Shown here piece by piece: positions 1-64,000 of a stretch of DNA of 64,000 bases. The translations under genes and the position numbers were made by a program. Every line of letters starts with the position of its first letter. Position 1 is the first letter of the stretch. Under the pieces are notes generated by a model. The model saw only the letters and a list, made by a program, of their open reading frames with translations. It searched no databases and was not told the origin of the DNA. The stretch comes from a virus (lineage: Duplodnaviria > Caudoviricetes): the IMG/VR virus record IMGVR_UViG_3300050491_000011. One strand, 5' to 3'.

Positions 1-41
1 ATAGAGCAACATCCCTAAACCCCGTAACAAGGAAGCGACAA

Positions 42-359
42 ATGCCTAAACAGCACCCAGCACTCGTAATCCCTGAAGAAGTATTGGCCAACCTGATCAA
101 GGAAGAAGGCAAAGAAGGCGGCTACTACCAGATCGCACACCAGGGCGAAGACACGATGACCGTGATCATCGCCAACAACGTGCTGTTCGAGATCCCGATC
201 TCCGCTGAGCTCAAGGCTGCGTCGACTCGCCCACACCCGGTCGGCACCAAAGTCTGGTGGTCTCCTGAAGGCAAACTGCTGGACGCCTTCGAGCCTACCT
301 TCGCACAGCCGAAAGCTTCGAAAGCCCAAGGCTGCGACACCCCGCGTAAGCAGGCCTAA
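42..359 (+). CDS. hypothetical protein
   Basis: 105-aa ORF, AAGGAAG RBS, followed by hairpin 368-397. Confidence 0.75.
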   Translation: MPKQHPALVIPEEVLANLIKEEGKEGGYYQIAHQGEDTMTVIIANNVLFEIPISAELKAASTRPHPVGTKVWWSPEGKLLDAFEPTFAQPKASKAQGCDTPRKQA

Positions 360-367
360 GTAATAAG

Positions 368-397
368 CATGGCAGGGGTTACTCCCTGCCATGTATG
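368..397 (+). terminator. hairpin CATGGCAGGGG/TCCCTGCCATG + TATG
   Basis: 11-bp stem between genes. Confidence 0.6.
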
Positions 398-427
398 CCC
401 TTTATTTTTGACACTAGGAGGACAAGC

Positions 428-955
428 ATGTCCATTGTAATTTATTCAGAAGGCGTCTTAGGCGCTGACCGTCGTTGTGTTATTGCTGGTGGGGCTTGGA
501 ACGTACATCAGACCTCGATGCACAAGCTGCACATCCATGAGTCGAAGACGTTCGCTGTAGCCAGCGCTGGTCACCTCCCAGGTCCTCGTGGCCTCAAGGT
601 CATCATGGATACTATTCAGGGGATGCTCCTGAAGTTCTTCCTTGAAGATTCCCAAGAATCGATGGAGTTGACGAAAGAGCTTAAAGAAAGACTCTTCTCC
701 GAGAGCCGCACCAGCATGATCGTGATGACCAAGACCGATGTCTGGTTCTTTCACGCCGATCAGCCGACGTGGATCGAGATCACCCACCATCCGTACTACT
801 CTGGCAATGGCTCCCCGGCAGCATCGGTTTGTATTGCCGCTGGTCTCAGCGTACAGCAAGCGCTTGAGGAAGTTCCTCATGTGTCTACCGAATGTGGGGA
901 CGGGTGCGATGTTGTCAAATTCAGTATGCTCAAAGCAATGAAGGTGGAGAAGTAA
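428..955 (+). CDS. HslV/proteasome-beta-like (Ntn-hydrolase) peptidase
   Basis: AGGAGG RBS before ATG 428 (track start 395). N-term SIVIYSEGVLGADRR resembles TTI..G....AD; also HKL Lys and GNGS motif. Confidence 0.55.
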   Translation: MSIVIYSEGVLGADRRCVIAGGAWNVHQTSMHKLHIHESKTFAVASAGHLPGPRGLKVIMDTIQGMLLKFFLEDSQESMELTKELKERLFSESRTSMIVMTKTDVWFFHADQPTWIEITHHPYYSGNGSPAASVCIAAGLSVQQALEEVPHVSTECGDGCDVVKFSMLKAMKVEK

Positions 956-956
956 G

Positions 957-1535
957 ATGGCTAACGTCTGCGCGATTTACAATGACGAACTCTACGTCTG
1001 CACCACGCTCAAGAAACCTAACGGTCTTTCTGCGACAATCCCACTGGCCTCGCTTTACTGCCGTTACGGACTGATCCTACCTACCGAATACGCGTCGATG
1101 AACTTGCTCGATGTTCTCGAAGGTAAGTCGAGCCATCACTTCAGCGGTGACGTGGCGATCCTTGGATGTATCCTAACTCACTTGGGTGATGTCTACGAGT
1201 TCTATCTCGGCAACCTCGTCCCAAATGAAGTCGGTGATACCAGTGTACGTATTCGCCGCATCCCAACCGGTGATGGCGTTCGGTACGTTAAGTCCAACGG
1301 GGCTCGTACTGAAGAACAAGTGCAGATGCTGATGCACTTGTACGACATCGGTAGAATTGAAAGTATGCAGCACGGCTTCTCGATCCTCAACCAATGCTCG
1401 CCGGGTAACTTGGCGCACATGGAACAACTCAGCGTCGACGCTGTGATGAAGAGCCTGATTGAGAAAGGCTGCACTGAACCGTTCCCATCGAACATTATCT
1501 TCAACGACATGCCAGTCACCAAAGTTAAGGAATAA
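957..1535 (+). CDS. hypothetical protein
   Basis: 192-aa ORF abutting neighbours. Confidence 0.8.
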   Translation: MANVCAIYNDELYVCTTLKKPNGLSATIPLASLYCRYGLILPTEYASMNLLDVLEGKSSHHFSGDVAILGCILTHLGDVYEFYLGNLVPNEVGDTSVRIRRIPTGDGVRYVKSNGARTEEQVQMLMHLYDIGRIESMQHGFSILNQCSPGNLAHMEQLSVDAVMKSLIEKGCTEPFPSNIIFNDMPVTKVKE

Positions 1536-1538
1536 ATC

Positions 1539-2378
1539 ATGCTCTGCGCGTATCATGCCCACTGTACAGACGGTTTGGTTAGTGCCTGGGTCGTAGCCAG
1601 ATGGGCTGCGCAACAAAAGATAGAAGACGTTCATTACGTGCCGTGCGTCTATAAAGGCGAAGTTCCTGAAGTTAAGGAAGGCGAGACCGTCATGATCGTT
1701 GACTTCTCGTTCGAACCTGAAGTCTTGGTTGAGATGTGTAAGGTCGCCAAGACCGTGGTTCTGATCGATCACCACGAATCGGCTATCACCAAGATCTGGA
1801 AGTTCTTCGACAATAACCCTATCCCGAGTAATCTGGATCTGCGGTTGAATGAAGATCTGTCTGGCGCTGGTGGTACGTGGAACTTCCTGTTCCCTAATGT
1901 GGCGATGCCTGCGTTGGTAGCTGTAGCTCAGGACTACGATCTGTGGCGCTTCAAGTACGACCATACCCGCGCCATCATCGCAGGTATCAAAGGTAAGCCG
2001 CAGACTTTCGAAACTCTCGACTATGTCAGTGAGAACATGGAAGAGACCGCCACTCTCGGCCAACCTCTCGTTGATAAAGAAGACGAGATGATCGCCACCC
2101 ATGTCCGCGATGCGGTAATGGTTGAGTTCGAAGGTTACATGGTTCCGATGGCCAACGTCCCTCGGTACATCCACAGCTTGGCTGCTCACGAGCTGGCGAA
2201 GAAACATCCTTTCTGTATCACGTACTTCGATAACGGTAAGGTGCGTGAGTTCAGTCTTCGCTCTAACCGTGAAACTGGCATCGTCATTAATAAGTTTGCT
2301 GAGAAGCACGGAGGTGGTGGGCACCCATACGCCGCAGGCTTCCGCAAACCTCTCCCTAATCCACTAGAAGGAATCTAA
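1539..2378 (+). CDS. DHH/DHHA1 phosphoesterase (NrnA/NrnB oligoribonuclease-like)
   Basis: YHAHCTDG, VDFS, IDHH and C-terminal GGGGHPYAAGF motifs. Confidence 0.9.
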   Translation: MLCAYHAHCTDGLVSAWVVARWAAQQKIEDVHYVPCVYKGEVPEVKEGETVMIVDFSFEPEVLVEMCKVAKTVVLIDHHESAITKIWKFFDNNPIPSNLDLRLNEDLSGAGGTWNFLFPNVAMPALVAVAQDYDLWRFKYDHTRAIIAGIKGKPQTFETLDYVSENMEETATLGQPLVDKEDEMIATHVRDAVMVEFEGYMVPMANVPRYIHSLAAHELAKKHPFCITYFDNGKVREFSLRSNRETGIVINKFAEKHGGGGHPYAAGFRKPLPNPLEGI

Positions 2379-2380
2379 CG

Positions 2381-3028
2381 ATGGCTGAAGTTACAAGTGC
2401 TCTGCCGCTACAGCTTGCCCGCATCGATCTAACCTGCGAGGGTGAAGAAGATCTCCAGTTCACTGCAAAGATCACCCTGGTCGAAGAAGGCTTTTCCACT
2501 CAGTCGATGGAAGACCTGATCCGCGACGTCTATCATGACGTTCACCCTAATCAGGGTGAAGCGGTAGTCAAAGTCAGCCATGTAAGTAGTGACTACATCG
2601 ACACACCTGCCAACCCGCAGATCCAAGTGCCGATCCATTTCCTGCGCAATACGGCGCTCGATTACGCAGTCGCCGAAGGATTGGAATGGTTATTCGACGA
2701 CGGTGAAGGTGTACGTGAGCTCATCTTCCGTGATGGGAATGTGTTTTCCTCCGGCCAGTGTACTCCATTCAGGCCGTCACGTTCCAATTCAATCTGTGCG
2801 TTCTTCATCGGCAAGCACGAGTTGAATGTCGAATGGGATTATCCTCAGGGCGTCGGCGCTGGCACGAAGCTACCTCGTGTCGGAGAGACAAGGTTGATGG
2901 GTTTCCCACACGGCATCGCTGGACAAACCCTTCCAGAAGCTGTGGCTCGCTACATGGTTCAATCGGTTACGCCTCGGCCGTACGTAGCCATCCCTTACTC
3001 TCTGATCCCAGAGCTTGCAAGTAAGTAA
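2381..3028 (+). CDS. hypothetical protein, C-terminal part NinX/DUF2591-like
   Basis: ALDYAVA and GQTLPEAVARYMV resemble NinX-family motifs. Confidence 0.5.
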   Translation: MAEVTSALPLQLARIDLTCEGEEDLQFTAKITLVEEGFSTQSMEDLIRDVYHDVHPNQGEAVVKVSHVSSDYIDTPANPQIQVPIHFLRNTALDYAVAEGLEWLFDDGEGVRELIFRDGNVFSSGQCTPFRPSRSNSICAFFIGKHELNVEWDYPQGVGAGTKLPRVGETRLMGFPHGIAGQTLPEAVARYMVQSVTPRPYVAIPYSLIPELASK

Positions 3029-3089
3029 TAACCCAGGACAGCTATCATGTGGTAACTGTCCTGATTGATCTCAACATGGGAAAGTAAAT

Positions 3090-4247
3090 ATGTCTTTGGT
3101 AATTGCTGACGAAGGTCCATTCATCAAGGTTGACCACATCAACTTCAAGAACCGCATCGAGAAGATTCCCGGTGGCGTTTACAAGGTTGGCGTTGTTGAC
3201 GAAGAGCCGGTCCTGGTAAAGGATCGTGAGAAGTTCGATCTTCCGAAACGCATCTACGGTAAGCACGAAGTTTACAAGAACACTGTCGTTCGTAAGTTCC
3301 GTGAAACCAAAGGTACGCTCGGCGTACTGATGGACGGCCTGAAAGGTACTGGTAAGTCGTTGCTGGCTGAAGGTATCTGCAACAAGCTGATCGAAACCGA
3401 CATGCCAATCCTGCTGGTATCGGACTCCGTCTCGCCGTCGTTGCTCAAGCACTTCATCGAAGCCATGGGTCCTTGTGCGATCTACTTCGACGAGTTCGGC
3501 AAGTTCTACAAGGAAGAAGCTCGTGACAAGATGCTCACGCTCTTCTCCGACTCCAGCCTTAAGCAAGTCATGTTCATCGTGACATCGAACCACACCGGCG
3601 AACTGACGGACGCCATGGTTCACCGTCCTGGCCGCTTCTTCTACAAGTTCAACTACAAAGGCTTGGAAGAAGAAGAGATCCTCGAGATCATCGAAGACAA
3701 CAAGATCGAACCCGCGGTCTTGGCGTACATGCTCGACTACTGCAAGTATCACCAGTGCAGTTTCGATGTGGTGCGTGTCTTGATCGGGTGTGCATTCAAC
3801 ATGCCGACTGTCGAGAAGTACATCGAGGAACTGAAGATCCACAACGTTCCTAATCAGGTATACACGCAGTACCGTGTATCTGAAGTGATGTACAAGGCTG
3901 AGAAGTTCGAAGGCGACATCACTGTCTCCGAAGAGAACGGCATCCTGAAGATCTGCCTGCGTGACAAGCTTACCACCGACGTCATCGAAGAATGCACCTT
4001 CGAGTGGACCAAGGCTGATAAGGTTCCTCTGGGCAAGGGCAATACTGAGTTCCGCATCAAGCTGTCCGATACGCTGACCGTCAAGATCGATCGCACTGTA
4101 TCGAGCTGGAAGGCTAACGGCGTCGTGCTGGATCTGCCGATGAGCTTCGAGAAAGGTGCTGGTGCAGGGTTAAAGCGCCGCCGCCGTGGCTTCGGCGGTG
4201 ACGACGACTACCCGCGTGGTCACCCACTGCATGACGGTGACGACTGA
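3090..4247 (+). CDS. AAA+ ATPase
   Basis: Walker A GLKGTGKS, Walker B IYFDE, sensor TSN, Arg finger RPGRF. Confidence 0.9.
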   Translation: MSLVIADEGPFIKVDHINFKNRIEKIPGGVYKVGVVDEEPVLVKDREKFDLPKRIYGKHEVYKNTVVRKFRETKGTLGVLMDGLKGTGKSLLAEGICNKLIETDMPILLVSDSVSPSLLKHFIEAMGPCAIYFDEFGKFYKEEARDKMLTLFSDSSLKQVMFIVTSNHTGELTDAMVHRPGRFFYKFNYKGLEEEEILEIIEDNKIEPAVLAYMLDYCKYHQCSFDVVRVLIGCAFNMPTVEKYIEELKIHNVPNQVYTQYRVSEVMYKAEKFEGDITVSEENGILKICLRDKLTTDVIEECTFEWTKADKVPLGKGNTEFRIKLSDTLTVKIDRTVSSWKANGVVLDLPMSFEKGAGAGLKRRRRGFGGDDDYPRGHPLHDGDD

Positions 4248-4251
4248 TTGA

Positions 4252-4279
4252 CTGCCGGGACTTCGGTCCCGGCTTTATG
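4252..4279 (+). terminator. hairpin GCCGGGAC-TTCG-GTCCCGGC + TTTATG
   Basis: ends first operon. Confidence 0.75.
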
Positions 4280-4288
4280 CCGCATTGC

Positions 4289-4309
4289 AATTAATTACAG
4301 TAACACATT
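4289..4309 (+). promoter_or_regulatory. putative early promoter (AT-rich + AGTAACACATT)
   Basis: recurrent intergenic motif directly after a terminator. Confidence 0.55.
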
Positions 4310-4349
4310 GTAAACACGTAACATCCCATCCATCCTAGAGGGTCGTAAA

Positions 4350-4754
4350 ATGAGCGGCTCAGGAAATACCAGTATACTGGATAAGGCAGAACATGCAGTA
4401 GTCTATCTTTGCAAGTTGTTTACGTACGCCACTCACCCTCGACGTAGAGTAGTAGTTGTAGAGCAACCTCGGGCGAAACCTGAAGTACGCCCAACGCCAC
4501 CACCTGACGTGGAGCAATCTGAAAATGAACACAATGGTTCGGATAGTGGCACGCGCCATGAACGCCGAAGGGAGGACATACGACGCCGAAGGGAAAGAAA
4601 TATCCAAGAGCATCGTGCGCACATACGCGCACTTCGCGAAGAAAGGGAAGATCTTCTTAAATACGGCGTTGAGATTGACCGTCTTCTGCACGACCAAGAA
4701 ACAGAACTAAAACAGGAAGGTCACGATATTAACAATCTTGACCTTAAAGATTAA
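4350..4754 (+). CDS. hypothetical R/E-rich coiled-coil protein
   Basis: 134-aa ORF with GAGGG RBS, downstream of promoter-like motif. Confidence 0.7.
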   Translation: MSGSGNTSILDKAEHAVVYLCKLFTYATHPRRRVVVVEQPRAKPEVRPTPPPDVEQSENEHNGSDSGTRHERRREDIRRRRERNIQEHRAHIRALREEREDLLKYGVEIDRLLHDQETELKQEGHDINNLDLKD

Positions 4755-4777
4755 CCGACGAAGTAAGGGGTAGTTAC

Positions 4778-5107
4778 ATGTCGATTGGAAGTGTCATCGC
4801 CAAGGTTGGAACAATCGCTGCCGTAGGAGCTGGTGGCTATTGGCTGTATAAGAAACTTCGTGCGGCTTCTGTCGAGATCTCAGCTGAAGAGCGTCTGCGT
4901 GAGCTCAACGCTGAACTTAACCAGAGTTGGAAGATTCTGAGCAGTTGCGCTAAAGCCGCCAAGAAAGAAACAGTTAAGGGCGACTGGTTGGCCGACTACG
5001 AAGTTCTTCGCGAACGCATGACTGGCCCACGGGATAACTATCAAGTAGTTGCCCAGCTCCTCAACGACATCAACCTGCTTGTAGAGCGTGTCGTTAGCCT
5101 GACGTAA
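4778..5107 (+). CDS. N-terminally membrane-anchored protein
   Basis: Gly/Ala hydrophobic helix then YWLYKK. Confidence 0.75.
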   Translation: MSIGSVIAKVGTIAAVGAGGYWLYKKLRAASVEISAEERLRELNAELNQSWKILSSCAKAAKKETVKGDWLADYEVLRERMTGPRDNYQVVAQLLNDINLLVERVVSLT

Positions 5108-5166
5108 CCCGTAAGCAAACATAACGGCGGGGTTTCTCCCCGCCCACTTCTAAAGTAAGGATACAT

Positions 5167-5532
5167 ATGAAATACTTAGCAGCTATCGCAATCGCCCTCA
5201 TCGCATCCACCACCTACGCAGCAGAAAACCCATTCGCCAACGGTGATGAAACTTCCCAGCATGAAATCACCGGTAACAACTGCAAGATGCTGGAAGCGAT
5301 TGGTCGGTCTGCCGTTGATGCTAAATCCAAAGGGGTTACTGAATCAACGGTAATCGCCACTCTCATCAAACCTCACCACATGGAGTCTACTGCGTTCAGG
5401 GCGTTCTTCCCTGAGATCGTGACGATGGTCCACGAGATTTACGAAATGGATGGTGACGCCAACCCGATCTCCGATGTCCACTATGCGGACTGTGAGAAAA
5501 GCCTTGGTCGATTTCTTGTCTACTATAACTGA
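5167..5532 (+). CDS. secreted/periplasmic hypothetical protein
   Basis: Sec signal MKYLAAIAIALIASTTYA; two Cys. Confidence 0.8.
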   Translation: MKYLAAIAIALIASTTYAAENPFANGDETSQHEITGNNCKMLEAIGRSAVDAKSKGVTESTVIATLIKPHHMESTAFRAFFPEIVTMVHEIYEMDGDANPISDVHYADCEKSLGRFLVYYN

Positions 5533-5541
5533 AGGAATACA

Positions 5542-5994
5542 GTGATGCTCAAAGGTCCTATCGTACAGAAAGAAGTACTTGCCGGTAGCACGGCATTGAA
5601 AGTCTGCTCCAGCGTTGCAAAGTCTGGCGCTTTGGCCCAGTCGATCTGCGCACTGGATAACTCCAAGATCGGGACGAAGTTCTCTTTCGTCTATGACAAG
5701 CCGTTCCAGAAAGGTCAGACCGGCATCATCATTGCCACAAGTCGTGGATGGATCGCTCTCTCAATGCAGGAAGAGATCCTCGGCATCTCCACTAACTGGT
5801 CCGGTACAGATCTCTTCTTGAATGAAGAGTTCATCGATCAGTTCAAAGATGTCATCATGGTCGGCCTCCCATCAATCACCATGGCTAAGCTCATGGACCT
5901 TTCCACCGAAGATGCCCCTAAGGCTATCCGGATCTGGAAGTCCATTGCAATGGCTGTTCACGAAGGCATCGTCGCCTTTACGGAAATCGAATGA
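5542..5994 (+). CDS. hypothetical protein
   Basis: GTG start, AAGGA RBS. Confidence 0.75.
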   Translation: MMLKGPIVQKEVLAGSTALKVCSSVAKSGALAQSICALDNSKIGTKFSFVYDKPFQKGQTGIIIATSRGWIALSMQEEILGISTNWSGTDLFLNEEFIDQFKDVIMVGLPSITMAKLMDLSTEDAPKAIRIWKSIAMAVHEGIVAFTEIE

Positions 5995-6004
5995 TAGATA
6001 ACAC

Positions 6005-6046
6005 ACTACGGAGGGTAACACCTCCGTAGTCTTACTTCTTTTTTTT
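6005..6046 (+). terminator. intrinsic terminator with displaced T8
   Basis: 10-bp stem, CTTACTTC spacer, T8. Confidence 0.8.
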
Positions 6047-6071
6047 GGTTAAAAGATACTGGCAGTATAAA

Positions 6072-6092
6072 TATTTTAGGCAACACATTACC
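6072..6092 (+). promoter_or_regulatory. putative early promoter (GGCAACACATT)
   Basis: recurrent motif. Confidence 0.5.
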
Positions 6093-6129
6093 GACTCAGT
6101 AACACCACCCCTAAACCAAGGAGTCTGAA

Positions 6130-6435
6130 ATGACTAAGCCTGAAGTAACCAACGTTTACGAAATCAACAGCATCGAAGAACTGGCCGGCCTCATCACCAA
6201 GGTCGACACTGTCATCCAAGACAAGGGCGGCATTATCGAAACCACCATCACCATCGGTGGCGAAGAGTTCATGGCCCGTTCCGAGAACCACCAGAAGACC
6301 GGCGAGAGCGGCGAGATTCTGGCCCGCATTGCTGAGAACATGAAAGACGCGCTGACCGCTGCGCTCGACGCCATCGTCAAAGACGGCGAAGTGTACATCG
6401 AAGGCGTGCAGTTGATGTTCATTGGTGAAATGTAA
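6130..6435 (+). CDS. hypothetical acidic protein
   Basis: AGGAG RBS, strong codon bias. Confidence 0.8.
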   Translation: MTKPEVTNVYEINSIEELAGLITKVDTVIQDKGGIIETTITIGGEEFMARSENHQKTGESGEILARIAENMKDALTAALDAIVKDGEVYIEGVQLMFIGEM

Positions 6436-6546
6436 GTGGAGTGGCTAACTCCGGAACTTGTAACAGCGTTCAAACCAATCGCCTGGGCGTTCTGTTTAGC
6501 TATCGTCGGTTACGGCGTGGTTAAACACGGACACCACTGGTTCTAA
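6436..6546 (+). CDS. small membrane peptide (36 aa, not in ORF track)
   Basis: GTG directly after upstream TAA; one hydrophobic helix IAWAFCLAIVGYGVV. Confidence 0.45.
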   Translation: MEWLTPELVTAFKPIAWAFCLAIVGYGVVKHGHHWF

Positions 6547-6570
6547 ATAATAAACCCGTAACATCCATTA

Positions 6571-7473
6571 GTGAGTGCAACAATGAAAAAGATGATTCTC
6601 GCTGGTCTGGCCATGATGGCCGTTTCGTTCGGTGCAATGGCCGATGTTAAGCAACTGCACTTCTGCACTGGTGCCGAGGGTGGTTTCTACGACTCCTTCG
6701 GCCACCAGCTCGGTGGCGACATCAAGAAGCAATCCAAAGGCCTGGCCGCCGTCGAATACCTGACCACTGAAGGTTCGGTATCCTCGGCAAACATGCTGAA
6801 GTCCGGCGAATGCAACATCGCTCTGCTGCAAGCCGACGCGGTGATCTCCCGTCCAATGCCTTCTGACATCGCCCTGTCGGATGCTCACGCCGAAGCAATC
6901 TTCTGGTTGCACGGTAAGACTGGCGTCAAAGACTTCGACGACATGAGCGACGACGAGAACAAGAACTACGGTGTTGCCATCGTATCTGGTTCTGGCGCTG
7001 AAGTGACCCTGCGTAACTTCGGTAATGTTGACAAGAAGTTCAAGAACCTGAACATCATCACTTTTGATGACTGGTTCTCGGCAGCCAAGGCTACCGCTGA
7101 AGGCAAGATCCGCCGCGCTGGTAATGACATCATTATCGCTGGCATGATCTACGTCGGACGTATGGGTAACATCTCTTCTGAAATCACTGGTGACTTCAAG
7201 GACGATCTGACTATCGGCGAAATCGATGTCAGTTCTTTCGGCGACGTGAAGGATGGGAACAACAATCCACTCTACACCAAGTGCAGCGTTGAAAAGACCA
7301 ACGGCATCAAGACCGATACCTGGGGCGATCCTGTAACCTACTGCGTCCGTGCGCAAGTGGTTTACAACAACGAGATCTTCGCCGACATGGCTGCCAAAGA
7401 TGCGCGCGAACTGCGCAAGTCGATGGACAAAGCCATCGTGCAGAACATCCGTCAGCAACAAGCTGCCAAGTAA
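6571..7473 (+). CDS. TAXI-family (TRAP) periplasmic solute-binding protein-like
   Basis: signal peptide (likely ATG 6583); TGAEGGFY and TEGSVSSANMLKSGECNIALLQAD match TAXI motifs. Confidence 0.75.
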   Translation: MSATMKKMILAGLAMMAVSFGAMADVKQLHFCTGAEGGFYDSFGHQLGGDIKKQSKGLAAVEYLTTEGSVSSANMLKSGECNIALLQADAVISRPMPSDIALSDAHAEAIFWLHGKTGVKDFDDMSDDENKNYGVAIVSGSGAEVTLRNFGNVDKKFKNLNIITFDDWFSAAKATAEGKIRRAGNDIIIAGMIYVGRMGNISSEITGDFKDDLTIGEIDVSSFGDVKDGNNNPLYTKCSVEKTNGIKTDTWGDPVTYCVRAQVVYNNEIFADMAAKDARELRKSMDKAIVQNIRQQQAAK

Positions 7474-7523
7474 CACGCTAAGCGGCGGGGAGGGAAACCT
7501 CTCCGCTTGCTAATGAGGTCCTC

Positions 7524-7775
7524 ATGTCTGTAATGCTACTGTTGAATACGTATCGTCGATTAGTGAAGCCTACTAACGATGAGTTTCAAGAGATGCGACT
7601 CGCTGCTGTAAGGGCGATGGATTCTGGTGGTGAGGTCACCCTCGCACATGGTCTTACCGGTGTCAAACTTGAGATTACTTTCGGTCGCAAGAAAGCCAAA
7701 GCTGTCAAGCTAGACAATCCCGATAAACCAACGCCTAGACCTAGAAAGCCTAGGGTTGATAAGAAAGCCGATTAG
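7524..7775 (+). CDS. hypothetical basic protein
   Basis: 83-aa ORF, GAGGT RBS. Confidence 0.7.
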   Translation: MSVMLLLNTYRRLVKPTNDEFQEMRLAAVRAMDSGGEVTLAHGLTGVKLEITFGRKKAKAVKLDNPDKPTPRPRKPRVDKKAD

Positions 7776-7805
7776 TTTTTTTTCTGCATAGATCAGGAGT
7801 TGTAA

Positions 7806-9449
7806 ATGGAAACTGTAAACAAAGTTGCTGTGGATAAGTCCGGCACTTCTTTCTCTGAGCTGAACGCCGTTGTACAAGCAACTTTCAACAAGAACATGGA
7901 GCTTTACGGCCCTAAGTTGTTTGTCGTTGAAATCAACAACCCGGAAGAACACGACAAGCCTCTGTTCGTGAAATACCTCGAAGGTTTCCCGGCCGAAGAG
8001 AAGCAGCACCACAATTGCCGCTGCTGCCGTCAGTTCATCCACCGCTACGGCGATCTGGCTTTCGTTAACGACGAAGGTGATCTGGTATCGGCACTGTGGG
8101 ATGCTGATGCGGTGTCTGATGAGTTCAAGGCGTCCATCCGTCTGCTGCAACGCGCTGTGACTACCAGCAAGAAGATCCTGCACATGTTCACTGAAGTACC
8201 GGGCGAAACCCTGGGCCTCGGCGAAACCAACGGCTGGAAGCACTTCGTGATCACTCACCCTGATCTCGAGAAGGTCGACGAGAAGCTGATCGGCGAACTC
8301 CGTGGCATGTCCATCGAGAAGGCTGAGCAAATCACCAAGGCTATCGCAGACTACCCAGTCAGCGCTATCCGCACCGGCCTGCACCTGCTGGAAGGTGACT
8401 TCCTGAACATGGCGAAGAAGTATCGCCGTATCGCTGAATGGTTCCTGGCCTTCGCTACCATCATGGAGCCTATCAAGAACGAGAAGCGCCGTGAGAACCT
8501 GATCGCTCGTGAAGCGGCCCGTGTGTCCAAGACTCACAGCCACATCCCAGGCAACGTTCTCGGCCGTCTGCTGGACGACATCAAGGAAGAGAAGTACAGC
8601 ACCACCACCCTGATCCGCCGCTCCAACGAACTGACCAAACCTGAACTGTATCAGCGCACCGTCGCTGCGCCGTCTGAAGGTAACGTCAAGGTGGCTGTCA
8701 AGATCTTCACCGAGCTGGGTATGGACGAGTCCGACCTCGAACGCCGTTCAGCGCGCCTGGAAGAAATCGAAACCATCTGGAAGCCGAAAGCTGACACCGC
8801 ACCGGTTAGCGAAGAGCCGAAGAAGATGTTCGGCAGCATCGTTACCAAAGAAGCTGAAGCCAAGCCAGACGACAAGCTGATCACTTCCCCAGTGCAGCAC
8901 GTTACTCTGCGTACCTTCATGGAAGATGTACTCCGTGCAGGTAAAGCTCTGTCGATGCAGTTGTACGTCCCTACCAGCACGATGCTCGATGTCAACTTCA
9001 CCACTTCGGTGAAACCAGATGCCGGCCGTATCTTCTGGTTCGACGACCATGAAGAGAAGCGTAACCGTTGCTCGTGGTACACCAAGAACAAGCCAGTCGA
9101 TCCTCGTGAACTGAACCTGACTCCTGGCACCTGGGTCAACATCACCGCTCTGGCAGACATCCCGGCTACATGGGGTGGCAATCCACGCGGCGAGCAATAC
9201 TCCACCTGCGCTGCGATCCTGGAAGGCGCTCACATGAAACTGGACAGCACCATGTGCTTGTTCCCTGAGCTGCTGCATCCTGAGCTGTCTGAAGTTGGAC
9301 GTGTTATTGAAACGTACTCCAACAACAACAAGATGCGCGATCAAGAACTGGGTACTACCACTGGTACTCCGCTGGGTCCTAAGCCGCACTTGGTGCGGGT
9401 GAAGACTCTGACCGGTATCAGTCAGTATCAGATCACCGGCTACAAGTAA
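7806..9449 (+). CDS. large hypothetical phage protein with HHNCRCC metal-binding-like motif
   Basis: 547-aa ORF, AGGAG RBS. Confidence 0.85.
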   Translation: METVNKVAVDKSGTSFSELNAVVQATFNKNMELYGPKLFVVEINNPEEHDKPLFVKYLEGFPAEEKQHHNCRCCRQFIHRYGDLAFVNDEGDLVSALWDADAVSDEFKASIRLLQRAVTTSKKILHMFTEVPGETLGLGETNGWKHFVITHPDLEKVDEKLIGELRGMSIEKAEQITKAIADYPVSAIRTGLHLLEGDFLNMAKKYRRIAEWFLAFATIMEPIKNEKRRENLIAREAARVSKTHSHIPGNVLGRLLDDIKEEKYSTTTLIRRSNELTKPELYQRTVAAPSEGNVKVAVKIFTELGMDESDLERRSARLEEIETIWKPKADTAPVSEEPKKMFGSIVTKEAEAKPDDKLITSPVQHVTLRTFMEDVLRAGKALSMQLYVPTSTMLDVNFTTSVKPDAGRIFWFDDHEEKRNRCSWYTKNKPVDPRELNLTPGTWVNITALADIPATWGGNPRGEQYSTCAAILEGAHMKLDSTMCLFPELLHPELSEVGRVIETYSNNNKMRDQELGTTTGTPLGPKPHLVRVKTLTGISQYQITGYK

Positions 9450-9459
9450 CACTGCGACA

Positions 9460-9490
9460 CATAGGGCGGGGAGTAATCCCCGCCTTTATG
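9460..9490 (+). terminator. CATA-GGGCGGGG/CCCCGCCT-TTATG hairpin
   Basis: after 547-aa gene. Confidence 0.7.
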
Positions 9491-9536
9491 CTGTACATTT
9501 ATATTCTACGCCCTCATTTATTAGAAGGACTTTATA

Positions 9537-10058
9537 ATGATTCAGATATTGCAAGTACGTTTGAAAGATGGCGAGACGTTCAACGATCTTCGTGAAGAGC
9601 CTCAGATGAAAGCTCTTAAGCTGTTGCTCGAATGTGAGTTCGGCTTTGGCTGCACAGTCACGGCGATCAGCGACGTCACCGTTTCCGTAACCACGGAGTT
9701 GATGGGTTGTGTTGACACTACGACTCTGACCGGCCCTAAAGAAGAGATGGCACTGGTCATTAAGGCTGCTGCCTACTACTCCCACATTAAGGACCAGATG
9801 TTCCTGCCGGAATACCGTAAGGATTTGGCTAAGCACGTTCTGGAAATGACTGACGGTAATCCTCGCATCATTGCACTTGGTGCTGGGCTATTTGTGGGCG
9901 TCTCGTTCTTACGCGGTACTTTGATTGCGCTGTTGTGTGAAGACGATGTTCAATACTTGCCTCGAATGCAGAAGCTCGATCAGCCTACATTGATGGCGAT
10001 GCTCGAGCTGAAGTTCGGTGACAAGATTCCGATGAATGAGATTCTTGAGCTGGTTTAA
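9537..10058 (+). CDS. hypothetical protein
   Basis: 173-aa ORF, AAGGA RBS. Confidence 0.8.
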   Translation: MIQILQVRLKDGETFNDLREEPQMKALKLLLECEFGFGCTVTAISDVTVSVTTELMGCVDTTTLTGPKEEMALVIKAAAYYSHIKDQMFLPEYRKDLAKHVLEMTDGNPRIIALGAGLFVGVSFLRGTLIALLCEDDVQYLPRMQKLDQPTLMAMLELKFGDKIPMNEILELV

Positions 10059-10097
10059 ATGCAACGACTCCCCGATCCCACGAGGGGCGACTATAGC

Positions 10098-10403
10098 ATG
10101 ACTTGTCATTTCGCCATCATGGAGAATGTCAATCTGACTGTACCGTGGTATTTGTCGCTATCACTCGCCTATTACGAGTACGACGTTTCGCTGGTGTCAG
10201 ACCATCTCTACGACAGGGTGTGTCAGATGCTGGCCCTACATTGGAAAGATATCGAACACCGCCACAAGCACTTAATAGATGTAGGCGCTGTGATGGCTGG
10301 TACTGGTTTCTATTTAAAGGAATGTGACTTGCCTTTAATAGTAGTCTCATCGACCAAGGTAATGGTCAACCACTACATGAAAAAATTGGATAGCAGAAGC
10401 TAA
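10098..10403 (+). CDS. stand-alone NAD-dependent DNA ligase domain Ia-like protein
   Basis: AYYEYDVSLVSDHLYD matches LigA Ia Y..D...sD..YD; GAGGGG RBS before ATG 10098. Confidence 0.65.
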   Translation: MTCHFAIMENVNLTVPWYLSLSLAYYEYDVSLVSDHLYDRVCQMLALHWKDIEHRHKHLIDVGAVMAGTGFYLKECDLPLIVVSSTKVMVNHYMKKLDSRS

Positions 10404-10404
10404 A

Positions 10405-10548
10405 ATGAATATTCTCATAAAGCGCCTACTCCTGACACTCATCCTCTTCGTTGTCCTCGCAGGTATCGTTGAGATCAGCAAAGGCCCAACGGCGTCTACG
10501 CTTGGCGCAATCATCACAGAACAGGTGAATCAACTCACCAAGGACTAG
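10405..10548 (+). CDS. small membrane protein (47 aa, not in track)
   Basis: KR followed by a long hydrophobic helix; fills intergenic gap. Confidence 0.55.
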   Translation: MNILIKRLLLTLILFVVLAGIVEISKGPTASTLGAIITEQVNQLTKD

Positions 10549-10550
10549 TC

Positions 10551-10883
10551 ATGCGTCCGAACACCGGAACGTCCGACTACCTCAAGGGCATGAACGTCAC
10601 TACAGAAGTGTCCGACATCCATGGGGAGTCAGTAATGAGGACGTACGGTTTGGCGAAGCGTAACTTCCCTGAGCTTTGCGTCCCCAAATATTTCTCTGAT
10701 TCAATCTGCCATGCAACAATGACCCAAGTGGTTCGCGAATGGCGGAGTAAAGGAAAGGTCTTCTACGGCGATCATGATTACGTCTTAGGGCCTAACGCTA
10801 TCATCAATATCCACACCGAGGTAATCACACTCGATGGGGAAACTATAATCAAAGCAACACCACGACCAAGGAGTAAGTCATGA
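10551..10883 (+). CDS. hypothetical protein
   Basis: AAGGA RBS. Confidence 0.75.
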   Translation: MRPNTGTSDYLKGMNVTTEVSDIHGESVMRTYGLAKRNFPELCVPKYFSDSICHATMTQVVREWRSKGKVFYGDHDYVLGPNAIINIHTEVITLDGETIIKATPRPRSKS

Positions 10884-11095
10884 AGAAAGATAACCTGCTG
10901 GAAGCAATCGACATTGCTAAGAGGAACAGTACTATCGACCTCGGTCGTGGGATCTCCATCTTCAGCATGTTCCGTCATAGTGACGGGCGTATGGGGATGG
11001 GGTTACATCCCACTCGTAACGACATCAACCGTCACGGTAAACCCACCAAGAAAAAGAAAGGCAACGTTAAGCAGGACAAGAACGTCTACAAGTAA
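10880..11095 (+). CDS. hypothetical basic protein
   Basis: ATGA overlap, AGGAG RBS. Confidence 0.7.
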   Translation: MKKDNLLEAIDIAKRNSTIDLGRGISIFSMFRHSDGRMGMGLHPTRNDINRHGKPTKKKKGNVKQDKNVYK

Positions 11096-11142
11096 CAATT
11101 TGTCGTACAGAACAGCTACTACTTTATTCTCAGGAGTTTCAC

Positions 11143-11724
11143 ATGAACCGCTTGCATAAACCGCAAACCAAAACCGATGCAGTTACACTCATCTCTCGTA
11201 ACCTGATGGATCTTGAGCCGGGTATCCCTAACTTCAGTGGTGATGGCTACGCCCAATCCGCCCTGCCTCACGGCTGGCACGCTCTGTTCAAATCGGCCGA
11301 GGGTACTGACCTACTCGACCACTTCTTCCTGGTCAACCAACTCACTGGCCAGCAGATTCAGATCAAGATGTTCCCTGAGCGTTCCGAATTCCGGACAATC
11401 ATCGAAGTGAATGATGAGCTGGACATGATGGACAACGCCGGGTACTTCTACCACCCGCGTCACGATTCGTCGATCACCATCTACTGGCAGTGCATCGATA
11501 AGGTTGGGATCAATCCTGACCACATCGACGTGCAGTACGTTCTCTACTGCTGTAAGGAAGGTTCGGCCTTCATCCGCATGGCTGATCTGCTGTCTCCGCT
11601 GCTCGACAAGAAGTGGCATGACGAGGGTATCAAGTTCGATGCTCCGCCGGTTGAATGGCGTCATCGCCAGTGGACTGACTACGAGCAAGGCTTTCATGAC
11701 CAAGCACCGAAAGGAGCTGAATAA
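11143..11724 (+). CDS. hypothetical protein
   Basis: AGGAG RBS, 193 aa. Confidence 0.8.
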   Translation: MNRLHKPQTKTDAVTLISRNLMDLEPGIPNFSGDGYAQSALPHGWHALFKSAEGTDLLDHFFLVNQLTGQQIQIKMFPERSEFRTIIEVNDELDMMDNAGYFYHPRHDSSITIYWQCIDKVGINPDHIDVQYVLYCCKEGSAFIRMADLLSPLLDKKWHDEGIKFDAPPVEWRHRQWTDYEQGFHDQAPKGAE

Positions 11725-12260
11725 TGACTGTCATGCACGGTGACTCTCCAGACCTCGACATGCAAGTAACCGTCCACAAAGATCGTGATGCTGGCGCTGA
11801 TGCTGCTGATCGTATCCGTACGGTCGGTGCTGCTATCGCCTACAACGCCAAGGTTGCTCTCAAGCGCCTGATCATTACCTGCATTGTTCTTACCATCGCT
11901 GCCCTTGCTGGCGTTATCTGGTACGGCTATGAAACCCGTGTCCTCGGCACTACCACTGATACCCGCACATGCGAGTTTGAAATCGGTAAGACCAAGATCA
12001 CAGCGGTCCGTAGCTACACCTACCCGTACCAAGAGTATTACGGATTCCACATCCGTGATAACAGCAAGATCTACGAGAAGACCGTAATGGCTCTCGACGG
12101 TACTCAGCTGATCGTCCTCGGCAATGATGCCGGTACTCTCTGGAGTTATTTCGTAGACTCCGGCGATCGTGGTCAGTTCATAATGAAGTCTTCCGATGAA
12201 TACACCTTCATCGTGGGCAAGCAGGCCGATAAGGTCAATTACAAATCCTTCTGCAAGTAG
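11724..12260 (+). CDS. single-pass membrane protein
   Basis: KR then TM LIITCIVLTIAALAGVIWYGY. Confidence 0.8.
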   Translation: MTVMHGDSPDLDMQVTVHKDRDAGADAADRIRTVGAAIAYNAKVALKRLIITCIVLTIAALAGVIWYGYETRVLGTTTDTRTCEFEIGKTKITAVRSYTYPYQEYYGFHIRDNSKIYEKTVMALDGTQLIVLGNDAGTLWSYFVDSGDRGQFIMKSSDEYTFIVGKQADKVNYKSFCK

Positions 12261-12269
12261 GAGCCTGTA

Positions 12270-12692
12270 ATGGGTAGCTACATTTACGCAACTGTAATTC
12301 GTCAACTGGAAAGTGGCGATTACGATCACGACAACCACAATTGGGATACTGTCCTGACTAAACCAAACGGCGTCAAGCGTCGTTTGTTGCTTGGGGATAA
12401 CCGCTACTATACCTTCCCTGAGATCAAGCCCCGCAATGGCATTCACGAGTCGCTGAGCGCTGATGTACTCAGTGGCGGTGCAATGGGGTGGGATTACTGC
12501 CGTCATGTCTGGTATACGCCTCAAGAGCTTCTGGCGTTTGACTGGGATCAGGTTATTACAGAGTCCCCGAAAGACATCGAAGTCATCGGCAAGACGTATC
12601 GCCAATGCATTCCGGATGAGTGGTTTGAATACATTCAAGCTCGTGCAAACGAAACAGCCGTAGTGGCTATCCAGTTCGCTGTCGATAATTGA
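12270..12692 (+). CDS. hypothetical phage protein
   Basis: AGGAG RBS; Trp/His-rich PRNG..WDY.RH.WY segment. Confidence 0.75.
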   Translation: MGSYIYATVIRQLESGDYDHDNHNWDTVLTKPNGVKRRLLLGDNRYYTFPEIKPRNGIHESLSADVLSGGAMGWDYCRHVWYTPQELLAFDWDQVITESPKDIEVIGKTYRQCIPDEWFEYIQARANETAVVAIQFAVDN

Positions 12693-12699
12693 GGTCGCT

Positions 12700-12930
12700 G
12701 TGGAATACGGTAAAGCTTCCGTTGTAAAGTTTGTAGGTCAGCTGTTGATCGATCGCCGTATCAGTCTCGCACAGTACGACGCACTCCTCGCAGCAAAGCA
12801 CATTGATCACCCGACGGTATTCGCCATGATCCTCACAGTACGTGATCATGAAGAAGTCGTCGTAAAGGCTAATGTCGGTGACCCCCTGTTCGCCGTCCTC
12901 AATCCACCTCACCCTATTAAGGAGTCCTGA
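12700..12930 (+). CDS. hypothetical protein
   Basis: GAGGT RBS, GTG start. Confidence 0.65.
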   Translation: MEYGKASVVKFVGQLLIDRRISLAQYDALLAAKHIDHPTVFAMILTVRDHEEVVVKANVGDPLFAVLNPPHPIKES

Positions 12931-13439
12931 TGGATCTCTTCGCAACTCTCTCTGGCATGATGACCACCAGTCTGAAAGCCCGCTTCAAAGAACTGGTCGA
13001 TACCAAGAAGATCGATCTCGCAAACTTCGCCAGTGAAGATAAGTACCACATCGCTGCGCGTCAGTGCATGGGTGCTTTGAGCAACTCCCTCACCAACGTC
13101 GACAAGTCCCACCTCACCTATCTGGACATCTCGGTGTTCAGCTTCCTGCTGTTCAGCCTCGAATCGGAAACACCGGCCGAAGTAATCGAAACAGGACTGG
13201 GTCTTACTCAGGGTGACGAATCCGTCGAAGCTGCTGCGCCCACACCTAATCCTTTGGGCGGTGGTCAGTCGGTCTGCGGTGCATGGGGTGCTACTCCAGT
13301 ATCCCTGACCGATGCTGATGCTCAGTTGCGTGAAGACGAGCGCCACATTCAGGAACAGCATAAAGGCCACCGTGTGGAAGACATCGGCATGTACACCGCC
13401 GAAGGCATCAAGCCGGTCAACCAATTCGATCAGGAGTAA
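12930..13439 (+). CDS. hypothetical acidic protein
   Basis: AGGAG RBS. Confidence 0.8.
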   Translation: MDLFATLSGMMTTSLKARFKELVDTKKIDLANFASEDKYHIAARQCMGALSNSLTNVDKSHLTYLDISVFSFLLFSLESETPAEVIETGLGLTQGDESVEAAAPTPNPLGGGQSVCGAWGATPVSLTDADAQLREDERHIQEQHKGHRVEDIGMYTAEGIKPVNQFDQE

Positions 13440-13442
13440 TCC

Positions 13443-13763
13443 ATGCAGGTAGTTCGCAACTATGTTCAAAAAGCAGTTCAGGTTGAGATCCTACAGTACG
13501 ACGGGAAGAACTACTCCGACCTGCTCGTATTCTGCAACCCGGACCCACTTACCGCTAATGCCGTTTACATGCCGGGCCTTAACCAGGTGCGTCTCAGTAT
13601 GCGTGTGCGGAAAGTGCCAAAGGTTCGGGCTGGCATTTCGATCCCCAATCCTGTCGAAGCACTTGTAAACATCGGCGACGTCATCGTCAAGTATCCAGAC
13701 GGTACTTTGAAGTTGATGTCGGTTGAAGAAATCCAGAACGAGTTCGATCAAGTAACGGAGTAA
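13443..13763 (+). CDS. small phage protein of the K.PV.(I/V)EA.Q...GD.I family (PGDYG-like)
   Basis: YVQKAVQVEILQYDG and NIGDVIVKYPDG pattern. Confidence 0.6.
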   Translation: MQVVRNYVQKAVQVEILQYDGKNYSDLLVFCNPDPLTANAVYMPGLNQVRLSMRVRKVPKVRAGISIPNPVEALVNIGDVIVKYPDGTLKLMSVEEIQNEFDQVTE

Positions 13764-13768
13764 TCGCC

Positions 13769-13864
13769 ATGCTTAGTTTCGTAGGTGGTATCGTTGTATT
13801 CGTCCTCTGCTGTCGTGGTGTCGTCGGTTTCGCCGAAGACTTCAAGAAAGCAAGTAAACCGTAA
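13769..13864 (+). CDS. small membrane peptide (31 aa, not in track)
   Basis: GGAG RBS, hydrophobic N-term, ends just before terminator. Confidence 0.5.
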   Translation: MLSFVGGIVVFVLCCRGVVGFAEDFKKASKP

Positions 13865-13873
13865 ATAAACGAT

Positions 13874-13913
13874 TGGGGGAGCTTCGGCTCCCCTAGTCCC
13901 ACTCTTTTTTTTT
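13874..13913 (+). terminator. intrinsic terminator with displaced T9
   Basis: GGGGAGC-TTCG-GCTCCCC, spacer, T9. Confidence 0.75.
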
Positions 13914-13926
13914 GAGTTAAAATGCC

Positions 13927-15020
<1,094 letters not shown>

Positions 15021-15023
15021 CAG

Positions 15024-15054
15024 CATACGGGCCGGGGTAATTCCCCGGCTTGTG
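15024..15054 (+). terminator. CATA-GCCGGGG/CCCCGGC hairpin
   Basis: after tmk. Confidence 0.65.
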
Positions 15055-15065
15055 TCCCTTACCTT

Positions 15066-15088
15066 AAATTTACACAGCCACACATTAC
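15066..15088 (+). promoter_or_regulatory. putative early promoter (AGCCACACATT)
   Basis: recurrent motif. Confidence 0.5.
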
Positions 15089-15122
15089 GCTATTAGAGTA
15101 ACTATAACCTTAGGAGAAAACG

Positions 15123-15494
15123 ATGGAAGTGTTTTACGTTATCGCTGCGGCCTGCTGGTCAGGCATGGGGATCTTTCTTTATAACGCTGAGCTGAACCGT
15201 CCCGGCCGTAAGAAAGAGAAAGATGCGATCGGTAAACGGGATCTGTTCCTGTGCTGCTGCGTATGGCCATTCATCTTCATTCTGTCGATGTTGGGCTCGT
15301 TGTTCGGGTTCTTCTTCGACAACTGGATTCAGACACTACAATGGTCGGCGTTCATCGGTGCGATCCTCTTTATCTTTATCGCTAAGGCTTCACTGCCTGA
15401 GCATTTGGCACTGTCTATATTCTACGCGAGTATCGTCGCACTCTGCGCAGGCTATTCGATAGCCGCATTAGAGAAGAAGCAAAACGAGGGATAG
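15123..15494 (+). CDS. multi-pass membrane protein
   Basis: AGGAG RBS; 3-4 hydrophobic helices. Confidence 0.8.
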   Translation: MEVFYVIAAACWSGMGIFLYNAELNRPGRKKEKDAIGKRDLFLCCCVWPFIFILSMLGSLFGFFFDNWIQTLQWSAFIGAILFIFIAKASLPEHLALSIFYASIVALCAGYSIAALEKKQNEG

Positions 15495-15497
15495 ATA

Positions 15498-16214
15498 ATG
15501 AAACTGGTTAAGCGTTTCGAAAGAAACGAAGTGGGTCGTGACATTGCAGTCGCTGACGTCCACGGCCATTTCAAGAAACTCCAGAAAGCATTAGACGCTA
15601 TCGGCTTTGATCCTAAAGTCGATCGTCTCTTCATCGCTGGGGATATGGTGGATCGTGGTCCAGACTGTTTGGATGCGTTGGATTGGTTAGAGAAGGCGAA
15701 CTGCGTACGCGGTAACCATGATAACTACATCATCCAATACATCAAAGGGGATTCAGGTAAATGGATCAACGAAGGCGGCGTATGGTTCGAACCGTTATCG
15801 GCCCAAGAGAAACGACGTTGGCTCTATTACTTCTACAGATTACCTCTGGCTATTGAAGTAAAGACCAGTCGTGGGACAGTTGGGATTATCCATGCGGATT
15901 GTGTAATGCCGCATTGGCCTGACTTGATGGCTGAGTTGGATGGTTACGATCAACTTGACTGTCATCGTAAGAAACTTATTCGTAACTGCTGCATGTGGTC
16001 AAGGGGTCGGTTTGAACTTAACGATACCACTTGGGTTACTGGCATCAGGGCGGTAGTGGTTGGGCATAACCCGACTAACTTGCCGAAGGTAATCGCAAAC
16101 GTACACCACATTGATACGACTGCTGGTTATCCGCAGGCTCGTTTCACTTTCATTGATTTGGAAACACTGCAAACATTCACGGCTCCGTTTGATTACGGAT
16201 GGATGATGCAGTAA
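15498..16214 (+). CDS. Ser/Thr protein phosphatase (lambda NinI/PphA-like metallophosphoesterase)
   Basis: DVHG, GDMVDRGP, RGNHD, HAD, GHNP, HIDT motifs. Confidence 0.93.
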   Translation: MKLVKRFERNEVGRDIAVADVHGHFKKLQKALDAIGFDPKVDRLFIAGDMVDRGPDCLDALDWLEKANCVRGNHDNYIIQYIKGDSGKWINEGGVWFEPLSAQEKRRWLYYFYRLPLAIEVKTSRGTVGIIHADCVMPHWPDLMAELDGYDQLDCHRKKLIRNCCMWSRGRFELNDTTWVTGIRAVVVGHNPTNLPKVIANVHHIDTTAGYPQARFTFIDLETLQTFTAPFDYGWMMQ

Positions 16215-16223
16215 GGAGATTGT

Positions 16224-16493
16224 TTGATGCGCACTAAGATTGCATGGCCTGAAACAGGACGTGAGATCGGTGGGCTGATGGGGTTCTCTGCTGAGTACGA
16301 GGAGTACGGCGCCGGCGCTTATAAGCGGTGGGTTGTACCTCTCGTAACAGCGGCCATCACTACACTCGAACATGAGATCGATGTCTTGAAGCAGCAGAAT
16401 GAAGCGCTTAAGCAAACGATCGCTGCAAGTAAACCTAAAGTTAAATACTGCCATGAAACAGGCAACTGGATCGTGGTTAAGGAAGCACTATGA
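16224..16493 (+). CDS. hypothetical protein with short coiled coil
   Basis: AGGAG RBS (ATG 16227 likely). Confidence 0.7.
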   Translation: MMRTKIAWPETGREIGGLMGFSAEYEEYGAGAYKRWVVPLVTAAITTLEHEIDVLKQQNEALKQTIAASKPKVKYCHETGNWIVVKEAL

Positions 16494-16723
16494 CTTACGT
16501 GATTTATGGCTCGATGGTTTTGCTGGTCTACCTCGCCATCAGCGCCACGCTTTACTTCCACATGAGGAAGCTAAGGAAGACCCGCTTCATTCCACCACAA
16601 ACCGTTTACGAATGGAATCGCATGTCGGTCATCTGGCCCGGTCATTTAGCTTTCATTATTTTCGGTATCGTCTACGGCTTCTTTGCAGCCATCATTTCTT
16701 TCGTTATGGATAAGTTTCGATGA
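16490..16723 (+). CDS. two-TM membrane protein
   Basis: two hydrophobic helices, ATGA overlap. Confidence 0.75.
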   Translation: MTYVIYGSMVLLVYLAISATLYFHMRKLRKTRFIPPQTVYEWNRMSVIWPGHLAFIIFGIVYGFFAAIISFVMDKFR

Positions 16724-17421
16724 CACCACGCACTAAACACATTCTCAGACAAACCGCGATCTGCCTCCCTGTAGCGCTCGCGGCTGGTTGGGGTATCGCC
16801 GGCACGATAATACCCCTCATGGGACCACACTTCTGGACTGGGGCTATGTACGTGATGATCACGGCCATCTGCTTCGATGTATTCCTCAAGATGGTCTATC
16901 CGAAGTTTGCATGGACTCGTGATTACGAACCGGCGGCTTCAGACCCTAACGACCCGAAGCGGATTAACTTCATCAATGTCGGCCCTAAGCCACGGACCAC
17001 ATATCCGAGCGAACAGGAACTGATGAAGTTCTGCGGTCCCGATGAGAACCTGCGTAAGATGTATATCGCAGAATGGCGTAAGATTAACATCAAGTTGTGG
17101 GATGATGGGATCAATGATCAGTGGTTGCATAAAACGCTGGCTGAACGTCAAGCTGATAATGAAGAGTTCCGCAAACTCTTCTTCGGTGATTGGGTTCCTA
17201 AACATCCAATCCATCGCTATGCGTACTCGCCGCGGCTGGAGGATCTGTTGGTTGAGATTGATAAACTTGGTTACGGTGACGAGGTGTTCAATGAACTTCA
17301 GAACCAACCTCACCTCGATCCATACCTGCTGACGAACATTCTCATTAACTTCATCACTATGGTTAAGGTCAACCCGAATGAGAAAGCGATATTTAAGCCC
17401 TTCCCGGAAACACACGCCTGA
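16720..17421 (+). CDS. membrane-anchored hypothetical protein
   Basis: two N-terminal TM helices. Confidence 0.75.
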   Translation: MTPRTKHILRQTAICLPVALAAGWGIAGTIIPLMGPHFWTGAMYVMITAICFDVFLKMVYPKFAWTRDYEPAASDPNDPKRINFINVGPKPRTTYPSEQELMKFCGPDENLRKMYIAEWRKINIKLWDDGINDQWLHKTLAERQADNEEFRKLFFGDWVPKHPIHRYAYSPRLEDLLVEIDKLGYGDEVFNELQNQPHLDPYLLTNILINFITMVKVNPNEKAIFKPFPETHA

Positions 17422-17611
17422 AGAGAAGCGGCTTATTAATAAGCTATTTGCAGTAGAAAGATCGAAGAAGAGTGTCGACGTCCCTGTAGTCGAGTTCAAC
17501 GTTATCCCGTTCTCGTCTGAACCTCGTTTCGATCAGTTGTTGGAAAACCTCAGGCGTTCAATCGTGTTAACGATGGGTATGCCTCCACACTTAGTAAGGA
17601 GCTGGGGATGA
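17378..17611 (+). CDS. hypothetical protein
   Basis: fills gap; start uncertain. Confidence 0.5.
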   Translation: MRKRYLSPSRKHTPEEKRLINKLFAVERSKKSVDVPVVEFNVIPFSSEPRFDQLLENLRRSIVLTMGMPPHLVRSWG

Positions 17612-17871
17612 CTAAAGAAGGTGTACGTGAGATTGTCCATGAGGAACTCGAGGAACTGTTGACGCTGTACCCAACACTCCTCCCAATCTGCATTAAGCAG
17701 TTCGATGAGTTCCTTGAGAAAGCTCACATTCCAATCAAGAACCCCCGTGTGAAAGTCCGCACTCCGGATACCGAGTATTTCCCGCCGCCGTGGCACTGGG
17801 ATGTTGAGCTCGAAATCATGGGCGATATGTTTATCTTCGTTGCGCGTAGATTTGCGACACACGCTGAATAG
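17608..17871 (+). CDS. hypothetical protein
   Basis: AGGAG RBS. Confidence 0.7.
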   Translation: MTKEGVREIVHEELEELLTLYPTLLPICIKQFDEFLEKAHIPIKNPRVKVRTPDTEYFPPPWHWDVELEIMGDMFIFVARRFATHAE

Positions 17872-17885
17872 TTAAGAGGTGAGTA

Positions 17886-18701
17886 ATGAAAGAGAAAGGC
17901 TTTAAATGGATCGTTGTATCTGATACAGCTGAACTGGCTGTATTCGGTAATATCCTTCACGTCGGTAACTGTCTGTCTCTCGACGATCTGTTTCAGAAGA
18001 TCAGTGTAGACATCGACAATGACGAAGACGCTGCTATCGAAGAGTACCGTCGTCGCCACCCCGGTGTTCTCGATGAAGAGATGCCAACGGATATGCGTGG
18101 CATGAAGAAGGCTAAGGCCCGCTCCGCTCTGGTGCAGGAGTTGGCCGCGTTGGGGGATGGTTCGGCTACTTACGTCAGCGTCATCAGCCCTAAGGATGCC
18201 GACACCATTCAGGCGAGCTTTAGAAGCCTCATCCTGCCGATCACGACCAAGCACAAGACTTTCCAGGAAGTAACCCGCCGCGTATGTAAAGCTCCTGAAG
18301 CTACGTGGTTCTTGGTGGCCGGTGCTGCATTCATCCACAACGGAACGGTTGATATCATCCGTCGTGGTCAGGATACGTGGGCACATCTCCCAATGTCGTT
18401 CCAGATGATGGAACCTAAGGAGCTGGATGAGACGCGAACCTACGTCTGTCAATCCAAAGGTCCGACTGGGTTCACGACATGGATCTCTCAGGACGTTGAC
18501 CAGATCGTGCTGGTAGTTGAGGAGGGTGAAGGGTCTACCGTTAAGTTGGTGTCCTACACTCCGACCAATGCGTTCTGCGCAGAAACAGCGAAGGGTGAAG
18601 TTCAGCGACTGTACGAAGACGCTACCATTGCCTTACACGACGGGTTCATCGACTTCCAGTTCGAAGCTTCGAAGTACGACCCAGTTCGGGAAATAGTGTA
18701 G
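17886..18701 (+). CDS. hypothetical protein
   Basis: GAGGTG RBS, 271 aa. Confidence 0.8.
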   Translation: MKEKGFKWIVVSDTAELAVFGNILHVGNCLSLDDLFQKISVDIDNDEDAAIEEYRRRHPGVLDEEMPTDMRGMKKAKARSALVQELAALGDGSATYVSVISPKDADTIQASFRSLILPITTKHKTFQEVTRRVCKAPEATWFLVAGAAFIHNGTVDIIRRGQDTWAHLPMSFQMMEPKELDETRTYVCQSKGPTGFTTWISQDVDQIVLVVEEGEGSTVKLVSYTPTNAFCAETAKGEVQRLYEDATIALHDGFIDFQFEASKYDPVREIV

Positions 18702-18704
18702 GTT

Positions 18705-18738
18705 CCGTAAATAGTTACTGGCATAGTGCTATCTTATG
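18705..18738 (+). promoter_or_regulatory. CCGTAAATAGTTAC-N16-TATG putative promoter
   Basis: one of three bipartite copies; TATG is the known phiKZ late-promoter core. Confidence 0.6.
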
Positions 18739-19345
18739 TGAACATTCGCACTAAGGACTTCGATTGGACATTCGTGTTCGTATCGCGGTGGCTCTTTGCG
18801 CGGTTCTTGCTTCGGTAGACTCGACGGCTAAACCTCCCGAGATTCGGGTGGCGCAGCCGTCGTACTACACTTCCTCAGATGAACAACTTACCAAGATGCA
18901 AGTCTTCTTGCAGGCGAGGGAGTTGGAACTCGAGAAGCGCGAATTCGACCCGTTCTTAAGTACCACGTTCTTCTGGGGAACGAAAGGGCTGAGTGGGACG
19001 ATTATTGAACCTCGCACCTGCAACCCTGCCAGCGTATACTCAGTCACAGGGCGTTGGACCCTGGTTAGGCATGAGAGAGACTCCCTGACACCTTTCGGGA
19101 CTTGAAAGATTTACCCACCCGACTGATAAGTGTAGATAGTCAAAAATCGATTCGGGATAACCGGTCAAAGAGGCTCCTGTGTGGAGCAAATGCCAACCCT
19201 GTCCTCCGATGCGCTCGGATCGCCAGATGGTAGATGTATCCGCCACCCCAAGAACTGAAGGCGCCGCCGTTCCAATGCCAGGGATACCTGGGTTTGAGTT
19301 CGGGGTGACCAATAGGTGAGGGGTGGCCATTTCTTTTCTTTATGC
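18738..19345 (+). ncRNA. candidate structured RNA A (whole segment, or only 19106-19345)
   Basis: follows palindrome+TATG; hairpins 18823-18861 and 18897-18912; GCCACCCC 19242-19249 pairs with 19320-19327 before a U-rich run. Confidence 0.4.
18764..19105 (+). CDS. uncertain ORF with signal-peptide-like N-terminus, inside structured segment A
   Basis: TTG start with AAGGA upstream; overlaps several hairpins. Confidence 0.35.
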   Translation: MDIRVRIAVALCAVLASVDSTAKPPEIRVAQPSYYTSSDEQLTKMQVFLQARELELEKREFDPFLSTTFFWGTKGLSGTIIEPRTCNPASVYSVTGRWTLVRHERDSLTPFGT

Positions 19346-19373
19346 CGCAAACATTTATTAAGGTGCCATCATC

Positions 19374-19886
19374 ATGACTACACCACGTTTAGGTGATCCA
19401 ATCATCTCGACAGATAAAGACGGTAAGGAACGACGTTCGTATGTAACGGTAAACCCAGATCGTCGTACAGCTCCTCACCGCCGTATGAAGAAAGACATCG
19501 CTGAGCAAGCCAAACTCCGCGAGGAACGTGAAGCTGCGGAATGTCTAGCGGAACCAATCCCAATGTTTGATGGGACCGCAGCAGCGGCTGCTTACGACCT
19601 AGCCGCTGAACATCTCGGCATTAGCCTCATGGGTACGAACATCCGCGTTCTCGATATGCTGGAATCGTATCAGCTCCACGTTGAGCGTAGTCATGACGGC
19701 CTCCTCAAGATCCCGTACTCCAAGGATGTTGATGAACTCATCCAGAACGGTGCCTTCAAGCCGTACATCGGTAAGCTGTACAACCATCCTATCGACTATG
19801 TCGGTAATGTCGGCATCGCCTTAATGGAAGCCTTACCCAACTCCGGGTTTATGGGGTCCGCAACAATCACCTTCGTCGCAACATAA
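19374..19886 (+). CDS. hypothetical protein
   Basis: AAGGT RBS, 170 aa. Confidence 0.75.
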   Translation: MTTPRLGDPIISTDKDGKERRSYVTVNPDRRTAPHRRMKKDIAEQAKLREEREAAECLAEPIPMFDGTAAAAAYDLAAEHLGISLMGTNIRVLDMLESYQLHVERSHDGLLKIPYSKDVDELIQNGAFKPYIGKLYNHPIDYVGNVGIALMEALPNSGFMGSATITFVAT

Positions 19887-19898
19887 GGAAACAACGGA

Positions 19899-20654
19899 AT
19901 GAATCTGGTAATCGAAGATGTAGTGTACAGTCACTTCAGACTGAAGCTTAATAAGTCGATCGACCTGGCTAAAATGTGGTCCTTCATTGTAAGTAATAAC
20001 CCAGGTCGTGAGAACACCTACCATAATACTCAACACATGAAACACATGGCAGCTATCGCCTGCTACCTGTTCGAGAACAGCGACGCGTACAAGGTGATGT
20101 CTCCGGCTGAACAGCACCTACAAACCAACCTGCTGTTGATTGCTTGCTGCTGGCATGATTACGGTCATAGTGCCGGTAAGACAACTGATGTCGAGAACAT
20201 CCGCGTGGCTAGCGATGCTTTCATGGAATGGTTCGAAACGAACTGGGTGTCGATGGTTCCTTACCTGATCGGAAAGAAAGTTACTGAAGGTAAGTCTGAA
20301 GACGAGCGTGAAGCAGCCAATCTGGCTATGATCGTACTCGACATCATTAAGGTCACTGAGTTCCCATTCGTTCATCGACCACACGGAACCCTTCAGATGT
20401 GTGCCCGTGATGCCGACCTTCTGTATACGTTCGATACCGATACCGGCAAGATCGTACACGGTCTGTACATGGAGCTGAAAAGCTCTGGCAAGTTCCCACA
20501 AGGCTTCTCGTTCATGAACTTCATGAATCGTCAGGCAGACTTCCTCGATAGTTGTGAACACTTCACACCGCTGGGTAAACAGATCCACGAAACCATGAAG
20601 GCCGATGTATTGGCCCGTCAGTTCGAGTGGGCTGAATCCCAAGGCTTCGCGTAA
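19899..20654 (+). CDS. HD-superfamily phosphohydrolase
   Basis: YHNTQH, WHDYGH and DADL metal-binding motifs. Confidence 0.85.
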   Translation: MNLVIEDVVYSHFRLKLNKSIDLAKMWSFIVSNNPGRENTYHNTQHMKHMAAIACYLFENSDAYKVMSPAEQHLQTNLLLIACCWHDYGHSAGKTTDVENIRVASDAFMEWFETNWVSMVPYLIGKKVTEGKSEDEREAANLAMIVLDIIKVTEFPFVHRPHGTLQMCARDADLLYTFDTDTGKIVHGLYMELKSSGKFPQGFSFMNFMNRQADFLDSCEHFTPLGKQIHETMKADVLARQFEWAESQGFA

Positions 20655-20715
20655 TAAGAAACCAACAATGGAGAGGGTATATCCCTCTCCCACTTATGCC
20701 CCTAGGAGTATCATC

Positions 20716-20991
20716 ATGTCCGTTAAACTTACCGAAGTATCTTTCTCTGTTTCTGTCGGCGCTGAAGGTCACGTTAACGTGACTCAAACCGTCATGACCC
20801 TCGTTCCTAGCCTGACGGCTGAACAGATCCACATCGACAAGCGTGTCTATGAAGACAATGACTCGATCGTCTACGATGATGACGAAGGCGACAAGAAGCC
20901 TAACGAGAATGGCGACATCATTCTCGAATACAAGAAGTACGGTAATGAGCAAGCCCACCCCATCCACATCACCGCAATCATCACTCACTGA
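20716..20991 (+). CDS. hypothetical acidic protein
   Basis: AGGAG RBS before ATG 20716 (track start 20605). Confidence 0.75.
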   Translation: MSVKLTEVSFSVSVGAEGHVNVTQTVMTLVPSLTAEQIHIDKRVYEDNDSIVYDDDEGDKKPNENGDIILEYKKYGNEQAHPIHITAIITH

Positions 20992-21004
20992 TAAGGAAAT
21001 CGCC

Positions 21005-21397
21005 ATGCCTGAAGTTCAAGAATACCCAAAGACTCAAGTACTGGTAAATCAACGTCTGGTACTGCCGGATGCATTCACCAACCCTGACGTCCACCTGTAC
21101 CTGCCAACCGATGCCATCGGCAACATGACCTGCCCGCTCAAGGCCGTTCGTATCGAGTGCTGGAAGCGTTCCACCGGTGAGCAGAAGCGCAGTGTACTGG
21201 CAGACATCTTCAGCAGCAATCGCTCCGGCCTGGCGTTCAGTCTGTTGAAGCATCAGTCAGAGCTCGAATTCGGCATGCTGACCATGAGCGTGGCCTTCGG
21301 TAGCCTGAAGGTTCTGAACGACTGGCTGCACACGCTGGAGCGCTTCCCAGCAGGTGACCTGAACCGCTTTGACGCCTACTACACTCCAGGCAAGTAA
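21005..21397 (+). CDS. hypothetical protein
   Basis: AAGGA RBS before ATG 21005 (track start 20843). Confidence 0.75.
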   Translation: MPEVQEYPKTQVLVNQRLVLPDAFTNPDVHLYLPTDAIGNMTCPLKAVRIECWKRSTGEQKRSVLADIFSSNRSGLAFSLLKHQSELEFGMLTMSVAFGSLKVLNDWLHTLERFPAGDLNRFDAYYTPGK

Positions 21398-21438
21398 CTA
21401 ACACGGGGGACTGATACTCCCCCGACTTTATTAAGGAA

Positions 21439-22512
21439 ATGATCGTGTCGAATAAACGCCCTCTCGTTTTATTTTCTGGTGGTTTGGATTCAACCTTCAA
21501 CATGCTTCGCCACACACTCGAAGGTGAGTCAGTTGATTACGTTTATATTGACGGTGGTCAAGGTAAGAATAAGGTCAATTCAGAGGAAGCGACTATCGAC
21601 CGTATTCTTACTGCCTTGCATGAACATGCTCGACGTAAGGAAAAGAGTGTCCATCATCGGTTCAGCACGCATCCTCTGTCGAAGGTTAACTTCTGCAATA
21701 CTCCTAGCGCCGGATGGCGTCAACCTATTCCTTGGCTGGTATCGGCTCTAGAGGTCGTAGATCCGGAGAAGCACTCGGTAGTTGAAGTGTCCTACGTTCA
21801 GGGCGATGAGATCATCAGTCGTATTCCTGAGCTTAAAGCTGCGTGGGCTGCAATGTGGTCAGTCACCAAGATCGGCGAACTCGTCCCACTGGAGTTCCCA
21901 CTCAAGGACATCAGTAAGCAAGCCATCCTCTGTCAGATGCCCGAAGAGATTTACAAGCTGACGTGGGTGTGTGAATTACCGATCATGCAGACGTTCGCTT
22001 GGCCAAAGAGCTGCATCGAATACGGCCGTAGCCATAACGCTCGCTGCCGTGCGTGTGAAACTCGTCTCGTTGAGCTGTATCGTTTCGAACTCCGTAACGG
22101 TAAAACTCTCGAGCAGTATCACATCGAATGCGCTGAGAAGATTGCTCGTGAAGAGCAGGGAGAGAAAGACCGTCTGCGTCGTCGACAGGAACGTATCGCT
22201 GAAGACATGGCCGATGGTTACAAGTCCGCCCTACCTCAGGATGGCGCGGTAGAGACCTTCACTCAAGACTTCTCGTTACTCGAGAAGGAAACATCGCCTA
22301 CGTTCGATCGTTTACCTAATCGCGGTGACTGGAAAGAACCAACTGTTCTGGCGGTTACTAATGCCGACGGTGAGCCGGGTGGATTCTACGTTACTGATGC
22401 AACCACGATGGACCAATTGATGGCGTACGCACACACGTCTGACTTTGAACTGATCAATGCGTGTGAAGAAATAGCAGACGCAATCAAAGACGAGAAAGCA
22501 TCAGCGGCTTAA
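21439..22512 (+). CDS. QueC-like PP-loop ATP pyrophosphatase
   Basis: LVLFSGGLDS PP-loop; C-terminal Cys cluster WVCE..C..CRAC. Confidence 0.75.
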   Translation: MIVSNKRPLVLFSGGLDSTFNMLRHTLEGESVDYVYIDGGQGKNKVNSEEATIDRILTALHEHARRKEKSVHHRFSTHPLSKVNFCNTPSAGWRQPIPWLVSALEVVDPEKHSVVEVSYVQGDEIISRIPELKAAWAAMWSVTKIGELVPLEFPLKDISKQAILCQMPEEIYKLTWVCELPIMQTFAWPKSCIEYGRSHNARCRACETRLVELYRFELRNGKTLEQYHIECAEKIAREEQGEKDRLRRRQERIAEDMADGYKSALPQDGAVETFTQDFSLLEKETSPTFDRLPNRGDWKEPTVLAVTNADGEPGGFYVTDATTMDQLMAYAHTSDFELINACEEIADAIKDEKASAA

Positions 22513-22515
22513 CGA

Positions 22516-22546
22516 CATAATGGCCGGGGATCTTCCCCGGCCTGTG
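22516..22546 (+). terminator. CATA-GGCCGGGG/CCCCGGCC hairpin
   Basis: after QueC-like gene. Confidence 0.65.
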
Positions 22547-22609
22547 TTTGTATCTTGTTACATTTGGGACACTAAGTATGTCCACATATTCCCTTTTAGG
22601 TCGTTCATT

Positions 22610-23434
22610 ATGTCCGTATTTTCTGATGGCGAGCTGATGGCTCGCAGCATTAAACCCGTGTACTTCAAGATCTGCCCAGACGCAGCTCCAGTACCTGTAA
22701 TTCCCGGTGTCACTCACAACAGCGCCGAGATGCTCCAGTTGTTGAATCTCAAGGACATCTATCCCGAGATGGTCGTCGAAGCAACTGACGAGATGCTCGA
22801 GGAGATGAAATGGAAGCCTCTCATCACGCCGTTCGTAGCTGACTCTGTCAAGTACATGTCGACAACGGCACCAAAGGAAACAGCCAAGCCTCAGGGTAGC
22901 AACTACGAAATGCCAGGTGGCTACATCGCATGGGACCAACGTATCCCAAGCTACGGCGTTTCCAGCTACGGTTACGATATCCGTCTGGCTGAGAAAGACA
23001 TCAAGATCTTCAGTAACATCAATTCGCCGATCATTGATCCGATGGATGTGTCTGAAGATTGCTACGTGCAAGCTGAGATCCGCACCTGCCCGAAGACTGG
23101 TCTGCGCTACTACATGCAGCCGCCTAACAGTCTGGCACTTGCTCACACTGCTGAGATCTTCAACATCAGCCGTGACATGCTGGTCGGTTGCTTCGGTAAG
23201 TCCACCTACGCTCGTGTAGGTCTGGTTCCAATGATCACCATCCTCGAACCCGAGTGGTCTGGTCAATTGGTTCTGGAACTGGCTAACCAAACCAACTCCC
23301 CGGTCAAGGTCTACATCGACTGCGGTATTGCTCAGCTCGTGTTCTGGAAAGCCTCTGAAGTCTGCCGCGTAAGCTACGCAGATCGTGGTGGTAAGTACAT
23401 GCACCAGCGTGGCACTGTTGGCGCTATCATTTAA
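22610..23434 (+). CDS. dcd: dCTP deaminase
   Basis: SYGVSSYGYDIRL, GKSTYARVG, EPEWSGQLVLELAN, GIAQLVF, YADRGGKYMHQ; likely ATG 22610. Confidence 0.95.
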   Translation: MSVFSDGELMARSIKPVYFKICPDAAPVPVIPGVTHNSAEMLQLLNLKDIYPEMVVEATDEMLEEMKWKPLITPFVADSVKYMSTTAPKETAKPQGSNYEMPGGYIAWDQRIPSYGVSSYGYDIRLAEKDIKIFSNINSPIIDPMDVSEDCYVQAEIRTCPKTGLRYYMQPPNSLALAHTAEIFNISRDMLVGCFGKSTYARVGLVPMITILEPEWSGQLVLELANQTNSPVKVYIDCGIAQLVFWKASEVCRVSYADRGGKYMHQRGTVGAII

Positions 23435-23443
23435 GGAGGCAAT

Positions 23444-23647
23444 ATGCAAGTTGTCATTCGCCTTCTTATTTTGTTCGTCGTGACAGTCCTGACTTACGCC
23501 GGCGGTGCATTCGTCGCAGCAGGTTGGAACATCGCTGAGTGGAACACTACGGCTAAGGGTGTGTTGGTACTCATCTGGTCTCTCAAGATGCTAGGTATCA
23601 TCATCTACTTTATCAGCGTTGATCGTCGGGATTGTCGCTGCCGATGA
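23444..23647 (+). CDS. two-TM membrane protein
   Basis: AGGAGG RBS. Confidence 0.75.
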   Translation: MQVVIRLLILFVVTVLTYAGGAFVAAGWNIAEWNTTAKGVLVLIWSLKMLGIIIYFISVDRRDCRCR

Positions 23648-23664
23648 GCATAAGGAAATGGGGT

Positions 23665-24300
23665 ATGGAACTTCAACGAATCGGTCTCAGAATCAGAAGT
23701 CTCCTTAAGCTCACACCACCACCCATTGAAGAGCCAATCGCAGAAGAACCGGTGGTGATCCGTCGCCCGCCTATTCTCCTGCGATTGGAGGATTGTGAGC
23801 GCGATCTGGAAACCATTCCTCAGTTCTTGGGGTATGGTTGGGCGTTTGGTAGTGATCATTACCTGACGACTGCGATCCATGATTCAGTACATGGTGCCAG
23901 CGCTAATGACCATCCGTTCAATGTTAGGACGGCGTCGTTTGAGATTGAGACCCTATCAGAGCTGCATGATAGCTTGACCATAACCGTCAAGGCGTCTCAG
24001 ATCGTCAGCAGCGAACATTACGTGTTCGACGGTCCTCTATTCGCGGCCATGTTCTTACCGAGCGGATACTCGATCTACGGTGAGTCCACGCTCAACGAGT
24101 TAGTGGGTGGTCCTTCGGTAGTTTACCTGAGGCTCATCCAGAAGATCGCCATGAAGCTCAGCTGTAGGATCAACACAATCGAGACGGCAAGAGATGGGGC
24201 TACCTTGATCATCTTTACGCCGTGGGACACCAGCAAGACATTCTTTGATCTCATCGACAAGGTAGACGATAGAACTACCGCACGCGATGCTGATAGCTAA
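23665..24300 (+). CDS. hypothetical protein
   Basis: AAGGA RBS before ATG 23665 (track start 23632). Confidence 0.7.
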   Translation: MELQRIGLRIRSLLKLTPPPIEEPIAEEPVVIRRPPILLRLEDCERDLETIPQFLGYGWAFGSDHYLTTAIHDSVHGASANDHPFNVRTASFEIETLSELHDSLTITVKASQIVSSEHYVFDGPLFAAMFLPSGYSIYGESTLNELVGGPSVVYLRLIQKIAMKLSCRINTIETARDGATLIIFTPWDTSKTFFDLIDKVDDRTTARDADS

Positions 24301-24349
24301 ATAAAGGCGAGTCCAACAATCGCCACTTGTCGTAATTAGGAGTATCACG

Positions 24350-25027
24350 ATGAATAAGAAGCCAGCCGCTAAAAGCAAGAATCTGTCTCTGGGGATTCCC
24401 GCTGTTTCCAATGGGGATGGGACGGACATTGCAAGCATTAACGCGACGGTGTTTCACATCCTGCGCAAGAAGAAGACCGCTGACGTTAGCACCTACGGGC
24501 TGCCTACCGTTAACGACGATGTCTTCAGCCGCAAGATTCGTCTGGTCAAGCTTCCAAAGAAAGATGCCCTCGGTCCAATCGAAGACATCCCGGATCTGGA
24601 AGATGTGCATCACACTGACCTGCCGTGGATTGGTCAAGCCACCTTCGGTACGGCCAGTCGCCAATTCCGCTCCAAGAACATCCTGGCATGCGCTGTGGAA
24701 GTCGTTCGTGAGATCGACGGCTATCTGTACCGCTTGACTGTAGCGATCGACGAGCCGAGCAATGAGCCGCTTGCACCGACGCTGGTTTACCTGAACCGCG
24801 CTACACCGCTGGATCGTGAACACACCCTCGTGGTGAATCGCGAGGTCACAGAGGCTGAGCGTGAGTTCTACATGAAGGACGCACCGCCTGTTCCATTGTC
24901 GCTGCTGAATAAGCTGTCGGCTCTGGGCTACGGTTGCACGGGCACAACCTTCCAGCTCCTCAACGACGCTCGTATGGGTACATCCATCCGTTGCGAACTG
25001 TACGGGAAAATCCTATTGGCGTCTTAA
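24350..25027 (+). CDS. hypothetical protein
   Basis: AGGAG RBS, 225 aa. Confidence 0.8.
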   Translation: MNKKPAAKSKNLSLGIPAVSNGDGTDIASINATVFHILRKKKTADVSTYGLPTVNDDVFSRKIRLVKLPKKDALGPIEDIPDLEDVHHTDLPWIGQATFGTASRQFRSKNILACAVEVVREIDGYLYRLTVAIDEPSNEPLAPTLVYLNRATPLDREHTLVVNREVTEAEREFYMKDAPPVPLSLLNKLSALGYGCTGTTFQLLNDARMGTSIRCELYGKILLAS

Positions 25028-25036
25028 GGAGGTAAC

Positions 25037-25540
25037 ATGTTCGGTATAGACATCAAGGGAGTGTTGAAGACTTACATGCCGCTGATCGTGGGCTTGATCT
25101 GTCTCGCTATCTTCCTGATGATTCGTTCAGCGTTTGTGGGGTACGTTGATAATGCAAAGGCACTCACTGAAGCTAAGGCTGCAACGGCGAATGTACTTGC
25201 AGTCAACGCAGGCCTTAATTCTGAGATCACGCGGCTTACGCAAGATGTCAAAGATCGCGCTGATACGAATCAGAACATTAACAAAGACCAAGTGGTCTTA
25301 GGGAAAAGTATTGATGAACTCAAATACGAACTCGACCTCGGAATCGCCGCTCGAGACGAAGCCGCAGTCAAGTATGAGTCGCAGTGCAAAGCCCCGGTTT
25401 CTACTACGGTTCCACGACCAAGGCCGATTGCAAATGGCGGGCTACATCAAGACGTGGAAGAGGTAGGGCTGACAATAGCATGGAAGGCTTACTGCAAAGT
25501 AACGCCTGATGCTACCCAGTGTCTGGAGAAAGATAAATGA
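25037..25540 (+). CDS. i-spanin (Rz-like)
   Basis: N-terminal TM, Ala-rich coiled coil, 2 Cys; overlaps a lipoprotein gene. Confidence 0.75.
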   Translation: MFGIDIKGVLKTYMPLIVGLICLAIFLMIRSAFVGYVDNAKALTEAKAATANVLAVNAGLNSEITRLTQDVKDRADTNQNINKDQVVLGKSIDELKYELDLGIAARDEAAVKYESQCKAPVSTTVPRPRPIANGGLHQDVEEVGLTIAWKAYCKVTPDATQCLEKDK

Positions 25541-25860
25541 TTCGATCACTCATCCTACTCATCGCAGCGCTTGTATTGACAGGCTGCGGACATCAACAGA
25601 TTGTGGAGAAGACAGTCACCAAATACGTTGCACTGGATGAAAGATGGTTTGCGCCATGTCCAATGGTAGAACCACCGAAGGTGTCTGTATACAACGCCAC
25701 TACACCGGCGGGAAAGTCAGACATGTGGGCTCGTAAGTATCTCGATCAAGCAGGCGTCAATGGCGACTGTAACATCAGACTCTATCAAGCCCTCCAGTAC
25801 CAACGCAAGAAAGCTGCCGAAACTACGACAGTGACATGTGTGGATGGGGTTTGCGAATAA
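25537..25860 (+). CDS. o-spanin (Rz1-like lipoprotein)
   Basis: lipobox LTGC, Pro-rich, further Cys; 4-nt overlap with i-spanin. Confidence 0.8.
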   Translation: MIRSLILLIAALVLTGCGHQQIVEKTVTKYVALDERWFAPCPMVEPPKVSVYNATTPAGKSDMWARKYLDQAGVNGDCNIRLYQALQYQRKKAAETTTVTCVDGVCE

Positions 25861-25892
25861 CATACAGGCCGGGGTTGATCCCCGGCCTTATG
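25861..25892 (+). terminator. CATA-AGGCCGGGG/CCCCGGCCT-TATG hairpin
   Basis: after spanins. Confidence 0.7.
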
Positions 25893-25911
25893 TCTGTTAA
25901 TCTCATTAAAC

Positions 25912-25930
25912 TTTTTTATGGTCATACATT
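25912..25930 (+). promoter_or_regulatory. putative early promoter (GGTCATACATT)
   Basis: recurrent motif. Confidence 0.5.
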
Positions 25931-25971
25931 GTCGTCGTGTAATAAACATAACGAAAGCAAAGGAGGTCGAC

Positions 25972-26190
25972 GTGATTACTGATAATTCAAATGGAGTTAG
26001 TCGCGGCGAAATGCTTAATAGGCACTCCCACGCTACCGTCATGTTTAAACGCGCCATGCGTTTGCACGGTGTTAACTCTACCGAAGCAAAACACTGGGAT
26101 GGACTCTTGAATGAACTGGAGAAGATTCTCCACTCTAAAGGAATCATCCGCATTGACCACAAAAGCTTTTTGATCACAGAGGATAACTAA
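25972..26190 (+). CDS. hypothetical protein, paralog of 26711-26893
   Basis: AGGAGG RBS + GTG; FKRAMRLHGVNSTEAKHW. Confidence 0.75.
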   Translation: MITDNSNGVSRGEMLNRHSHATVMFKRAMRLHGVNSTEAKHWDGLLNELEKILHSKGIIRIDHKSFLITEDN

Positions 26191-26264
26191 ACAGTTGTCT
26201 TCTGCTACAGAACTGCTACAATGGACTCGTTCCAAAGTAGTAGTGCAACACCCGTGTAACTAAC

Positions 26265-26277
26265 GACCGTGGAGGTC
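26265..26277 (+). promoter_or_regulatory. SD hairpin GACC-GTGGA-GGTC
   Basis: 4-bp stem, ATG 26281. Confidence 0.8.
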
Positions 26278-26280
26278 AAG

Positions 26281-26574
26281 ATGTCGTATGGAGACAAGTT
26301 CAGCTACGACGAAGATTTCGTCGCTCTTTCATCAGATCTAGGTCTGGCGGTACAGGAGCTACGAGATAAGCGTAACGAACTGAACGAGAGCTACAGGTTG
26401 TTAGGAGCGGAGCGCATGACGATGCGCTTGCAAGGCTTAAGGACGGATGAGATTGATATTAAGATCTCGGAAGTATTGGGGGCAATCCGTGAGATTGGAG
26501 CTAAGATTGATTCCACTCAGTCCGCCCACTTAAGTTACTTGCGAAACTGTCAGGTTGGTTATACTGACAGGTAG
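26281..26574 (+). CDS. coiled-coil hypothetical protein
   Basis: SD hairpin then ATG 26281. Confidence 0.75.
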   Translation: MSYGDKFSYDEDFVALSSDLGLAVQELRDKRNELNESYRLLGAERMTMRLQGLRTDEIDIKISEVLGAIREIGAKIDSTQSAHLSYLRNCQVGYTDR

Positions 26575-26580
26575 CTGTAG

Positions 26581-26611
26581 GAGACGGGGGTAACACCCCG
26601 TCTTTTTTTTT
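26581..26611 (+). terminator. intrinsic terminator
   Basis: AGACGGGG/CCCCGTCT + T run. Confidence 0.85.
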
Positions 26612-26630
26612 GTCTGAATAATCGTAATGA

Positions 26631-26650
26631 AAAAAGTTATGGTCACACAT
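26631..26650 (+). promoter_or_regulatory. putative early promoter (GGTCACACAT)
   Basis: recurrent motif. Confidence 0.55.
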
Positions 26651-26710
26651 AGTCAGATTAGTGTTCCGCAACATTTAGTGGAACTAATCGACTATTAAAG
26701 GACTATAGCC

Positions 26711-26893
26711 ATGCTTACATTTCTGAGCAACCTGTTTGACAGCAATACCGAAACCCGCGATAAAGCTCGCAACGATCTACGTATCGCAAAGAACTGCTTT
26801 GAACGAGCAATGCGCAATCACGGCATTAACTCAAAAGAAGCAAACCACTGGGCAGCGAAAGCTGACGAAGCTGAGAAAGCCCTGGGTCTGTAA
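26711..26893 (+). CDS. hypothetical protein, paralog of 25972-26190
   Basis: AAGGA RBS; FERAMRNHGINSKEANHW. Confidence 0.75.
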   Translation: MLTFLSNLFDSNTETRDKARNDLRIAKNCFERAMRNHGINSKEANHWAAKADEAEKALGL

Positions 26894-26912
26894 CCCAGAA
26901 GGATGCAACAAG

Positions 26913-27083
26913 ATGAACTTTAAACTCATCGTTACGACAGTCTCATTAACTGCCGCTGGAATAGCGGCTTCTTATGCTGCGTACCGAATAGTGAAGAAGT
27001 CCCGTGAGGAAGGTACTCCAGTCCTCACGGTTATTGTGCAAGCCTACAACACCACCGTTGATGAAATCCGCAACAAGATCTAA
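26913..27083 (+). CDS. small membrane-anchored protein
   Basis: AAGGA RBS before ATG 26913; hydrophobic helix then YRIVKK. Confidence 0.65.
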   Translation: MNFKLIVTTVSLTAAGIAASYAAYRIVKKSREEGTPVLTVIVQAYNTTVDEIRNKI

Positions 27084-27093
27084 ATACCCTAAC

Positions 27094-27106
27094 GACCGAG
27101 GAGGTC
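27094..27106 (+). promoter_or_regulatory. SD hairpin GACC-GAGGA-GGTC
   Basis: ATG 27110. Confidence 0.8.
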
Positions 27107-27109
27107 AAC

Positions 27110-27364
27110 ATGAACACTGCATTCCACGAACAAGCAATCATCAAACTGAACAGCCGCTACATGGCTCTGCGTGATCGACTGAAGCTGATGGCTATCCAGC
27201 CTTGCGCTTGGCCAGTTGCTCAAGACCCGCTGTTCCAACGCTTCACTGATTTGATGCTGGATACTGATCCTACTCCTGACAACATCGAGCAGATCACTTC
27301 CGGCATCAATAAACTGATTCTGGTTATCGACGACGAAGTCGATGTCCTTGCTCTAGCTGATTAA
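27110..27364 (+). CDS. hypothetical protein
   Basis: SD hairpin upstream. Confidence 0.75.
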   Translation: MNTAFHEQAIIKLNSRYMALRDRLKLMAIQPCAWPVAQDPLFQRFTDLMLDTDPTPDNIEQITSGINKLILVIDDEVDVLALAD

Positions 27365-27411
27365 CTTAAACCCCCGGCGGGAATGTTCCCGCCAACCCCT
27401 TTCTTATAAAC

Positions 27412-27424
27412 GTCCGTGGAGGAC
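27412..27424 (+). promoter_or_regulatory. SD hairpin GTCC-GTGGA-GGAC (compensatory variant)
   Basis: ATG 27429. Confidence 0.8.
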
Positions 27425-27428
27425 TAGC

Positions 27429-27962
27429 ATGAAAAACCGTAACTTTATTACTAAGACCCCAATCAACACCAAGCGTCTGGTAACTGTTCTTGATGACACC
27501 TTCGGGATGGTCGGCTACAGTGTCGAGCGCAACATCGGCGATGCATTCGTGTACATCAAGGAACACGATTACTTCGTCCGCTTCAACTTCTTCACCGCTG
27601 ACTACAAGGACTACGCCACAGCGGCGCAGTACTTGGAGCTTCCCGTAATTACTAACTATCTGTACAACGATTATGTACAGCGGTTGGAATACGAGCAAGC
27701 AGTCAGCAATGCGCTCAGAGGTGCCATCAGCGAAGTCCAAATGGATCAGCTGCGTGTGTGTCTCGATAAGCTCGATAAGAACTTCGCTGGCGCTGACTTC
27801 GACGACTACGATCAAGTAGTCGAAAGCATCTACGCTATCAAGCGTCTGGCTGTAGTTGACTCAGTCGTTGGTGTGGGCGAAGCCTTCATCGATGATCGCA
27901 GCACTTACAACCCGGCTGTTCACTATTCGCTGAAAGTGATCCTGAGCTCCCGCCACTACTAA
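27429..27962 (+). CDS. hypothetical protein
   Basis: SD hairpin upstream. Confidence 0.8.
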   Translation: MKNRNFITKTPINTKRLVTVLDDTFGMVGYSVERNIGDAFVYIKEHDYFVRFNFFTADYKDYATAAQYLELPVITNYLYNDYVQRLEYEQAVSNALRGAISEVQMDQLRVCLDKLDKNFAGADFDDYDQVVESIYAIKRLAVVDSVVGVGEAFIDDRSTYNPAVHYSLKVILSSRHY

Positions 27963-27970
27963 CCCGCAGC

Positions 27971-28002
27971 AAGAGAGCAGCTAACCCTGCTCTCTTTTTT
28001 TT
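27971..28002 (+). terminator. intrinsic terminator
   Basis: AGAGAGCAG/CTGCTCTCT + T run. Confidence 0.85.
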
Positions 28003-28025
28003 TACCCTAAAAAAGGAATACCCCG

Positions 28026-28682
28026 ATGTTCGAACAAACCGAATCGCGTCAACTGACTGAAGCTCAGAAGAAAGACATTCAGAAGAAGTACGAGCAAGGT
28101 CTGAATCAGGACAAGGTCAAGAGCGCCCTGCACTCTGTCGACATGTCTCTGGGCATCTTCGGCGGCGGTAGCAAGATCTCCCTGATGGAGCGTCCAATCA
28201 GCCGTTTCGTCTTCCACGCAATCTTCTCCAGCCCGAAGGTCGAATCGTTCTTCCGTCGCTGCCACGAAGCCGATACTTTCATCACGGCCGAAGAGTTCGC
28301 CGAGTTCGAAAAGATCTGCCAAGAGATCACCGTCAAGATCTCCAAGACCTCCATCGAACAGATCTTCCTGTCGGCCGCCAAGCTGCCGCACACCAATGTT
28401 GATCTGTGGGTGATCGAAGCTGACTGGCGTGACCTGACTGCCCGCATCACCTGGACTCCAGAAATGGAAGAAGCGATCGAGCAGCAAATGGGCGGTATCT
28501 TCAACCACCTCGAGCGTCTGCGCGTACTCACCAGCCGTGACGTTCAGTACTCGACTCTGGCCGACGTACTGACCGGTGAAGCTGCCTCTGAAGCTCGTGG
28601 TAACGAAGCGCTGATGGAAGCATCCTGCGCCCTGCTGCGTCAGTACATGCTCTCCATGCCGATGCAACAACATATCGGCTAA
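28026..28682 (+). CDS. hypothetical protein
   Basis: AAGGA RBS, flanked by terminators. Confidence 0.8.
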   Translation: MFEQTESRQLTEAQKKDIQKKYEQGLNQDKVKSALHSVDMSLGIFGGGSKISLMERPISRFVFHAIFSSPKVESFFRRCHEADTFITAEEFAEFEKICQEITVKISKTSIEQIFLSAAKLPHTNVDLWVIEADWRDLTARITWTPEMEEAIEQQMGGIFNHLERLRVLTSRDVQYSTLADVLTGEAASEARGNEALMEASCALLRQYMLSMPMQQHIG

Positions 28683-28688
28683 ACGACT

Positions 28689-28727
28689 GGCGCTCCTTCG
28701 GGGGCGCCGCTCCACTTTCTTTTTTTT
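28689..28727 (+). terminator. intrinsic terminator with displaced T run
   Basis: GGCGCTCC-TTCG-GGGGCGCC, spacer, T8. Confidence 0.75.
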
Positions 28728-28742
28728 ATCTGGAGATTGGAT

Positions 28743-29198
28743 ATGAATGGGTTAAGACCTACCGTCCGTAATGTCTTCTTCTACATGGCAGTTATTCTTC
28801 TTGTACTCGCTGCATTGAAGTGCGGCGCTGTCTACAGTAAGTACGGTATTGAAGAACCGCGTGAGGTTAAGCTGACTGAAGCTTGGTCGTACCTAAGTGG
28901 CAATAAGCAATCCATGTCCGAACATTGGAAGGGCTATTTCATTGACGTGAAGTCAGGTAAGAGTTTCGAGCGTGAACTCGAAGGGCGTCTTTATAACCAG
29001 TTCCGTAACAACGGCCCTATCACGATGACAGTGAACTTGCCGCGAGAATACTGGGCTGCGCCCGGCGACAGTGTTGAGAACCGTGAGGAGGCTATTTCCT
29101 TCTTCGGTAAGTGGATTCTGTGGATCGTGATAGGGTTCCTACTCCTCAAGTGGTGGTTAGGTACTTGGGGCGAATGGGGAGACAAATACAACTATTGA
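28743..29198 (+). CDS. two-TM membrane protein, paralog of 29994-30455
   Basis: GGAGA RBS; N- and C-terminal TM helices. Confidence 0.8.
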   Translation: MNGLRPTVRNVFFYMAVILLVLAALKCGAVYSKYGIEEPREVKLTEAWSYLSGNKQSMSEHWKGYFIDVKSGKSFERELEGRLYNQFRNNGPITMTVNLPREYWAAPGDSVENREEAISFFGKWILWIVIGFLLLKWWLGTWGEWGDKYNY

Positions 29199-29225
29199 TG
29201 CTATGCCCACCTTGAGGATAGCATC

Positions 29226-29672
29226 ATGGCATCAAAAGAAAGACTGTTTGGTAATCTGGACACGCGTGAATTAGCACGTCAGGACTATCTCCTATTAGGA
29301 GACTTCTGGCGTCAAGACAAAGAGCTGGGACACATCGTTGCAAAGAAAGGCTTTCGTACCAACTACGCAAGTATCGATATCTTGCTGAAGACTGGTTTGA
29401 TTTTCTTCTATGCCTTCTTGGCAAGTTACGGGGATCAGTCTGCAACCATCCACGACTGGCTGTATAGCGGCTATGGCATCGAACGTGCTAACGGCAGTAT
29501 CTACTATCCTACCCGTAGAGAATGCGATGAGATCTTCCACAGAGCCTTGCTGGATGAGGGTGTGGGACCTATCAGAGCGATGTTGTTCTACATCGGTGTA
29601 AGGTTGGGCGGCGCTTCGCATTATTCACATGAACCAGTTACGTTTGTGCCTCAGGCTGTAATCGAGGCGTAG
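29226..29672 (+). CDS. DUF1353-like protein
   Basis: GFRTNYASI, HDWLY, ECDEIF, GVRLGG. Confidence 0.75.
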   Translation: MASKERLFGNLDTRELARQDYLLLGDFWRQDKELGHIVAKKGFRTNYASIDILLKTGLIFFYAFLASYGDQSATIHDWLYSGYGIERANGSIYYPTRRECDEIFHRALLDEGVGPIRAMLFYIGVRLGGASHYSHEPVTFVPQAVIEA

Positions 29673-29693
29673 TAGATTAATAGAAGGGCGACC

Positions 29694-29984
29694 ATGGAAC
29701 GATTTCATCGTAAGAAAGAAGCAGAAGCGAGAGGATTCTACTTTCTAGATCATGAATGTACCGGTAAGGTTTACACCGGGAAGTCCATGAACATCATGAA
29801 AGAAGTATTGGCCATCAGAGCGGCCTTGAGAGTCGGGAACTGTAAATGCAAGAAGCTTCAGAAGCTCTTCAATTCAGATCCTGAGTTTGATGTGCGGTTT
29901 GTATTAACGAAGGCAATGCCTGACGCTGCGCTACTCGAGAAAGAGTTCCGTAAAGGTAAGCCCAAACATCTATTGATCAACTGA
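29694..29984 (+). CDS. small GIY-YIG nuclease-like protein
   Basis: GFYFLDHECTGKVYTG followed by the typical helix and a C-terminal E..N. Confidence 0.6.
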   Translation: MERFHRKKEAEARGFYFLDHECTGKVYTGKSMNIMKEVLAIRAALRVGNCKCKKLQKLFNSDPEFDVRFVLTKAMPDAALLEKEFRKGKPKHLLIN

Positions 29985-29993
29985 GGTAAAGAC

Positions 29994-30455
29994 ATGAAGT
30001 CTATCTGGACTGTATTCAAACCGTGGAATCTTCCGTGGCTACTCATCACCATCGGGTTGGCGTTTACGTCGTACCACTATTACGGTGAGTATTCAGCTTA
30101 CCGTAATAAGGCGCCTCGTGAAGTCGTTCTCCTCGATACGTGGAGTGAAATGCGCGGATCGAAACACAGCGTACATGAGGAGTTCGTTGGATACTTCCGC
30201 GATAACCTCACGGGTGCTGGTTTCGAGTATCCGGTAAGTGGTGGTCTTCACAAGTCGTTCTCCAAGACACTGAAGGCGATGCCTCTGAAGTTTCCGTTGG
30301 CGGAGCGCGACCTGAAGTTAGGGCAGCATAAAGACTGGATGATGTTCGTCTTCCTGATTGCCGGCATTGTGTCGTTGGTATCGCTGGTAGTACGTGTCGG
30401 TATCTGGGGCGAATCGATCAGCAAGAAGTCGTACGAGAAACACAAGAAAGAATAG
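29994..30455 (+). CDS. two-TM membrane protein, paralog of 28743-29198
   Basis: GAGGT RBS; shared EV.L...WS...G.K.S..E...GYF.D motif. Confidence 0.8.
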   Translation: MKSIWTVFKPWNLPWLLITIGLAFTSYHYYGEYSAYRNKAPREVVLLDTWSEMRGSKHSVHEEFVGYFRDNLTGAGFEYPVSGGLHKSFSKTLKAMPLKFPLAERDLKLGQHKDWMMFVFLIAGIVSLVSLVVRVGIWGESISKKSYEKHKKE

Positions 30456-30462
30456 TACGCGA

Positions 30463-30492
30463 CATAAGGCCCGGCGTGAGCCGGGCTTTATG
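30463..30492. terminator. bidirectional CATAAGGCCCGGC/GCCGGGCTTTATG hairpin
   Basis: between convergent genes. Confidence 0.8.
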
Positions 30493-30499
30493 CTGTTCG

Positions 30500-33400
30500 T
30501 TACTTGATGCTGCGTTCCATCCACAACAGCAGAGCGATGATCGTGTCCTTAGCGATCGAGTCTGGATGAGGTAGGCTCTCCACGAAGACTTGACAAACTC
30601 CCTGGTGATACCACTTATCGTAGAAATCCATGTACAGGGGATTGTCGTAATCGTAGATAGCGTCACTGAAAGCAGAGCCATCCGAGTGATCCAACCAAGT
30701 GAACCAGTAGTCCTGCTCATACATCGGAAGGAGCTGCTCGATCAACTTAACTGCCTGTAGGATCTCAGCTTGTGTCAATGCCTTGATCGTATCAGGAGCC
30801 TTCACTGGGATTTCACGACGGTTAATCCAAATGTCGAACTCACGTTTCTCCACCTTTTCGGTGAAGACCATGTGGCCACCGATAGAGTGAGTAGGCTTCA
30901 GATCAGTGATAGGGGTTGGGATTTTGTTGAAGTCGGCGATAGCCTTCTCCCCCAGCTCCTTTACCTTATCCGCATCATCTTCATTGATCGCCGCGATGAT
31001 CTTCGGCTTCACATCCTTGTAGATCGATTGAACCGCGTCGTTCATGGCTTTCAGTTGACCATGGTACTTATCGCACATCCGACTAGCGTCATTCACAGCG
31101 CTACTGACAGCAGATACCGATCCCAAGAACTTACCGTTCACCGACAGTTCTTGAGCGATGCCACCACTTGATACCGTGGTATTGAAAGTCTGTTCCGACA
31201 ACCATTTACTGTTGCCGAAGTATTCTTTCAGGTATCTGTCGAGGCCTGTCGCATCGAGATGGTTGTGCTTTTCTTTAATGACGGCCTTGTTCTTGGCTTC
31301 ATCCATCTTCTTCTTTGGATCGCCGACGATCAGACTTTTAATGCTCTTCAGCATGTCGGAGAAACTTTCAAAGGAAGGTGGAATAACCTTGATCTGCACA
31401 GAGTAACCATGCAGAGCCTGCTTGATATCGACAGGCACGCAACGAACGATGTTCTTGCTGACTTCGCCTTGAGTCTTGTACTCGCCAGACAATCCATTGA
31501 CTGGGTTGTAGTTCGCCATCCAACCATCTTTGACGTCAGGTTTGATCGTGTACAGGAATACCTGCAACGAATGAACATCAGCGAGTGTCAGAGGTTCGTT
31601 CGACTCGATCTCGATACGACGGCCAGTGAACTTGTAGCGGTTGAGTTTGAACTTCTTCTCGATAGCCGAGGAGATACCCAACATCACCGCTGCATCTTTA
31701 TCGTCAGATGCGTAGAGCCATTCATTAGACTCGCACTTATCCCAACGAACGATCTCACCGCTACGCTGGAAGCCAGGCATCAACTCACCTTGCTTGAACG
31801 CAGAACCATGGTACAGATAGTTCGGCAGATCCACTTCTGGTTCTTCACGCATGGAGTGCGGCGCAACGGTGTCGCTCACTTCGCGGCTATAAGCAGCCGA
31901 CTGAGAGTTCCAGCCTTCGCCACCACCACGATGCATGTCGCCTTGGAAGACACCAAGCAGATCAGCAACGAACCCAGCCAGATCAGACATGAAGTCGAAC
32001 ACTTCCAGAGACAGAGTCTCAGTGTCCACGTTCTTGATGCCGAGGATAGATGCGGTCATTTCAGCCGACCACGTCAGGATGTCGTTACTGCGAGTGGAGA
32101 TGTTTGGAGCATCGCCAGTATCCAGCAAGAAATCGAAGACGAATACTTCACTGTCTTGACCCAAGCGGGCAGCACGAGCGATTGTCTGTGTGCGAATCGC
32201 ATCACGGAACGGTTGGTTCAACATCAGGATGGTGTTGGCTACTGTCAACGGAACGGCAGTTGACAGACTCTGGAACGTAGCCACCAGAGGATTGAGATCC
32301 TCATCCTTGTAGTACTTGGCCACGATGGTTGGTAAGTCCTTGTTGGTCTCACCGTAAACCTTCGCTGGGGTATACCCATCGTGGTACAGTTTGTCGGCAG
32401 CAGCTTCCAGCACTTCAACGTAACTGGTGAAGACCAGCGTCTTCTTCTTAGCCGCATCGATATACTTCTCAAGATCGATGTGTGCCAGCATGTCCAGGTG
32501 GCATGCACTGCGAGCCTTACCAAGCACCCCGCCGAGTGCTTCACCCATGATCTTCAACTTGACATATTTAACAACGCTGCGGGCACCTTTGAACTCAGCT
32601 TTCAGAGAACCATTCAGCTGCGGCATGATGGTCTTCAGCTCGTACCGATTACAGAGCTGAGCCTCAGCCTTCATGGTCATCGGATCAAATCCGCCAGATA
32701 CAGTTGCAAAAGCAGATCGATAAGCATTGAACTCACGACGATCAAGATCAGTACGAAGAGTCTTCTCAAATTCATTGAGACCTTCCTTGTACTTATCTTC
32801 GTAGAACTTCCGGTTCTTCTCGTAGTAGTCCCTGCGTTCATCAATGAACTTACGCATCCGAGCGCCGATGGCTTCCAACGTATAGTCGTTACCATTAGGC
32901 ATCTTCACCATGACCTGTTCCACAGTCACCACTGTGTCTACCACGTCCTGTTTAGGAACGTGATACTTCAGGTGACCGATACGGTTACGGAGAATGTCGT
33001 TTGCGCGCTTAGCATCCTTGCCGTAGATCTTACGGAAGGCTTCTTCGCAGTTGTCATCAAAGTACGGATCGACACACTTAAGGAAAGGAATACATTCCGA
33101 TCCCATCGCTTGGATTGGTGTGCCAGACATCCAGAGGCAGTAAGCAATAGTCGGCATCTTACACATCTCGACCAAGAGCTGGGTGCGGTCGGCAGCAAGA
33201 CGGTTGAAGTTGTGCGACTCGTCGACGATGATCATGGCGTCTTTGAAGTCACGAGGGTTGGCTTTAACGAAATCGAAGATCGTTTGGATCGACTCGTAGT
33301 GGCAAACGTAGAAGTGCTCGTCCAGCGTCGGGAGACGACCTTCAGTACTCACCCAGTAACGACGCTTGGTCATCATGATGTCTTGGATGGTATCTTTCCA

Positions 33401-33955
33401 AACACGCTCTGCGGCGTTCTTAGGAGTGAAGATGATAACCTTCGGCGCATGTAAGCATTCACTCAGCACGAGACTAGTGACGGTCTTGCCGGTGCCTGCG
33501 CCAGCATCCAGCAGATAACCTTTAAGCTTGTAAGCAGGAACCATACGCCCGTACAGTTGAGCGAACTCACGCTGGAATGGCTTCAGCGGGAATGGTACTT
33601 GCTTGTCCACAACGGACATGTCAGTGATCGACTTGACATCACGGTCAACATCACCGAGCCAAGTCTTCTCACGCAGTTCTTCAATGACCTTAGCCAGTAC
33701 ACGCTTCGGAGTACGGGTCTGCTTGTCATCGTACATCGTTTGACACATGTACAGGAAGTCGAACCCGAAGAAGTGACGCATCTTGAATTCACTACTACGG
33801 ACGTTCTGGAACATGTGCTTGTAGAGGGCGCTGGTTCCCCAGATACGATACACGTCCTTAAAGAACAACATCGTACTGATACCTTCCACTACAATGAAAT
33901 CACGGGTAGTGGTCACGTCCACTAATCCTAGACGACGCCTTAATCCTGCTAACAT
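30500..33955 (-). CDS. SF2/SNF2-like helicase fused to an ART-like domain and a third domain (probable virion protein)
   Basis: GAGTGKT, IIVDESHNF, MSGTPI and QTIARAARLGQ in aa 1-650; then LYHGS/WLYAS/GEY. Confidence 0.85.
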   Translation of the reverse strand: MLAGLRRRLGLVDVTTTRDFIVVEGISTMLFFKDVYRIWGTSALYKHMFQNVRSSEFKMRHFFGFDFLYMCQTMYDDKQTRTPKRVLAKVIEELREKTWLGDVDRDVKSITDMSVVDKQVPFPLKPFQREFAQLYGRMVPAYKLKGYLLDAGAGTGKTVTSLVLSECLHAPKVIIFTPKNAAERVWKDTIQDIMMTKRRYWVSTEGRLPTLDEHFYVCHYESIQTIFDFVKANPRDFKDAMIIVDESHNFNRLAADRTQLLVEMCKMPTIAYCLWMSGTPIQAMGSECIPFLKCVDPYFDDNCEEAFRKIYGKDAKRANDILRNRIGHLKYHVPKQDVVDTVVTVEQVMVKMPNGNDYTLEAIGARMRKFIDERRDYYEKNRKFYEDKYKEGLNEFEKTLRTDLDRREFNAYRSAFATVSGGFDPMTMKAEAQLCNRYELKTIMPQLNGSLKAEFKGARSVVKYVKLKIMGEALGGVLGKARSACHLDMLAHIDLEKYIDAAKKKTLVFTSYVEVLEAAADKLYHDGYTPAKVYGETNKDLPTIVAKYYKDEDLNPLVATFQSLSTAVPLTVANTILMLNQPFRDAIRTQTIARAARLGQDSEVFVFDFLLDTGDAPNISTRSNDILTWSAEMTASILGIKNVDTETLSLEVFDFMSDLAGFVADLLGVFQGDMHRGGGEGWNSQSAAYSREVSDTVAPHSMREEPEVDLPNYLYHGSAFKQGELMPGFQRSGEIVRWDKCESNEWLYASDDKDAAVMLGISSAIEKKFKLNRYKFTGRRIEIESNEPLTLADVHSLQVFLYTIKPDVKDGWMANYNPVNGLSGEYKTQGEVSKNIVRCVPVDIKQALHGYSVQIKVIPPSFESFSDMLKSIKSLIVGDPKKKMDEAKNKAVIKEKHNHLDATGLDRYLKEYFGNSKWLSEQTFNTTVSSGGIAQELSVNGKFLGSVSAVSSAVNDASRMCDKYHGQLKAMNDAVQSIYKDVKPKIIAAINEDDADKVKELGEKAIADFNKIPTPITDLKPTHSIGGHMVFTEKVEKREFDIWINRREIPVKAPDTIKALTQAEILQAVKLIEQLLPMYEQDYWFTWLDHSDGSAFSDAIYDYDNPLYMDFYDKWYHQGVCQVFVESLPHPDSIAKDTIIALLLWMERSIK

Positions 33956-33992
33956 GGTGTTCCCCGTACTTCAAATAATGGAAGGTAAATGA

Positions 33993-33996
33993 CATA
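33993..33996 (-). promoter_or_regulatory. putative late promoter core TATG upstream of helicase fusion
   Basis: AT-rich context 38 nt upstream of start; a 4-mer carries little information. Confidence 0.35.
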
Positions 33997-34020
33997 AAAT
34001 GTGTTGCTGCTTACTGAACG

Positions 34021-34040
34021 GTTTTATAGGCACACATAAT
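34021..34040 (+). promoter_or_regulatory. putative early promoter (GGCACACAT)
   Basis: recurrent motif in divergent intergenic region. Confidence 0.45.
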
Positions 34041-34060
34041 CAAAGTACATAACCGCAATC

Positions 34061-34073
34061 GACTGAGGAAGTC
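34061..34073 (+). promoter_or_regulatory. SD hairpin GACT-GAGGA-AGTC (compensatory variant)
   Basis: ATG 34077. Confidence 0.8.
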
Positions 34074-34076
34074 AGC

Positions 34077-34625
34077 ATGACCGAGCTTAAAGATCCGTAC
34101 GTTTTGTTTGAAGCACTGGTAGCAATTTCTAAGGGCTGCACTAACGTAACTCAGGCCAAGAGTATCGCAGCACAAGCGCTTAAAGACTACAGCGCTGGTG
34201 ATGTACGTTTGGCTGTGAAGTCTGGCGTAGACAAAGTGACTGGCGCGGTGTTCCAACCTGTTACTCCGGGAATGTATACGAAGCCTGGCCAGAACTTAAC
34301 TAGCTACGTTCTGGACATTCCTTATAACGACGAATGCGAATACCGCTGCGTGTACGTCAGTTATCGTAACGGCGATTCCACTCGATTCATCCTTGAGACT
34401 CCTAAAGGCGTTGATACTAACGTACTCAAGAACGAACTCAAGGATGCTGGTCTCGGTTGGTATCTGCGTAACAATCCTGAATTCAAATACTGGATTCTGG
34501 ATGATGTCGCTAAGACCAAGATCGAAGCAGACTTCAAACCAACCACTCCGGTAATCACAATCCGCGAGTGGAACCACAATAAACGTTTCCGCCATGGCTA
34601 CATTGTGGTGGGTAAACACTCATGA
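34077..34625 (+). CDS. hypothetical protein
   Basis: SD hairpin upstream. Confidence 0.8.
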   Translation: MTELKDPYVLFEALVAISKGCTNVTQAKSIAAQALKDYSAGDVRLAVKSGVDKVTGAVFQPVTPGMYTKPGQNLTSYVLDIPYNDECEYRCVYVSYRNGDSTRFILETPKGVDTNVLKNELKDAGLGWYLRNNPEFKYWILDDVAKTKIEADFKPTTPVITIREWNHNKRFRHGYIVVGKHS

Positions 34626-35962
34626 GGAACCCATCGATGTCCAGCACTACTTCCATTGCGTTCTCCACCGTCAACCGTTACGCGCCTCAAGCGGCTTACC
34701 TGGTCGGCAATCCTGTCAGCGTACTTCCTGACGAGATCACTGCTGCAAACTTGGCTGAACATTTCTGCCACCGGAAAGATACATTGCACGAACGTATCTT
34801 CGATGCTTCCCAAGAGAACCGTCTGCAATTCGTCATTACCCACACGGTAAGCCAGTCTGCTAACTCGACCCTGGTTTACCACCTGTTCGGGTATTCCGAT
34901 CACGACGGTAACCCTGAACTCCTGTCCGATGACATGAAGCTCTATTTCAGCCGGGCGGTCACAATCCGTTCTACGCTGATCCGCGACATCACCGGTTGCC
35001 GAACCATCTCCAACGTGGTAGAAGATGCACTGCTGACGCAGGGCTGGATGGAAGGCGCTCGGGTTCTACGTCCTAGCGACATCTTCCAGAATCTGGGTTC
35101 CGAGGCGGCTTTCAGTGCGTTCATCACGCCCGGTATGAAATGCATCAACCTGTCTGGCGCTTTCAATAAGAATCAGGTGAAGATGATGCACACGAGTAAC
35201 GAGAGTCCTGCTCGTTATATCAAGACCATCTCTGATGCACTTCACGGTGCTATCAAAGACTGCATCGCTGATCCGATAGAAATGAAAGACGACTATCTGT
35301 TCAGCGCGGCGATGGATCGTACCTGCGAACCTTCGCTCATGCACCACTGGTTCCTCAGTGAATTGGTGCGTTCAACCAAGTTCGAATTCGACGGGTTCGT
35401 AACTCTCGGCGACTTCAAGCAAGTGTTTGAACCTGAAACGGTATCGGCGATGATCACCGAGTCTGTTGATCGTACAGACCTCACCCCGTGGACTGGCTCG
35501 GTAGAATCTTATCTGGCCAACCTTCTGATCAATACCGTCAACGCGAGCATGACTGACTACGGTTACATGTCTGTTCGCGTTGACGGGGTAATCGGTAAGG
35601 TTACAACGGCAGCGCTAAACGGTTCCAGCATGCTGGATAAGAATACGTTCGATGATCTCATTCCTGAGTTCGATATCAAACGTCCTCCGTTTGTCAGTAT
35701 CGTGAAGAACGATCTGAAGGCCTTCGTGTGGAATCCAGCAGATGCGGAAATCCAGTTCAACGTGAAAGTCGATATCGCAGGCGTTGCTACAGTCAGCATT
35801 AAAGTCGGCGAAGAAGCACCTCAGATCTTCGAACGTCCGATGTACATGGTCGGTATGTTGTCCGGTCAGTGGGCGGTTGATGAATCTCTTATCGATCGCA
35901 CTCGTTCGTACTTCAAGGACGCTATCAGTGTTCTGACCAGTCGGGCAATCGTTCAGCAGTAA
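34622..35962 (+). CDS. hypothetical protein (446 aa; alternative ATG 34637)
   Basis: long ORF ending at bidirectional terminator. Confidence 0.85.
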   Translation: MRNPSMSSTTSIAFSTVNRYAPQAAYLVGNPVSVLPDEITAANLAEHFCHRKDTLHERIFDASQENRLQFVITHTVSQSANSTLVYHLFGYSDHDGNPELLSDDMKLYFSRAVTIRSTLIRDITGCRTISNVVEDALLTQGWMEGARVLRPSDIFQNLGSEAAFSAFITPGMKCINLSGAFNKNQVKMMHTSNESPARYIKTISDALHGAIKDCIADPIEMKDDYLFSAAMDRTCEPSLMHHWFLSELVRSTKFEFDGFVTLGDFKQVFEPETVSAMITESVDRTDLTPWTGSVESYLANLLINTVNASMTDYGYMSVRVDGVIGKVTTAALNGSSMLDKNTFDDLIPEFDIKRPPFVSIVKNDLKAFVWNPADAEIQFNVKVDIAGVATVSIKVGEEAPQIFERPMYMVGMLSGQWAVDESLIDRTRSYFKDAISVLTSRAIVQQ

Positions 35963-35966
35963 GCGG

Positions 35967-36014
35967 CATAAGTACCCACTCCTTCGGGAGTGGGTACTGT
36001 CACTTCTTTTTTTT
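35967..36014. terminator. terminator between convergent genes
   Basis: 12-bp stem AGTACCCACTCC/GGAGTGGGTACT, spacer, T8. Confidence 0.85.
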
Positions 36015-36330
36015 AGAGTTCTTCTTCCGGAATGTCCACCATCGACACCGTCTGACCAGCCAGCTCGTGAGTGCAGTCATTGAGGAATTCCCACTGACCG
36101 TTACGAATAAAGCTGTGGCAAACAACGGCTTCCGTGCAGAACTTATTGAACTGAACCATAATGCTCGGAGAGTAAGTCGGCATATTGACGTTACCGTCCC
36201 ACTGCCATTGCTGACCGCTCCCACTTGGCTTATCGATTGCGATGTGATGCATCCACTTACAGCCTGGGCAATAGAGCCCGTGCATATGTCCAGCAAAGAG
36301 TTCGATCTTTGGTGAAAGTAATTCACTCAT
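36013..36330 (-). CDS. small Cys/His metal-binding protein, DUF6527-like
   Basis: CPGCKWMH, PTYSPSI, CHSFIRNGQWEFLNDCTHELAGQ. Confidence 0.7.
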   Translation of the reverse strand: MSELLSPKIELFAGHMHGLYCPGCKWMHHIAIDKPSGSGQQWQWDGNVNMPTYSPSIMVQFNKFCTEAVVCHSFIRNGQWEFLNDCTHELAGQTVSMVDIPEEEL

Positions 36331-36366
36331 GATTTGTATGTCCTATAGAACCGTTGGGGAACTAAC

Positions 36367-37209
36367 ATGTTGGCCGTGATAATCAAAGGTAATCCTAAGT
36401 TCATCAATACAGCATTAGCGAGAACGTACTACTCCGACATCGAGAAGTATCTCAAAGCCCTCGGCTATAAGGTTGAATTCGATGAGGGTAATGACTACAC
36501 CAGACCCCGACAAGATGCTGATCTGTACGTCGCACACTCCCGCGGTGTCGGACGTTACGAGTTCATGGAAGAGAGGAATAAATCGAAGTTCGTGAAGCTT
36601 GGTAGTCTGGACGGTGCAATCGATCCAGTCGATCGTAAGTGGCAGGAAGAAGTCTGGCATCCGGGCATCAAGACGCCACCGCCGCATGAACACTTCATCT
36701 TCACCGACATCCAGAAAGATGCGATCCTTCAAGTAGGCGGCGTTTCGATTGATTCGCTCAAGAAGGTAAATGGTCTATCCAGTACTCTTAGTCCAGATCT
36801 TCGAAGACTCGTAGAGCTGGCGATGAAGGACCCTTACCTCGGGACGCCTGCATTGAAGAGCAACATGGAGAACATCACACCTCTCCTCTATAAAGGTCGC
36901 ACCGTTGGTTTCGCCGTTCCGTTCCGTGAGAGCGACGGTTACTGGCGTACTGGTTCTATCTATATAGAACCCGCATTCCGGCGTAAAGGGATTGCTCACG
37001 AATGGATTGAATCCTTCATGGAAGGTAAAGCTGGACGTGCGTGGATCGATCCACGTAACGCATCGAGCATCGCAGCTTACACTGCGGCAGGCTTTACCAA
37101 GTCAGGGCGGCATGTCAAATCCCCGATCTCAGGTAATTGGTTTGATGAGTATCTAACCGAAGAAGCCGGCATGGAAAGTGCACCACCTAAGACCTTATTG
37201 ACCTGGTGA
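36367..37209 (+). CDS. alpha/beta-hydrolase-like domain fused to a GNAT acetyltransferase
   Basis: YVAHSRG elbow; IYIEPAFRRKGIA acetyl-CoA motif A; N..S.A.Y...GF motif B. Confidence 0.75.
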   Translation: MLAVIIKGNPKFINTALARTYYSDIEKYLKALGYKVEFDEGNDYTRPRQDADLYVAHSRGVGRYEFMEERNKSKFVKLGSLDGAIDPVDRKWQEEVWHPGIKTPPPHEHFIFTDIQKDAILQVGGVSIDSLKKVNGLSSTLSPDLRRLVELAMKDPYLGTPALKSNMENITPLLYKGRTVGFAVPFRESDGYWRTGSIYIEPAFRRKGIAHEWIESFMEGKAGRAWIDPRNASSIAAYTAAGFTKSGRHVKSPISGNWFDEYLTEEAGMESAPPKTLLTW

Positions 37210-37223
37210 TCACTATTATATAT

Positions 37224-37490
37224 GTACTAGGCTGCTTCGGGCTGATGAAGCCAAGTATCATGCTAGGTGGGCTCACACGCTCCTCCACCTAGCCACTGAG
37301 GTCGGGACGCTCTCCTCGACCTAGGCGTTGATGTTCGCGGGTTCGTCAACGTCTTGTTAGGTACTCAGTACTTAGCCGTTTGTTCAGGGTATTGCGAGAG
37401 CGCGCCTTGAGCAAACGGATAGCTACTGCGCCCCTGTGTGTTATCGGTATTCTCCCCACCCACTGGATTCGTCTGGTGGGTGGGGTTTAT
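37224..37490 (+). ncRNA. candidate structured ncRNA B (about 265 nt)
   Basis: no ORF >=60 aa on either strand; TATG at 37221; five consecutive hairpins, loop-loop complement, terminal hairpin 37454-37485. Confidence 0.65.
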
Positions 37491-37500
37491 GCTGCGTTAA

Positions 37501-37522
37501 TAAACCGCAGTCACACATTACC
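37501..37522 (+). promoter_or_regulatory. putative early promoter (AGTCACACATT)
   Basis: recurrent motif. Confidence 0.5.
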
Positions 37523-37554
37523 ATTTTAGATACACCAACCAAAGGAGAAGTTCC

Positions 37555-37947
37555 ATGACTCACATGCTGAACATCACGCTGGATAAGAACGATCGCGATA
37601 AACACTTCACCACTTACAAAGGTCGTAAGATCTACATCTCACCTCTTGCCGATAGTCGCGATAAGCCAGCCGCACCTGTCATCGCATTCAAAGGTCTTCT
37701 AGAAGGACATCTGACCGTCCACATGGTTAAGACTTTTGACGGATACACTGACGAGTATCGACACACAATCCACAGTGGCGATTATAAGGGATACGTCTTC
37801 GTACTCGACCACGGATTCAAGATCAGCGTAGAAGAATTCAATAAGCGCTTCTATCCACATTACTACAAAGAAGATGGCGATAGAATCTGGCGCTGTCCTA
37901 CACGTAGTTTAGACGAAGCGTGGGAGCATTCAGAAGAATACATTTAA
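37555..37947 (+). CDS. hypothetical protein
   Basis: AGGAG RBS after CACACAT motif. Confidence 0.75.
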   Translation: MTHMLNITLDKNDRDKHFTTYKGRKIYISPLADSRDKPAAPVIAFKGLLEGHLTVHMVKTFDGYTDEYRHTIHSGDYKGYVFVLDHGFKISVEEFNKRFYPHYYKEDGDRIWRCPTRSLDEAWEHSEEYI

Positions 37948-37952
37948 ATCGT

Positions 37953-38040
37953 AGTCAAATTAATTACAGTCACACATAGCGAGAGTACATACACACAACG
38001 ATATCCATTCCGGATACGTTAAACGACCGTGGAGGTCAAC
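37953..38040 (+). repeat. promoter-leader module, copy 1
   Basis: 25-bp exact match AGTCAAATTAATTACAGTCACACAT with 59207-59231, plus shared AACGATATC..GATACGTT hairpin and SD hairpin. Confidence 0.85.
38025..38037 (+). promoter_or_regulatory. SD hairpin GACC-GTGGA-GGTC
   Basis: ATG 38041. Confidence 0.8.
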
Positions 38041-38433
38041 ATGTCTGCAATCACTATCGCTACTATCGAAGCCACCCTGCGTGCAGTACTGACCGCTCCA
38101 GAAGGCGCTCAGGTAATTACCTTCTCTCAAGGTGCTCTCGATCAGATGAATGAAGTAACCGACGTCATCATCACTGCCACCGGCTACGATGAAACCAAGG
38201 TTACTGAAGAAGAGCTGATGATCGCTGCTGCCTTCGCCAACCACTTCACCAAAGACGCAGTTACCGGCGAGGTAGTGGATGGCGTTATCCAGCCATCGCC
38301 TGAAGTAGAGTTCCGTGCCGAAGTTGTTCGGGTGAAAGAACTCTACAGTCTGGGTAGCGAGATGCACGGCGTAGCTCTGCCTGTAGTCCTGCTTTGCAAA
38401 GTGTTCAATTCCCTGACTCACTTCACTCGCTAA
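38041..38433 (+). CDS. hypothetical protein, tandem paralog of 38460-38846
   Basis: SD hairpin; MS.IT.A.IE..LR.V.TAP.GA. Confidence 0.85.
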   Translation: MSAITIATIEATLRAVLTAPEGAQVITFSQGALDQMNEVTDVIITATGYDETKVTEEELMIAAAFANHFTKDAVTGEVVDGVIQPSPEVEFRAEVVRVKELYSLGSEMHGVALPVVLLCKVFNSLTHFTR

Positions 38434-38443
38434 TCAAACCAAC

Positions 38444-38456
38444 GACCGAGGAGGTC
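38444..38456 (+). promoter_or_regulatory. SD hairpin GACC-GAGGA-GGTC
   Basis: ATG 38460. Confidence 0.8.
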
Positions 38457-38459
38457 AAC

Positions 38460-38846
38460 ATGAGCAATATCACTGTAGCTCTTATCGAAGAGCAGCTTCG
38501 CAATGTTATCACCGCTCCTACTGGGGCTCACTTGATCGTCATCCCGGAAGCTTCGTTGAAGCAACTCCAGCAGGTGAGTGATGCGTTTGTTGAGGCTAGC
38601 AACCTCGACCTCAACAACGTTTCCGATGACGCATTGCAAGCCGCCTGGATGGCTGCTGAGATGTACAGCAAGAATCACATCACCGGTGAGATCGTTGCCG
38701 GTGAGTTGATCACTTACAATCAGGAAGCATTGGACAAGAACCTCAAGTCCATTCGTGAGAACCCTGACTTCGTCAATGAAGGCTTGGCTCTCACCATCTA
38801 CCTGCTGAACAAGATCTTCGCCGAAGTCAAACAATTCCGTCGTTAA
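38460..38846 (+). CDS. hypothetical protein, tandem paralog of 38041-38433
   Basis: SD hairpin; aligns with paralog over full length. Confidence 0.85.
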   Translation: MSNITVALIEEQLRNVITAPTGAHLIVIPEASLKQLQQVSDAFVEASNLDLNNVSDDALQAAWMAAEMYSKNHITGEIVAGELITYNQEALDKNLKSIRENPDFVNEGLALTIYLLNKIFAEVKQFRR

Positions 38847-38856
38847 GGAGATTGAG

Positions 38857-39177
38857 ATGCGCTGGGTAGAAGTCCATGGATTAACGATCGCTGCTGTCAT
38901 GGTGATTATCGCATCACTGATACTCATCGGCATGGTGCTTTACAAATACAGCCGCTATAACGATGAGACTCACGAATACTGGGAACGGGTTATCAAGAAG
39001 ACTATCAATCAGATTGATAAGCTCTCCCAGAAGAAAGGGTACAGGCTCAAGCCAGCTGATTCAGCAATGATCATCTGGGCTGGGCATCACTGTACCGTGA
39101 AGAACTTCCGCAAGGAAGAGCTGGAAACGTATTTCATTCAATTGAAAGACGTGCTACACTCGATTGAGAAACACTAG
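38857..39177 (+). CDS. membrane-anchored protein
   Basis: AGGAG RBS; N-terminal TM. Confidence 0.75.
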   Translation: MRWVEVHGLTIAAVMVIIASLILIGMVLYKYSRYNDETHEYWERVIKKTINQIDKLSQKKGYRLKPADSAMIIWAGHHCTVKNFRKEELETYFIQLKDVLHSIEKH

Positions 39178-39187
39178 ACCACCTATC

Positions 39188-39200
39188 GCCCGAGGAGGGC
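39188..39200 (+). promoter_or_regulatory. SD hairpin GCCC-GAGGA-GGGC (compensatory variant)
   Basis: ATG 39207. Confidence 0.8.
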
Positions 39201-39206
39201 AACATC

Positions 39207-39653
39207 ATGTTCTGCGCAACCCGTAATGAAGTAGCACTGACCAAGAAACGTTTTGAAGCTAAAACTCAAGACGACTTCACGGCCGGCATGTACACCATCG
39301 CGACTAAGCTGAACAAGTTCGCCGATTTCGCAATGTTCGATTCGTCTCACAACAATGACGGCATTCGGATGACTTTCTTTGTAGAGAATGCAAAAGGCGA
39401 GGAAATCGTTAAAGGGATCTACCGCAAGTGGGCTCAGCTTCTGGCTAGCTCAATGCCAACCGGTGGCGTGAAGCGCAAGATGTACGCTACGACTCAAATC
39501 GCCGTACGTCAAATGCGTCACCCGTACGCGGAAGGTCGTGATGTCCCAGTCTGGGTTTGGGAGATCTCTACCGGGTACGAACCTCGCACCAACGTTGGTA
39601 CAGTCTACGAGCTATTGAAGACTGCTATCGAATACGTTGAGAAGCATCATTAA
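39207..39653 (+). CDS. hypothetical protein
   Basis: SD hairpin variant GCCC/GGGC. Confidence 0.8.
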   Translation: MFCATRNEVALTKKRFEAKTQDDFTAGMYTIATKLNKFADFAMFDSSHNNDGIRMTFFVENAKGEEIVKGIYRKWAQLLASSMPTGGVKRKMYATTQIAVRQMRHPYAEGRDVPVWVWEISTGYEPRTNVGTVYELLKTAIEYVEKHH

Positions 39654-39711
39654 TTGAAACCCAGGCGGGGTTCCTCCCCGCCAACCTCATTTCTTATTTA
39701 GGAGCTTCACC

Positions 39712-40422
39712 ATGACTGCTACAAATAACGCTGTACGGGTAATGGCTGCACTGGTTGAATCCGGTGGTCGTTACATCGATGGTCACAACAACCAGACGAC
39801 CGCCGTCAAGTACGCTGCAATCTTCAAGCGTCCTGACATGGAAGACATGGTTGTACCTCTCCTCACCAACACTTACTTCTCCTTGAGCGCCATCGAGGTC
39901 AATGAGGATGGTGTACTCCGCATGTCTCCGTGGTCTGTCGGCGGTGTAGTCGATAGCCGTGGTCTGACCATGGAACAAACTATCGCTGCTTTCAACGAGT
40001 CCTACAAGACCAGCTCTCTGGTAGAGCTTACCGAGTTCGAAGCGAAGCCTGAGCCTAAGGAAGAGAAACCTTTCTTCCTGCGCCGTGAAGCTTTCTACAG
40101 TGGCAACACTGAAGGTGAGACTCACGATGCTGAAGGTACGATCTTCTACCGTAACTCTTACCACAACACCATCAGCGACAAGCCGGCTGTTGACTGGCAG
40201 ATCGCACGCGCCACTGGGTTGAAACCGAACGACGTCTATGTTCGTGAGTACACCGAAGAAGGCAAGATCCGCAACTACGTTCACCTGCCGGTGATGGAGA
40301 AGCTGATCGAGTACAGCGACTTCTGCAACGCCAACGGTATCCAGTGCGCCGAGATCCGTAATCTGGATGCTATCAAAGCGGCCATCGCTCAGTTCTATCA
40401 GCTGCGCGGCATCATCTGCTAA
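39712..40422 (+). CDS. hypothetical protein
   Basis: AGGAG RBS. Confidence 0.8.
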   Translation: MTATNNAVRVMAALVESGGRYIDGHNNQTTAVKYAAIFKRPDMEDMVVPLLTNTYFSLSAIEVNEDGVLRMSPWSVGGVVDSRGLTMEQTIAAFNESYKTSSLVELTEFEAKPEPKEEKPFFLRREAFYSGNTEGETHDAEGTIFYRNSYHNTISDKPAVDWQIARATGLKPNDVYVREYTEEGKIRNYVHLPVMEKLIEYSDFCNANGIQCAEIRNLDAIKAAIAQFYQLRGIIC

Positions 40423-40425
40423 TTA

Positions 40426-40459
40426 GGGTGGGGACTTCGGTCCCCATTCTTTTTTTTTG
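40426..40459 (+). terminator. intrinsic terminator
   Basis: GGGGAC-TTCG-GTCCCC + T9. Confidence 0.85.
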
Positions 40460-40466
40460 TCGTAAT

Positions 40467-40501
40467 CCGTAATTAGTTACAGATGGCGATGTACTACTAT
40501 G
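40467..40501 (+). promoter_or_regulatory. CCGTAATTAGTTAC-N17-TATG putative promoter
   Basis: bipartite copy. Confidence 0.6.
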
Positions 40502-40827
40502 TAGAAACACCCTCGTTGATTAGTCAACGCCCAGTTGATACACCTAGCTCTTTTACAATTTGGGTCTCCCTGCCGATAGTCTTGAGTACGGTGCCAATAC
40601 GGTCACGCTCTTGCTTCCCTCGCATAGACAACTCGCTTAGCTGGTATAAAGCCCAGCAAACCCCTAGCGGTCTGACAGAGTCTGATCGCGTTCCCTAAGA
40701 GTTTGGAATAGTACCAGTACAGTACGGGTTCAATCGCCGCGATTGCTTTAGTACTCGAACAAACGTGCCGGGCCTTTCGGAGCATCCCGTAAGAAATATA
40801 AAGCCCGGCCTCGCGCCGGGCTTTATG
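40501..40827 (+). ncRNA. candidate structured RNA C / attenuator-like leader
   Basis: palindrome+TATG promoter; hairpins 40514-40529, 40640-40657, 40732-40744; terminator 40798-40826. Confidence 0.45.
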
Positions 40828-40910
40828 CTGCATGCGTAATAAAAGAAAACAGAGTCTTATATTGTACACTTGAATCTATACCGCCCCTAATACCCGCACG
40901 GAGCATCAAC

Positions 40911-41708
40911 ATGTCTGCCTACCTGTCGCAACAAGATCAAATCAAAGTCAACATTCTGGAAGGCTACGCTCCTCGCAAGCTTACCAATGTGGAAGTCATC
41001 ATCAACGAGATCCGTCTGTTCGATTGGACCTATCCTGATAGTGACTGCCCTAAGGCCTACAGGGCTGGCGCTGAGCGTAAAGAAGTTCTGCGTAGCGCTA
41101 TCTCCTACACGCTTGGCGATAACCCGTCTCTCGCTACTCTGGCGCGTGCTGCGCTGGAAGGTCAACAGGCCCGTAACGATCTGTTTGACAAATACCCGTA
41201 CGTCAAGCACTTCGATCTGATGAATGCCAAGCACCACAAAGGTCTGCTCGGTTGTCATCTGGCTGGTATTGAAGAACATCGTGTCCGTGGAGCCATCAGC
41301 TTCCTCAAAGACCTCTACGACGTCGTTGTAGCGCTTCCAGCGAACAAGAGCAACGTATTCATCTCCACCAATAGAACGCCGATGTATCGCGAGCTGAGAG
41401 CCATTGCTACCAACTCCAAGGTTCCGGCTCTCTTCGGTATGGCGATCCCGGCTCCGCTTCAGAAGCAGGTCTATGAACTCCTGCGTATCAACACGTATAC
41501 GCTCGACACCATCCAGACGTACAGCCTGCACTGCACCGACGAAATGATGGATTACTACAAGAACCATCCGAGCGCCAAAGAAGCTTTCCGCGTCTTCAAT
41601 ATGTTTGAAGTCGTTAACTGCCCTTACGTGCAGGATGCGAAGTATCTTCAGGTCATCATGAATGATCGGTACTACTCGTTCTACGTCAAGCGTAATCAAT
41701 TCGTGTAA
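40911..41708 (+). CDS. hypothetical protein
   Basis: GGAG RBS, 265 aa. Confidence 0.8.
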   Translation: MSAYLSQQDQIKVNILEGYAPRKLTNVEVIINEIRLFDWTYPDSDCPKAYRAGAERKEVLRSAISYTLGDNPSLATLARAALEGQQARNDLFDKYPYVKHFDLMNAKHHKGLLGCHLAGIEEHRVRGAISFLKDLYDVVVALPANKSNVFISTNRTPMYRELRAIATNSKVPALFGMAIPAPLQKQVYELLRINTYTLDTIQTYSLHCTDEMMDYYKNHPSAKEAFRVFNMFEVVNCPYVQDAKYLQVIMNDRYYSFYVKRNQFV

Positions 41709-41710
41709 CT

Positions 41711-41751
41711 AGGTGGGAGGCTTCGGCCTCCTGCCCCTCCTTCTTTTTTTT
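41711..41751 (+). terminator. intrinsic terminator with displaced T run
   Basis: GGAGGC-TTCG-GCCTCC, spacer, T8. Confidence 0.75.
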
Positions 41752-41753
41752 GG

Positions 41754-42569
41754 GTGATTTCCGTGAGCGATATTAAAGTCATGGTTAGCGGTGCAGTGGG
41801 CGTTGGTAAGAGTCACGTATTGGCGGTCATTGAGCGAGCCTTGAATGAGGCTTACGGAGATACCATCAAGATCGAATGTGAGGACACTGAGAGCGAGCGT
41901 CGATCTATCGGTGAAGACATCCGTGAGTGGCAGCAGCCTACGGTTGAGAAGATCATTCTAACGCCGTATACGGCGTGGCGTCGAGAAGAGATCGTTGAGG
42001 ATGGCGACGTACCTGCCCTCGATTACTTTAGTGAGTGGACGACAGGTCGGGTAAGTGAAGTAGTCCCTGCTAATCTGTCTCCGTCTGAAGTCAGCGATAT
42101 GGTTAAAGCTTTCGATGAACTGTATCCTCCGTTCAAGCCTCGGTACGAATCGCTGAATGGTCGGATCATTCGGATGGATGAAGGTCATCCAACTGCGGCT
42201 AAAGCAGCTCTCGCCAAACTGGCTGAGTCTGCGAACTTACTGCACGTCGAAATGTTCATGCCGGGTGATACCAACCAGATGATCGGGCTGGGTTACATGA
42301 ATGACGCCAACCTCGCAGTGCAGTACGCGAACCTTATTAAAGGCATGGTCTTCGATATGGCATTCGTTGAACCGTACTTCGGTGATCAGGAAAAGGTCAC
42401 TACGTTCCGTAATGTAGAAGTCCAGTCTGCGATGACTCAAAAGAATGACGGTAAGACTTCAGCGTCCGTTGGATTCAAAGTCGGTAAGATGCGCGTCCAC
42501 CTTCGGAATAAGCACGACAACGATCCATTGCAGTTCGGCATTCCTCTTGGCGTTACCGAGGAAAGCTAA
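41754..42569 (+). CDS. hypothetical protein with N-terminal P-loop-like motif
   Basis: GAVGVGKS near N-terminus. Confidence 0.7.
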   Translation: MISVSDIKVMVSGAVGVGKSHVLAVIERALNEAYGDTIKIECEDTESERRSIGEDIREWQQPTVEKIILTPYTAWRREEIVEDGDVPALDYFSEWTTGRVSEVVPANLSPSEVSDMVKAFDELYPPFKPRYESLNGRIIRMDEGHPTAAKAALAKLAESANLLHVEMFMPGDTNQMIGLGYMNDANLAVQYANLIKGMVFDMAFVEPYFGDQEKVTTFRNVEVQSAMTQKNDGKTSASVGFKVGKMRVHLRNKHDNDPLQFGIPLGVTEES

Positions 42570-42570
42570 T

Positions 42571-42603
42571 CCGTAATTAATTACGGGTGATGGAATCAGT
42601 ATG
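42571..42603 (+). promoter_or_regulatory. CCGTAATTAATTACGG (perfect palindrome)...TATG putative promoter
   Basis: bipartite copy, 15-nt spacer after TTAC. Confidence 0.65.
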
Positions 42604-42796
42604 TGAGAACGTCCTCCGACCATTAAAGTCCTAAGCTTGGTCGCCCAATGTCCTGCGTGGTCGTGGGGTGTCTTCACGTTCAATGAGAAGTTGTACGGTT
42701 GCGGTATTTCCTGTGCTTAAACTCTCATCCGCTCATTGAACATCTTGCACTCCGTCGGTGGCTTCGGTCATCGACGGGGTTATTTTTCGCTTTATG
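42603..42796 (+). ncRNA. candidate structured RNA D (about 190 nt)
   Basis: perfect 16-bp palindrome+TATG; 10-bp stem 42678-42687/42732-42741; terminator 42750-42779; no + strand ORF. Confidence 0.5.
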
Positions 42797-42856
42797 CTGC
42801 ATGTTAGGGATCGTATGTAGTGAATTGGTTCGCTACTTTTAGCAAGGAACTTCACC

Positions 42857-43381
42857 ATGAAAGTGAATATCGCTATCACCGCCAAGGCTAACATCTTGGC
42901 AGCAATCAACGCGGCCAACGCTGCAACGTCCACCAACATCACTGAAGCTCAAGTGACCTGGGAGTTGCCTGTCGTATCCGCCGGCATTGCCGGCCGTAAC
43001 ACTAGCGTAACTCTGTTCGGCATTGACGGTCAAGGCATCGAAGGTGGTCGTACCTTCTCATACACCCGTCAACCGCTGAGCGGCGGCGCTATCGCCACCA
43101 CCGCCCCTGCTTTCGTACCAATCCTCGAGGCCGACACCCGTCCTCAGGTATTGGCGAAGGTCATCACCGCTCTGGGCCTGCTGGCCAGCGAGATCGAAGA
43201 CATCTCGTACACCGCTCCTGTGGATCTCGCCACTCCGGGCACCATGCAGATCGCGGCAATCGCGAACAGTTACCTGTACTACGATCTGAAAGACGTCGAA
43301 ATCCGTCTGGCAGACCTGGACGTACCGTTCGCTGAAATCGCTCCAATCGTTGACTTGGATGCTTTCGAAGCTGAAGAGTAA
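42857..43381 (+). CDS. virion tail/baseplate adaptor-family protein
   Basis: G.....F.Y.R..L motif shared with the minus-strand array. Confidence 0.7.
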   Translation: MKVNIAITAKANILAAINAANAATSTNITEAQVTWELPVVSAGIAGRNTSVTLFGIDGQGIEGGRTFSYTRQPLSGGAIATTAPAFVPILEADTRPQVLAKVITALGLLASEIEDISYTAPVDLATPGTMQIAAIANSYLYYDLKDVEIRLADLDVPFAEIAPIVDLDAFEAEE

Positions 43382-43391
43382 TTGATGTAAA

Positions 43392-43421
43392 CATAAGGCC
43401 CGGCTTCGGCCGGGCTTTATG
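43392..43421 (+). terminator. CATAAGGCCCGGC-TTCG-GCCGGGCTTTATG hairpin
   Basis: near-identical to 30463 copy. Confidence 0.75.
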
Positions 43422-43465
43422 CTATGCGAGGGGTGTTTATACTCTTCACAGTTTGAGGGTTCCTT

Positions 43466-43912
43466 ATGAAAATCAATTTGGCGATCAGTTCCGTTGCCAA
43501 CGTATTGGGTTTGATCAACGAGAAGAATGGATCGAACATCACCGAGTCTCAAGTTACTGTCGATGAAATTATCGAGAGCGATGAGAACCCAGGCGATAAC
43601 ACCAAGATCACGTTGTCAGGGAAGAACGGCCACGGTATTGATGGAACGCGTTCGTTTTACTACGGACGTGTAAATGTGGTGTCGCAACAGTCGCCACCGA
43701 CAGGGATCGTCATCTTGGCTCCTGGCGAAGTAGGTGGTGAGGCTGTGGCGAAGATCCTCACACAACTCAACATCCGGCTTGAAGACATAGCCTACGACAA
43801 TTGGGTATTCCCAACTGAAGGCGTGGATGGTGGTGTAGATATCTGGGGGTTGGAAGGTTCGCCTATCTATACTCCAGATGTAATCAGAGTCACCCTTACG
43901 CAGTCAGCGTAA
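43466..43912 (+). CDS. virion adaptor-family protein
   Basis: GTRSFYYGRVNV motif. Confidence 0.7.
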   Translation: MKINLAISSVANVLGLINEKNGSNITESQVTVDEIIESDENPGDNTKITLSGKNGHGIDGTRSFYYGRVNVVSQQSPPTGIVILAPGEVGGEAVAKILTQLNIRLEDIAYDNWVFPTEGVDGGVDIWGLEGSPIYTPDVIRVTLTQSA

Positions 43913-43919
43913 TCAACAG

Positions 43920-43949
43920 CATACAGCCCGGCTTACGCCGGGCCTTATG
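43920..43949. terminator. bidirectional CATACAGCCCGGC/GCCGGGCCTTATG hairpin
   Basis: between convergent structural genes. Confidence 0.8.
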
Positions 43950-43954
43950 TCGCG

Positions 43955-44611
43955 TTATGCTTCTGGATCGAAACCCGGAAGGTCTGTTACAGGAGCAACG
44001 GTAGCGAATGGAACATCCGAATCAGTGGAGCCGATGCGGATTGTCGTGCCTGGCAAGAAGTAGATACTGCTAGCCAGAGTTGTCAGCAAGATCGAAGTAG
44101 CGTCCGGCGCGATAGGTCCATCGGCCACATCTGTTTGATCTAGCTTCACGGTGAACTTGGTATTGATAGCCGCCAAGGTCTCCCAGATGGTAGCGCCCAC
44201 CGTTGCCGGTAGGCTCAACGTCTGTCCATCGAAAGCATCCGATATAGGCATGCGAGCGTAGACAAACGTGTAGCTACCAGAATACCCTGAACTCTTTCTC
44301 GCGGTTACAAGAATGGTCGTGTTGTTCGACGTCTGAGTGTCAGGGTTTGGCTGTGGTGTGGCGAAGGTCAGCTGAGACGCGATGAAGTTTACAGCTTTCT
44401 CTTTATTGATCGCCGCCAGTAACCCGTCCTTACCAAACAAGTTAAGGTTTGGGCGCTTCACCACATCCACTAGCGCGTAGCCACTTACACGCCGAAGCGT
44501 GACAGGCTCCACAGCGTCGGCAAGCGTATAACCATCGATCGCACGAACTTCAAATGTCGGTAACGATCTTACAGCTACGTAAAGGTCAACACCCCGCAAG
44601 GTAGTAGACAT
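43955..44611 (-). CDS. adaptor-family virion protein with 3 N-terminal GY(A/T)L-type repeats
   Basis: FVYARMPI, LAAIN motifs. Confidence 0.75.
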   Translation of the reverse strand: MSTTLRGVDLYVAVRSLPTFEVRAIDGYTLADAVEPVTLRRVSGYALVDVVKRPNLNLFGKDGLLAAINKEKAVNFIASQLTFATPQPNPDTQTSNNTTILVTARKSSGYSGSYTFVYARMPISDAFDGQTLSLPATVGATIWETLAAINTKFTVKLDQTDVADGPIAPDATSILLTTLASSIYFLPGTTIRIGSTDSDVPFATVAPVTDLPGFDPEA

Positions 44612-44622
44612 AAGTACTCCTA

Positions 44623-45696
44623 TTACGATGTAGGGGTAATGACCAATTCAAGATCACCCACGTTAGTCGCATTCAACTTACTTCCACCTGGGAGGGTGTT
44701 AGTGAGTATACCGCCTGCGACGTTGACTGTCGTCCCACCTGGAGACGGAGTCATGCCAACCGGCACCGTGTCGTTACCTGAATAACTGAAGTTCACATTG
44801 AAGTTCTGGCCGTCGGTAATCTTGGTCGATGCGACCTTTACATCTACACCAACCACATCCACTACTCCGAGGGCACTATTATCAAACTTCAGATGAAGCG
44901 GGGTGTTGCCGGCTGGCATGACGACGTTCGGCGTATTCAGACTGGCAGTACCTTCGCGACCTGTGTTCAGTACACTTGGCATATCCGATCCATCGGATGT
45001 GGTATACCCAGAACCTACAGCGGAAAGCACAGGGAGTCGCTTCACGCTAATCGGACCAAGTCTTTCGAGTGGAACTGGCGCGTCGTTACCGTCATCACAC
45101 ATCGCGTAGATATCCGAGAACATCCAGACGTCTTCAGGAGCACCGGCAGGAATCCAGCTAGCGTTCGGTTGACCGATACCCCACCAAGCCACGGTACTGA
45201 TCGTCGTCCTACTGAAGCCAGAGATCGTACCTGTAGCGGCCTGGACGTCATCGACGAATCGATACCATTTACTGGCAGTGAAGTCCATGACGATTTCGAC
45301 GTAGCAGTCATCTGGCAACGTACTAGCAGGACAATAGACCCCAAGATCAGCAGCGACCGCCGATGCTGATCCACGCACTACGAATGCGTTAGGTGCGCCA
45401 GTCGTTGCGGCTAGACGCTTAAACCTAAATCCAATGACTACCCAATTAGGGCTAGCAGCATCGCCGATCATTTTACTGATCTTCATCACGTTCTGGCCGG
45501 AAGAGGCAGCGGCGTTACCGATCGTTTTCCCAACCACGAGTTTGTTGGCAGAAATACGTGCCGGTGACAAGATCGAAAGTGTGGTGACGCATATCGGCGC
45601 CAACTCATGGTACGATAAGCCGTAGCATGTGGCTGGCGTACCAATGGCGTTACCTTCCGGCAGATTATCGAAACCGAAAAGCCTGAGTTTCTTCAT
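44623..45696 (-). CDS. lectin/ConA-like tail fibre protein (paralog L5)
   Basis: shares GFD, YVE..D...R.VD and DIY..LGP blocks. Confidence 0.7.
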   Translation of the reverse strand: MKKLRLFGFDNLPEGNAIGTPATCYGLSYHELAPICVTTLSILSPARISANKLVVGKTIGNAAASSGQNVMKISKMIGDAASPNWVVIGFRFKRLAATTGAPNAFVVRGSASAVAADLGVYCPASTLPDDCYVEIVMDFTASKWYRFVDDVQAATGTISGFSRTTISTVAWWGIGQPNASWIPAGAPEDVWMFSDIYAMCDDGNDAPVPLERLGPISVKRLPVLSAVGSGYTTSDGSDMPSVLNTGREGTASLNTPNVVMPAGNTPLHLKFDNSALGVVDVVGVDVKVASTKITDGQNFNVNFSYSGNDTVPVGMTPSPGGTTVNVAGGILTNTLPGGSKLNATNVGDLELVITPTS

Positions 45697-45701
45697 GAGA
45701 G

Positions 45702-46799
45702 TCAGCCTGTCGTCAGTTTGAGTTTAGCGGCCTGAAGTGCCGATCGAGTCCAACGGATGCCGGCAGGCGACTTCTCAGCCAGATACAATCTGTATCCAGA
45801 TGTTGGAGTGTTCGTCAGGTTAGCATTGACGTTCGCCGAACTGTTAGCGCCGGATACGACTTGACTACCGACGATCCCTGACGCGCCGTCTTTCTTACGT
45901 CCAGCCATGGTGAGAATCACGCCATTGATCTGACCTTGGAAATTAGGCACCGATAGACCGATGTTTGCAATAGGGTTAGCGATATCTGTAGTTACGATGG
46001 GTGTCGCCAGACTGGCCGTGTCAGTGATGTCGGTATTCAGAGCTGATGTCACGTCAGCTGCACCAGTCGCTACCCATGTAGGTTGGTCAAGGTTAGCTAC
46101 TGTAATAGGAACTACCTGTTGGGGACCCAGGAAGTTATCCGCAGTACCGTCGCCAGTCTTCTCGATCAGGTACATGTCCTTGATCCACCAGCTGTAATCT
46201 AATCTCGCAAGAGTGGTGGACCCAGGGTTGTAGCACCCCATGATAAGCCGTGCAGTTCCCGCGCCGAATGCGGTTACGATGTTCGAGTCCATCACTTTAT
46301 CGGCGATAGCCACACCGTCGACACGCCGGCGAATTACGGCTGCGGGTACATCGTACTGAGCTTCAAGGTAATACTCTTTACCGGCCGTCCACCCAGGGAT
46401 ATCTCCGAATGAAAACGCTGAACCGAGGATGATGTTTGCCTGGCTCAACCCAGCGACAGTGATAGCTATCGGGTGCGGCCAATGCGTAACCAGTGTTACA
46501 ACGGCAGGACAAACCCACCGCAAACCAACCGTCACTACGGAAGACGCTGTCGGATTAAGTCCGACCTCCTGTAAGGTATTGGTAGTGTAATTGTTTTTAA
46601 CGCCCTGTGTGCTGCTGTCCGGCGCGGTGTTCTTACATTTCAACCACCCACCTTCTTTAAGGTAGGTAACCCCACCGACACCAGCTGTTGTACCTGGTTT
46701 GAAAGCAAACGGCAATGGCGGTAGCAGAACAGTAATTGCAATCTGCTCACCAGCCGGCACCGGTACGTCATCGAAACCAAAGAAATTACGAATAGCCAT
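45702..46799 (-). CDS. lectin/ConA-like tail fibre protein (L4)
   Basis: GFDD, EYYLE..YD..RRRVDG, DMY..LGP, P.G..WT. Confidence 0.7.
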   Translation of the reverse strand: MAIRNFFGFDDVPVPAGEQIAITVLLPPLPFAFKPGTTAGVGGVTYLKEGGWLKCKNTAPDSSTQGVKNNYTTNTLQEVGLNPTASSVVTVGLRWVCPAVVTLVTHWPHPIAITVAGLSQANIILGSAFSFGDIPGWTAGKEYYLEAQYDVPAAVIRRRVDGVAIADKVMDSNIVTAFGAGTARLIMGCYNPGSTTLARLDYSWWIKDMYLIEKTGDGTADNFLGPQQVVPITVANLDQPTWVATGAADVTSALNTDITDTASLATPIVTTDIANPIANIGLSVPNFQGQINGVILTMAGRKKDGASGIVGSQVVSGANSSANVNANLTNTPTSGYRLYLAEKSPAGIRWTRSALQAAKLKLTTG

Positions 46800-46809
46800 A
46801 TTGAATCCC

Positions 46810-47352
46810 TCAGCTCCAACGGATAATTGGATCGCTAAACAGAGCTGCGAATGAAGGCAGTTGTTTACCTGCCATGACTTTAGACCCTGCGGTGAAGAAG
46901 TAGCTGCCGGACTTGACCGTCAGCTCTACCATACTCGCCTCAGGATCGATTGGACCGTCCTCGACATCATTCTGGGTGAGGACCATCCCTGAACCAGCAT
47001 TGATGACTGCAAGGGCTCCGTAGATCGTTGTAGCGGAACCGAGATCGATATTGGAGAGACTAACGCTCCTACCAGCAATCGAAGCTCGGTTATACCGTAC
47101 GACCATCTGCCCCTTGTAACCCTGACCAACAATAGAGTCCAGAGTCACCTGGGTATTGAAGCGGGCATCGCCAGATGGAGTATCAACTGGCGGACCGACA
47201 GTAACCTGACGAGCCAGCAACGTGACACTGTTTTCAAGGTTGATCTGTGCGATGATACCGGCACCATCAGCAGCCAAGGGCTTCGGCGTGCTGATGGTGG
47301 TGTACATCACCCAGGCGTCAAGTGACCTGAGAGCTTGTTGTGGATTCGCCAT
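46810..47352 (-). CDS. adaptor-family virion protein (1 N-terminal repeat)
   Basis: VRYNRASI. Confidence 0.75.
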   Translation of the reverse strand: MANPQQALRSLDAWVMYTTISTPKPLAADGAGIIAQINLENSVTLLARQVTVGPPVDTPSGDARFNTQVTLDSIVGQGYKGQMVVRYNRASIAGRSVSLSNIDLGSATTIYGALAVINAGSGMVLTQNDVEDGPIDPEASMVELTVKSGSYFFTAGSKVMAGKQLPSFAALFSDPIIRWS

Positions 47353-47354
47353 GA

Positions 47355-48464
47355 CTACACCTTAGGCTTGACTTTGACTGTCAATCCAGCCAAATTAGGT
47401 TGAGTCCAGGCCTGCCCGGACGGGTTCTTGTCCGTGATGAATACCCTGTCCGTGAACGACTGAGTAACTCCGTAAGTGACATCGACATCCGATGTTTCAA
47501 CACCACCTACAGTTAGCGATACGCCAACCTTACCGATCGGAGCAGCTGTCCACTGCACACCACGAGTCTTGACGTTAACGCCGCGGATCTTGGCATTCAG
47601 TGGAATAGCCGAAGCATCGTAAGTGATTACAGCTGGCGTCAGCGCTTCGGCACTAAGCACCAGAGGTGTTGTGACGCCACTAGTAGGGTTGCTATAACCG
47701 CGTTGCATCGCAGCTAGTGTCGTACCTGAAGCTGGGTTAACCGGCGCCCATCCGTTAGCATCCACTGCGGCGATAGGCAGCTTGTTGATGTTCACAGGAC
47801 CGAGAGGCTGAGGAGTCTCACCAGCTTCCCACTCGACGTAATACATGTCACGCCACGACCAGAAGCATGGGTTGCCGGGCGAGACGCTTGAACTAACGAG
47901 TGCGCCTAGGGCTAACCAGATCTCCTGCCCAGCCGGTGTCGCTGAAACAGCCGTCTTCATGAAAGCTTCCATCGGCACAGATGGGAGTTTCTTCCCGTCT
48001 ACCCAACGGTTGATGACGTTATTCGTGAAGTCCAACTGGTGCTCAAGGTAGTACTCTTTGTTGAGAGCATATCCCGGCAGGTCAGTTTTAGCGAACACGA
48101 GTGTAGTGTTAGTACCACCAGCGTCGTAGCTGTTCATGTAGCTGAGAACTTGACTATCCGGTGATACCGACGCTACCGAATACCGGATGCCGTGGAACAG
48201 GTTCGAGGTCGGACCTATTGTTGGGATCGCTGTCTTCAAGTTACCTGCGATACGGTTGCGCCAGTTACCGTAGTTGGATTGAGTGATGGTGGTGTACACC
48301 ATCAACCAGCCAAGAGCAGTCGTCTGTGCAGTGATGTACTCGTCACCGTTAGTGGCCATGATCTCAAACATGGTGTTTGGGATTGGGCCACGACCCATGT
48401 TGGGACCACTACCGCCAATCGACGTAGTCGGCACGTCCCAACCAGACATTAAATGAATCTTCAT
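47355..48464 (-). CDS. lectin/ConA-like tail fibre protein (L3)
   Basis: EYYLEHQLD..NRWVDG, DMY..LGP, NPSGQAWT. Confidence 0.7.
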   Translation of the reverse strand: MKIHLMSGWDVPTTSIGGSGPNMGRGPIPNTMFEIMATNGDEYITAQTTALGWLMVYTTITQSNYGNWRNRIAGNLKTAIPTIGPTSNLFHGIRYSVASVSPDSQVLSYMNSYDAGGTNTTLVFAKTDLPGYALNKEYYLEHQLDFTNNVINRWVDGKKLPSVPMEAFMKTAVSATPAGQEIWLALGALVSSSVSPGNPCFWSWRDMYYVEWEAGETPQPLGPVNINKLPIAAVDANGWAPVNPASGTTLAAMQRGYSNPTSGVTTPLVLSAEALTPAVITYDASAIPLNAKIRGVNVKTRGVQWTAAPIGKVGVSLTVGGVETSDVDVTYGVTQSFTDRVFITDKNPSGQAWTQPNLAGLTVKVKPKV

Positions 48465-48476
48465 GATTGGGCTCCT

Positions 48477-49157
48477 TTACGGGAAGAGTAGCATGTCAGA
48501 CTTGAAGATACTTGCCAGCGTAGGTGTGTTGCCGACGTTAACAGTAGATCCAGGCTGGAAGATATAACTGGTAGCTGCTGCGGTAAGGGTGACCTCAACA
48601 GAACCAGCCACGATTGGATCGTTGACAAGATCCGCTGTAGTCAGCACCATGCCAGTGGCCGTGTTGATGGCTGGGATCAATGCATGTACGTTAGCTGCCG
48701 AACCAATAACGATGTTGGCGATGTTACCTGCACTGGACAACTTACTCATTGGAGAGCGGTTGTAGTACCAGTACATGCTACCGCCCAGCAGCGAGGCTGG
48801 GAGCGCCGTCAGCAACGCCTTGGTGTCAAAGCCTGGCTCTGTACTAACTTCTACAGGACCGAGCGTAAACTGCGACGCAGGACGTACAGACTTAGACTTC
48901 TGAAGGATCAGAGTCATCAACGCTGTAGGGCCGTTAGCCCCAACCGGCAACTTAGCGAATGGCACCATCGCGTATCCGCCTAGCTGACGGAGAGCAACGG
49001 TGTTAGCTTGGGCCGCCATGGCGTAGCCACTAAGCTGACGCAAAGCGACCGGGTTGGGTGGTGCGATCAGGCCGTAAGCCTGAATGGTAGCCACCTTAGC
49101 TCCCATCGCCGGACGCGTCAGGGCGTAACCCTGAAGTGTGGAAACGTTAACAGACAT
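48477..49157 (-). CDS. adaptor-family virion protein with 4 N-terminal repeats
   Basis: WYYNRSPM; TLQGYAL, TIQAYGL, QLSGYAM, QLGGYAM. Confidence 0.75.
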   Translation of the reverse strand: MSVNVSTLQGYALTRPAMGAKVATIQAYGLIAPPNPVALRQLSGYAMAAQANTVALRQLGGYAMVPFAKLPVGANGPTALMTLILQKSKSVRPASQFTLGPVEVSTEPGFDTKALLTALPASLLGGSMYWYYNRSPMSKLSSAGNIANIVIGSAANVHALIPAINTATGMVLTTADLVNDPIVAGSVEVTLTAAATSYIFQPGSTVNVGNTPTLASIFKSDMLLFP

Positions 49158-49167
49158 GGACTACTCC

Positions 49168-50136
49168 CTACGCATCAGGCGATAAGATGAAATCCGTGGC
49201 GTCAATACTCGCAGCGTCCCACGTCCCACCGGCTGGGTTCTTATGGAATACGCCGGCGCTAGCATTATAGCCGTACGCACCAGAAGGACCAACCATCGGG
49301 AGACCGGCAACCTCATTGGCGCCGTTCTTGATCTTGGTCGCGCAGGTAACCGTACCGGCACCGTTCGAACTAAGACCAGCTACCACCTCAATGGCGGCGA
49401 CGACGGTTCCTACTGGTATCGTGGCTTTCAAGCTAGCCGCCAATGGACCTTTGGTGGTGGTGTTAGATGTCGCGATCTTGGCAGTTGGTACTGTGCCTGC
49501 TTCATAGATCGCGGTAGCCAACGCCGTTCCACCCGGAGTAGTGGTCCAATCAGAACCGGTAGCGGAATCGATGCTAATCGGAATAACGGACTGCGCGCCC
49601 AGCGGTCCAACCGGCAGACCTTGCGAGGCCCCCTGGTCGTCGCAGATGTAGAAGTCCCGGTAATCGAAACGGCCATTCAGACTACCTTTGGCTTCAAGAC
49701 CAAAGGTCATGCTACGACCGCCGGCGGCGGCGGCGTTACCGATCGACACACCGTTGACCCAACGCTCTACCACACCTGTATTCACGTCGTACGAGAATTC
49801 GATGTAAACTGTGTTACCGCTAGCCGGGAGAGTGTAGTCCAAAAGGACGTAGCTTGTGCCGAAGTAAACGATACCAGCGCCGCCGTTGACGTTGGTTACG
49901 ATACGGCAGCGATAACCTATCCAGATCTTATTGACAGGTGCTTCAAGATACTTGTCTAATGGAATGCTGACGCGTTCGGCGCCAGCGGCTTGCGACTGAC
50001 TTACGAGCCATCCGTTGACAATCGTATTCTGCAACGATAAGTCTTGGTTACGCGTTATTCCGTGAGTGGCGTAGTTAGCCCAGTTCACGTCATTCTGCGG
50101 CAAGTGCTCGAAGCCTATAACTGCTCTAATTGCCAT
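49168..50136 (-). CDS. lectin/ConA-like tail fibre protein (L2)
   Basis: GFE, YIEFSYD..RWVNG, DFY..LG, NPAGGTW. Confidence 0.7.
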   Translation of the reverse strand: MAIRAVIGFEHLPQNDVNWANYATHGITRNQDLSLQNTIVNGWLVSQSQAAGAERVSIPLDKYLEAPVNKIWIGYRCRIVTNVNGGAGIVYFGTSYVLLDYTLPASGNTVYIEFSYDVNTGVVERWVNGVSIGNAAAAGGRSMTFGLEAKGSLNGRFDYRDFYICDDQGASQGLPVGPLGAQSVIPISIDSATGSDWTTTPGGTALATAIYEAGTVPTAKIATSNTTTKGPLAASLKATIPVGTVVAAIEVVAGLSSNGAGTVTCATKIKNGANEVAGLPMVGPSGAYGYNASAGVFHKNPAGGTWDAASIDATDFILSPDA

Positions 50137-50153
50137 GATTATAAAACCTCTTA

Positions 50154-51200
50154 TCAGACACTGGTGTCAGGTGTCAGTTTGACGGCTGTGGCGTCGAGCT
50201 TGGCTAAGGTCCACGTAGCTCCATCAGGCGCTTTAGTCAGCAGACTGATCTGAGATACAGCCTGTGCAGCCGCCGGCGAGGTAAGGAATTTAGCTGCAAG
50301 CGTCGTTCCACCTTGCGTGACTTCGACTTTGCTACTAGATCCCGCATCGCCAAGACTACGACCGGTGAGTGAAAGTTTTACAGCACTGATGCGTGCTCCA
50401 GTCGGGATTGAGTGCTTCAGGCTCGTAACCAACGGAGTCTTATCTGTCGCAGACGTCACCGCGTTTGCAGCTGGGAGAGGTGCGTTCAATGTATCCATGA
50501 TCGAACCGCCACCTGCTGCTACCCACCCTGCACCATCAGCAGCATCTAGTGTAACAGGATACATACGCTGAGAACCGAGTGGTCCAGTCATGCCATCGCC
50601 AGCGATGTCATCCAGAACGTAGATGTCCCGGATAGCGTAGCGTCCACCGTTGACCGTGCCGAGTCTGAACATCAGGCACCCAGTACCAGCCACGAATGCA
50701 GCCTTACTACCTGCCGACATCGCAGGAGCTGTATAGTTGGCGATAGCGACACCGTTGATCCATGTAGCCACAACACCGGTCACGAAGTCGTACGTATGCT
50801 CTACGTAATACTCAGTGCCAATGCCAGTGAGCCACGGAGCACCGGCAGAACCGGCTAGATACATGTAGCAGGTCAGATCGTTCGGTGTCGTATCGGCAGT
50901 AAGATGGCAGATGGAATGTCCACTTGCGTACGCAACCAACGTCTTGATACGATAGCCGATGGTCAGCTTGTTAGGATTGTTTGGAACCAATCCATTCAGG
51001 AAGATCGGAACCATTTGGTCCTGACCGTTAGACAGAGCCGAGATCCAACCATCCTGGTCGATCGCGCAGCGGGCGATGTTCGTTCCCTGACCGGCGCCCG
51101 GAATACCGGACAGCGTCCACCAATCAGGGAATGCTGGAGTAGCAACCGCCGGGTTGGTGGTCTTCAAGGCATTATCTGTACCGAAGATTGCACGAAGCAT
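50154..51200 (-). CDS. lectin/ConA-like tail fibre protein (L1)
   Basis: EYYVEHTYD..WING, DIY..LG, PDGATWT. Confidence 0.7.
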   Translation of the reverse strand: MLRAIFGTDNALKTTNPAVATPAFPDWWTLSGIPGAGQGTNIARCAIDQDGWISALSNGQDQMVPIFLNGLVPNNPNKLTIGYRIKTLVAYASGHSICHLTADTTPNDLTCYMYLAGSAGAPWLTGIGTEYYVEHTYDFVTGVVATWINGVAIANYTAPAMSAGSKAAFVAGTGCLMFRLGTVNGGRYAIRDIYVLDDIAGDGMTGPLGSQRMYPVTLDAADGAGWVAAGGGSIMDTLNAPLPAANAVTSATDKTPLVTSLKHSIPTGARISAVKLSLTGRSLGDAGSSSKVEVTQGGTTLAAKFLTSPAAAQAVSQISLLTKAPDGATWTLAKLDATAVKLTPDTSV

Positions 51201-51204
51201 GATA

Positions 51205-51582
51205 TTACTCCTCGCTAGCGGCTGGTTCAGCAGACTCTTCTACAGCCGGATCATTCCAGCAGAGGTACAGGCGCCCGCATGGCGCCACAGAGCCCTCTGG
51301 GAACTTCACACAGAGCGCGTACTTGAAGATGCTGAAGGTAGGCAGGCTATGGTCGTTAAGCCCGTTATAGAGGACCTCAACGCCGAACGTCGAGTACTCA
51401 CGCAAGTCAGCCTGAGCGTTCCATTTACTGCGATCTTCTTCGGGACCGTAGTTAGCCAGAACGCTGGAGAGGAGTTGCATGTTGCGAATGTCGCACTGAC
51501 CCAGCTGTATCCCCGCCAGCAGCTCACCCATTTCAGTGAAGTCAGCACGCAGCAGGTAATTTGGCCAATCGTTCATTTTCAA
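51205..51582 (-). CDS. stand-alone C-terminal domain of the long adaptor-family proteins
   Basis: YLLRADFTE start; LYLCWNDP end resembles LHYNDP. Confidence 0.6.
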   Translation of the reverse strand: MKMNDWPNYLLRADFTEMGELLAGIQLGQCDIRNMQLLSSVLANYGPEEDRSKWNAQADLREYSTFGVEVLYNGLNDHSLPTFSIFKYALCVKFPEGSVAPCGRLYLCWNDPAVEESAEPAASEE

Positions 51583-51594
51583 ATTCCCAATTAA

Positions 51595-52089
51595 TTAGAA
51601 GGCCTGCAACGTGTTACCGTTGAATGCAGTGGCGATGTCAGGATAGCCGCCGAACTTCAGAGTAGCGGAGCCTGTCCAACCGAGATGGTTAGGACCAACC
51701 TCAATCTTGACGTTAACCTTACCGTCTGCGGTAAAGCTCGGGTTATCAACCAACTCACTCACAAGGAATGGAACTCGAGTGTAGGCGAAGACGATAGGAA
51801 CCCACGTCGCTACTGGAGCTGCGTCTGGACAGACGCAGAGATTGAGGTTGAAGTTCTCCAGCGGTTGCAGTGGAATGCGATCGTAGAAGACCGTCGTGAA
51901 ACCAACCGTCTTGGTGGACGCTGGAGCTGAGTTCACTTGAATGGCAGTGTTCTTGCCGTACTTGGTAACCTCCGCGCCTGTCGCTGCACGAGGAGTACCG
52001 AAGACAACGTCGGCTTCTACAAGCGATAGACCAGAAGCTACGTTGATCATCGCGACAAGGTCAGCCGCACTAGATACGAAAATAGTCAT
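51595..52089 (-). CDS. adaptor-family virion protein (short)
   Basis: VFYDRIPL. Confidence 0.75.
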   Translation of the reverse strand: MTIFVSSAADLVAMINVASGLSLVEADVVFGTPRAATGAEVTKYGKNTAIQVNSAPASTKTVGFTTVFYDRIPLQPLENFNLNLCVCPDAAPVATWVPIVFAYTRVPFLVSELVDNPSFTADGKVNVKIEVGPNHLGWTGSATLKFGGYPDIATAFNGNTLQAF

Positions 52090-52097
52090 GGCGGACC

Positions 52098-52997
52098 CTA
52101 TACTTTATATTGAAGGACACACCGGCCGGTAAACCAGCTATCGGCACTGGATTGGATAAGCACAACCGTGTTGTACTTGACGGAGTCGGCTTCTGGCACG
52201 TTGGCATTAGGTAGCGTGTAACGATACCACTGAATGTTCGCAGTGCCGCCGGGCGTATTGGCGTTACCAATATTCCACCCGGTTTGGCCGGAGTTAGCAT
52301 TCAGCCAATCGCAGATCTGCTGAAGCCCGGCGTTAGCGCCGCCTGGTGGAACCCATGCACTTGGGATGGTTTGCAAGATCGTTTTGATCTCGGTAGCATC
52401 CTGAGTGATAGTCATGAACTCGCCTGTTGGTTTACGCCCAACGGAGAAGTCGTTACCGCCTGGATATAGGCGTCCAACCAGTCCACGGTTCGCATCGGTA
52501 ATCAGGTCAGTGATCGGACGCTTACCGAGAGTCCATGCGACAGTGAAAGTACCTTTATAACACAAACTAGCGGCGAGGATAGTTTGCGTTGTGTTGTTAC
52601 CGGTCACAATAATCGGACTACCGTTGATATCAGCAGCTACTAAGCTGACACCGTACTTTGCCGTATAAGCCGGAAGCCAAACCGAAAGAGGTATTGTAGA
52701 TCCACTGTACCAGATATCCAATCTCTGAGTAGTGTTCTTAAATAGCTTAGTCAGGTCGATACGACGATACTTGACAGTGACCTTACCGATACCACCGGAA
52801 GCGGCTGTCGGCGTAACCAGAATGCTGGTGTCATTCTTGAACGGGTCAGCGCCATCCACCGTAATGGCGGTTGGGGTTCCGAACGTCACAGAGCCGATCG
52901 GATATACATCTTTGAAGCCGGGGTTACTTTTCTCAATCAGATCGTAGATCATCTCTGATTGAGGTTTACGGTAATCTGTAGGGACCGCAGTAGCCAT
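52098..52997 (-). CDS. adaptor-family virion protein (long)
   Basis: GGAGA RBS before ATG 52997 (track start 53051); VKYRRIDL. Confidence 0.75.
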   Translation of the reverse strand: MATAVPTDYRKPQSEMIYDLIEKSNPGFKDVYPIGSVTFGTPTAITVDGADPFKNDTSILVTPTAASGGIGKVTVKYRRIDLTKLFKNTTQRLDIWYSGSTIPLSVWLPAYTAKYGVSLVAADINGSPIIVTGNNTTQTILAASLCYKGTFTVAWTLGKRPITDLITDANRGLVGRLYPGGNDFSVGRKPTGEFMTITQDATEIKTILQTIPSAWVPPGGANAGLQQICDWLNANSGQTGWNIGNANTPGGTANIQWYRYTLPNANVPEADSVKYNTVVLIQSSADSWFTGRCVLQYKV

Positions 52998-53051
52998 GAG
53001 TATTCTCCCAATGGAAGTAGCAGACGGGTGTTGCCACCCGTCTGCATCCAC

Positions 53052-53930
53052 TTATGTCGCGTTCGGATCGAACGGATCGTTGTAGTGGAGATACATGACA
53101 CCGGCTGGCGTGAGTACCGCTGGATCAAGCTGCAACGCCAGTACGTACTTGTACGCAGGGTTGGTTGGAAGCGAGACGGAGTTCAGACCGTTGCTAACAA
53201 CTGTTGCACCGGACACGTTCCAAGCAGTACCGCCCGGAGTGTTGGTCCACAGCGCTTTACCAGCCGAGATGTCAACAGCCTTGAGCATGGTGACCAATGC
53301 ATCAGCTTGAGTGCTGTTGATGACGCCAGGAGTCAGCGTCTGCACCTGAGTGAAGTACGACGTGAAGTCGTATCCGTACAGATACAGTTGACCGTAGGTA
53401 TCACTATCCAACGCGGTCGGGTAGTTAAGGCCCGGCAGCGAGGTAACTTGAACCATCTCGTTGATCGGCGCAGAACCTTTCTTAACGATCACGCTGACGT
53501 TACCGATCCAACCGATCGAACCCGGCTTAGCGGACAGGATCGCTGTCCACGTATTGTCGCCGTTATCCGTCAGTGGGTTATCGATGAGGTCATCGGTGGT
53601 GAAGTGAATGCCGGTCCAGTAAGCGATCATTGGAATCAGATCGTGTACCGAATCTTTGTTATACGCAGAGATCCGGAAACCCGGAATATGCGCGGCGGTG
53701 AGTTCGTTCAACTTCAAGCGATCGAACGTCAGCACTTTGGTGCCTTGGTACTGCCCGCCCGGTTTGGCCGTAAGGCGCAGAGCGGTGTTGTGGGTGGTGA
53801 CTTGACCTTGCCAAGTACCTTCTACAACTTGCGGTGTACCAATGACAACGTCTGCTATCGTGAACGCCGTCGAGTTGGCGGTATTGATGGCCGCCAAGAA
53901 ATCGTCGACTGACAGATTCATGTAAGACAT
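53052..53930 (-). CDS. adaptor-family virion protein (long)
   Basis: LTFDRLKL ... YLHYNDP. Confidence 0.8.
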   Translation of the reverse strand: MSYMNLSVDDFLAAINTANSTAFTIADVVIGTPQVVEGTWQGQVTTHNTALRLTAKPGGQYQGTKVLTFDRLKLNELTAAHIPGFRISAYNKDSVHDLIPMIAYWTGIHFTTDDLIDNPLTDNGDNTWTAILSAKPGSIGWIGNVSVIVKKGSAPINEMVQVTSLPGLNYPTALDSDTYGQLYLYGYDFTSYFTQVQTLTPGVINSTQADALVTMLKAVDISAGKALWTNTPGGTAWNVSGATVVSNGLNSVSLPTNPAYKYVLALQLDPAVLTPAGVMYLHYNDPFDPNAT

Positions 53931-53941
53931 TGTTTCTATCC

Positions 53942-54883
53942 TCAGACGTTGAAGTGGACGTAGTTCCGACCAGGGCCGAAGTCAGCCAGCATGGACTCAG
54001 GAGTTTCCCACGTCAACAGGCGGTTGAAGTATTCAGAGTTCGCCTCTGGGTACTTCGTCGATGGAAGAGTGACGACTTCGAAGACGTTGTTCGGTACGCC
54101 GTTCCATGCAGCGTTGATCGGGAAGGCCGTACCCAAATCGGCGTTGAGCTGACCGAACACGAAGTTGAGGAACTGTGCCGAGAGTGGGTAGTTCCCGAAC
54201 ACAACGAAGCTGTTTGGGTAACCACTCCATGGGTTAGTGGCCAGACGCCCACTCCAATCGTACGCGTACGCGGCGTTACTCATGATCGGACGACGCTCAC
54301 CAGTGAAGTCGTTACCGCCTGGGTACATACGTGCATTCAGGTCAGTCACGGTGATCATGGAGCTGAGGTCTTGTGGAGCACCTTTCCACTTCAGCGCGAA
54401 CGACCCGGTGTACGCCAAGCTTGTAGCCTTGGTAGCCACGGTAACGGTACGGGTATAGAAGCCATCTTCCAGAGTCGAGCCACGGGTGATGTTCTGATCC
54501 ACCACGTCGTCTTGAGTCAGGTTGATACCGTACTTCGCATTGATCAGCGGAAGCAGACTGTACACCGAGAACACAACTGCACCAGCGCCAGCAGCGGCAC
54601 CTTGGTTAGCCGAGTAGCGTTCGATCTGGATCGTGATACTGCGGAACAAGACAGCCATGTCGCGACGGCGATAGTTAACTTCCTTACGACCGATGAAATC
54701 GGCGTTGGGGAGCGAGTTCAGCATGATCTTGGTGTTCATTGCCGAGTTGCCTGGAACAGTAGCTGGCGCAGGCACCCCCAGAAGAACGTTGGTCTTCGTC
54801 ACTGGAATCCAATCAGGACCAGCGTTTGCCAAGTTGATAAGGTCATAAACCTCATCGATAGGCGGTTTGCTAAAAATAGGCAT
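53942..54883 (-). CDS. adaptor-family virion protein (long)
   Basis: VNYRRRDM ... YVHFN; close to 52098 paralog (LYPGGNDF). Confidence 0.8.
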   Translation of the reverse strand: MPIFSKPPIDEVYDLINLANAGPDWIPVTKTNVLLGVPAPATVPGNSAMNTKIMLNSLPNADFIGRKEVNYRRRDMAVLFRSITIQIERYSANQGAAAGAGAVVFSVYSLLPLINAKYGINLTQDDVVDQNITRGSTLEDGFYTRTVTVATKATSLAYTGSFALKWKGAPQDLSSMITVTDLNARMYPGGNDFTGERRPIMSNAAYAYDWSGRLATNPWSGYPNSFVVFGNYPLSAQFLNFVFGQLNADLGTAFPINAAWNGVPNNVFEVVTLPSTKYPEANSEYFNRLLTWETPESMLADFGPGRNYVHFNV

Positions 54884-54888
54884 CTTGA

Positions 54889-55689
54889 TTAAGCCTCTTC
54901 GAGGATGTTGTAGTGAAGATACATCGGCCCGATCAGCTGGTCGCTGTAGAAGCCAGCCTGAACAACCACGCGGTCAAAGGCAGGGTTACTATCTTCGATA
55001 GCCGAGGTCGGATAGTCGGCAATATAACCTTCAGCCCAACCGGGAATACCCAGATACGAGCAGGCGTTCTGAAGAGCAGCCCAATCGGTGTAACGCGCCC
55101 CAGGATTTGTAGGCTTGATCGCATCACGAAGACTGGTGAAGTCAACATCCCACGTAACCATCCGAGCGGACATCTTCGAATTCACCGGGTCCGGGTGGTT
55201 ACGGACTGGGAGGATCTTGATGCCAACGATGCTATCAAGCAAGGACTTGGCGTGGGTGATGTTGATTACCGCTGAGCCGATGAAGCCACGACTGGTTGCC
55301 CGCGCGGTCAAGGTCAGTGTGTCAGCCTCGCCATTGGCCGGATTAGGCGGCGTAAACGGTACGAAGTCATCAACGGTAAGGAATAGGCCGAACGCGCCGT
55401 TAATCAGCGATACGATGCTTTCCTGCGTGAACACTTCTTCACTACGAACGTCCGCATCCTGAATGATGTCGCCAAGCACCAGACGTTTGTAATAGATGTC
55501 GACTTCGTTGTAGTAACCACGCCCCGGAACCGACTTCACAGTCAGCTTGGTATTCGCAGTTTCCGTATCAACGACTTCGAGGTCTATCAGGCTGACGTTC
55601 ATTTCAGTGAACGTCTTCGGCGGCACGTTGAGGATGTTTAGTTCCTCAATGATTTTACTGGTAGCAGACGGAACTGGAGGAACGGCCAT
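54889..55689 (-). CDS. adaptor-family virion protein (long)
   Basis: IYYKRLVL ... YLHYN. Confidence 0.8.
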   Translation of the reverse strand: MAVPPVPSATSKIIEELNILNVPPKTFTEMNVSLIDLEVVDTETANTKLTVKSVPGRGYYNEVDIYYKRLVLGDIIQDADVRSEEVFTQESIVSLINGAFGLFLTVDDFVPFTPPNPANGEADTLTLTARATSRGFIGSAVINITHAKSLLDSIVGIKILPVRNHPDPVNSKMSARMVTWDVDFTSLRDAIKPTNPGARYTDWAALQNACSYLGIPGWAEGYIADYPTSAIEDSNPAFDRVVVQAGFYSDQLIGPMYLHYNILEEA

Positions 55690-55700
55690 GACTACACCTC

Positions 55701-56534
55701 TTAATCCACAATCGGATCGTTAAAGTGAAGAACCAGTTGGCCAGACCAACCCAACGACTTGGTGTCATCGAGATCGACGATGATCACGTTGTCATAGTCC
55801 TGGTTGGAGATAGGTTCGCCAGAGGTCGGCCCTACGTAGCTAACGACCGCCCCATCCAAGGAGAAGCGGGAAGCGCCGACGAGCTGCCACGCATCGCCAG
55901 AGGCCGCCACAAGGGCATCCTTGATGATACCGAGACTATCTTGTCCAGTAACCACCGTACTTAGAGTAGCGTAGTAGCCACTCATGTTACGCCAGTAGGA
56001 ATAACCGACCGAAGCGTAAGGTTTGGTGATCTGAGCCGAAGGGTAGTTCAAGCCCGGCAGTTGAGTGACGGTGATCACGTCAGATAGAGGCTGTGCCCCC
56101 AGAGCGAGACTGAACGTAACTGTGCCAACCCAACCCATGCTATCAGCTTCAGCCACCAGCGTAACTTCACCAGCACCGTTCACCAAGGTCAATGGCGAAG
56201 AGACGATGTCGCCCGGCTCAAAGCCGATACCGTGCCGTTTGTTCAGCATGGCGACGAAGTCGTCAGTGGTACTGATGTCGTAGCCCTTGATGTTCGAGCT
56301 GATCAGGATCAGAAGATCCGCCAGATCCAAACGCTTATAGCGGATGGTAGTCGAACCATCGTAAGGACTCAGTGGGTTGAGTGCAGTAACCAGCAACGAA
56401 GTGTTAGTGCCTGATGCGTCCGGAGCAACTGCCGTAGGCGTACCGAACGTATACTCACCCGCAATCAGTTCGACGTTGTTTAACGTCTTGATCGCTTCGA
56501 GGATGGCATCAAGCGGTCTTTTATACAAAGCCAT
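55701..56534 (-). CDS. adaptor-family virion protein (long)
   Basis: IRYKRLDL ... LHFNDP. Confidence 0.8.
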   Translation of the reverse strand: MALYKRPLDAILEAIKTLNNVELIAGEYTFGTPTAVAPDASGTNTSLLVTALNPLSPYDGSTTIRYKRLDLADLLILISSNIKGYDISTTDDFVAMLNKRHGIGFEPGDIVSSPLTLVNGAGEVTLVAEADSMGWVGTVTFSLALGAQPLSDVITVTQLPGLNYPSAQITKPYASVGYSYWRNMSGYYATLSTVVTGQDSLGIIKDALVAASGDAWQLVGASRFSLDGAVVSYVGPTSGEPISNQDYDNVIIVDLDDTKSLGWSGQLVLHFNDPIVD

Positions 56535-56546
56535 ATCGAAACCTCT

Positions 56547-57344
56547 TTATGACCGGTTGAAGTGAATATACGCGTCGCCTTTGTAGCCGTTGATGTCAAC
56601 GCCCGTCTGGATGCAGACGTTGGTGAAATCTTGGTTGGCTTCAGGTACGTCTTTGGTCGAATACGACTTCACTGATTGAGTCATGAACACAGGGATGTCT
56701 GGGAAGCCCATCTCAATGAACATCTTCTGGACAGCAGGCCAGTTGGTCCAACCGTACCAAGCAACGCCCAGAATGTTGGAGTAGTACGAGAAGTCCAGGC
56801 CCCACGTCGCCATGTCAAGGGAAGGTTTACCCAAGTCCAATGGATTGTGGTGGGATAGGACGTCCAGCTCTTTCTCCGCGATCGCTACTTCAAGCAGCGG
56901 ACGGATACGGATGAACTGGATAACAAACGTGCCTTCATAACCCAATGAGTTCGGGCTAGCCTTGATCACCAAGTTCGCCTGTTCGTTACCACCCAGCCAG
57001 TCAATCGGCTCGTTGATGATATCGATAGGTTGTAGGTTCAGGCCAAGACGTTTGTTCAGAATTGGGAGCAACCGATGGATGGTTGTCTGACCCAAGTCTT
57101 GGATGATCGGACGCACACCACCAAAGACCTTATCGAAGTTGATGCGACGATATTTCCACCGCGCGTATCCTTCGTAGTCCTCGTTGTTGTACATCGTAAC
57201 GGAGGGAAGTTCGATCGATCCATCAGCCAACGACTTCACGTTGCCGTAGTAAAGACCGCCTACTTCCAGCGGTACAGCCAAAGCGTTCTGTTCGTTGATG
57301 AGACCGACCAGCGCTTCTTCCGACGATCCCGGTAAAAGTAACAT
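56547..57344 (-). CDS. adaptor-family virion protein (long)
   Basis: WKYRRINF ... YIHFN. Confidence 0.8.
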   Translation of the reverse strand: MLLLPGSSEEALVGLINEQNALAVPLEVGGLYYGNVKSLADGSIELPSVTMYNNEDYEGYARWKYRRINFDKVFGGVRPIIQDLGQTTIHRLLPILNKRLGLNLQPIDIINEPIDWLGGNEQANLVIKASPNSLGYEGTFVIQFIRIRPLLEVAIAEKELDVLSHHNPLDLGKPSLDMATWGLDFSYYSNILGVAWYGWTNWPAVQKMFIEMGFPDIPVFMTQSVKSYSTKDVPEANQDFTNVCIQTGVDINGYKGDAYIHFNRS

Positions 57345-57449
57345 AAGGCATCTCCTGGAGTCGAAGCTGACTTAAACGGTAAATAAGAGAGGACGAGGCC
57401 GAAACCCCGCCCTCTCAGATTTATTTGTATTAAGGCAGTGGTGAAGACC

Positions 57450-57974
57450 TTACGCTACTGGAACGTAGGTCAGACCGTTCAGTTCAGTCACGGTCAGGTA
57501 TTCAGCCAGGTCGATCTCGTCGGACTTCAGATGGAAGGTCAGGCTGCCGATATACGCCAGCGAGTCAGCCTTCGCCACGACTTGTACGTCGTGAGTTTCG
57601 TTCGGGATACCACCGGTGAAGGTTGGCAGCACGCCGTCGACGAAGTCTTCAGCCTGGAGATTGATGTTCAGGAGAGCGTTCAGCTCTGGGATGATGTCAG
57701 CGATGTTGACCGCGTCACCCAGGTTGAAGGTTGCGTCCTTGCCCGATGGCACGAGGATCGCGGTGTTCAGGTGCAGACGGTTGTACTTGAACGTCTGGCT
57801 ACCGACGAAACCCGAACCAGCTTTGGCGGTCAGGGTCACGGAGGTGTTCTTGTCGCCAGTGCTGTTTACGGTTGGCAGACCGATGTCGACGACGCCGTAG
57901 GTGATACCTTTGCCGTTGTCGGAGTTGATAAGGTCAAGGACTACGACCTTGCTTGCTTTAGTCATATCGCTCAT
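57450..57974 (-). CDS. adaptor-family virion protein (short)
   Basis: FKYNRLHL ... LNGLTY. Confidence 0.8.
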   Translation of the reverse strand: MSDMTKASKVVVLDLINSDNGKGITYGVVDIGLPTVNSTGDKNTSVTLTAKAGSGFVGSQTFKYNRLHLNTAILVPSGKDATFNLGDAVNIADIIPELNALLNINLQAEDFVDGVLPTFTGGIPNETHDVQVVAKADSLAYIGSLTFHLKSDEIDLAEYLTVTELNGLTYVPVA

Positions 57975-58045
57975 TACAGGTACTCTTCAGTAAGTAAGGA
58001 CAAGTCGGCCTTGGCCAACCACATAGAATTCTACTTATACACGGA

Positions 58046-58573
58046 TCAAACAACCGGCTCGTAAGTCAAGCCATTCAGATCAGTGACAGGTAGATACGCG
58101 CTCAGAGGAATCAATTCAGGCTGCACTTCAAGAATCAATGAGCCAAGGTACACCATCGAATCGAACGTCACCTTGAGTTCAATGTTCGCCGACAGATTTG
58201 CACTGAGATCTGGCAGAGGTTTGTCGATGATCTTGCTTGCTGTCAGGTTGATGTTCAACCGTTCGTTAATAGCCGGCAAGAGATCGGACAGGTTCACTTC
58301 ATCCGTGATAGTGAACTCTAGCGACGTCGTATCAGGATCTACGAAGTCTACTAGTCTTACTCGGTTGTAATAGAAGCTTTGACTACCTTCATAGCCTCTG
58401 CCCGCGACAGCCGTACCAACCATCAGGGTATTACGATTCACCCCAGCAATAGGGGTATAAACGCTCGGAGTGCCAAAGGTCACCTGACTGGACGTTAAGG
58501 TCCTGTTCTGGTTATCTTGGCGAATGAGATCGATAACGACGTCTATCTCACTCCGTGTGTAGTCAATGGCCAT
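58046..58573 (-). CDS. adaptor-family virion protein (short)
   Basis: FYYNRVRL ... LNGLTY. Confidence 0.8.
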   Translation of the reverse strand: MAIDYTRSEIDVVIDLIRQDNQNRTLTSSQVTFGTPSVYTPIAGVNRNTLMVGTAVAGRGYEGSQSFYYNRVRLVDFVDPDTTSLEFTITDEVNLSDLLPAINERLNINLTASKIIDKPLPDLSANLSANIELKVTFDSMVYLGSLILEVQPELIPLSAYLPVTDLNGLTYEPVV

Positions 58574-58616
58574 ACACGAGTTCTCGTTAAGGAATCAGGA
58601 GGTCATAGAATTTCGG

Positions 58617-59156
58617 TCAGTGGACTAACTGATCGTAAACTCCGCCGTCGGTCATTGGCTCGCCCCCAGGCGCTACAAGGCCGTTCAAAACGTTGTTCGG
58701 GAATTGTGACGCTAGGGTGAGGACTCCTTGGCTTGCGTTGAGTACAAGCGTTCCTAGCCACACGAAAGACCTATTCGAAACGGTGATGGTGACAACGCCG
58801 TCCACGTTGGTGTAATCTTTGATATCGTTCAGGCTCAATACGAAGTTGTACTTGAGCTTCAGGGCATTCACCACAGACGCAGGTGTGATCTCTCCCTGTA
58901 CTTCGACACTGACATCGGGCTCGCCAATATCGATGAATGCTTGCTGCATATCCAAGCGGTTGTAATAGTAGACGTAACTGCCGGTGATCTGCCTACCACG
59001 AGCCGTAGCACCCACCTTCGTATTCTTTCCATCGAACTCGCCCAGCACCAAACCGGTGAAAGACAGGTTCGACGTACTAAGCGTTACGCCGTATCCTTCC
59101 AAGATGGCCTGATTCGCTACCTGAATCATCTCGGCCAGCATTTCCTCACCGGTCAT
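58617..59156 (-). CDS. adaptor-family virion protein (short), first gene of late operon
   Basis: YYYNRLDM ... LNGL. Confidence 0.8.
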   Translation of the reverse strand: MTGEEMLAEMIQVANQAILEGYGVTLSTSNLSFTGLVLGEFDGKNTKVGATARGRQITGSYVYYYNRLDMQQAFIDIGEPDVSVEVQGEITPASVVNALKLKYNFVLSLNDIKDYTNVDGVVTITVSNRSFVWLGTLVLNASQGVLTLASQFPNNVLNGLVAPGGEPMTDGGVYDQLVH

Positions 59157-59170
59157 AGTCGATACCTGTG

Positions 59171-59174
59171 CATA
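59171..59174 (-). promoter_or_regulatory. putative late promoter core TATG upstream of structural operon
   Basis: AT-rich context just upstream of 59156. Confidence 0.35.
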
Positions 59175-59206
59175 AATGGATTAACTCTACATCCTATTTG
59201 GATTGG

Positions 59207-59294
59207 AGTCAAATTAATTACAGTCACACATTGTCTCGGTACAACATAACAACGATATCAATTCCTGATACGTTGCAACGACCGAGGAGGTCAC
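59207..59294 (+). repeat. promoter-leader module, copy 2
   Basis: as copy 1. Confidence 0.85.
59280..59292 (+). promoter_or_regulatory. SD hairpin GACC-GAGGA-GGTC
   Basis: ATG 59295. Confidence 0.8.
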
Positions 59295-59615
59295 ATGGAC
59301 AATAGTAAACTCGCTAACACGTTGATGGGTATGGCTACTGAGCTGATGATTCAGTTCAATCGTACCACTGCGTTGAGTGAGACACTGCACAACCAGTACA
59401 TGGAGCGTACGTCTGTAAAAGGACGGCACGAGTGCAGTAAGCCGGTGGATGCAAATGCCGAGGAGTTGGCTATTATCAGCAACTCTTTAGGTAAGCGGGT
59501 TCTTGAGATCGCTAATCTCTTGCGTCTGCTGCATCCGGCATACGAAGTCAAGATACCTGAAAGGGTTAAGTTGACTTACGTATCCACTGAGCTCGAGCTA
59601 ACGCCTCGATCTTAG
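59295..59615 (+). CDS. hypothetical protein
   Basis: SD hairpin upstream. Confidence 0.75.
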   Translation: MDNSKLANTLMGMATELMIQFNRTTALSETLHNQYMERTSVKGRHECSKPVDANAEELAIISNSLGKRVLEIANLLRLLHPAYEVKIPERVKLTYVSTELELTPRS

Positions 59616-59660
59616 TCGGCCGGCTACAGACGGGTGGAATTCTCCACCCGTTACCATAAC

Positions 59661-59673
59661 GACTGAGGAAGTC
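59661..59673 (+). promoter_or_regulatory. SD hairpin GACT-GAGGA-AGTC
   Basis: ATG 59678. Confidence 0.8.
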
Positions 59674-59677
59674 TAAC

Positions 59678-60007
59678 ATGATGAACATCCCTACATTCTT
59701 GAAGCTGTGTGCAGTAGTTGCTACCGTTGGTGCAGCAGCAGGTGCTACAGTTGGTTACTTCGAAAAGAAAGAACGCGATCGTCAGGCTGAGGTTGTTAAG
59801 CGCAATATCAAAGACCTCACCGCTCTCTGCAATGACATCATTGACGTCCACGGCCAGAAGGCTCTCAGCGCTAACCAGCTGGCGAACCTGCTGGAGATAC
59901 GTCGGCGCATCGGTTCCGACTTCAGCAACATGAAGTACCACGAGATCATGGTTCTTCAAAGCCAGATCGAAGTGATCTACAACGTTCTTAATTCTGCTCG
60001 CAAATAA
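59678..60007 (+). CDS. membrane-anchored protein, paralog of 60026-60364
   Basis: SD hairpin; TM then KK; ALS..QL..L. Confidence 0.8.
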   Translation: MMNIPTFLKLCAVVATVGAAAGATVGYFEKKERDRQAEVVKRNIKDLTALCNDIIDVHGQKALSANQLANLLEIRRRIGSDFSNMKYHEIMVLQSQIEVIYNVLNSARK

Positions 60008-60008
60008 C

Positions 60009-60021
60009 GACCGTGGAGGTC
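60009..60021 (+). promoter_or_regulatory. SD hairpin GACC-GTGGA-GGTC
   Basis: ATG 60026. Confidence 0.8.
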
Positions 60022-60025
60022 TGTC

Positions 60026-60364
60026 ATGATTTCTGATGTACTCAAGATAGCAGCAGGCGTAACAATACTCGCCAGTGCCATTGGTGGAGCGATCTATTAC
60101 GTCACCAAGAAGGATAACGAGAACAAGTTGGCAAGTATCAAACGGCAGGTGGGCGATAACCTGGACTTCATCGACGCTTACATCGCGTTGATGACCAGCG
60201 ATGCGCTGTCTGTGAAGCAGCTGGGTGAGTTGGAGAAATTGCGTGAAGCGCACCAGACTCAATTCGCTGGAATCCCTTACAACGTGATGGTCGTTATGTT
60301 GGCTCAGTCCAACGGTATCTACATGACCGTCCGTGATGCTGCAAAGGCACATCAGAAGAAATGA
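60026..60364 (+). CDS. membrane-anchored protein, paralog of 59678-60007
   Basis: SD hairpin; TM then KK; ALS..QL..L. Confidence 0.8.
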   Translation: MISDVLKIAAGVTILASAIGGAIYYVTKKDNENKLASIKRQVGDNLDFIDAYIALMTSDALSVKQLGELEKLREAHQTQFAGIPYNVMVVMLAQSNGIYMTVRDAAKAHQKK

Positions 60365-60450
60365 TCGGGAAAGACCCTGATCTACCTACCCGATGAACCG
60401 CGGATCTTCAAAGAAGCTTTCCGCTGGCAATACCAACCCGAACCCGAATC

Positions 60451-60463
60451 GACTGAGGAAGTC
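60451..60463 (+). promoter_or_regulatory. SD hairpin GACT-GAGGA-AGTC
   Basis: ATG 60469. Confidence 0.8.
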
Positions 60464-60468
60464 CTACC

Positions 60469-60999
60469 ATGCAAGATATCCAAAAGCAAATCGAAGATGA
60501 CGTTAGCAAAGTCATTCGCGACAAGAACACTCTCGCAGCTATCGACGCTGCTATTGAAGTTGGTGCGGACTACGAAACAAAGTTCCACGCCAACTGGATG
60601 ATCGCTCGTGGTTTCTATAACCTCGGCATCGTCACCGCGCTGTTCCATGCTGCTGATCGCGCCATCGAACGGATCGCTAAAGATCCTGAAGAACTCGGTT
60701 GCAAGATGGCATTCATCGACAAAGATGGACGCGAGTGCATCATCATCGCAGGGCACCATGGCTACGTGTTCATGTATGCCAATGGTTACGTCTCTATCCA
60801 TAGCGGGTATCACTGCGATAACCTCGATGTCTTGATGGCCCTTGACGGAATTAGCTTAAAGCAAACATTCCGTGACCTCATGGTACAAGGCTTGCCATTC
60901 ATGGGGCTGATTCCTATCCTCGATTCGATTGTAGAAAACCGATCGAACCAGGAAGAGATGACTCGCCTCCACGCAAAATTCAGAAGCTACTTGGCTTAA
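60469..60999 (+). CDS. hypothetical protein
   Basis: SD hairpin upstream. Confidence 0.8.
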   Translation: MQDIQKQIEDDVSKVIRDKNTLAAIDAAIEVGADYETKFHANWMIARGFYNLGIVTALFHAADRAIERIAKDPEELGCKMAFIDKDGRECIIIAGHHGYVFMYANGYVSIHSGYHCDNLDVLMALDGISLKQTFRDLMVQGLPFMGLIPILDSIVENRSNQEEMTRLHAKFRSYLA

Positions 61000-61009
61000 G
61001 GAAACAATC

Positions 61010-61363
61010 ATGTCACTCGTATCTGTAACCATCATGGGTAACGACCTGGTTCTCGGTTCTCAATCCGACCCACCGGTTGGTCACCGGATCGGCACAGTTC
61101 CGTTGAAGTTTGATAACGGTAAGACCGAGCATATCTGCGTGTTCGGTTCTGTCCACATCTACACCGATTCGAGAGAGCGTGATCACTTCGAGGCAGAGCT
61201 GCGTAAGTTCTGCCAAGATCCTGATACCGTTCAGAAGGTTCTCGACATCACCGGGCAATCTGCCTACGCTAAACGTTTCAATCCATCGCGGTCCCAAACG
61301 GATCGCGGCTGGTATCGTGCCGGTAAAACCGGTGGTCTAGAAACCCAACATAGCTGCGCGTAG
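61010..61363 (+). CDS. hypothetical protein
   Basis: AAGGA RBS. Confidence 0.7.
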   Translation: MSLVSVTIMGNDLVLGSQSDPPVGHRIGTVPLKFDNGKTEHICVFGSVHIYTDSRERDHFEAELRKFCQDPDTVQKVLDITGQSAYAKRFNPSRSQTDRGWYRAGKTGGLETQHSCA

Positions 61364-61375
61364 GAGTGGTCCTGA

Positions 61376-61732
61376 ATGCGTGGACGATGTGAGTTGACCA
61401 CAGATAGTAAACGCAGCAAAGAGCAGATGCTTAACAAACTGATGCGGATCAACCTCGCAATCGGTAAAGATCCTAGGTTCGCTGATCTACTGAATGACGA
61501 GATGTTTATTCAGAATCTGAAAGAGGCGCAAAAATACCTCAATCTGATGATCAACGATAATACTCTAATGGGTCGTGATCTTCGACACGTAATCACGTTA
61601 TACCACGCACATGTTCACGAATGGCTAGACGCTATACAAACCCATTGCGACTATAACCAAATCCTCGAAATAAATTTCAGGACTACGACTCTGGGTGAGT
61701 TGATCGAAGCCTTAGAACCGACTACAAAGTAA
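61376..61732 (+). CDS. hypothetical protein (alternative ATG 61427)
   Basis: AGGAG upstream of 61376. Confidence 0.65.
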   Translation: MRGRCELTTDSKRSKEQMLNKLMRINLAIGKDPRFADLLNDEMFIQNLKEAQKYLNLMINDNTLMGRDLRHVITLYHAHVHEWLDAIQTHCDYNQILEINFRTTTLGELIEALEPTTK

Positions 61733-61749
61733 TACCCATTATACCCAAC

Positions 61750-61762
61750 GACCGTGGAGGTC
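61750..61762 (+). promoter_or_regulatory. SD hairpin GACC-GTGGA-GGTC
   Basis: ATG 61766. Confidence 0.8.
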
Positions 61763-61765
61763 AAG

Positions 61766-62284
61766 ATGTCTACTTACAAAGCATACAAACTTGAAGGCCG
61801 TAAAGTTGTTCTCTCCGAGAATGGCGTATCCAAAGTAATCATCCCGCCAGTCGGCATCTGCTTCAGTGAAATCCGCAACACTTGGCAAGCCAACATTCTC
61901 GATGATGAAGGCAACTGGATGGCGGTGCGTTACAGTGCCAACGCCCACGGTTTCATGGAAGCGCTTCAAATGGCAATGGATGTGCGGGAACTGTCTCTGA
62001 CATTCCTCCTGAACGTTCGTATGCTTCCACGCTTGCGTAAAGCTTATGACATCAAAGAAGTCGGTGGTCTGTACCGCGTCCGAGATCCTCTCGAGAAGTG
62101 CTACAAGTTCTTCACATCCCGTAAGTTCGCTGAAGCTTTCAACAAGGAAGTAACAGCGAAGTGGGTTGATAAGCACACCTTCGACACAAACGAAATGGTT
62201 CAACCGTACATGCCAACGATTCCACTTGTACGGATGGATTACCTCACCGCCATTAGCCCAGCTGCCTCACGGAGCATTCACTAA
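61766..62284 (+). CDS. hypothetical protein
   Basis: SD hairpin then ATG 61766. Confidence 0.8.
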   Translation: MSTYKAYKLEGRKVVLSENGVSKVIIPPVGICFSEIRNTWQANILDDEGNWMAVRYSANAHGFMEALQMAMDVRELSLTFLLNVRMLPRLRKAYDIKEVGGLYRVRDPLEKCYKFFTSRKFAEAFNKEVTAKWVDKHTFDTNEMVQPYMPTIPLVRMDYLTAISPAASRSIH

Positions 62285-62442
62285 TGAATAAGCCAGGGAT
62301 TCCGTTGGAAGATGTAATCGACGCTTCCGTTAAGCGCCGCAAGCGTCGTAACCGCGATAAGGCTATCCGCGCATTCTGCGCAGTATTCATCGCGCTCAAC
62401 TTTGTCTTCATCATCGGCTATGCGGTGAAGACCTATGTCTGA
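62284..62442 (+). CDS. small membrane protein (52 aa, not in track)
   Basis: TAATG coupling; KRRKRR followed by TM helix. Confidence 0.6.
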   Translation: MNKPGIPLEDVIDASVKRRKRRNRDKAIRAFCAVFIALNFVFIIGYAVKTYV

Positions 62443-62653
62443 GGTAGAGTCTGAGTTTGAAGAAGACGGGGTTGATAACCTGACCCTGTGGTTACTCGCA
62501 GCCGCTCTCTCGTTCGCGTTCTCTGTCTCGATGGTATTCATCGATTGGCACGAACAGATGAGCCGCTGCGTCGGCCCTAAAGAAGTGGCTAAGGCTGGTA
62601 TCACTTTGGACGTAAGTTCAGGGGTAGTTGTTCGAGACTGTCCAGTCGAATAA
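62435..62653 (+). CDS. small membrane protein
   Basis: acidic N-term, TM helix. Confidence 0.5.
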   Translation: MSEVESEFEEDGVDNLTLWLLAAALSFAFSVSMVFIDWHEQMSRCVGPKEVAKAGITLDVSSGVVVRDCPVE

Positions 62654-62707
62654 ATTACAGATAGATATCATCCACCTGCAATTATCCCCTAATGCAAGGA
62701 GTTGGAC

Positions 62708-62851
62708 ATGCGTGAAGTACTGTTGATCAGCTTTGGTATTGGCCTCGGCTATTACATTCGTCATCTGCGCGCACAGCGTGATGACCAGGAACTGAGAATG
62801 AAAGGTGCTGAAGCTGCGGCTAAAGCATCTGCTTCAGCGGCAACGGCCTAA
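62708..62851 (+). CDS. small membrane-anchored peptide (47 aa, not in track)
   Basis: AGGAG RBS; LLISFGIGLGYYIRH; ends at terminator. Confidence 0.6.
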   Translation: MREVLLISFGIGLGYYIRHLRAQRDDQELRMKGAEAAAKASASAATA

Positions 62852-62854
62852 CGG

Positions 62855-62901
62855 CATAGAGAGCGTGGCGCAAGCCACGCTCTCTTTACTTCTTTTTTTT
62901 T
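62855..62901. terminator. terminator between convergent genes
   Basis: 12-bp stem, TTACTTC spacer, T9. Confidence 0.85.
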
Positions 62902-62910
62902 GTCGTGAAA

Positions 62911-64000
62911 TCAGTCGTCGAAGTCACGCCAGTCATTACCACCTTCGCCATTAGTAGTACGCGCACCTACTTTCTTATACGAAAGATCTTCGTCAAGAAG
63001 CAGATCGTACTTGAAGCCCATCATCGGGTAATCCAAGAACTTCAATGCGTAATACTTATCCTGTTCCTGAGTTGCACCGATCTTACGATGCTTACCCCAT
63101 TGGAACTCAGCCCATGCTTGACCTTGGTGGATAGTCTTCGCGGTAAAGACCTCATAGTCAAACTCGGTGTTGAGCTTCTTGGAGCCCTCGTAGTAGCCTT
63201 TATCTACCAGACGCTTGATGTAGTCGTCAGGATAGGTTCGAGCCAAGTCACGAGTCGCTGGAGACAGTTGGTGAGCTGTGTACGCAAAGATGTTGTTCGG
63301 AGACGTGAACTTACGGACGCGACGGTGCGCTCCTTGAATCTCGTCACCGGCAACAGCAGCCACGATGTTGTTTTTTGTCAACAGGTTGATGTAGTCGCAA
63401 CCAGCCGAAACAATCTCGTAACCTTCTTTGATGAATTGCTTCAAGTCATCGATATAGTCATCGACGTCTGCACCACGAGTGTAGTCCAGAATCATGACGT
63501 GCCAGCCATTGGCTGTCATCTTATCGAAAACGTACTGGGCGATCTCACGGGAGTCGACGCCCTTGGTTACAACAGGTAGACCAAACTCGTATTGCATCAA
63601 CAGGGTGTATAGCTTCTGAAGAACCAGCTCGGGTTTATCTTCCGCAGTAGCAAATACATGTAGCGGTTTCTTCGTCTCATCAAACAGCACGGGACTGTTG
63701 AAGATACAGAATGCAAACAATTGATCCAGCAGAGTACCGGACTTGTTCATACCCGGCAATGCGGATACGTTAGCCCACTCACCACGTCGTGCGCCTTCCT
63801 GATCGCCGGTCATCCGGTTAGCAGCCTTGAAGCCGTACTTGAGGATAGCCCGTGGATCAATAGCAAGCTGAGCCATCGCGTAGACTTCCGACAGACTTTC
63901 AACGTCACTGATGTCAATGCGACGCATCGCACCACCAGCTTGACGCTTACCAGACAGTGGAAGCTCTGTCATCTTGGCGATGATCTCTTCACGGAAGCGC
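62911..64000 (-). CDS. DnaB-like replicative helicase (5' end outside window)
   Basis: ALPGMNKS P-loop, CDYINLL, TAHQLS, KHR; frame stays open to the window edge. Confidence 0.85.
   Translation of the reverse strand, partial: RFREEIIAKMTELPLSGKRQAGGAMRRIDISDVESLSEVYAMAQLAIDPRAILKYGFKAANRMTGDQEGARRGEWANVSALPGMNKSGTLLDQLFAFCIFNSPVLFDETKKPLHVFATAEDKPELVLQKLYTLLMQYEFGLPVVTKGVDSREIAQYVFDKMTANGWHVMILDYTRGADVDDYIDDLKQFIKEGYEIVSAGCDYINLLTKNNIVAAVAGDEIQGAHRRVRKFTSPNNIFAYTAHQLSPATRDLARTYPDDYIKRLVDKGYYEGSKKLNTEFDYEVFTAKTIHQGQAWAEFQWGKHRKIGATQEQDKYYALKFLDYPMMGFKYDLLLDEDLSYKKVGARTTNGEGGNDWRDFDD

Follow-up and report, generated by a model that had tools for sequence, protein, structure and literature searches.

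Small RNAs of nucleus-forming jumbo phages have been described for the chimalliviruses 201phi2-1 and phiKZ by ONT-cappable-seq (PMC11512511, PMC10914365), with the intergenic sRNAs mapped in 201phi2-1 (PMC11512511). Chimallivirus sRNAs are so far known only as mapped transcripts, and the RNA biology of nucleus-forming jumbo phages is almost unexplored. Evolutionary proof of the fold exists for very few phage ncRNAs, and proof of a tertiary contact for fewer still. The locus described here would likewise encode an ncRNA of such a phage, which we call the kissing-loop RNA.

The window that was analysed, a 64,000-nt stretch of DNA, comes from a 188-kb IMG/VR virus record that is ~75% complete. 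The proteins flanking the RNA match chimalliviruses only (201phi2-1, PhiPA3, Psa21 and others, at 38–47% identity), so the source phage, which is uncultured, is related to nucleus-forming jumbo phages of the phiKZ type; it is chimallivirus-like and has roughly 250 kb. We read positions 37221-37490 of the + strand as the gene for a structured ncRNA of ~265 nt, and give this reading a probability of about 0.58. The molecule is probably an ncRNA that stands alone, has a tertiary fold and acts by virtue of its shape, with a probable link to the upstream GNAT acetyltransferase gene. It belongs to a family conserved in a clade of uncultured chimallivirus-like jumbo phages, whose members share one layout: a 5′ hairpin (H1), five back-to-back hairpins (H2–H6), a linker and a terminator hairpin (H7). 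Coordinates are collected in Table 1.

Table 1. Features in and around the kissing-loop RNA (window positions), and the H3/H6 kissing strands of other lineages.
Feature	Position	Strand	Description
Linked neighbour	36367..37209	+	280-aa protein; N-terminal phrog_30942 domain and C-terminal GNAT acetyltransferase domain
5′ boundary	37210..37224	+	invariant spacer TCACTATTATATATG with ATTATATG / TATG promoter-like motif; probable RNA start region
5′ domain with hairpin H1	37225..37261	+	registers GCUUC/GAAGC 37234-51 (arms 37234-38 and 37247-51) or GGCU/AGCC 37240-53; GGGC in loop
Hairpin H2	37262..37293	+	9 bp + 2 bp; 14-nt loop GCUCACACGCUCCU
Hairpin H3	37299..37322	+	8 bp; loop 37305-37316 has kissing strand CGCUCUC (37308-37314)
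Hairpin H4	37323..37354	+	11-12 bp; conserved GGGU in apical loop
Hairpin H5	37356..37376	+	9 bp, UCA triloop; ends in conserved UYAGCC junction with H6
Long hairpin H6	37377..37417	+	14 bp + apex; apical loop 37390-37404 has GAGAGCG (37396-37402)
Linker	37418..37453	+	possible weak hairpin 37418-37445; UGUGUG 37435-40
Terminator hairpin H7 and TTTATGC, RNA 3′ end	37454..37492	+	14 bp (37454-37485); scored terminator-like
Next gene's promoter, outside the RNA	37495..37523	+	TAAA/TAAT - ~13 nt - ACATTAC class; holds hairpin 37491-37511
Downstream gene	37555-37947		orphan, 130-aa product; good Shine-Dalgarno
Kissing strands H3/H6, L043			UAUCCUC/GAGGAUA
Kissing strands H3/H6, L044			AUGUCCUC/GGGGACAU
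Kissing strands H3/H6, L045			UCCUCGA/UCGGGGA
Kissing strands H3/H6, L046			CCCCG/CGGGG
Kissing strands H3/H6, L047			~4 bp only
Kissing strands H3/H6, L048			CGUUCCC/GGGAACG
Kissing strands H3/H6, L052			GUCCUC/GAGGAC
Kissing strands H3/H6, L059			CCCCGG/CCGGGG

An earlier sequence-only reading had described this spacer as ORF-free and as the site of a tertiary-folded ncRNA of no recognisable class. Both parts hold up: an ORF of at least 60 aa is found on neither strand, and H2–H6, the terminator and a kissing pair covary as a + strand RNA. All six stems that it listed are present, to within one base; its list lacked H5 and the hairpin at the next gene's promoter. The Rfam scan that it proposed, with the 4227 models of Rfam 15, gave no match at the gathering threshold anywhere in the window. 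Those models cover 6S, SRP, tmRNA, RNase P, ribozymes and riboswitches, and also pRNA, ROOL, GOLLD, HEARO, CRISPR-DR and YrlA. At E ≤ 10, the interval 37100-37650 returned noise only (for instance mir-4524 at 18.8 bits against a gathering threshold of 68). ARAGORN found no tRNA or tmRNA gene in the window, hammerhead and other ribozymes were set aside as having no Rfam match, and neither Rfam nor the literature yielded a family or a published description of this RNA.

Folding of the + strand yields −138.8 kcal/mol, with z = −6.2; the − strand has z = −4.1. Many other spacers of the genome, taken as a control, fold well too (z −3.5 to −5.7), so folding energy alone is not special for the kissing-loop RNA.

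Close relatives were collected by using the neighbouring 446-aa protein as query, which gave nine further contigs with the same gene order, including the complete 253,921-bp genome G001; a spacer of ~345 nt is kept in all of them. A scan with a helicase alignment matched G001 only, and protein-pattern scans for two flanking proteins gave no matches. In a 7.4-kb comparison of the close group, the most conserved stretch runs, with sharp edges, from the GNAT stop codon (37204) to ~37523. Mean pairwise divergence in the adjacent GNAT gene is 0.338 at third codon positions, where 68 of 109 sites segregate, but 0.075 at the first two; in the RNA it is 0.007 for H1–H5 (3 of 143 sites vary), 0.13 for H6 and 0.10 for H7. 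Neither the 5′ spacer (0 of 24 sites) nor the linker (0 of 36) segregates in close relatives, and the linker varies in length and sequence between distant lineages. Recent transfer cannot explain this conservation, because the diverged GNAT core directly abuts the RNA. The simplest explanation of such near-invariance is purifying selection on the nucleotide sequence.

The few differences within the close group respect the fold. Ten of its 11 variable base pairs remain paired, five of them through double compensatory changes; the four variants in the lower stem of H6 all stay paired, and the L023 variants in H3 preserve pairing (U-A to U.G, and G.U to A-U). The H7 stem varies from C-G to U-A, and its tetraloop swaps among UUCG, GCAA and GUAA. 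Read on the opposite strand, the 17 G.U pairs of the + strand fold would turn into A.C, and the one-sided changes are of the types G.U to A-U or U-A to U.G; together these identify the functional molecule as the + strand RNA.

These data bear on whether the spacer has any function as RNA at all, rather than consisting of stacked terminator or insulator hairpins, serving as a linker for recombination between gene modules, or being a DNA site such as an origin or pac. The intergenic spacers of this genome are generally hairpin-rich, and the flanking genes are mosaic between relatives, like the PeSL-type junctions of T4-like phages. However, terminator hairpins such as H7 evolve freely in both stem and loop, whereas H1–H5 are nearly invariant, and the G.U pairs and G.U/A-U switches suit a + strand RNA only. 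A covarying loop–loop helix, described below, would be pointless in a terminator stack or a duplex DNA site, and the GC-skew inflection of a DNA-level origin is absent. We consider a spacer with no RNA function extremely improbable, and return to the structured ncRNA.

More distant copies came from a search with the GNAT protein combined with a GNAT-alignment scan of IMG/VR, which gave eleven contigs with GNAT proteins of 42–59% identity. Their GNAT gene is followed by a gap of ~350–380 nt or, in L045 and L047, by one extra 168-aa gene and then the gap. Model R1, a covariance model of H2–H6 built from the nearly identical close group only, detected strongly diverged copies in L043, L044, L045, L046 and L048, each at the corresponding genomic location (E 1e-16 to 4e-7). 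After rebuilding, the model (R2) also recovered L047, which had been held out (E 4.5e-12), along with a further five IMG/VR records. The kissing-loop RNA is thereby found in 21 metagenomic or viral contigs, representing nine sequence-distinct lineages of uncultured chimallivirus-like jumbo phages.

In the resulting alignment, which was fitted to the covariance model so that pairing counts are favoured, pairing is kept in 96.8% of cells; shuffles reach 75% and slid partners ~38%. Changes on both sides were seen at 43 of 57 pairs, and none of 500 shuffles reached any of the five measures. Independent single-sequence folds gave the same hairpin order in every lineage. Compensatory substitutions occur in every helix from H2 to H6, and the terminator covaries too. 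H2 has a base-pair probability of 0.98, with 100% of cells paired across lineages and double compensatory changes at 8/9 pairs; double changes were found at 7/8 pairs in H3, 9/12 in H4, four in H5 and 13/17 in H6. The base-pair probability of H1 is only ~0.44, and a 5′ hairpin with GGGC in its loop (GGGU in one case) is present in every lineage. The conserved unpaired elements are this GGGC, an AC..G junction, the GGGU of the H4 loop, which all lineages have, and the UYAGCC junction, with its AGCC invariant.

Two loop–loop pairings had been suggested from the window, and only one gained support from comparison. The complementarity of CGCTCTC in the H3 loop to GAGAGCG in the H6 loop stands, with the start of the H3 strand corrected from 37307 to 37308. 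Judged by loop shuffles in the window alone, the 7-nt loop–loop match does not exceed chance (P = 0.07) and the 6-nt match is at chance (P = 0.31); the 7-nt match owes its significance solely to covariation in relatives. Across the entire RNA, the only two substitutions private to L042 are G37309A and C37401U, which fall on predicted kissing partners. In distant lineages the H3 and H6 loop sequences differ yet remain complementary (Table 1). Over seven lineages the cognate H3/H6 assignment ranks first among all 5040 permutations, and over all nine only 1 of 200,000 random loop assignments equals it; among 21 loop-pair combinations, H3/H6 is the sole one with p < 0.07. This covariation across lineages shows that the contact is real: the H3 loop base-pairs with the apical loop of H6 in a kissing helix of 5–8 bp, and both cis and trans pairing fit.

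The other proposed pairing, of CACACG (37274-79) with TGTGTG (37435-40), is unsupported over the lineages (p = 0.06–0.09); CACAC...GUGUG is kept in the window, L044 and L052, with one G.U to U-A change. The ACGCTC common to loops 2 and 3 was confirmed at 37277 and 37307; H2 and H3 share 12 of 15 nt in the close group only, a likeness not kept in distant lineages. We dropped a model in which the H6 apex forms a GCG/CGC mini-stem capped by an invariant GAGA (GNRA) docking loop, because distant lineages do not keep the GNRA loop and keep complementarity to the H3 loop instead. An anti-Shine-Dalgarno or sponge role for the CUCCUC loops was likewise rejected; these loops vary in distant lineages because they form the kissing strand.

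Since covariation proves pairing but does so equally for cis and trans, the H3 and H6 loops could join different molecules, so that the RNA self-assembles into dimers or closed rings. One loop sits on a stem of 8 bp and the other on a stem of 14 bp, a mismatch that may be awkward for a simple side-by-side contact in cis, and kissing-loop homo-oligomers of large bacterial or phage-associated RNAs have been reported in a preprint (bioRxiv 10.1101/2024.12.08.627333). Intramolecular loop–loop contacts are nonetheless commoner, and the kissing-loop RNA has no sequence or model similarity to pRNA, ROOL or GOLLD; we regard self-assembly as quite unlikely.

The edges of the unit resemble those of a gene. 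At the 5′ edge, the TATG lies at 37221-37224. ATTATATG (in one case ATCTTATG) is directly 3′ of the upstream stop codon in 7/7 distant lineages examined, and it falls 6–24 nt past the upstream stop in all lineages, irrespective of which gene is upstream. TATG is reportedly the core of the late promoters of the phiKZ non-virion RNA polymerase, and we infer that ATTATATG is a candidate phiKZ-type TATG promoter motif. Its context in the window, ATATATGT, deviates from TTTATGC, the commonest gene-upstream form. The GNAT genes have an analogous conserved TATGTC ~28 nt before their own ATG, and three lineages also have a AGTTACAG box that resembles a box before other ORF-poor segments of the window.

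At the 3′ edge, H7 with TTTATGCTGC has the features of a predicted chimallivirus gene-end terminator, a GC-rich hairpin followed by (T)TTATGC. Hairpins with YTATGC form a genome-wide motif enriched at gene ends, with dozens of copies that are often bidirectional, and a strong hairpin with TATGC(C/T)G closes the RNA in every lineage. An analogous conserved terminator motif has been reported in 201phi2-1 and phiKZ (PMC11512511). Beyond H7 comes the promoter of the next gene, whose TAAA/TAAT-~13 nt-ACATTAC motif recurs 40–60 nt upstream of at least 10 other genes; this promoter is kept in relatives, and the 5′ UTR and gene after it diverge. Since ATTATATG marks its 5′ edge, a canonical terminator closes it and the next gene is served by another promoter, the RNA is bracketed like a gene of its own. 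From these motifs a discrete transcript, made late in infection, would be predicted.

The same order of promoter, folded domain with a loop–loop contact, intrinsic terminator and same-strand genes could also describe a riboswitch or attenuator leader, in which H1–H6 would form a ligand- or protein-sensing aptamer and H7 a conditional terminator for the downstream genes; eight sRNAs from premature termination in 5′ UTRs have been reported in 201phi2-1 (PMC11512511). Such a leader is very unlikely here. The genes after the RNA are unrelated between lineages, the first of them is absent in L023, and between H7 and the start codon there is another promoter. Nor is there an Rfam riboswitch match or a conserved antiterminator; by eye, a complementarity in the window between an arm of H2 and an arm of H7 is lost in relatives.

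The neighbour that does stay with the kissing-loop RNA is the GNAT gene. In each of the 21 contigs a GNAT domain is encoded 0–0.5 kb upstream of the RNA, and the RNA follows GNAT also in forms that lack the N-terminal domain (G001, L026, L052-54, L059-60). Records with the N-terminal domain only (201phi2-1, Psa21 and three from IMG/VR) have no copy of the RNA, neither at this locus nor elsewhere in their sequence, and phage FLC9, which has a more remote GNAT homolog, has no such RNA. The link may be functional, or it may be plain synteny within one clade. In profile comparisons the GNAT domain is weakly like generic small-molecule and protein N-acetyltransferases (YncA, AAC(6'), PAT, RimI), a resemblance that offers no reason for the enzyme to need an RNA.

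No lineage has a terminator between the GNAT stop codon and H1, so GNAT transcripts would be expected to carry the RNA at their 3′ end as well. This, together with its constant place downstream of the GNAT domain, raises the question of whether it is a part of the GNAT mRNA, as a structured 3′ UTR or cis element that controls stability, processing or translation of the message and is never made alone. In a variant of this explanation, RNase E might excise the RNA at an AU-rich spacer as a type II 3′UTR-derived sRNA; RNase E sites are AU-rich, and UAUUAUAUAUGUA resembles them. Against both, L045 and L047 have the unrelated 168-aa gene between GNAT and the RNA and still have ATTATATG at the RNA edge, and a search for pairing of the RNA loops with the start of GNAT translation found none that covaries. 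To stabilise a message, moreover, would take far less than a multi-helix fold of 230 nt held by a tertiary contact, other genes of this phage ending in a single hairpin. We therefore judge the 3′ UTR explanation somewhat unlikely; were it true, the locus would still be an unusually constrained, if merely decorated, 3′ UTR.

A bolder proposal makes the RNA and GNAT one module, with the RNA as cofactor, substrate, inhibitor or targeting scaffold of the enzyme, or has the RNA assemble in trans into a ring or nanostructure like pRNA or ROOL; either could serve nucleus-forming jumbo phages as an RNA-centred device for host takeover or anti-defence. We think this unlikely. If true, an RNA–GNAT module would be of a kind undescribed in phages.

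Searches for further copies and for targets of the kissing-loop RNA were negative. No paralog was found in its own genome or in G001, and ORF-poor segments at 18705-19345, 40461-40830 and 42567-42800, considered as possible paralogs, gave no model match and no BLAST similarity. The RNA model, run with stricter filters on seven cultured chimallivirus genomes (>2 Mb searched), had no match in 201phi2-1, PhiPA3, Psa21, Noxifer, DT01, FLC9 or LucasX. Cultured phages gave no DNA match either, and there is no spacer after the N-domain/GNAT homologs of Psa21, 201phi2-1 and FLC9. The exact loop pattern, checked for host mimicry or origin, was absent from 185,579 bacterial species genomes. Duplexes between loops and the translation initiation regions of 209 phage genes were no better than shuffles, and a 15-nt antisense match to a DHFR-like coding sequence (genome position 84904) is not conserved in G001. 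A K-turn or C-D box (CUGAUGA...CUGA), read by eye, is not conserved in relatives. A type III toxin–antitoxin RNA (ToxI-like), which would have direct repeats of ~34–36 nt in tandem ahead of an endoribonuclease toxin gene, was rejected as well: there is no repeat array, the neighbour is a GNAT protein, and the RNA lies downstream of it.

We propose the following working model for the kissing-loop RNA. Transcription would start at the conserved ATTATATG, with the phage RNA polymerase using it as a TATG promoter of the phiKZ type, with additional transcription by read-through from the GNAT gene, and the transcript would end at H7. The kissing contact would hold H3–H6 together compactly and so expose the loops of H1 (GGGC) and H4 (GGGU) and the AC..G and UYAGCC junctions, and a partner, most likely a protein, would recognise these displayed elements. 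The function of the RNA would be tied to the GNAT module, and the RNA would be neither an antisense RNA nor a leader of the next gene.

With five covarying helices, a covarying kissing loop and conservation exceeding that of the surrounding proteins, the kissing-loop RNA indicates that in jumbo phages of this clade RNA genes are not confined to the tRNA arrays. That it constantly accompanies an acetyltransferase gene is a concrete, testable functional lead, and at ~265 nt it is a compact target for RNA structure determination. We regard it as a new and well-supported structured RNA family of a known general kind.

Several known systems resemble it in part. Type I 3′UTR-derived bacterial sRNAs such as DapZ and MicL likewise lie directly behind a coding gene and share its terminator, and they have a promoter of their own near the end of that gene, where the kissing-loop RNA has a candidate one; they act through short antisense seeds with Hfq, whereas the kissing-loop RNA has a large multi-helix fold and no target complementarity that we could find. 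Purine and lysine riboswitch aptamers share the multi-helix fold with a covarying loop–loop interaction followed by an intrinsic terminator; unlike them, the kissing-loop RNA has no conserved downstream gene, no supported junction-closing helix and no Rfam match. The pRNA of the phi29 family (RF00044) is also a phage-encoded structured RNA whose function depends on covarying loop–loop pairs. It has 120–174 nt, its gene lies close to the end of the genome in phi29-like podophages, and 4-nt intermolecular pairs between its loops join it into a ring on the portal of these small phages; the kissing-loop RNA has no match to its model and no link to packaging genes. ROOL and GOLLD are likewise orphan, highly structured phage-associated RNAs with kissing-loop contacts, but they are 500–800 nt long, have other architectures and often lie near tRNAs on prophages or phages, whereas the kissing-loop RNA adjoins a GNAT gene outside the phage's tRNA array and has no Rfam match. 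The sRNAs of 201phi2-1 and phiKZ share with it a conserved hairpin terminator motif, and at their 5′ side they have phage-type promoters, for which ATTATATG is the candidate here. Those sRNAs are <250 nt and were defined by their transcript ends; the kissing-loop RNA is defined, from sequence alone, by a fold that covariation supports.

The gene directly upstream of the kissing-loop RNA, encoding a GNAT-family protein (window 36367–37209), is modular, as are its homologs. Their phrog_30942 N-domain can be present (proteins of 280 or 273 aa), absent or replaced; the form without it is a 143-aa GNAT protein, found in the complete genome of a close relative (G001) and in contigs L026 and L052–54. 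Identity in the N-domain region is just 40–50% between phages that are 86% identical elsewhere. Further upstream, the phrog_3141 protein has only 44% identity in a relative's contig, L029, whereas flanking genes of that same contig retain 82–90% DNA identity. The BubE-like gene occurs in two copies in a more distant jumbo phage contig, L043. In another distant contig, the helicase homolog (L048:1–1359, minus strand) has a weak match to LAGLIDADG_3 (PF14528), which suggests an insertion of an intein or homing endonuclease.

Features of the neighborhood and of related motifs.
Feature	Window coordinates	Strand	Remarks
446-aa phrog_3141 protein	34622–35962		hypervariable
105-aa gene	36013–36330	-	Pfam PF20137 (BubE) match, from precomputed annotation of relatives
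Promoter-like motif	37495–37523, 6085, 15082, 83339, and ~8 more sites		TAAA(T/A)/ACATTAC
ORF-poor structured segments	18705–19345, 40461–40830, 42567–42800		
Framed hairpins (examples)	30466/30489, 43395/43418, 9463/9487		CATAAAG/CTTTATG

About 2 kb downstream from L048's true copy of the RNA, another spacer gives a weak, partial match (L048:5738–5830; 28.5 bits, E ~1e-5) to the RNA model, a covariance model built from H2–H6. The RNA may have a degenerated duplicate here, or the match may be due to chance. By a search with the RNA model, the three further structured segments of the table are not homologs of the kissing-loop RNA. All three start with a TCCGTAAWTA(G/A)TTAC box plus TATGT and end with a hairpin followed by TTTATGC(T/C)GC, and identity across relatives is 96–99% for window 40650–40920. 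Another conserved RNA is a candidate past the window end, where a 201-nt stretch (genome 180298–180498, window coordinates 83120–83320) has no differences between this phage and G001; the enclosing spacer folds strongly (z = -4.8) and has TTTATGCTGCGTGTTAA at its start.

A promoter-like motif, TAAA(T/A), ~13 nt and (C/T)A(C/T)ACATTAC, lies 40–60 nt 5' of at least 10 plus-strand genes; a related form, AATTAATTACAGTCACACAT, precedes the genes at 37958 and 59212. At gene ends, GC hairpins are framed by CATAAAG and CTTTATG genome-wide. Because such a hairpin reads as hairpin plus TTATGC on either strand, it is a predicted bidirectional terminator, and it is possibly a TATG promoter at the same time.
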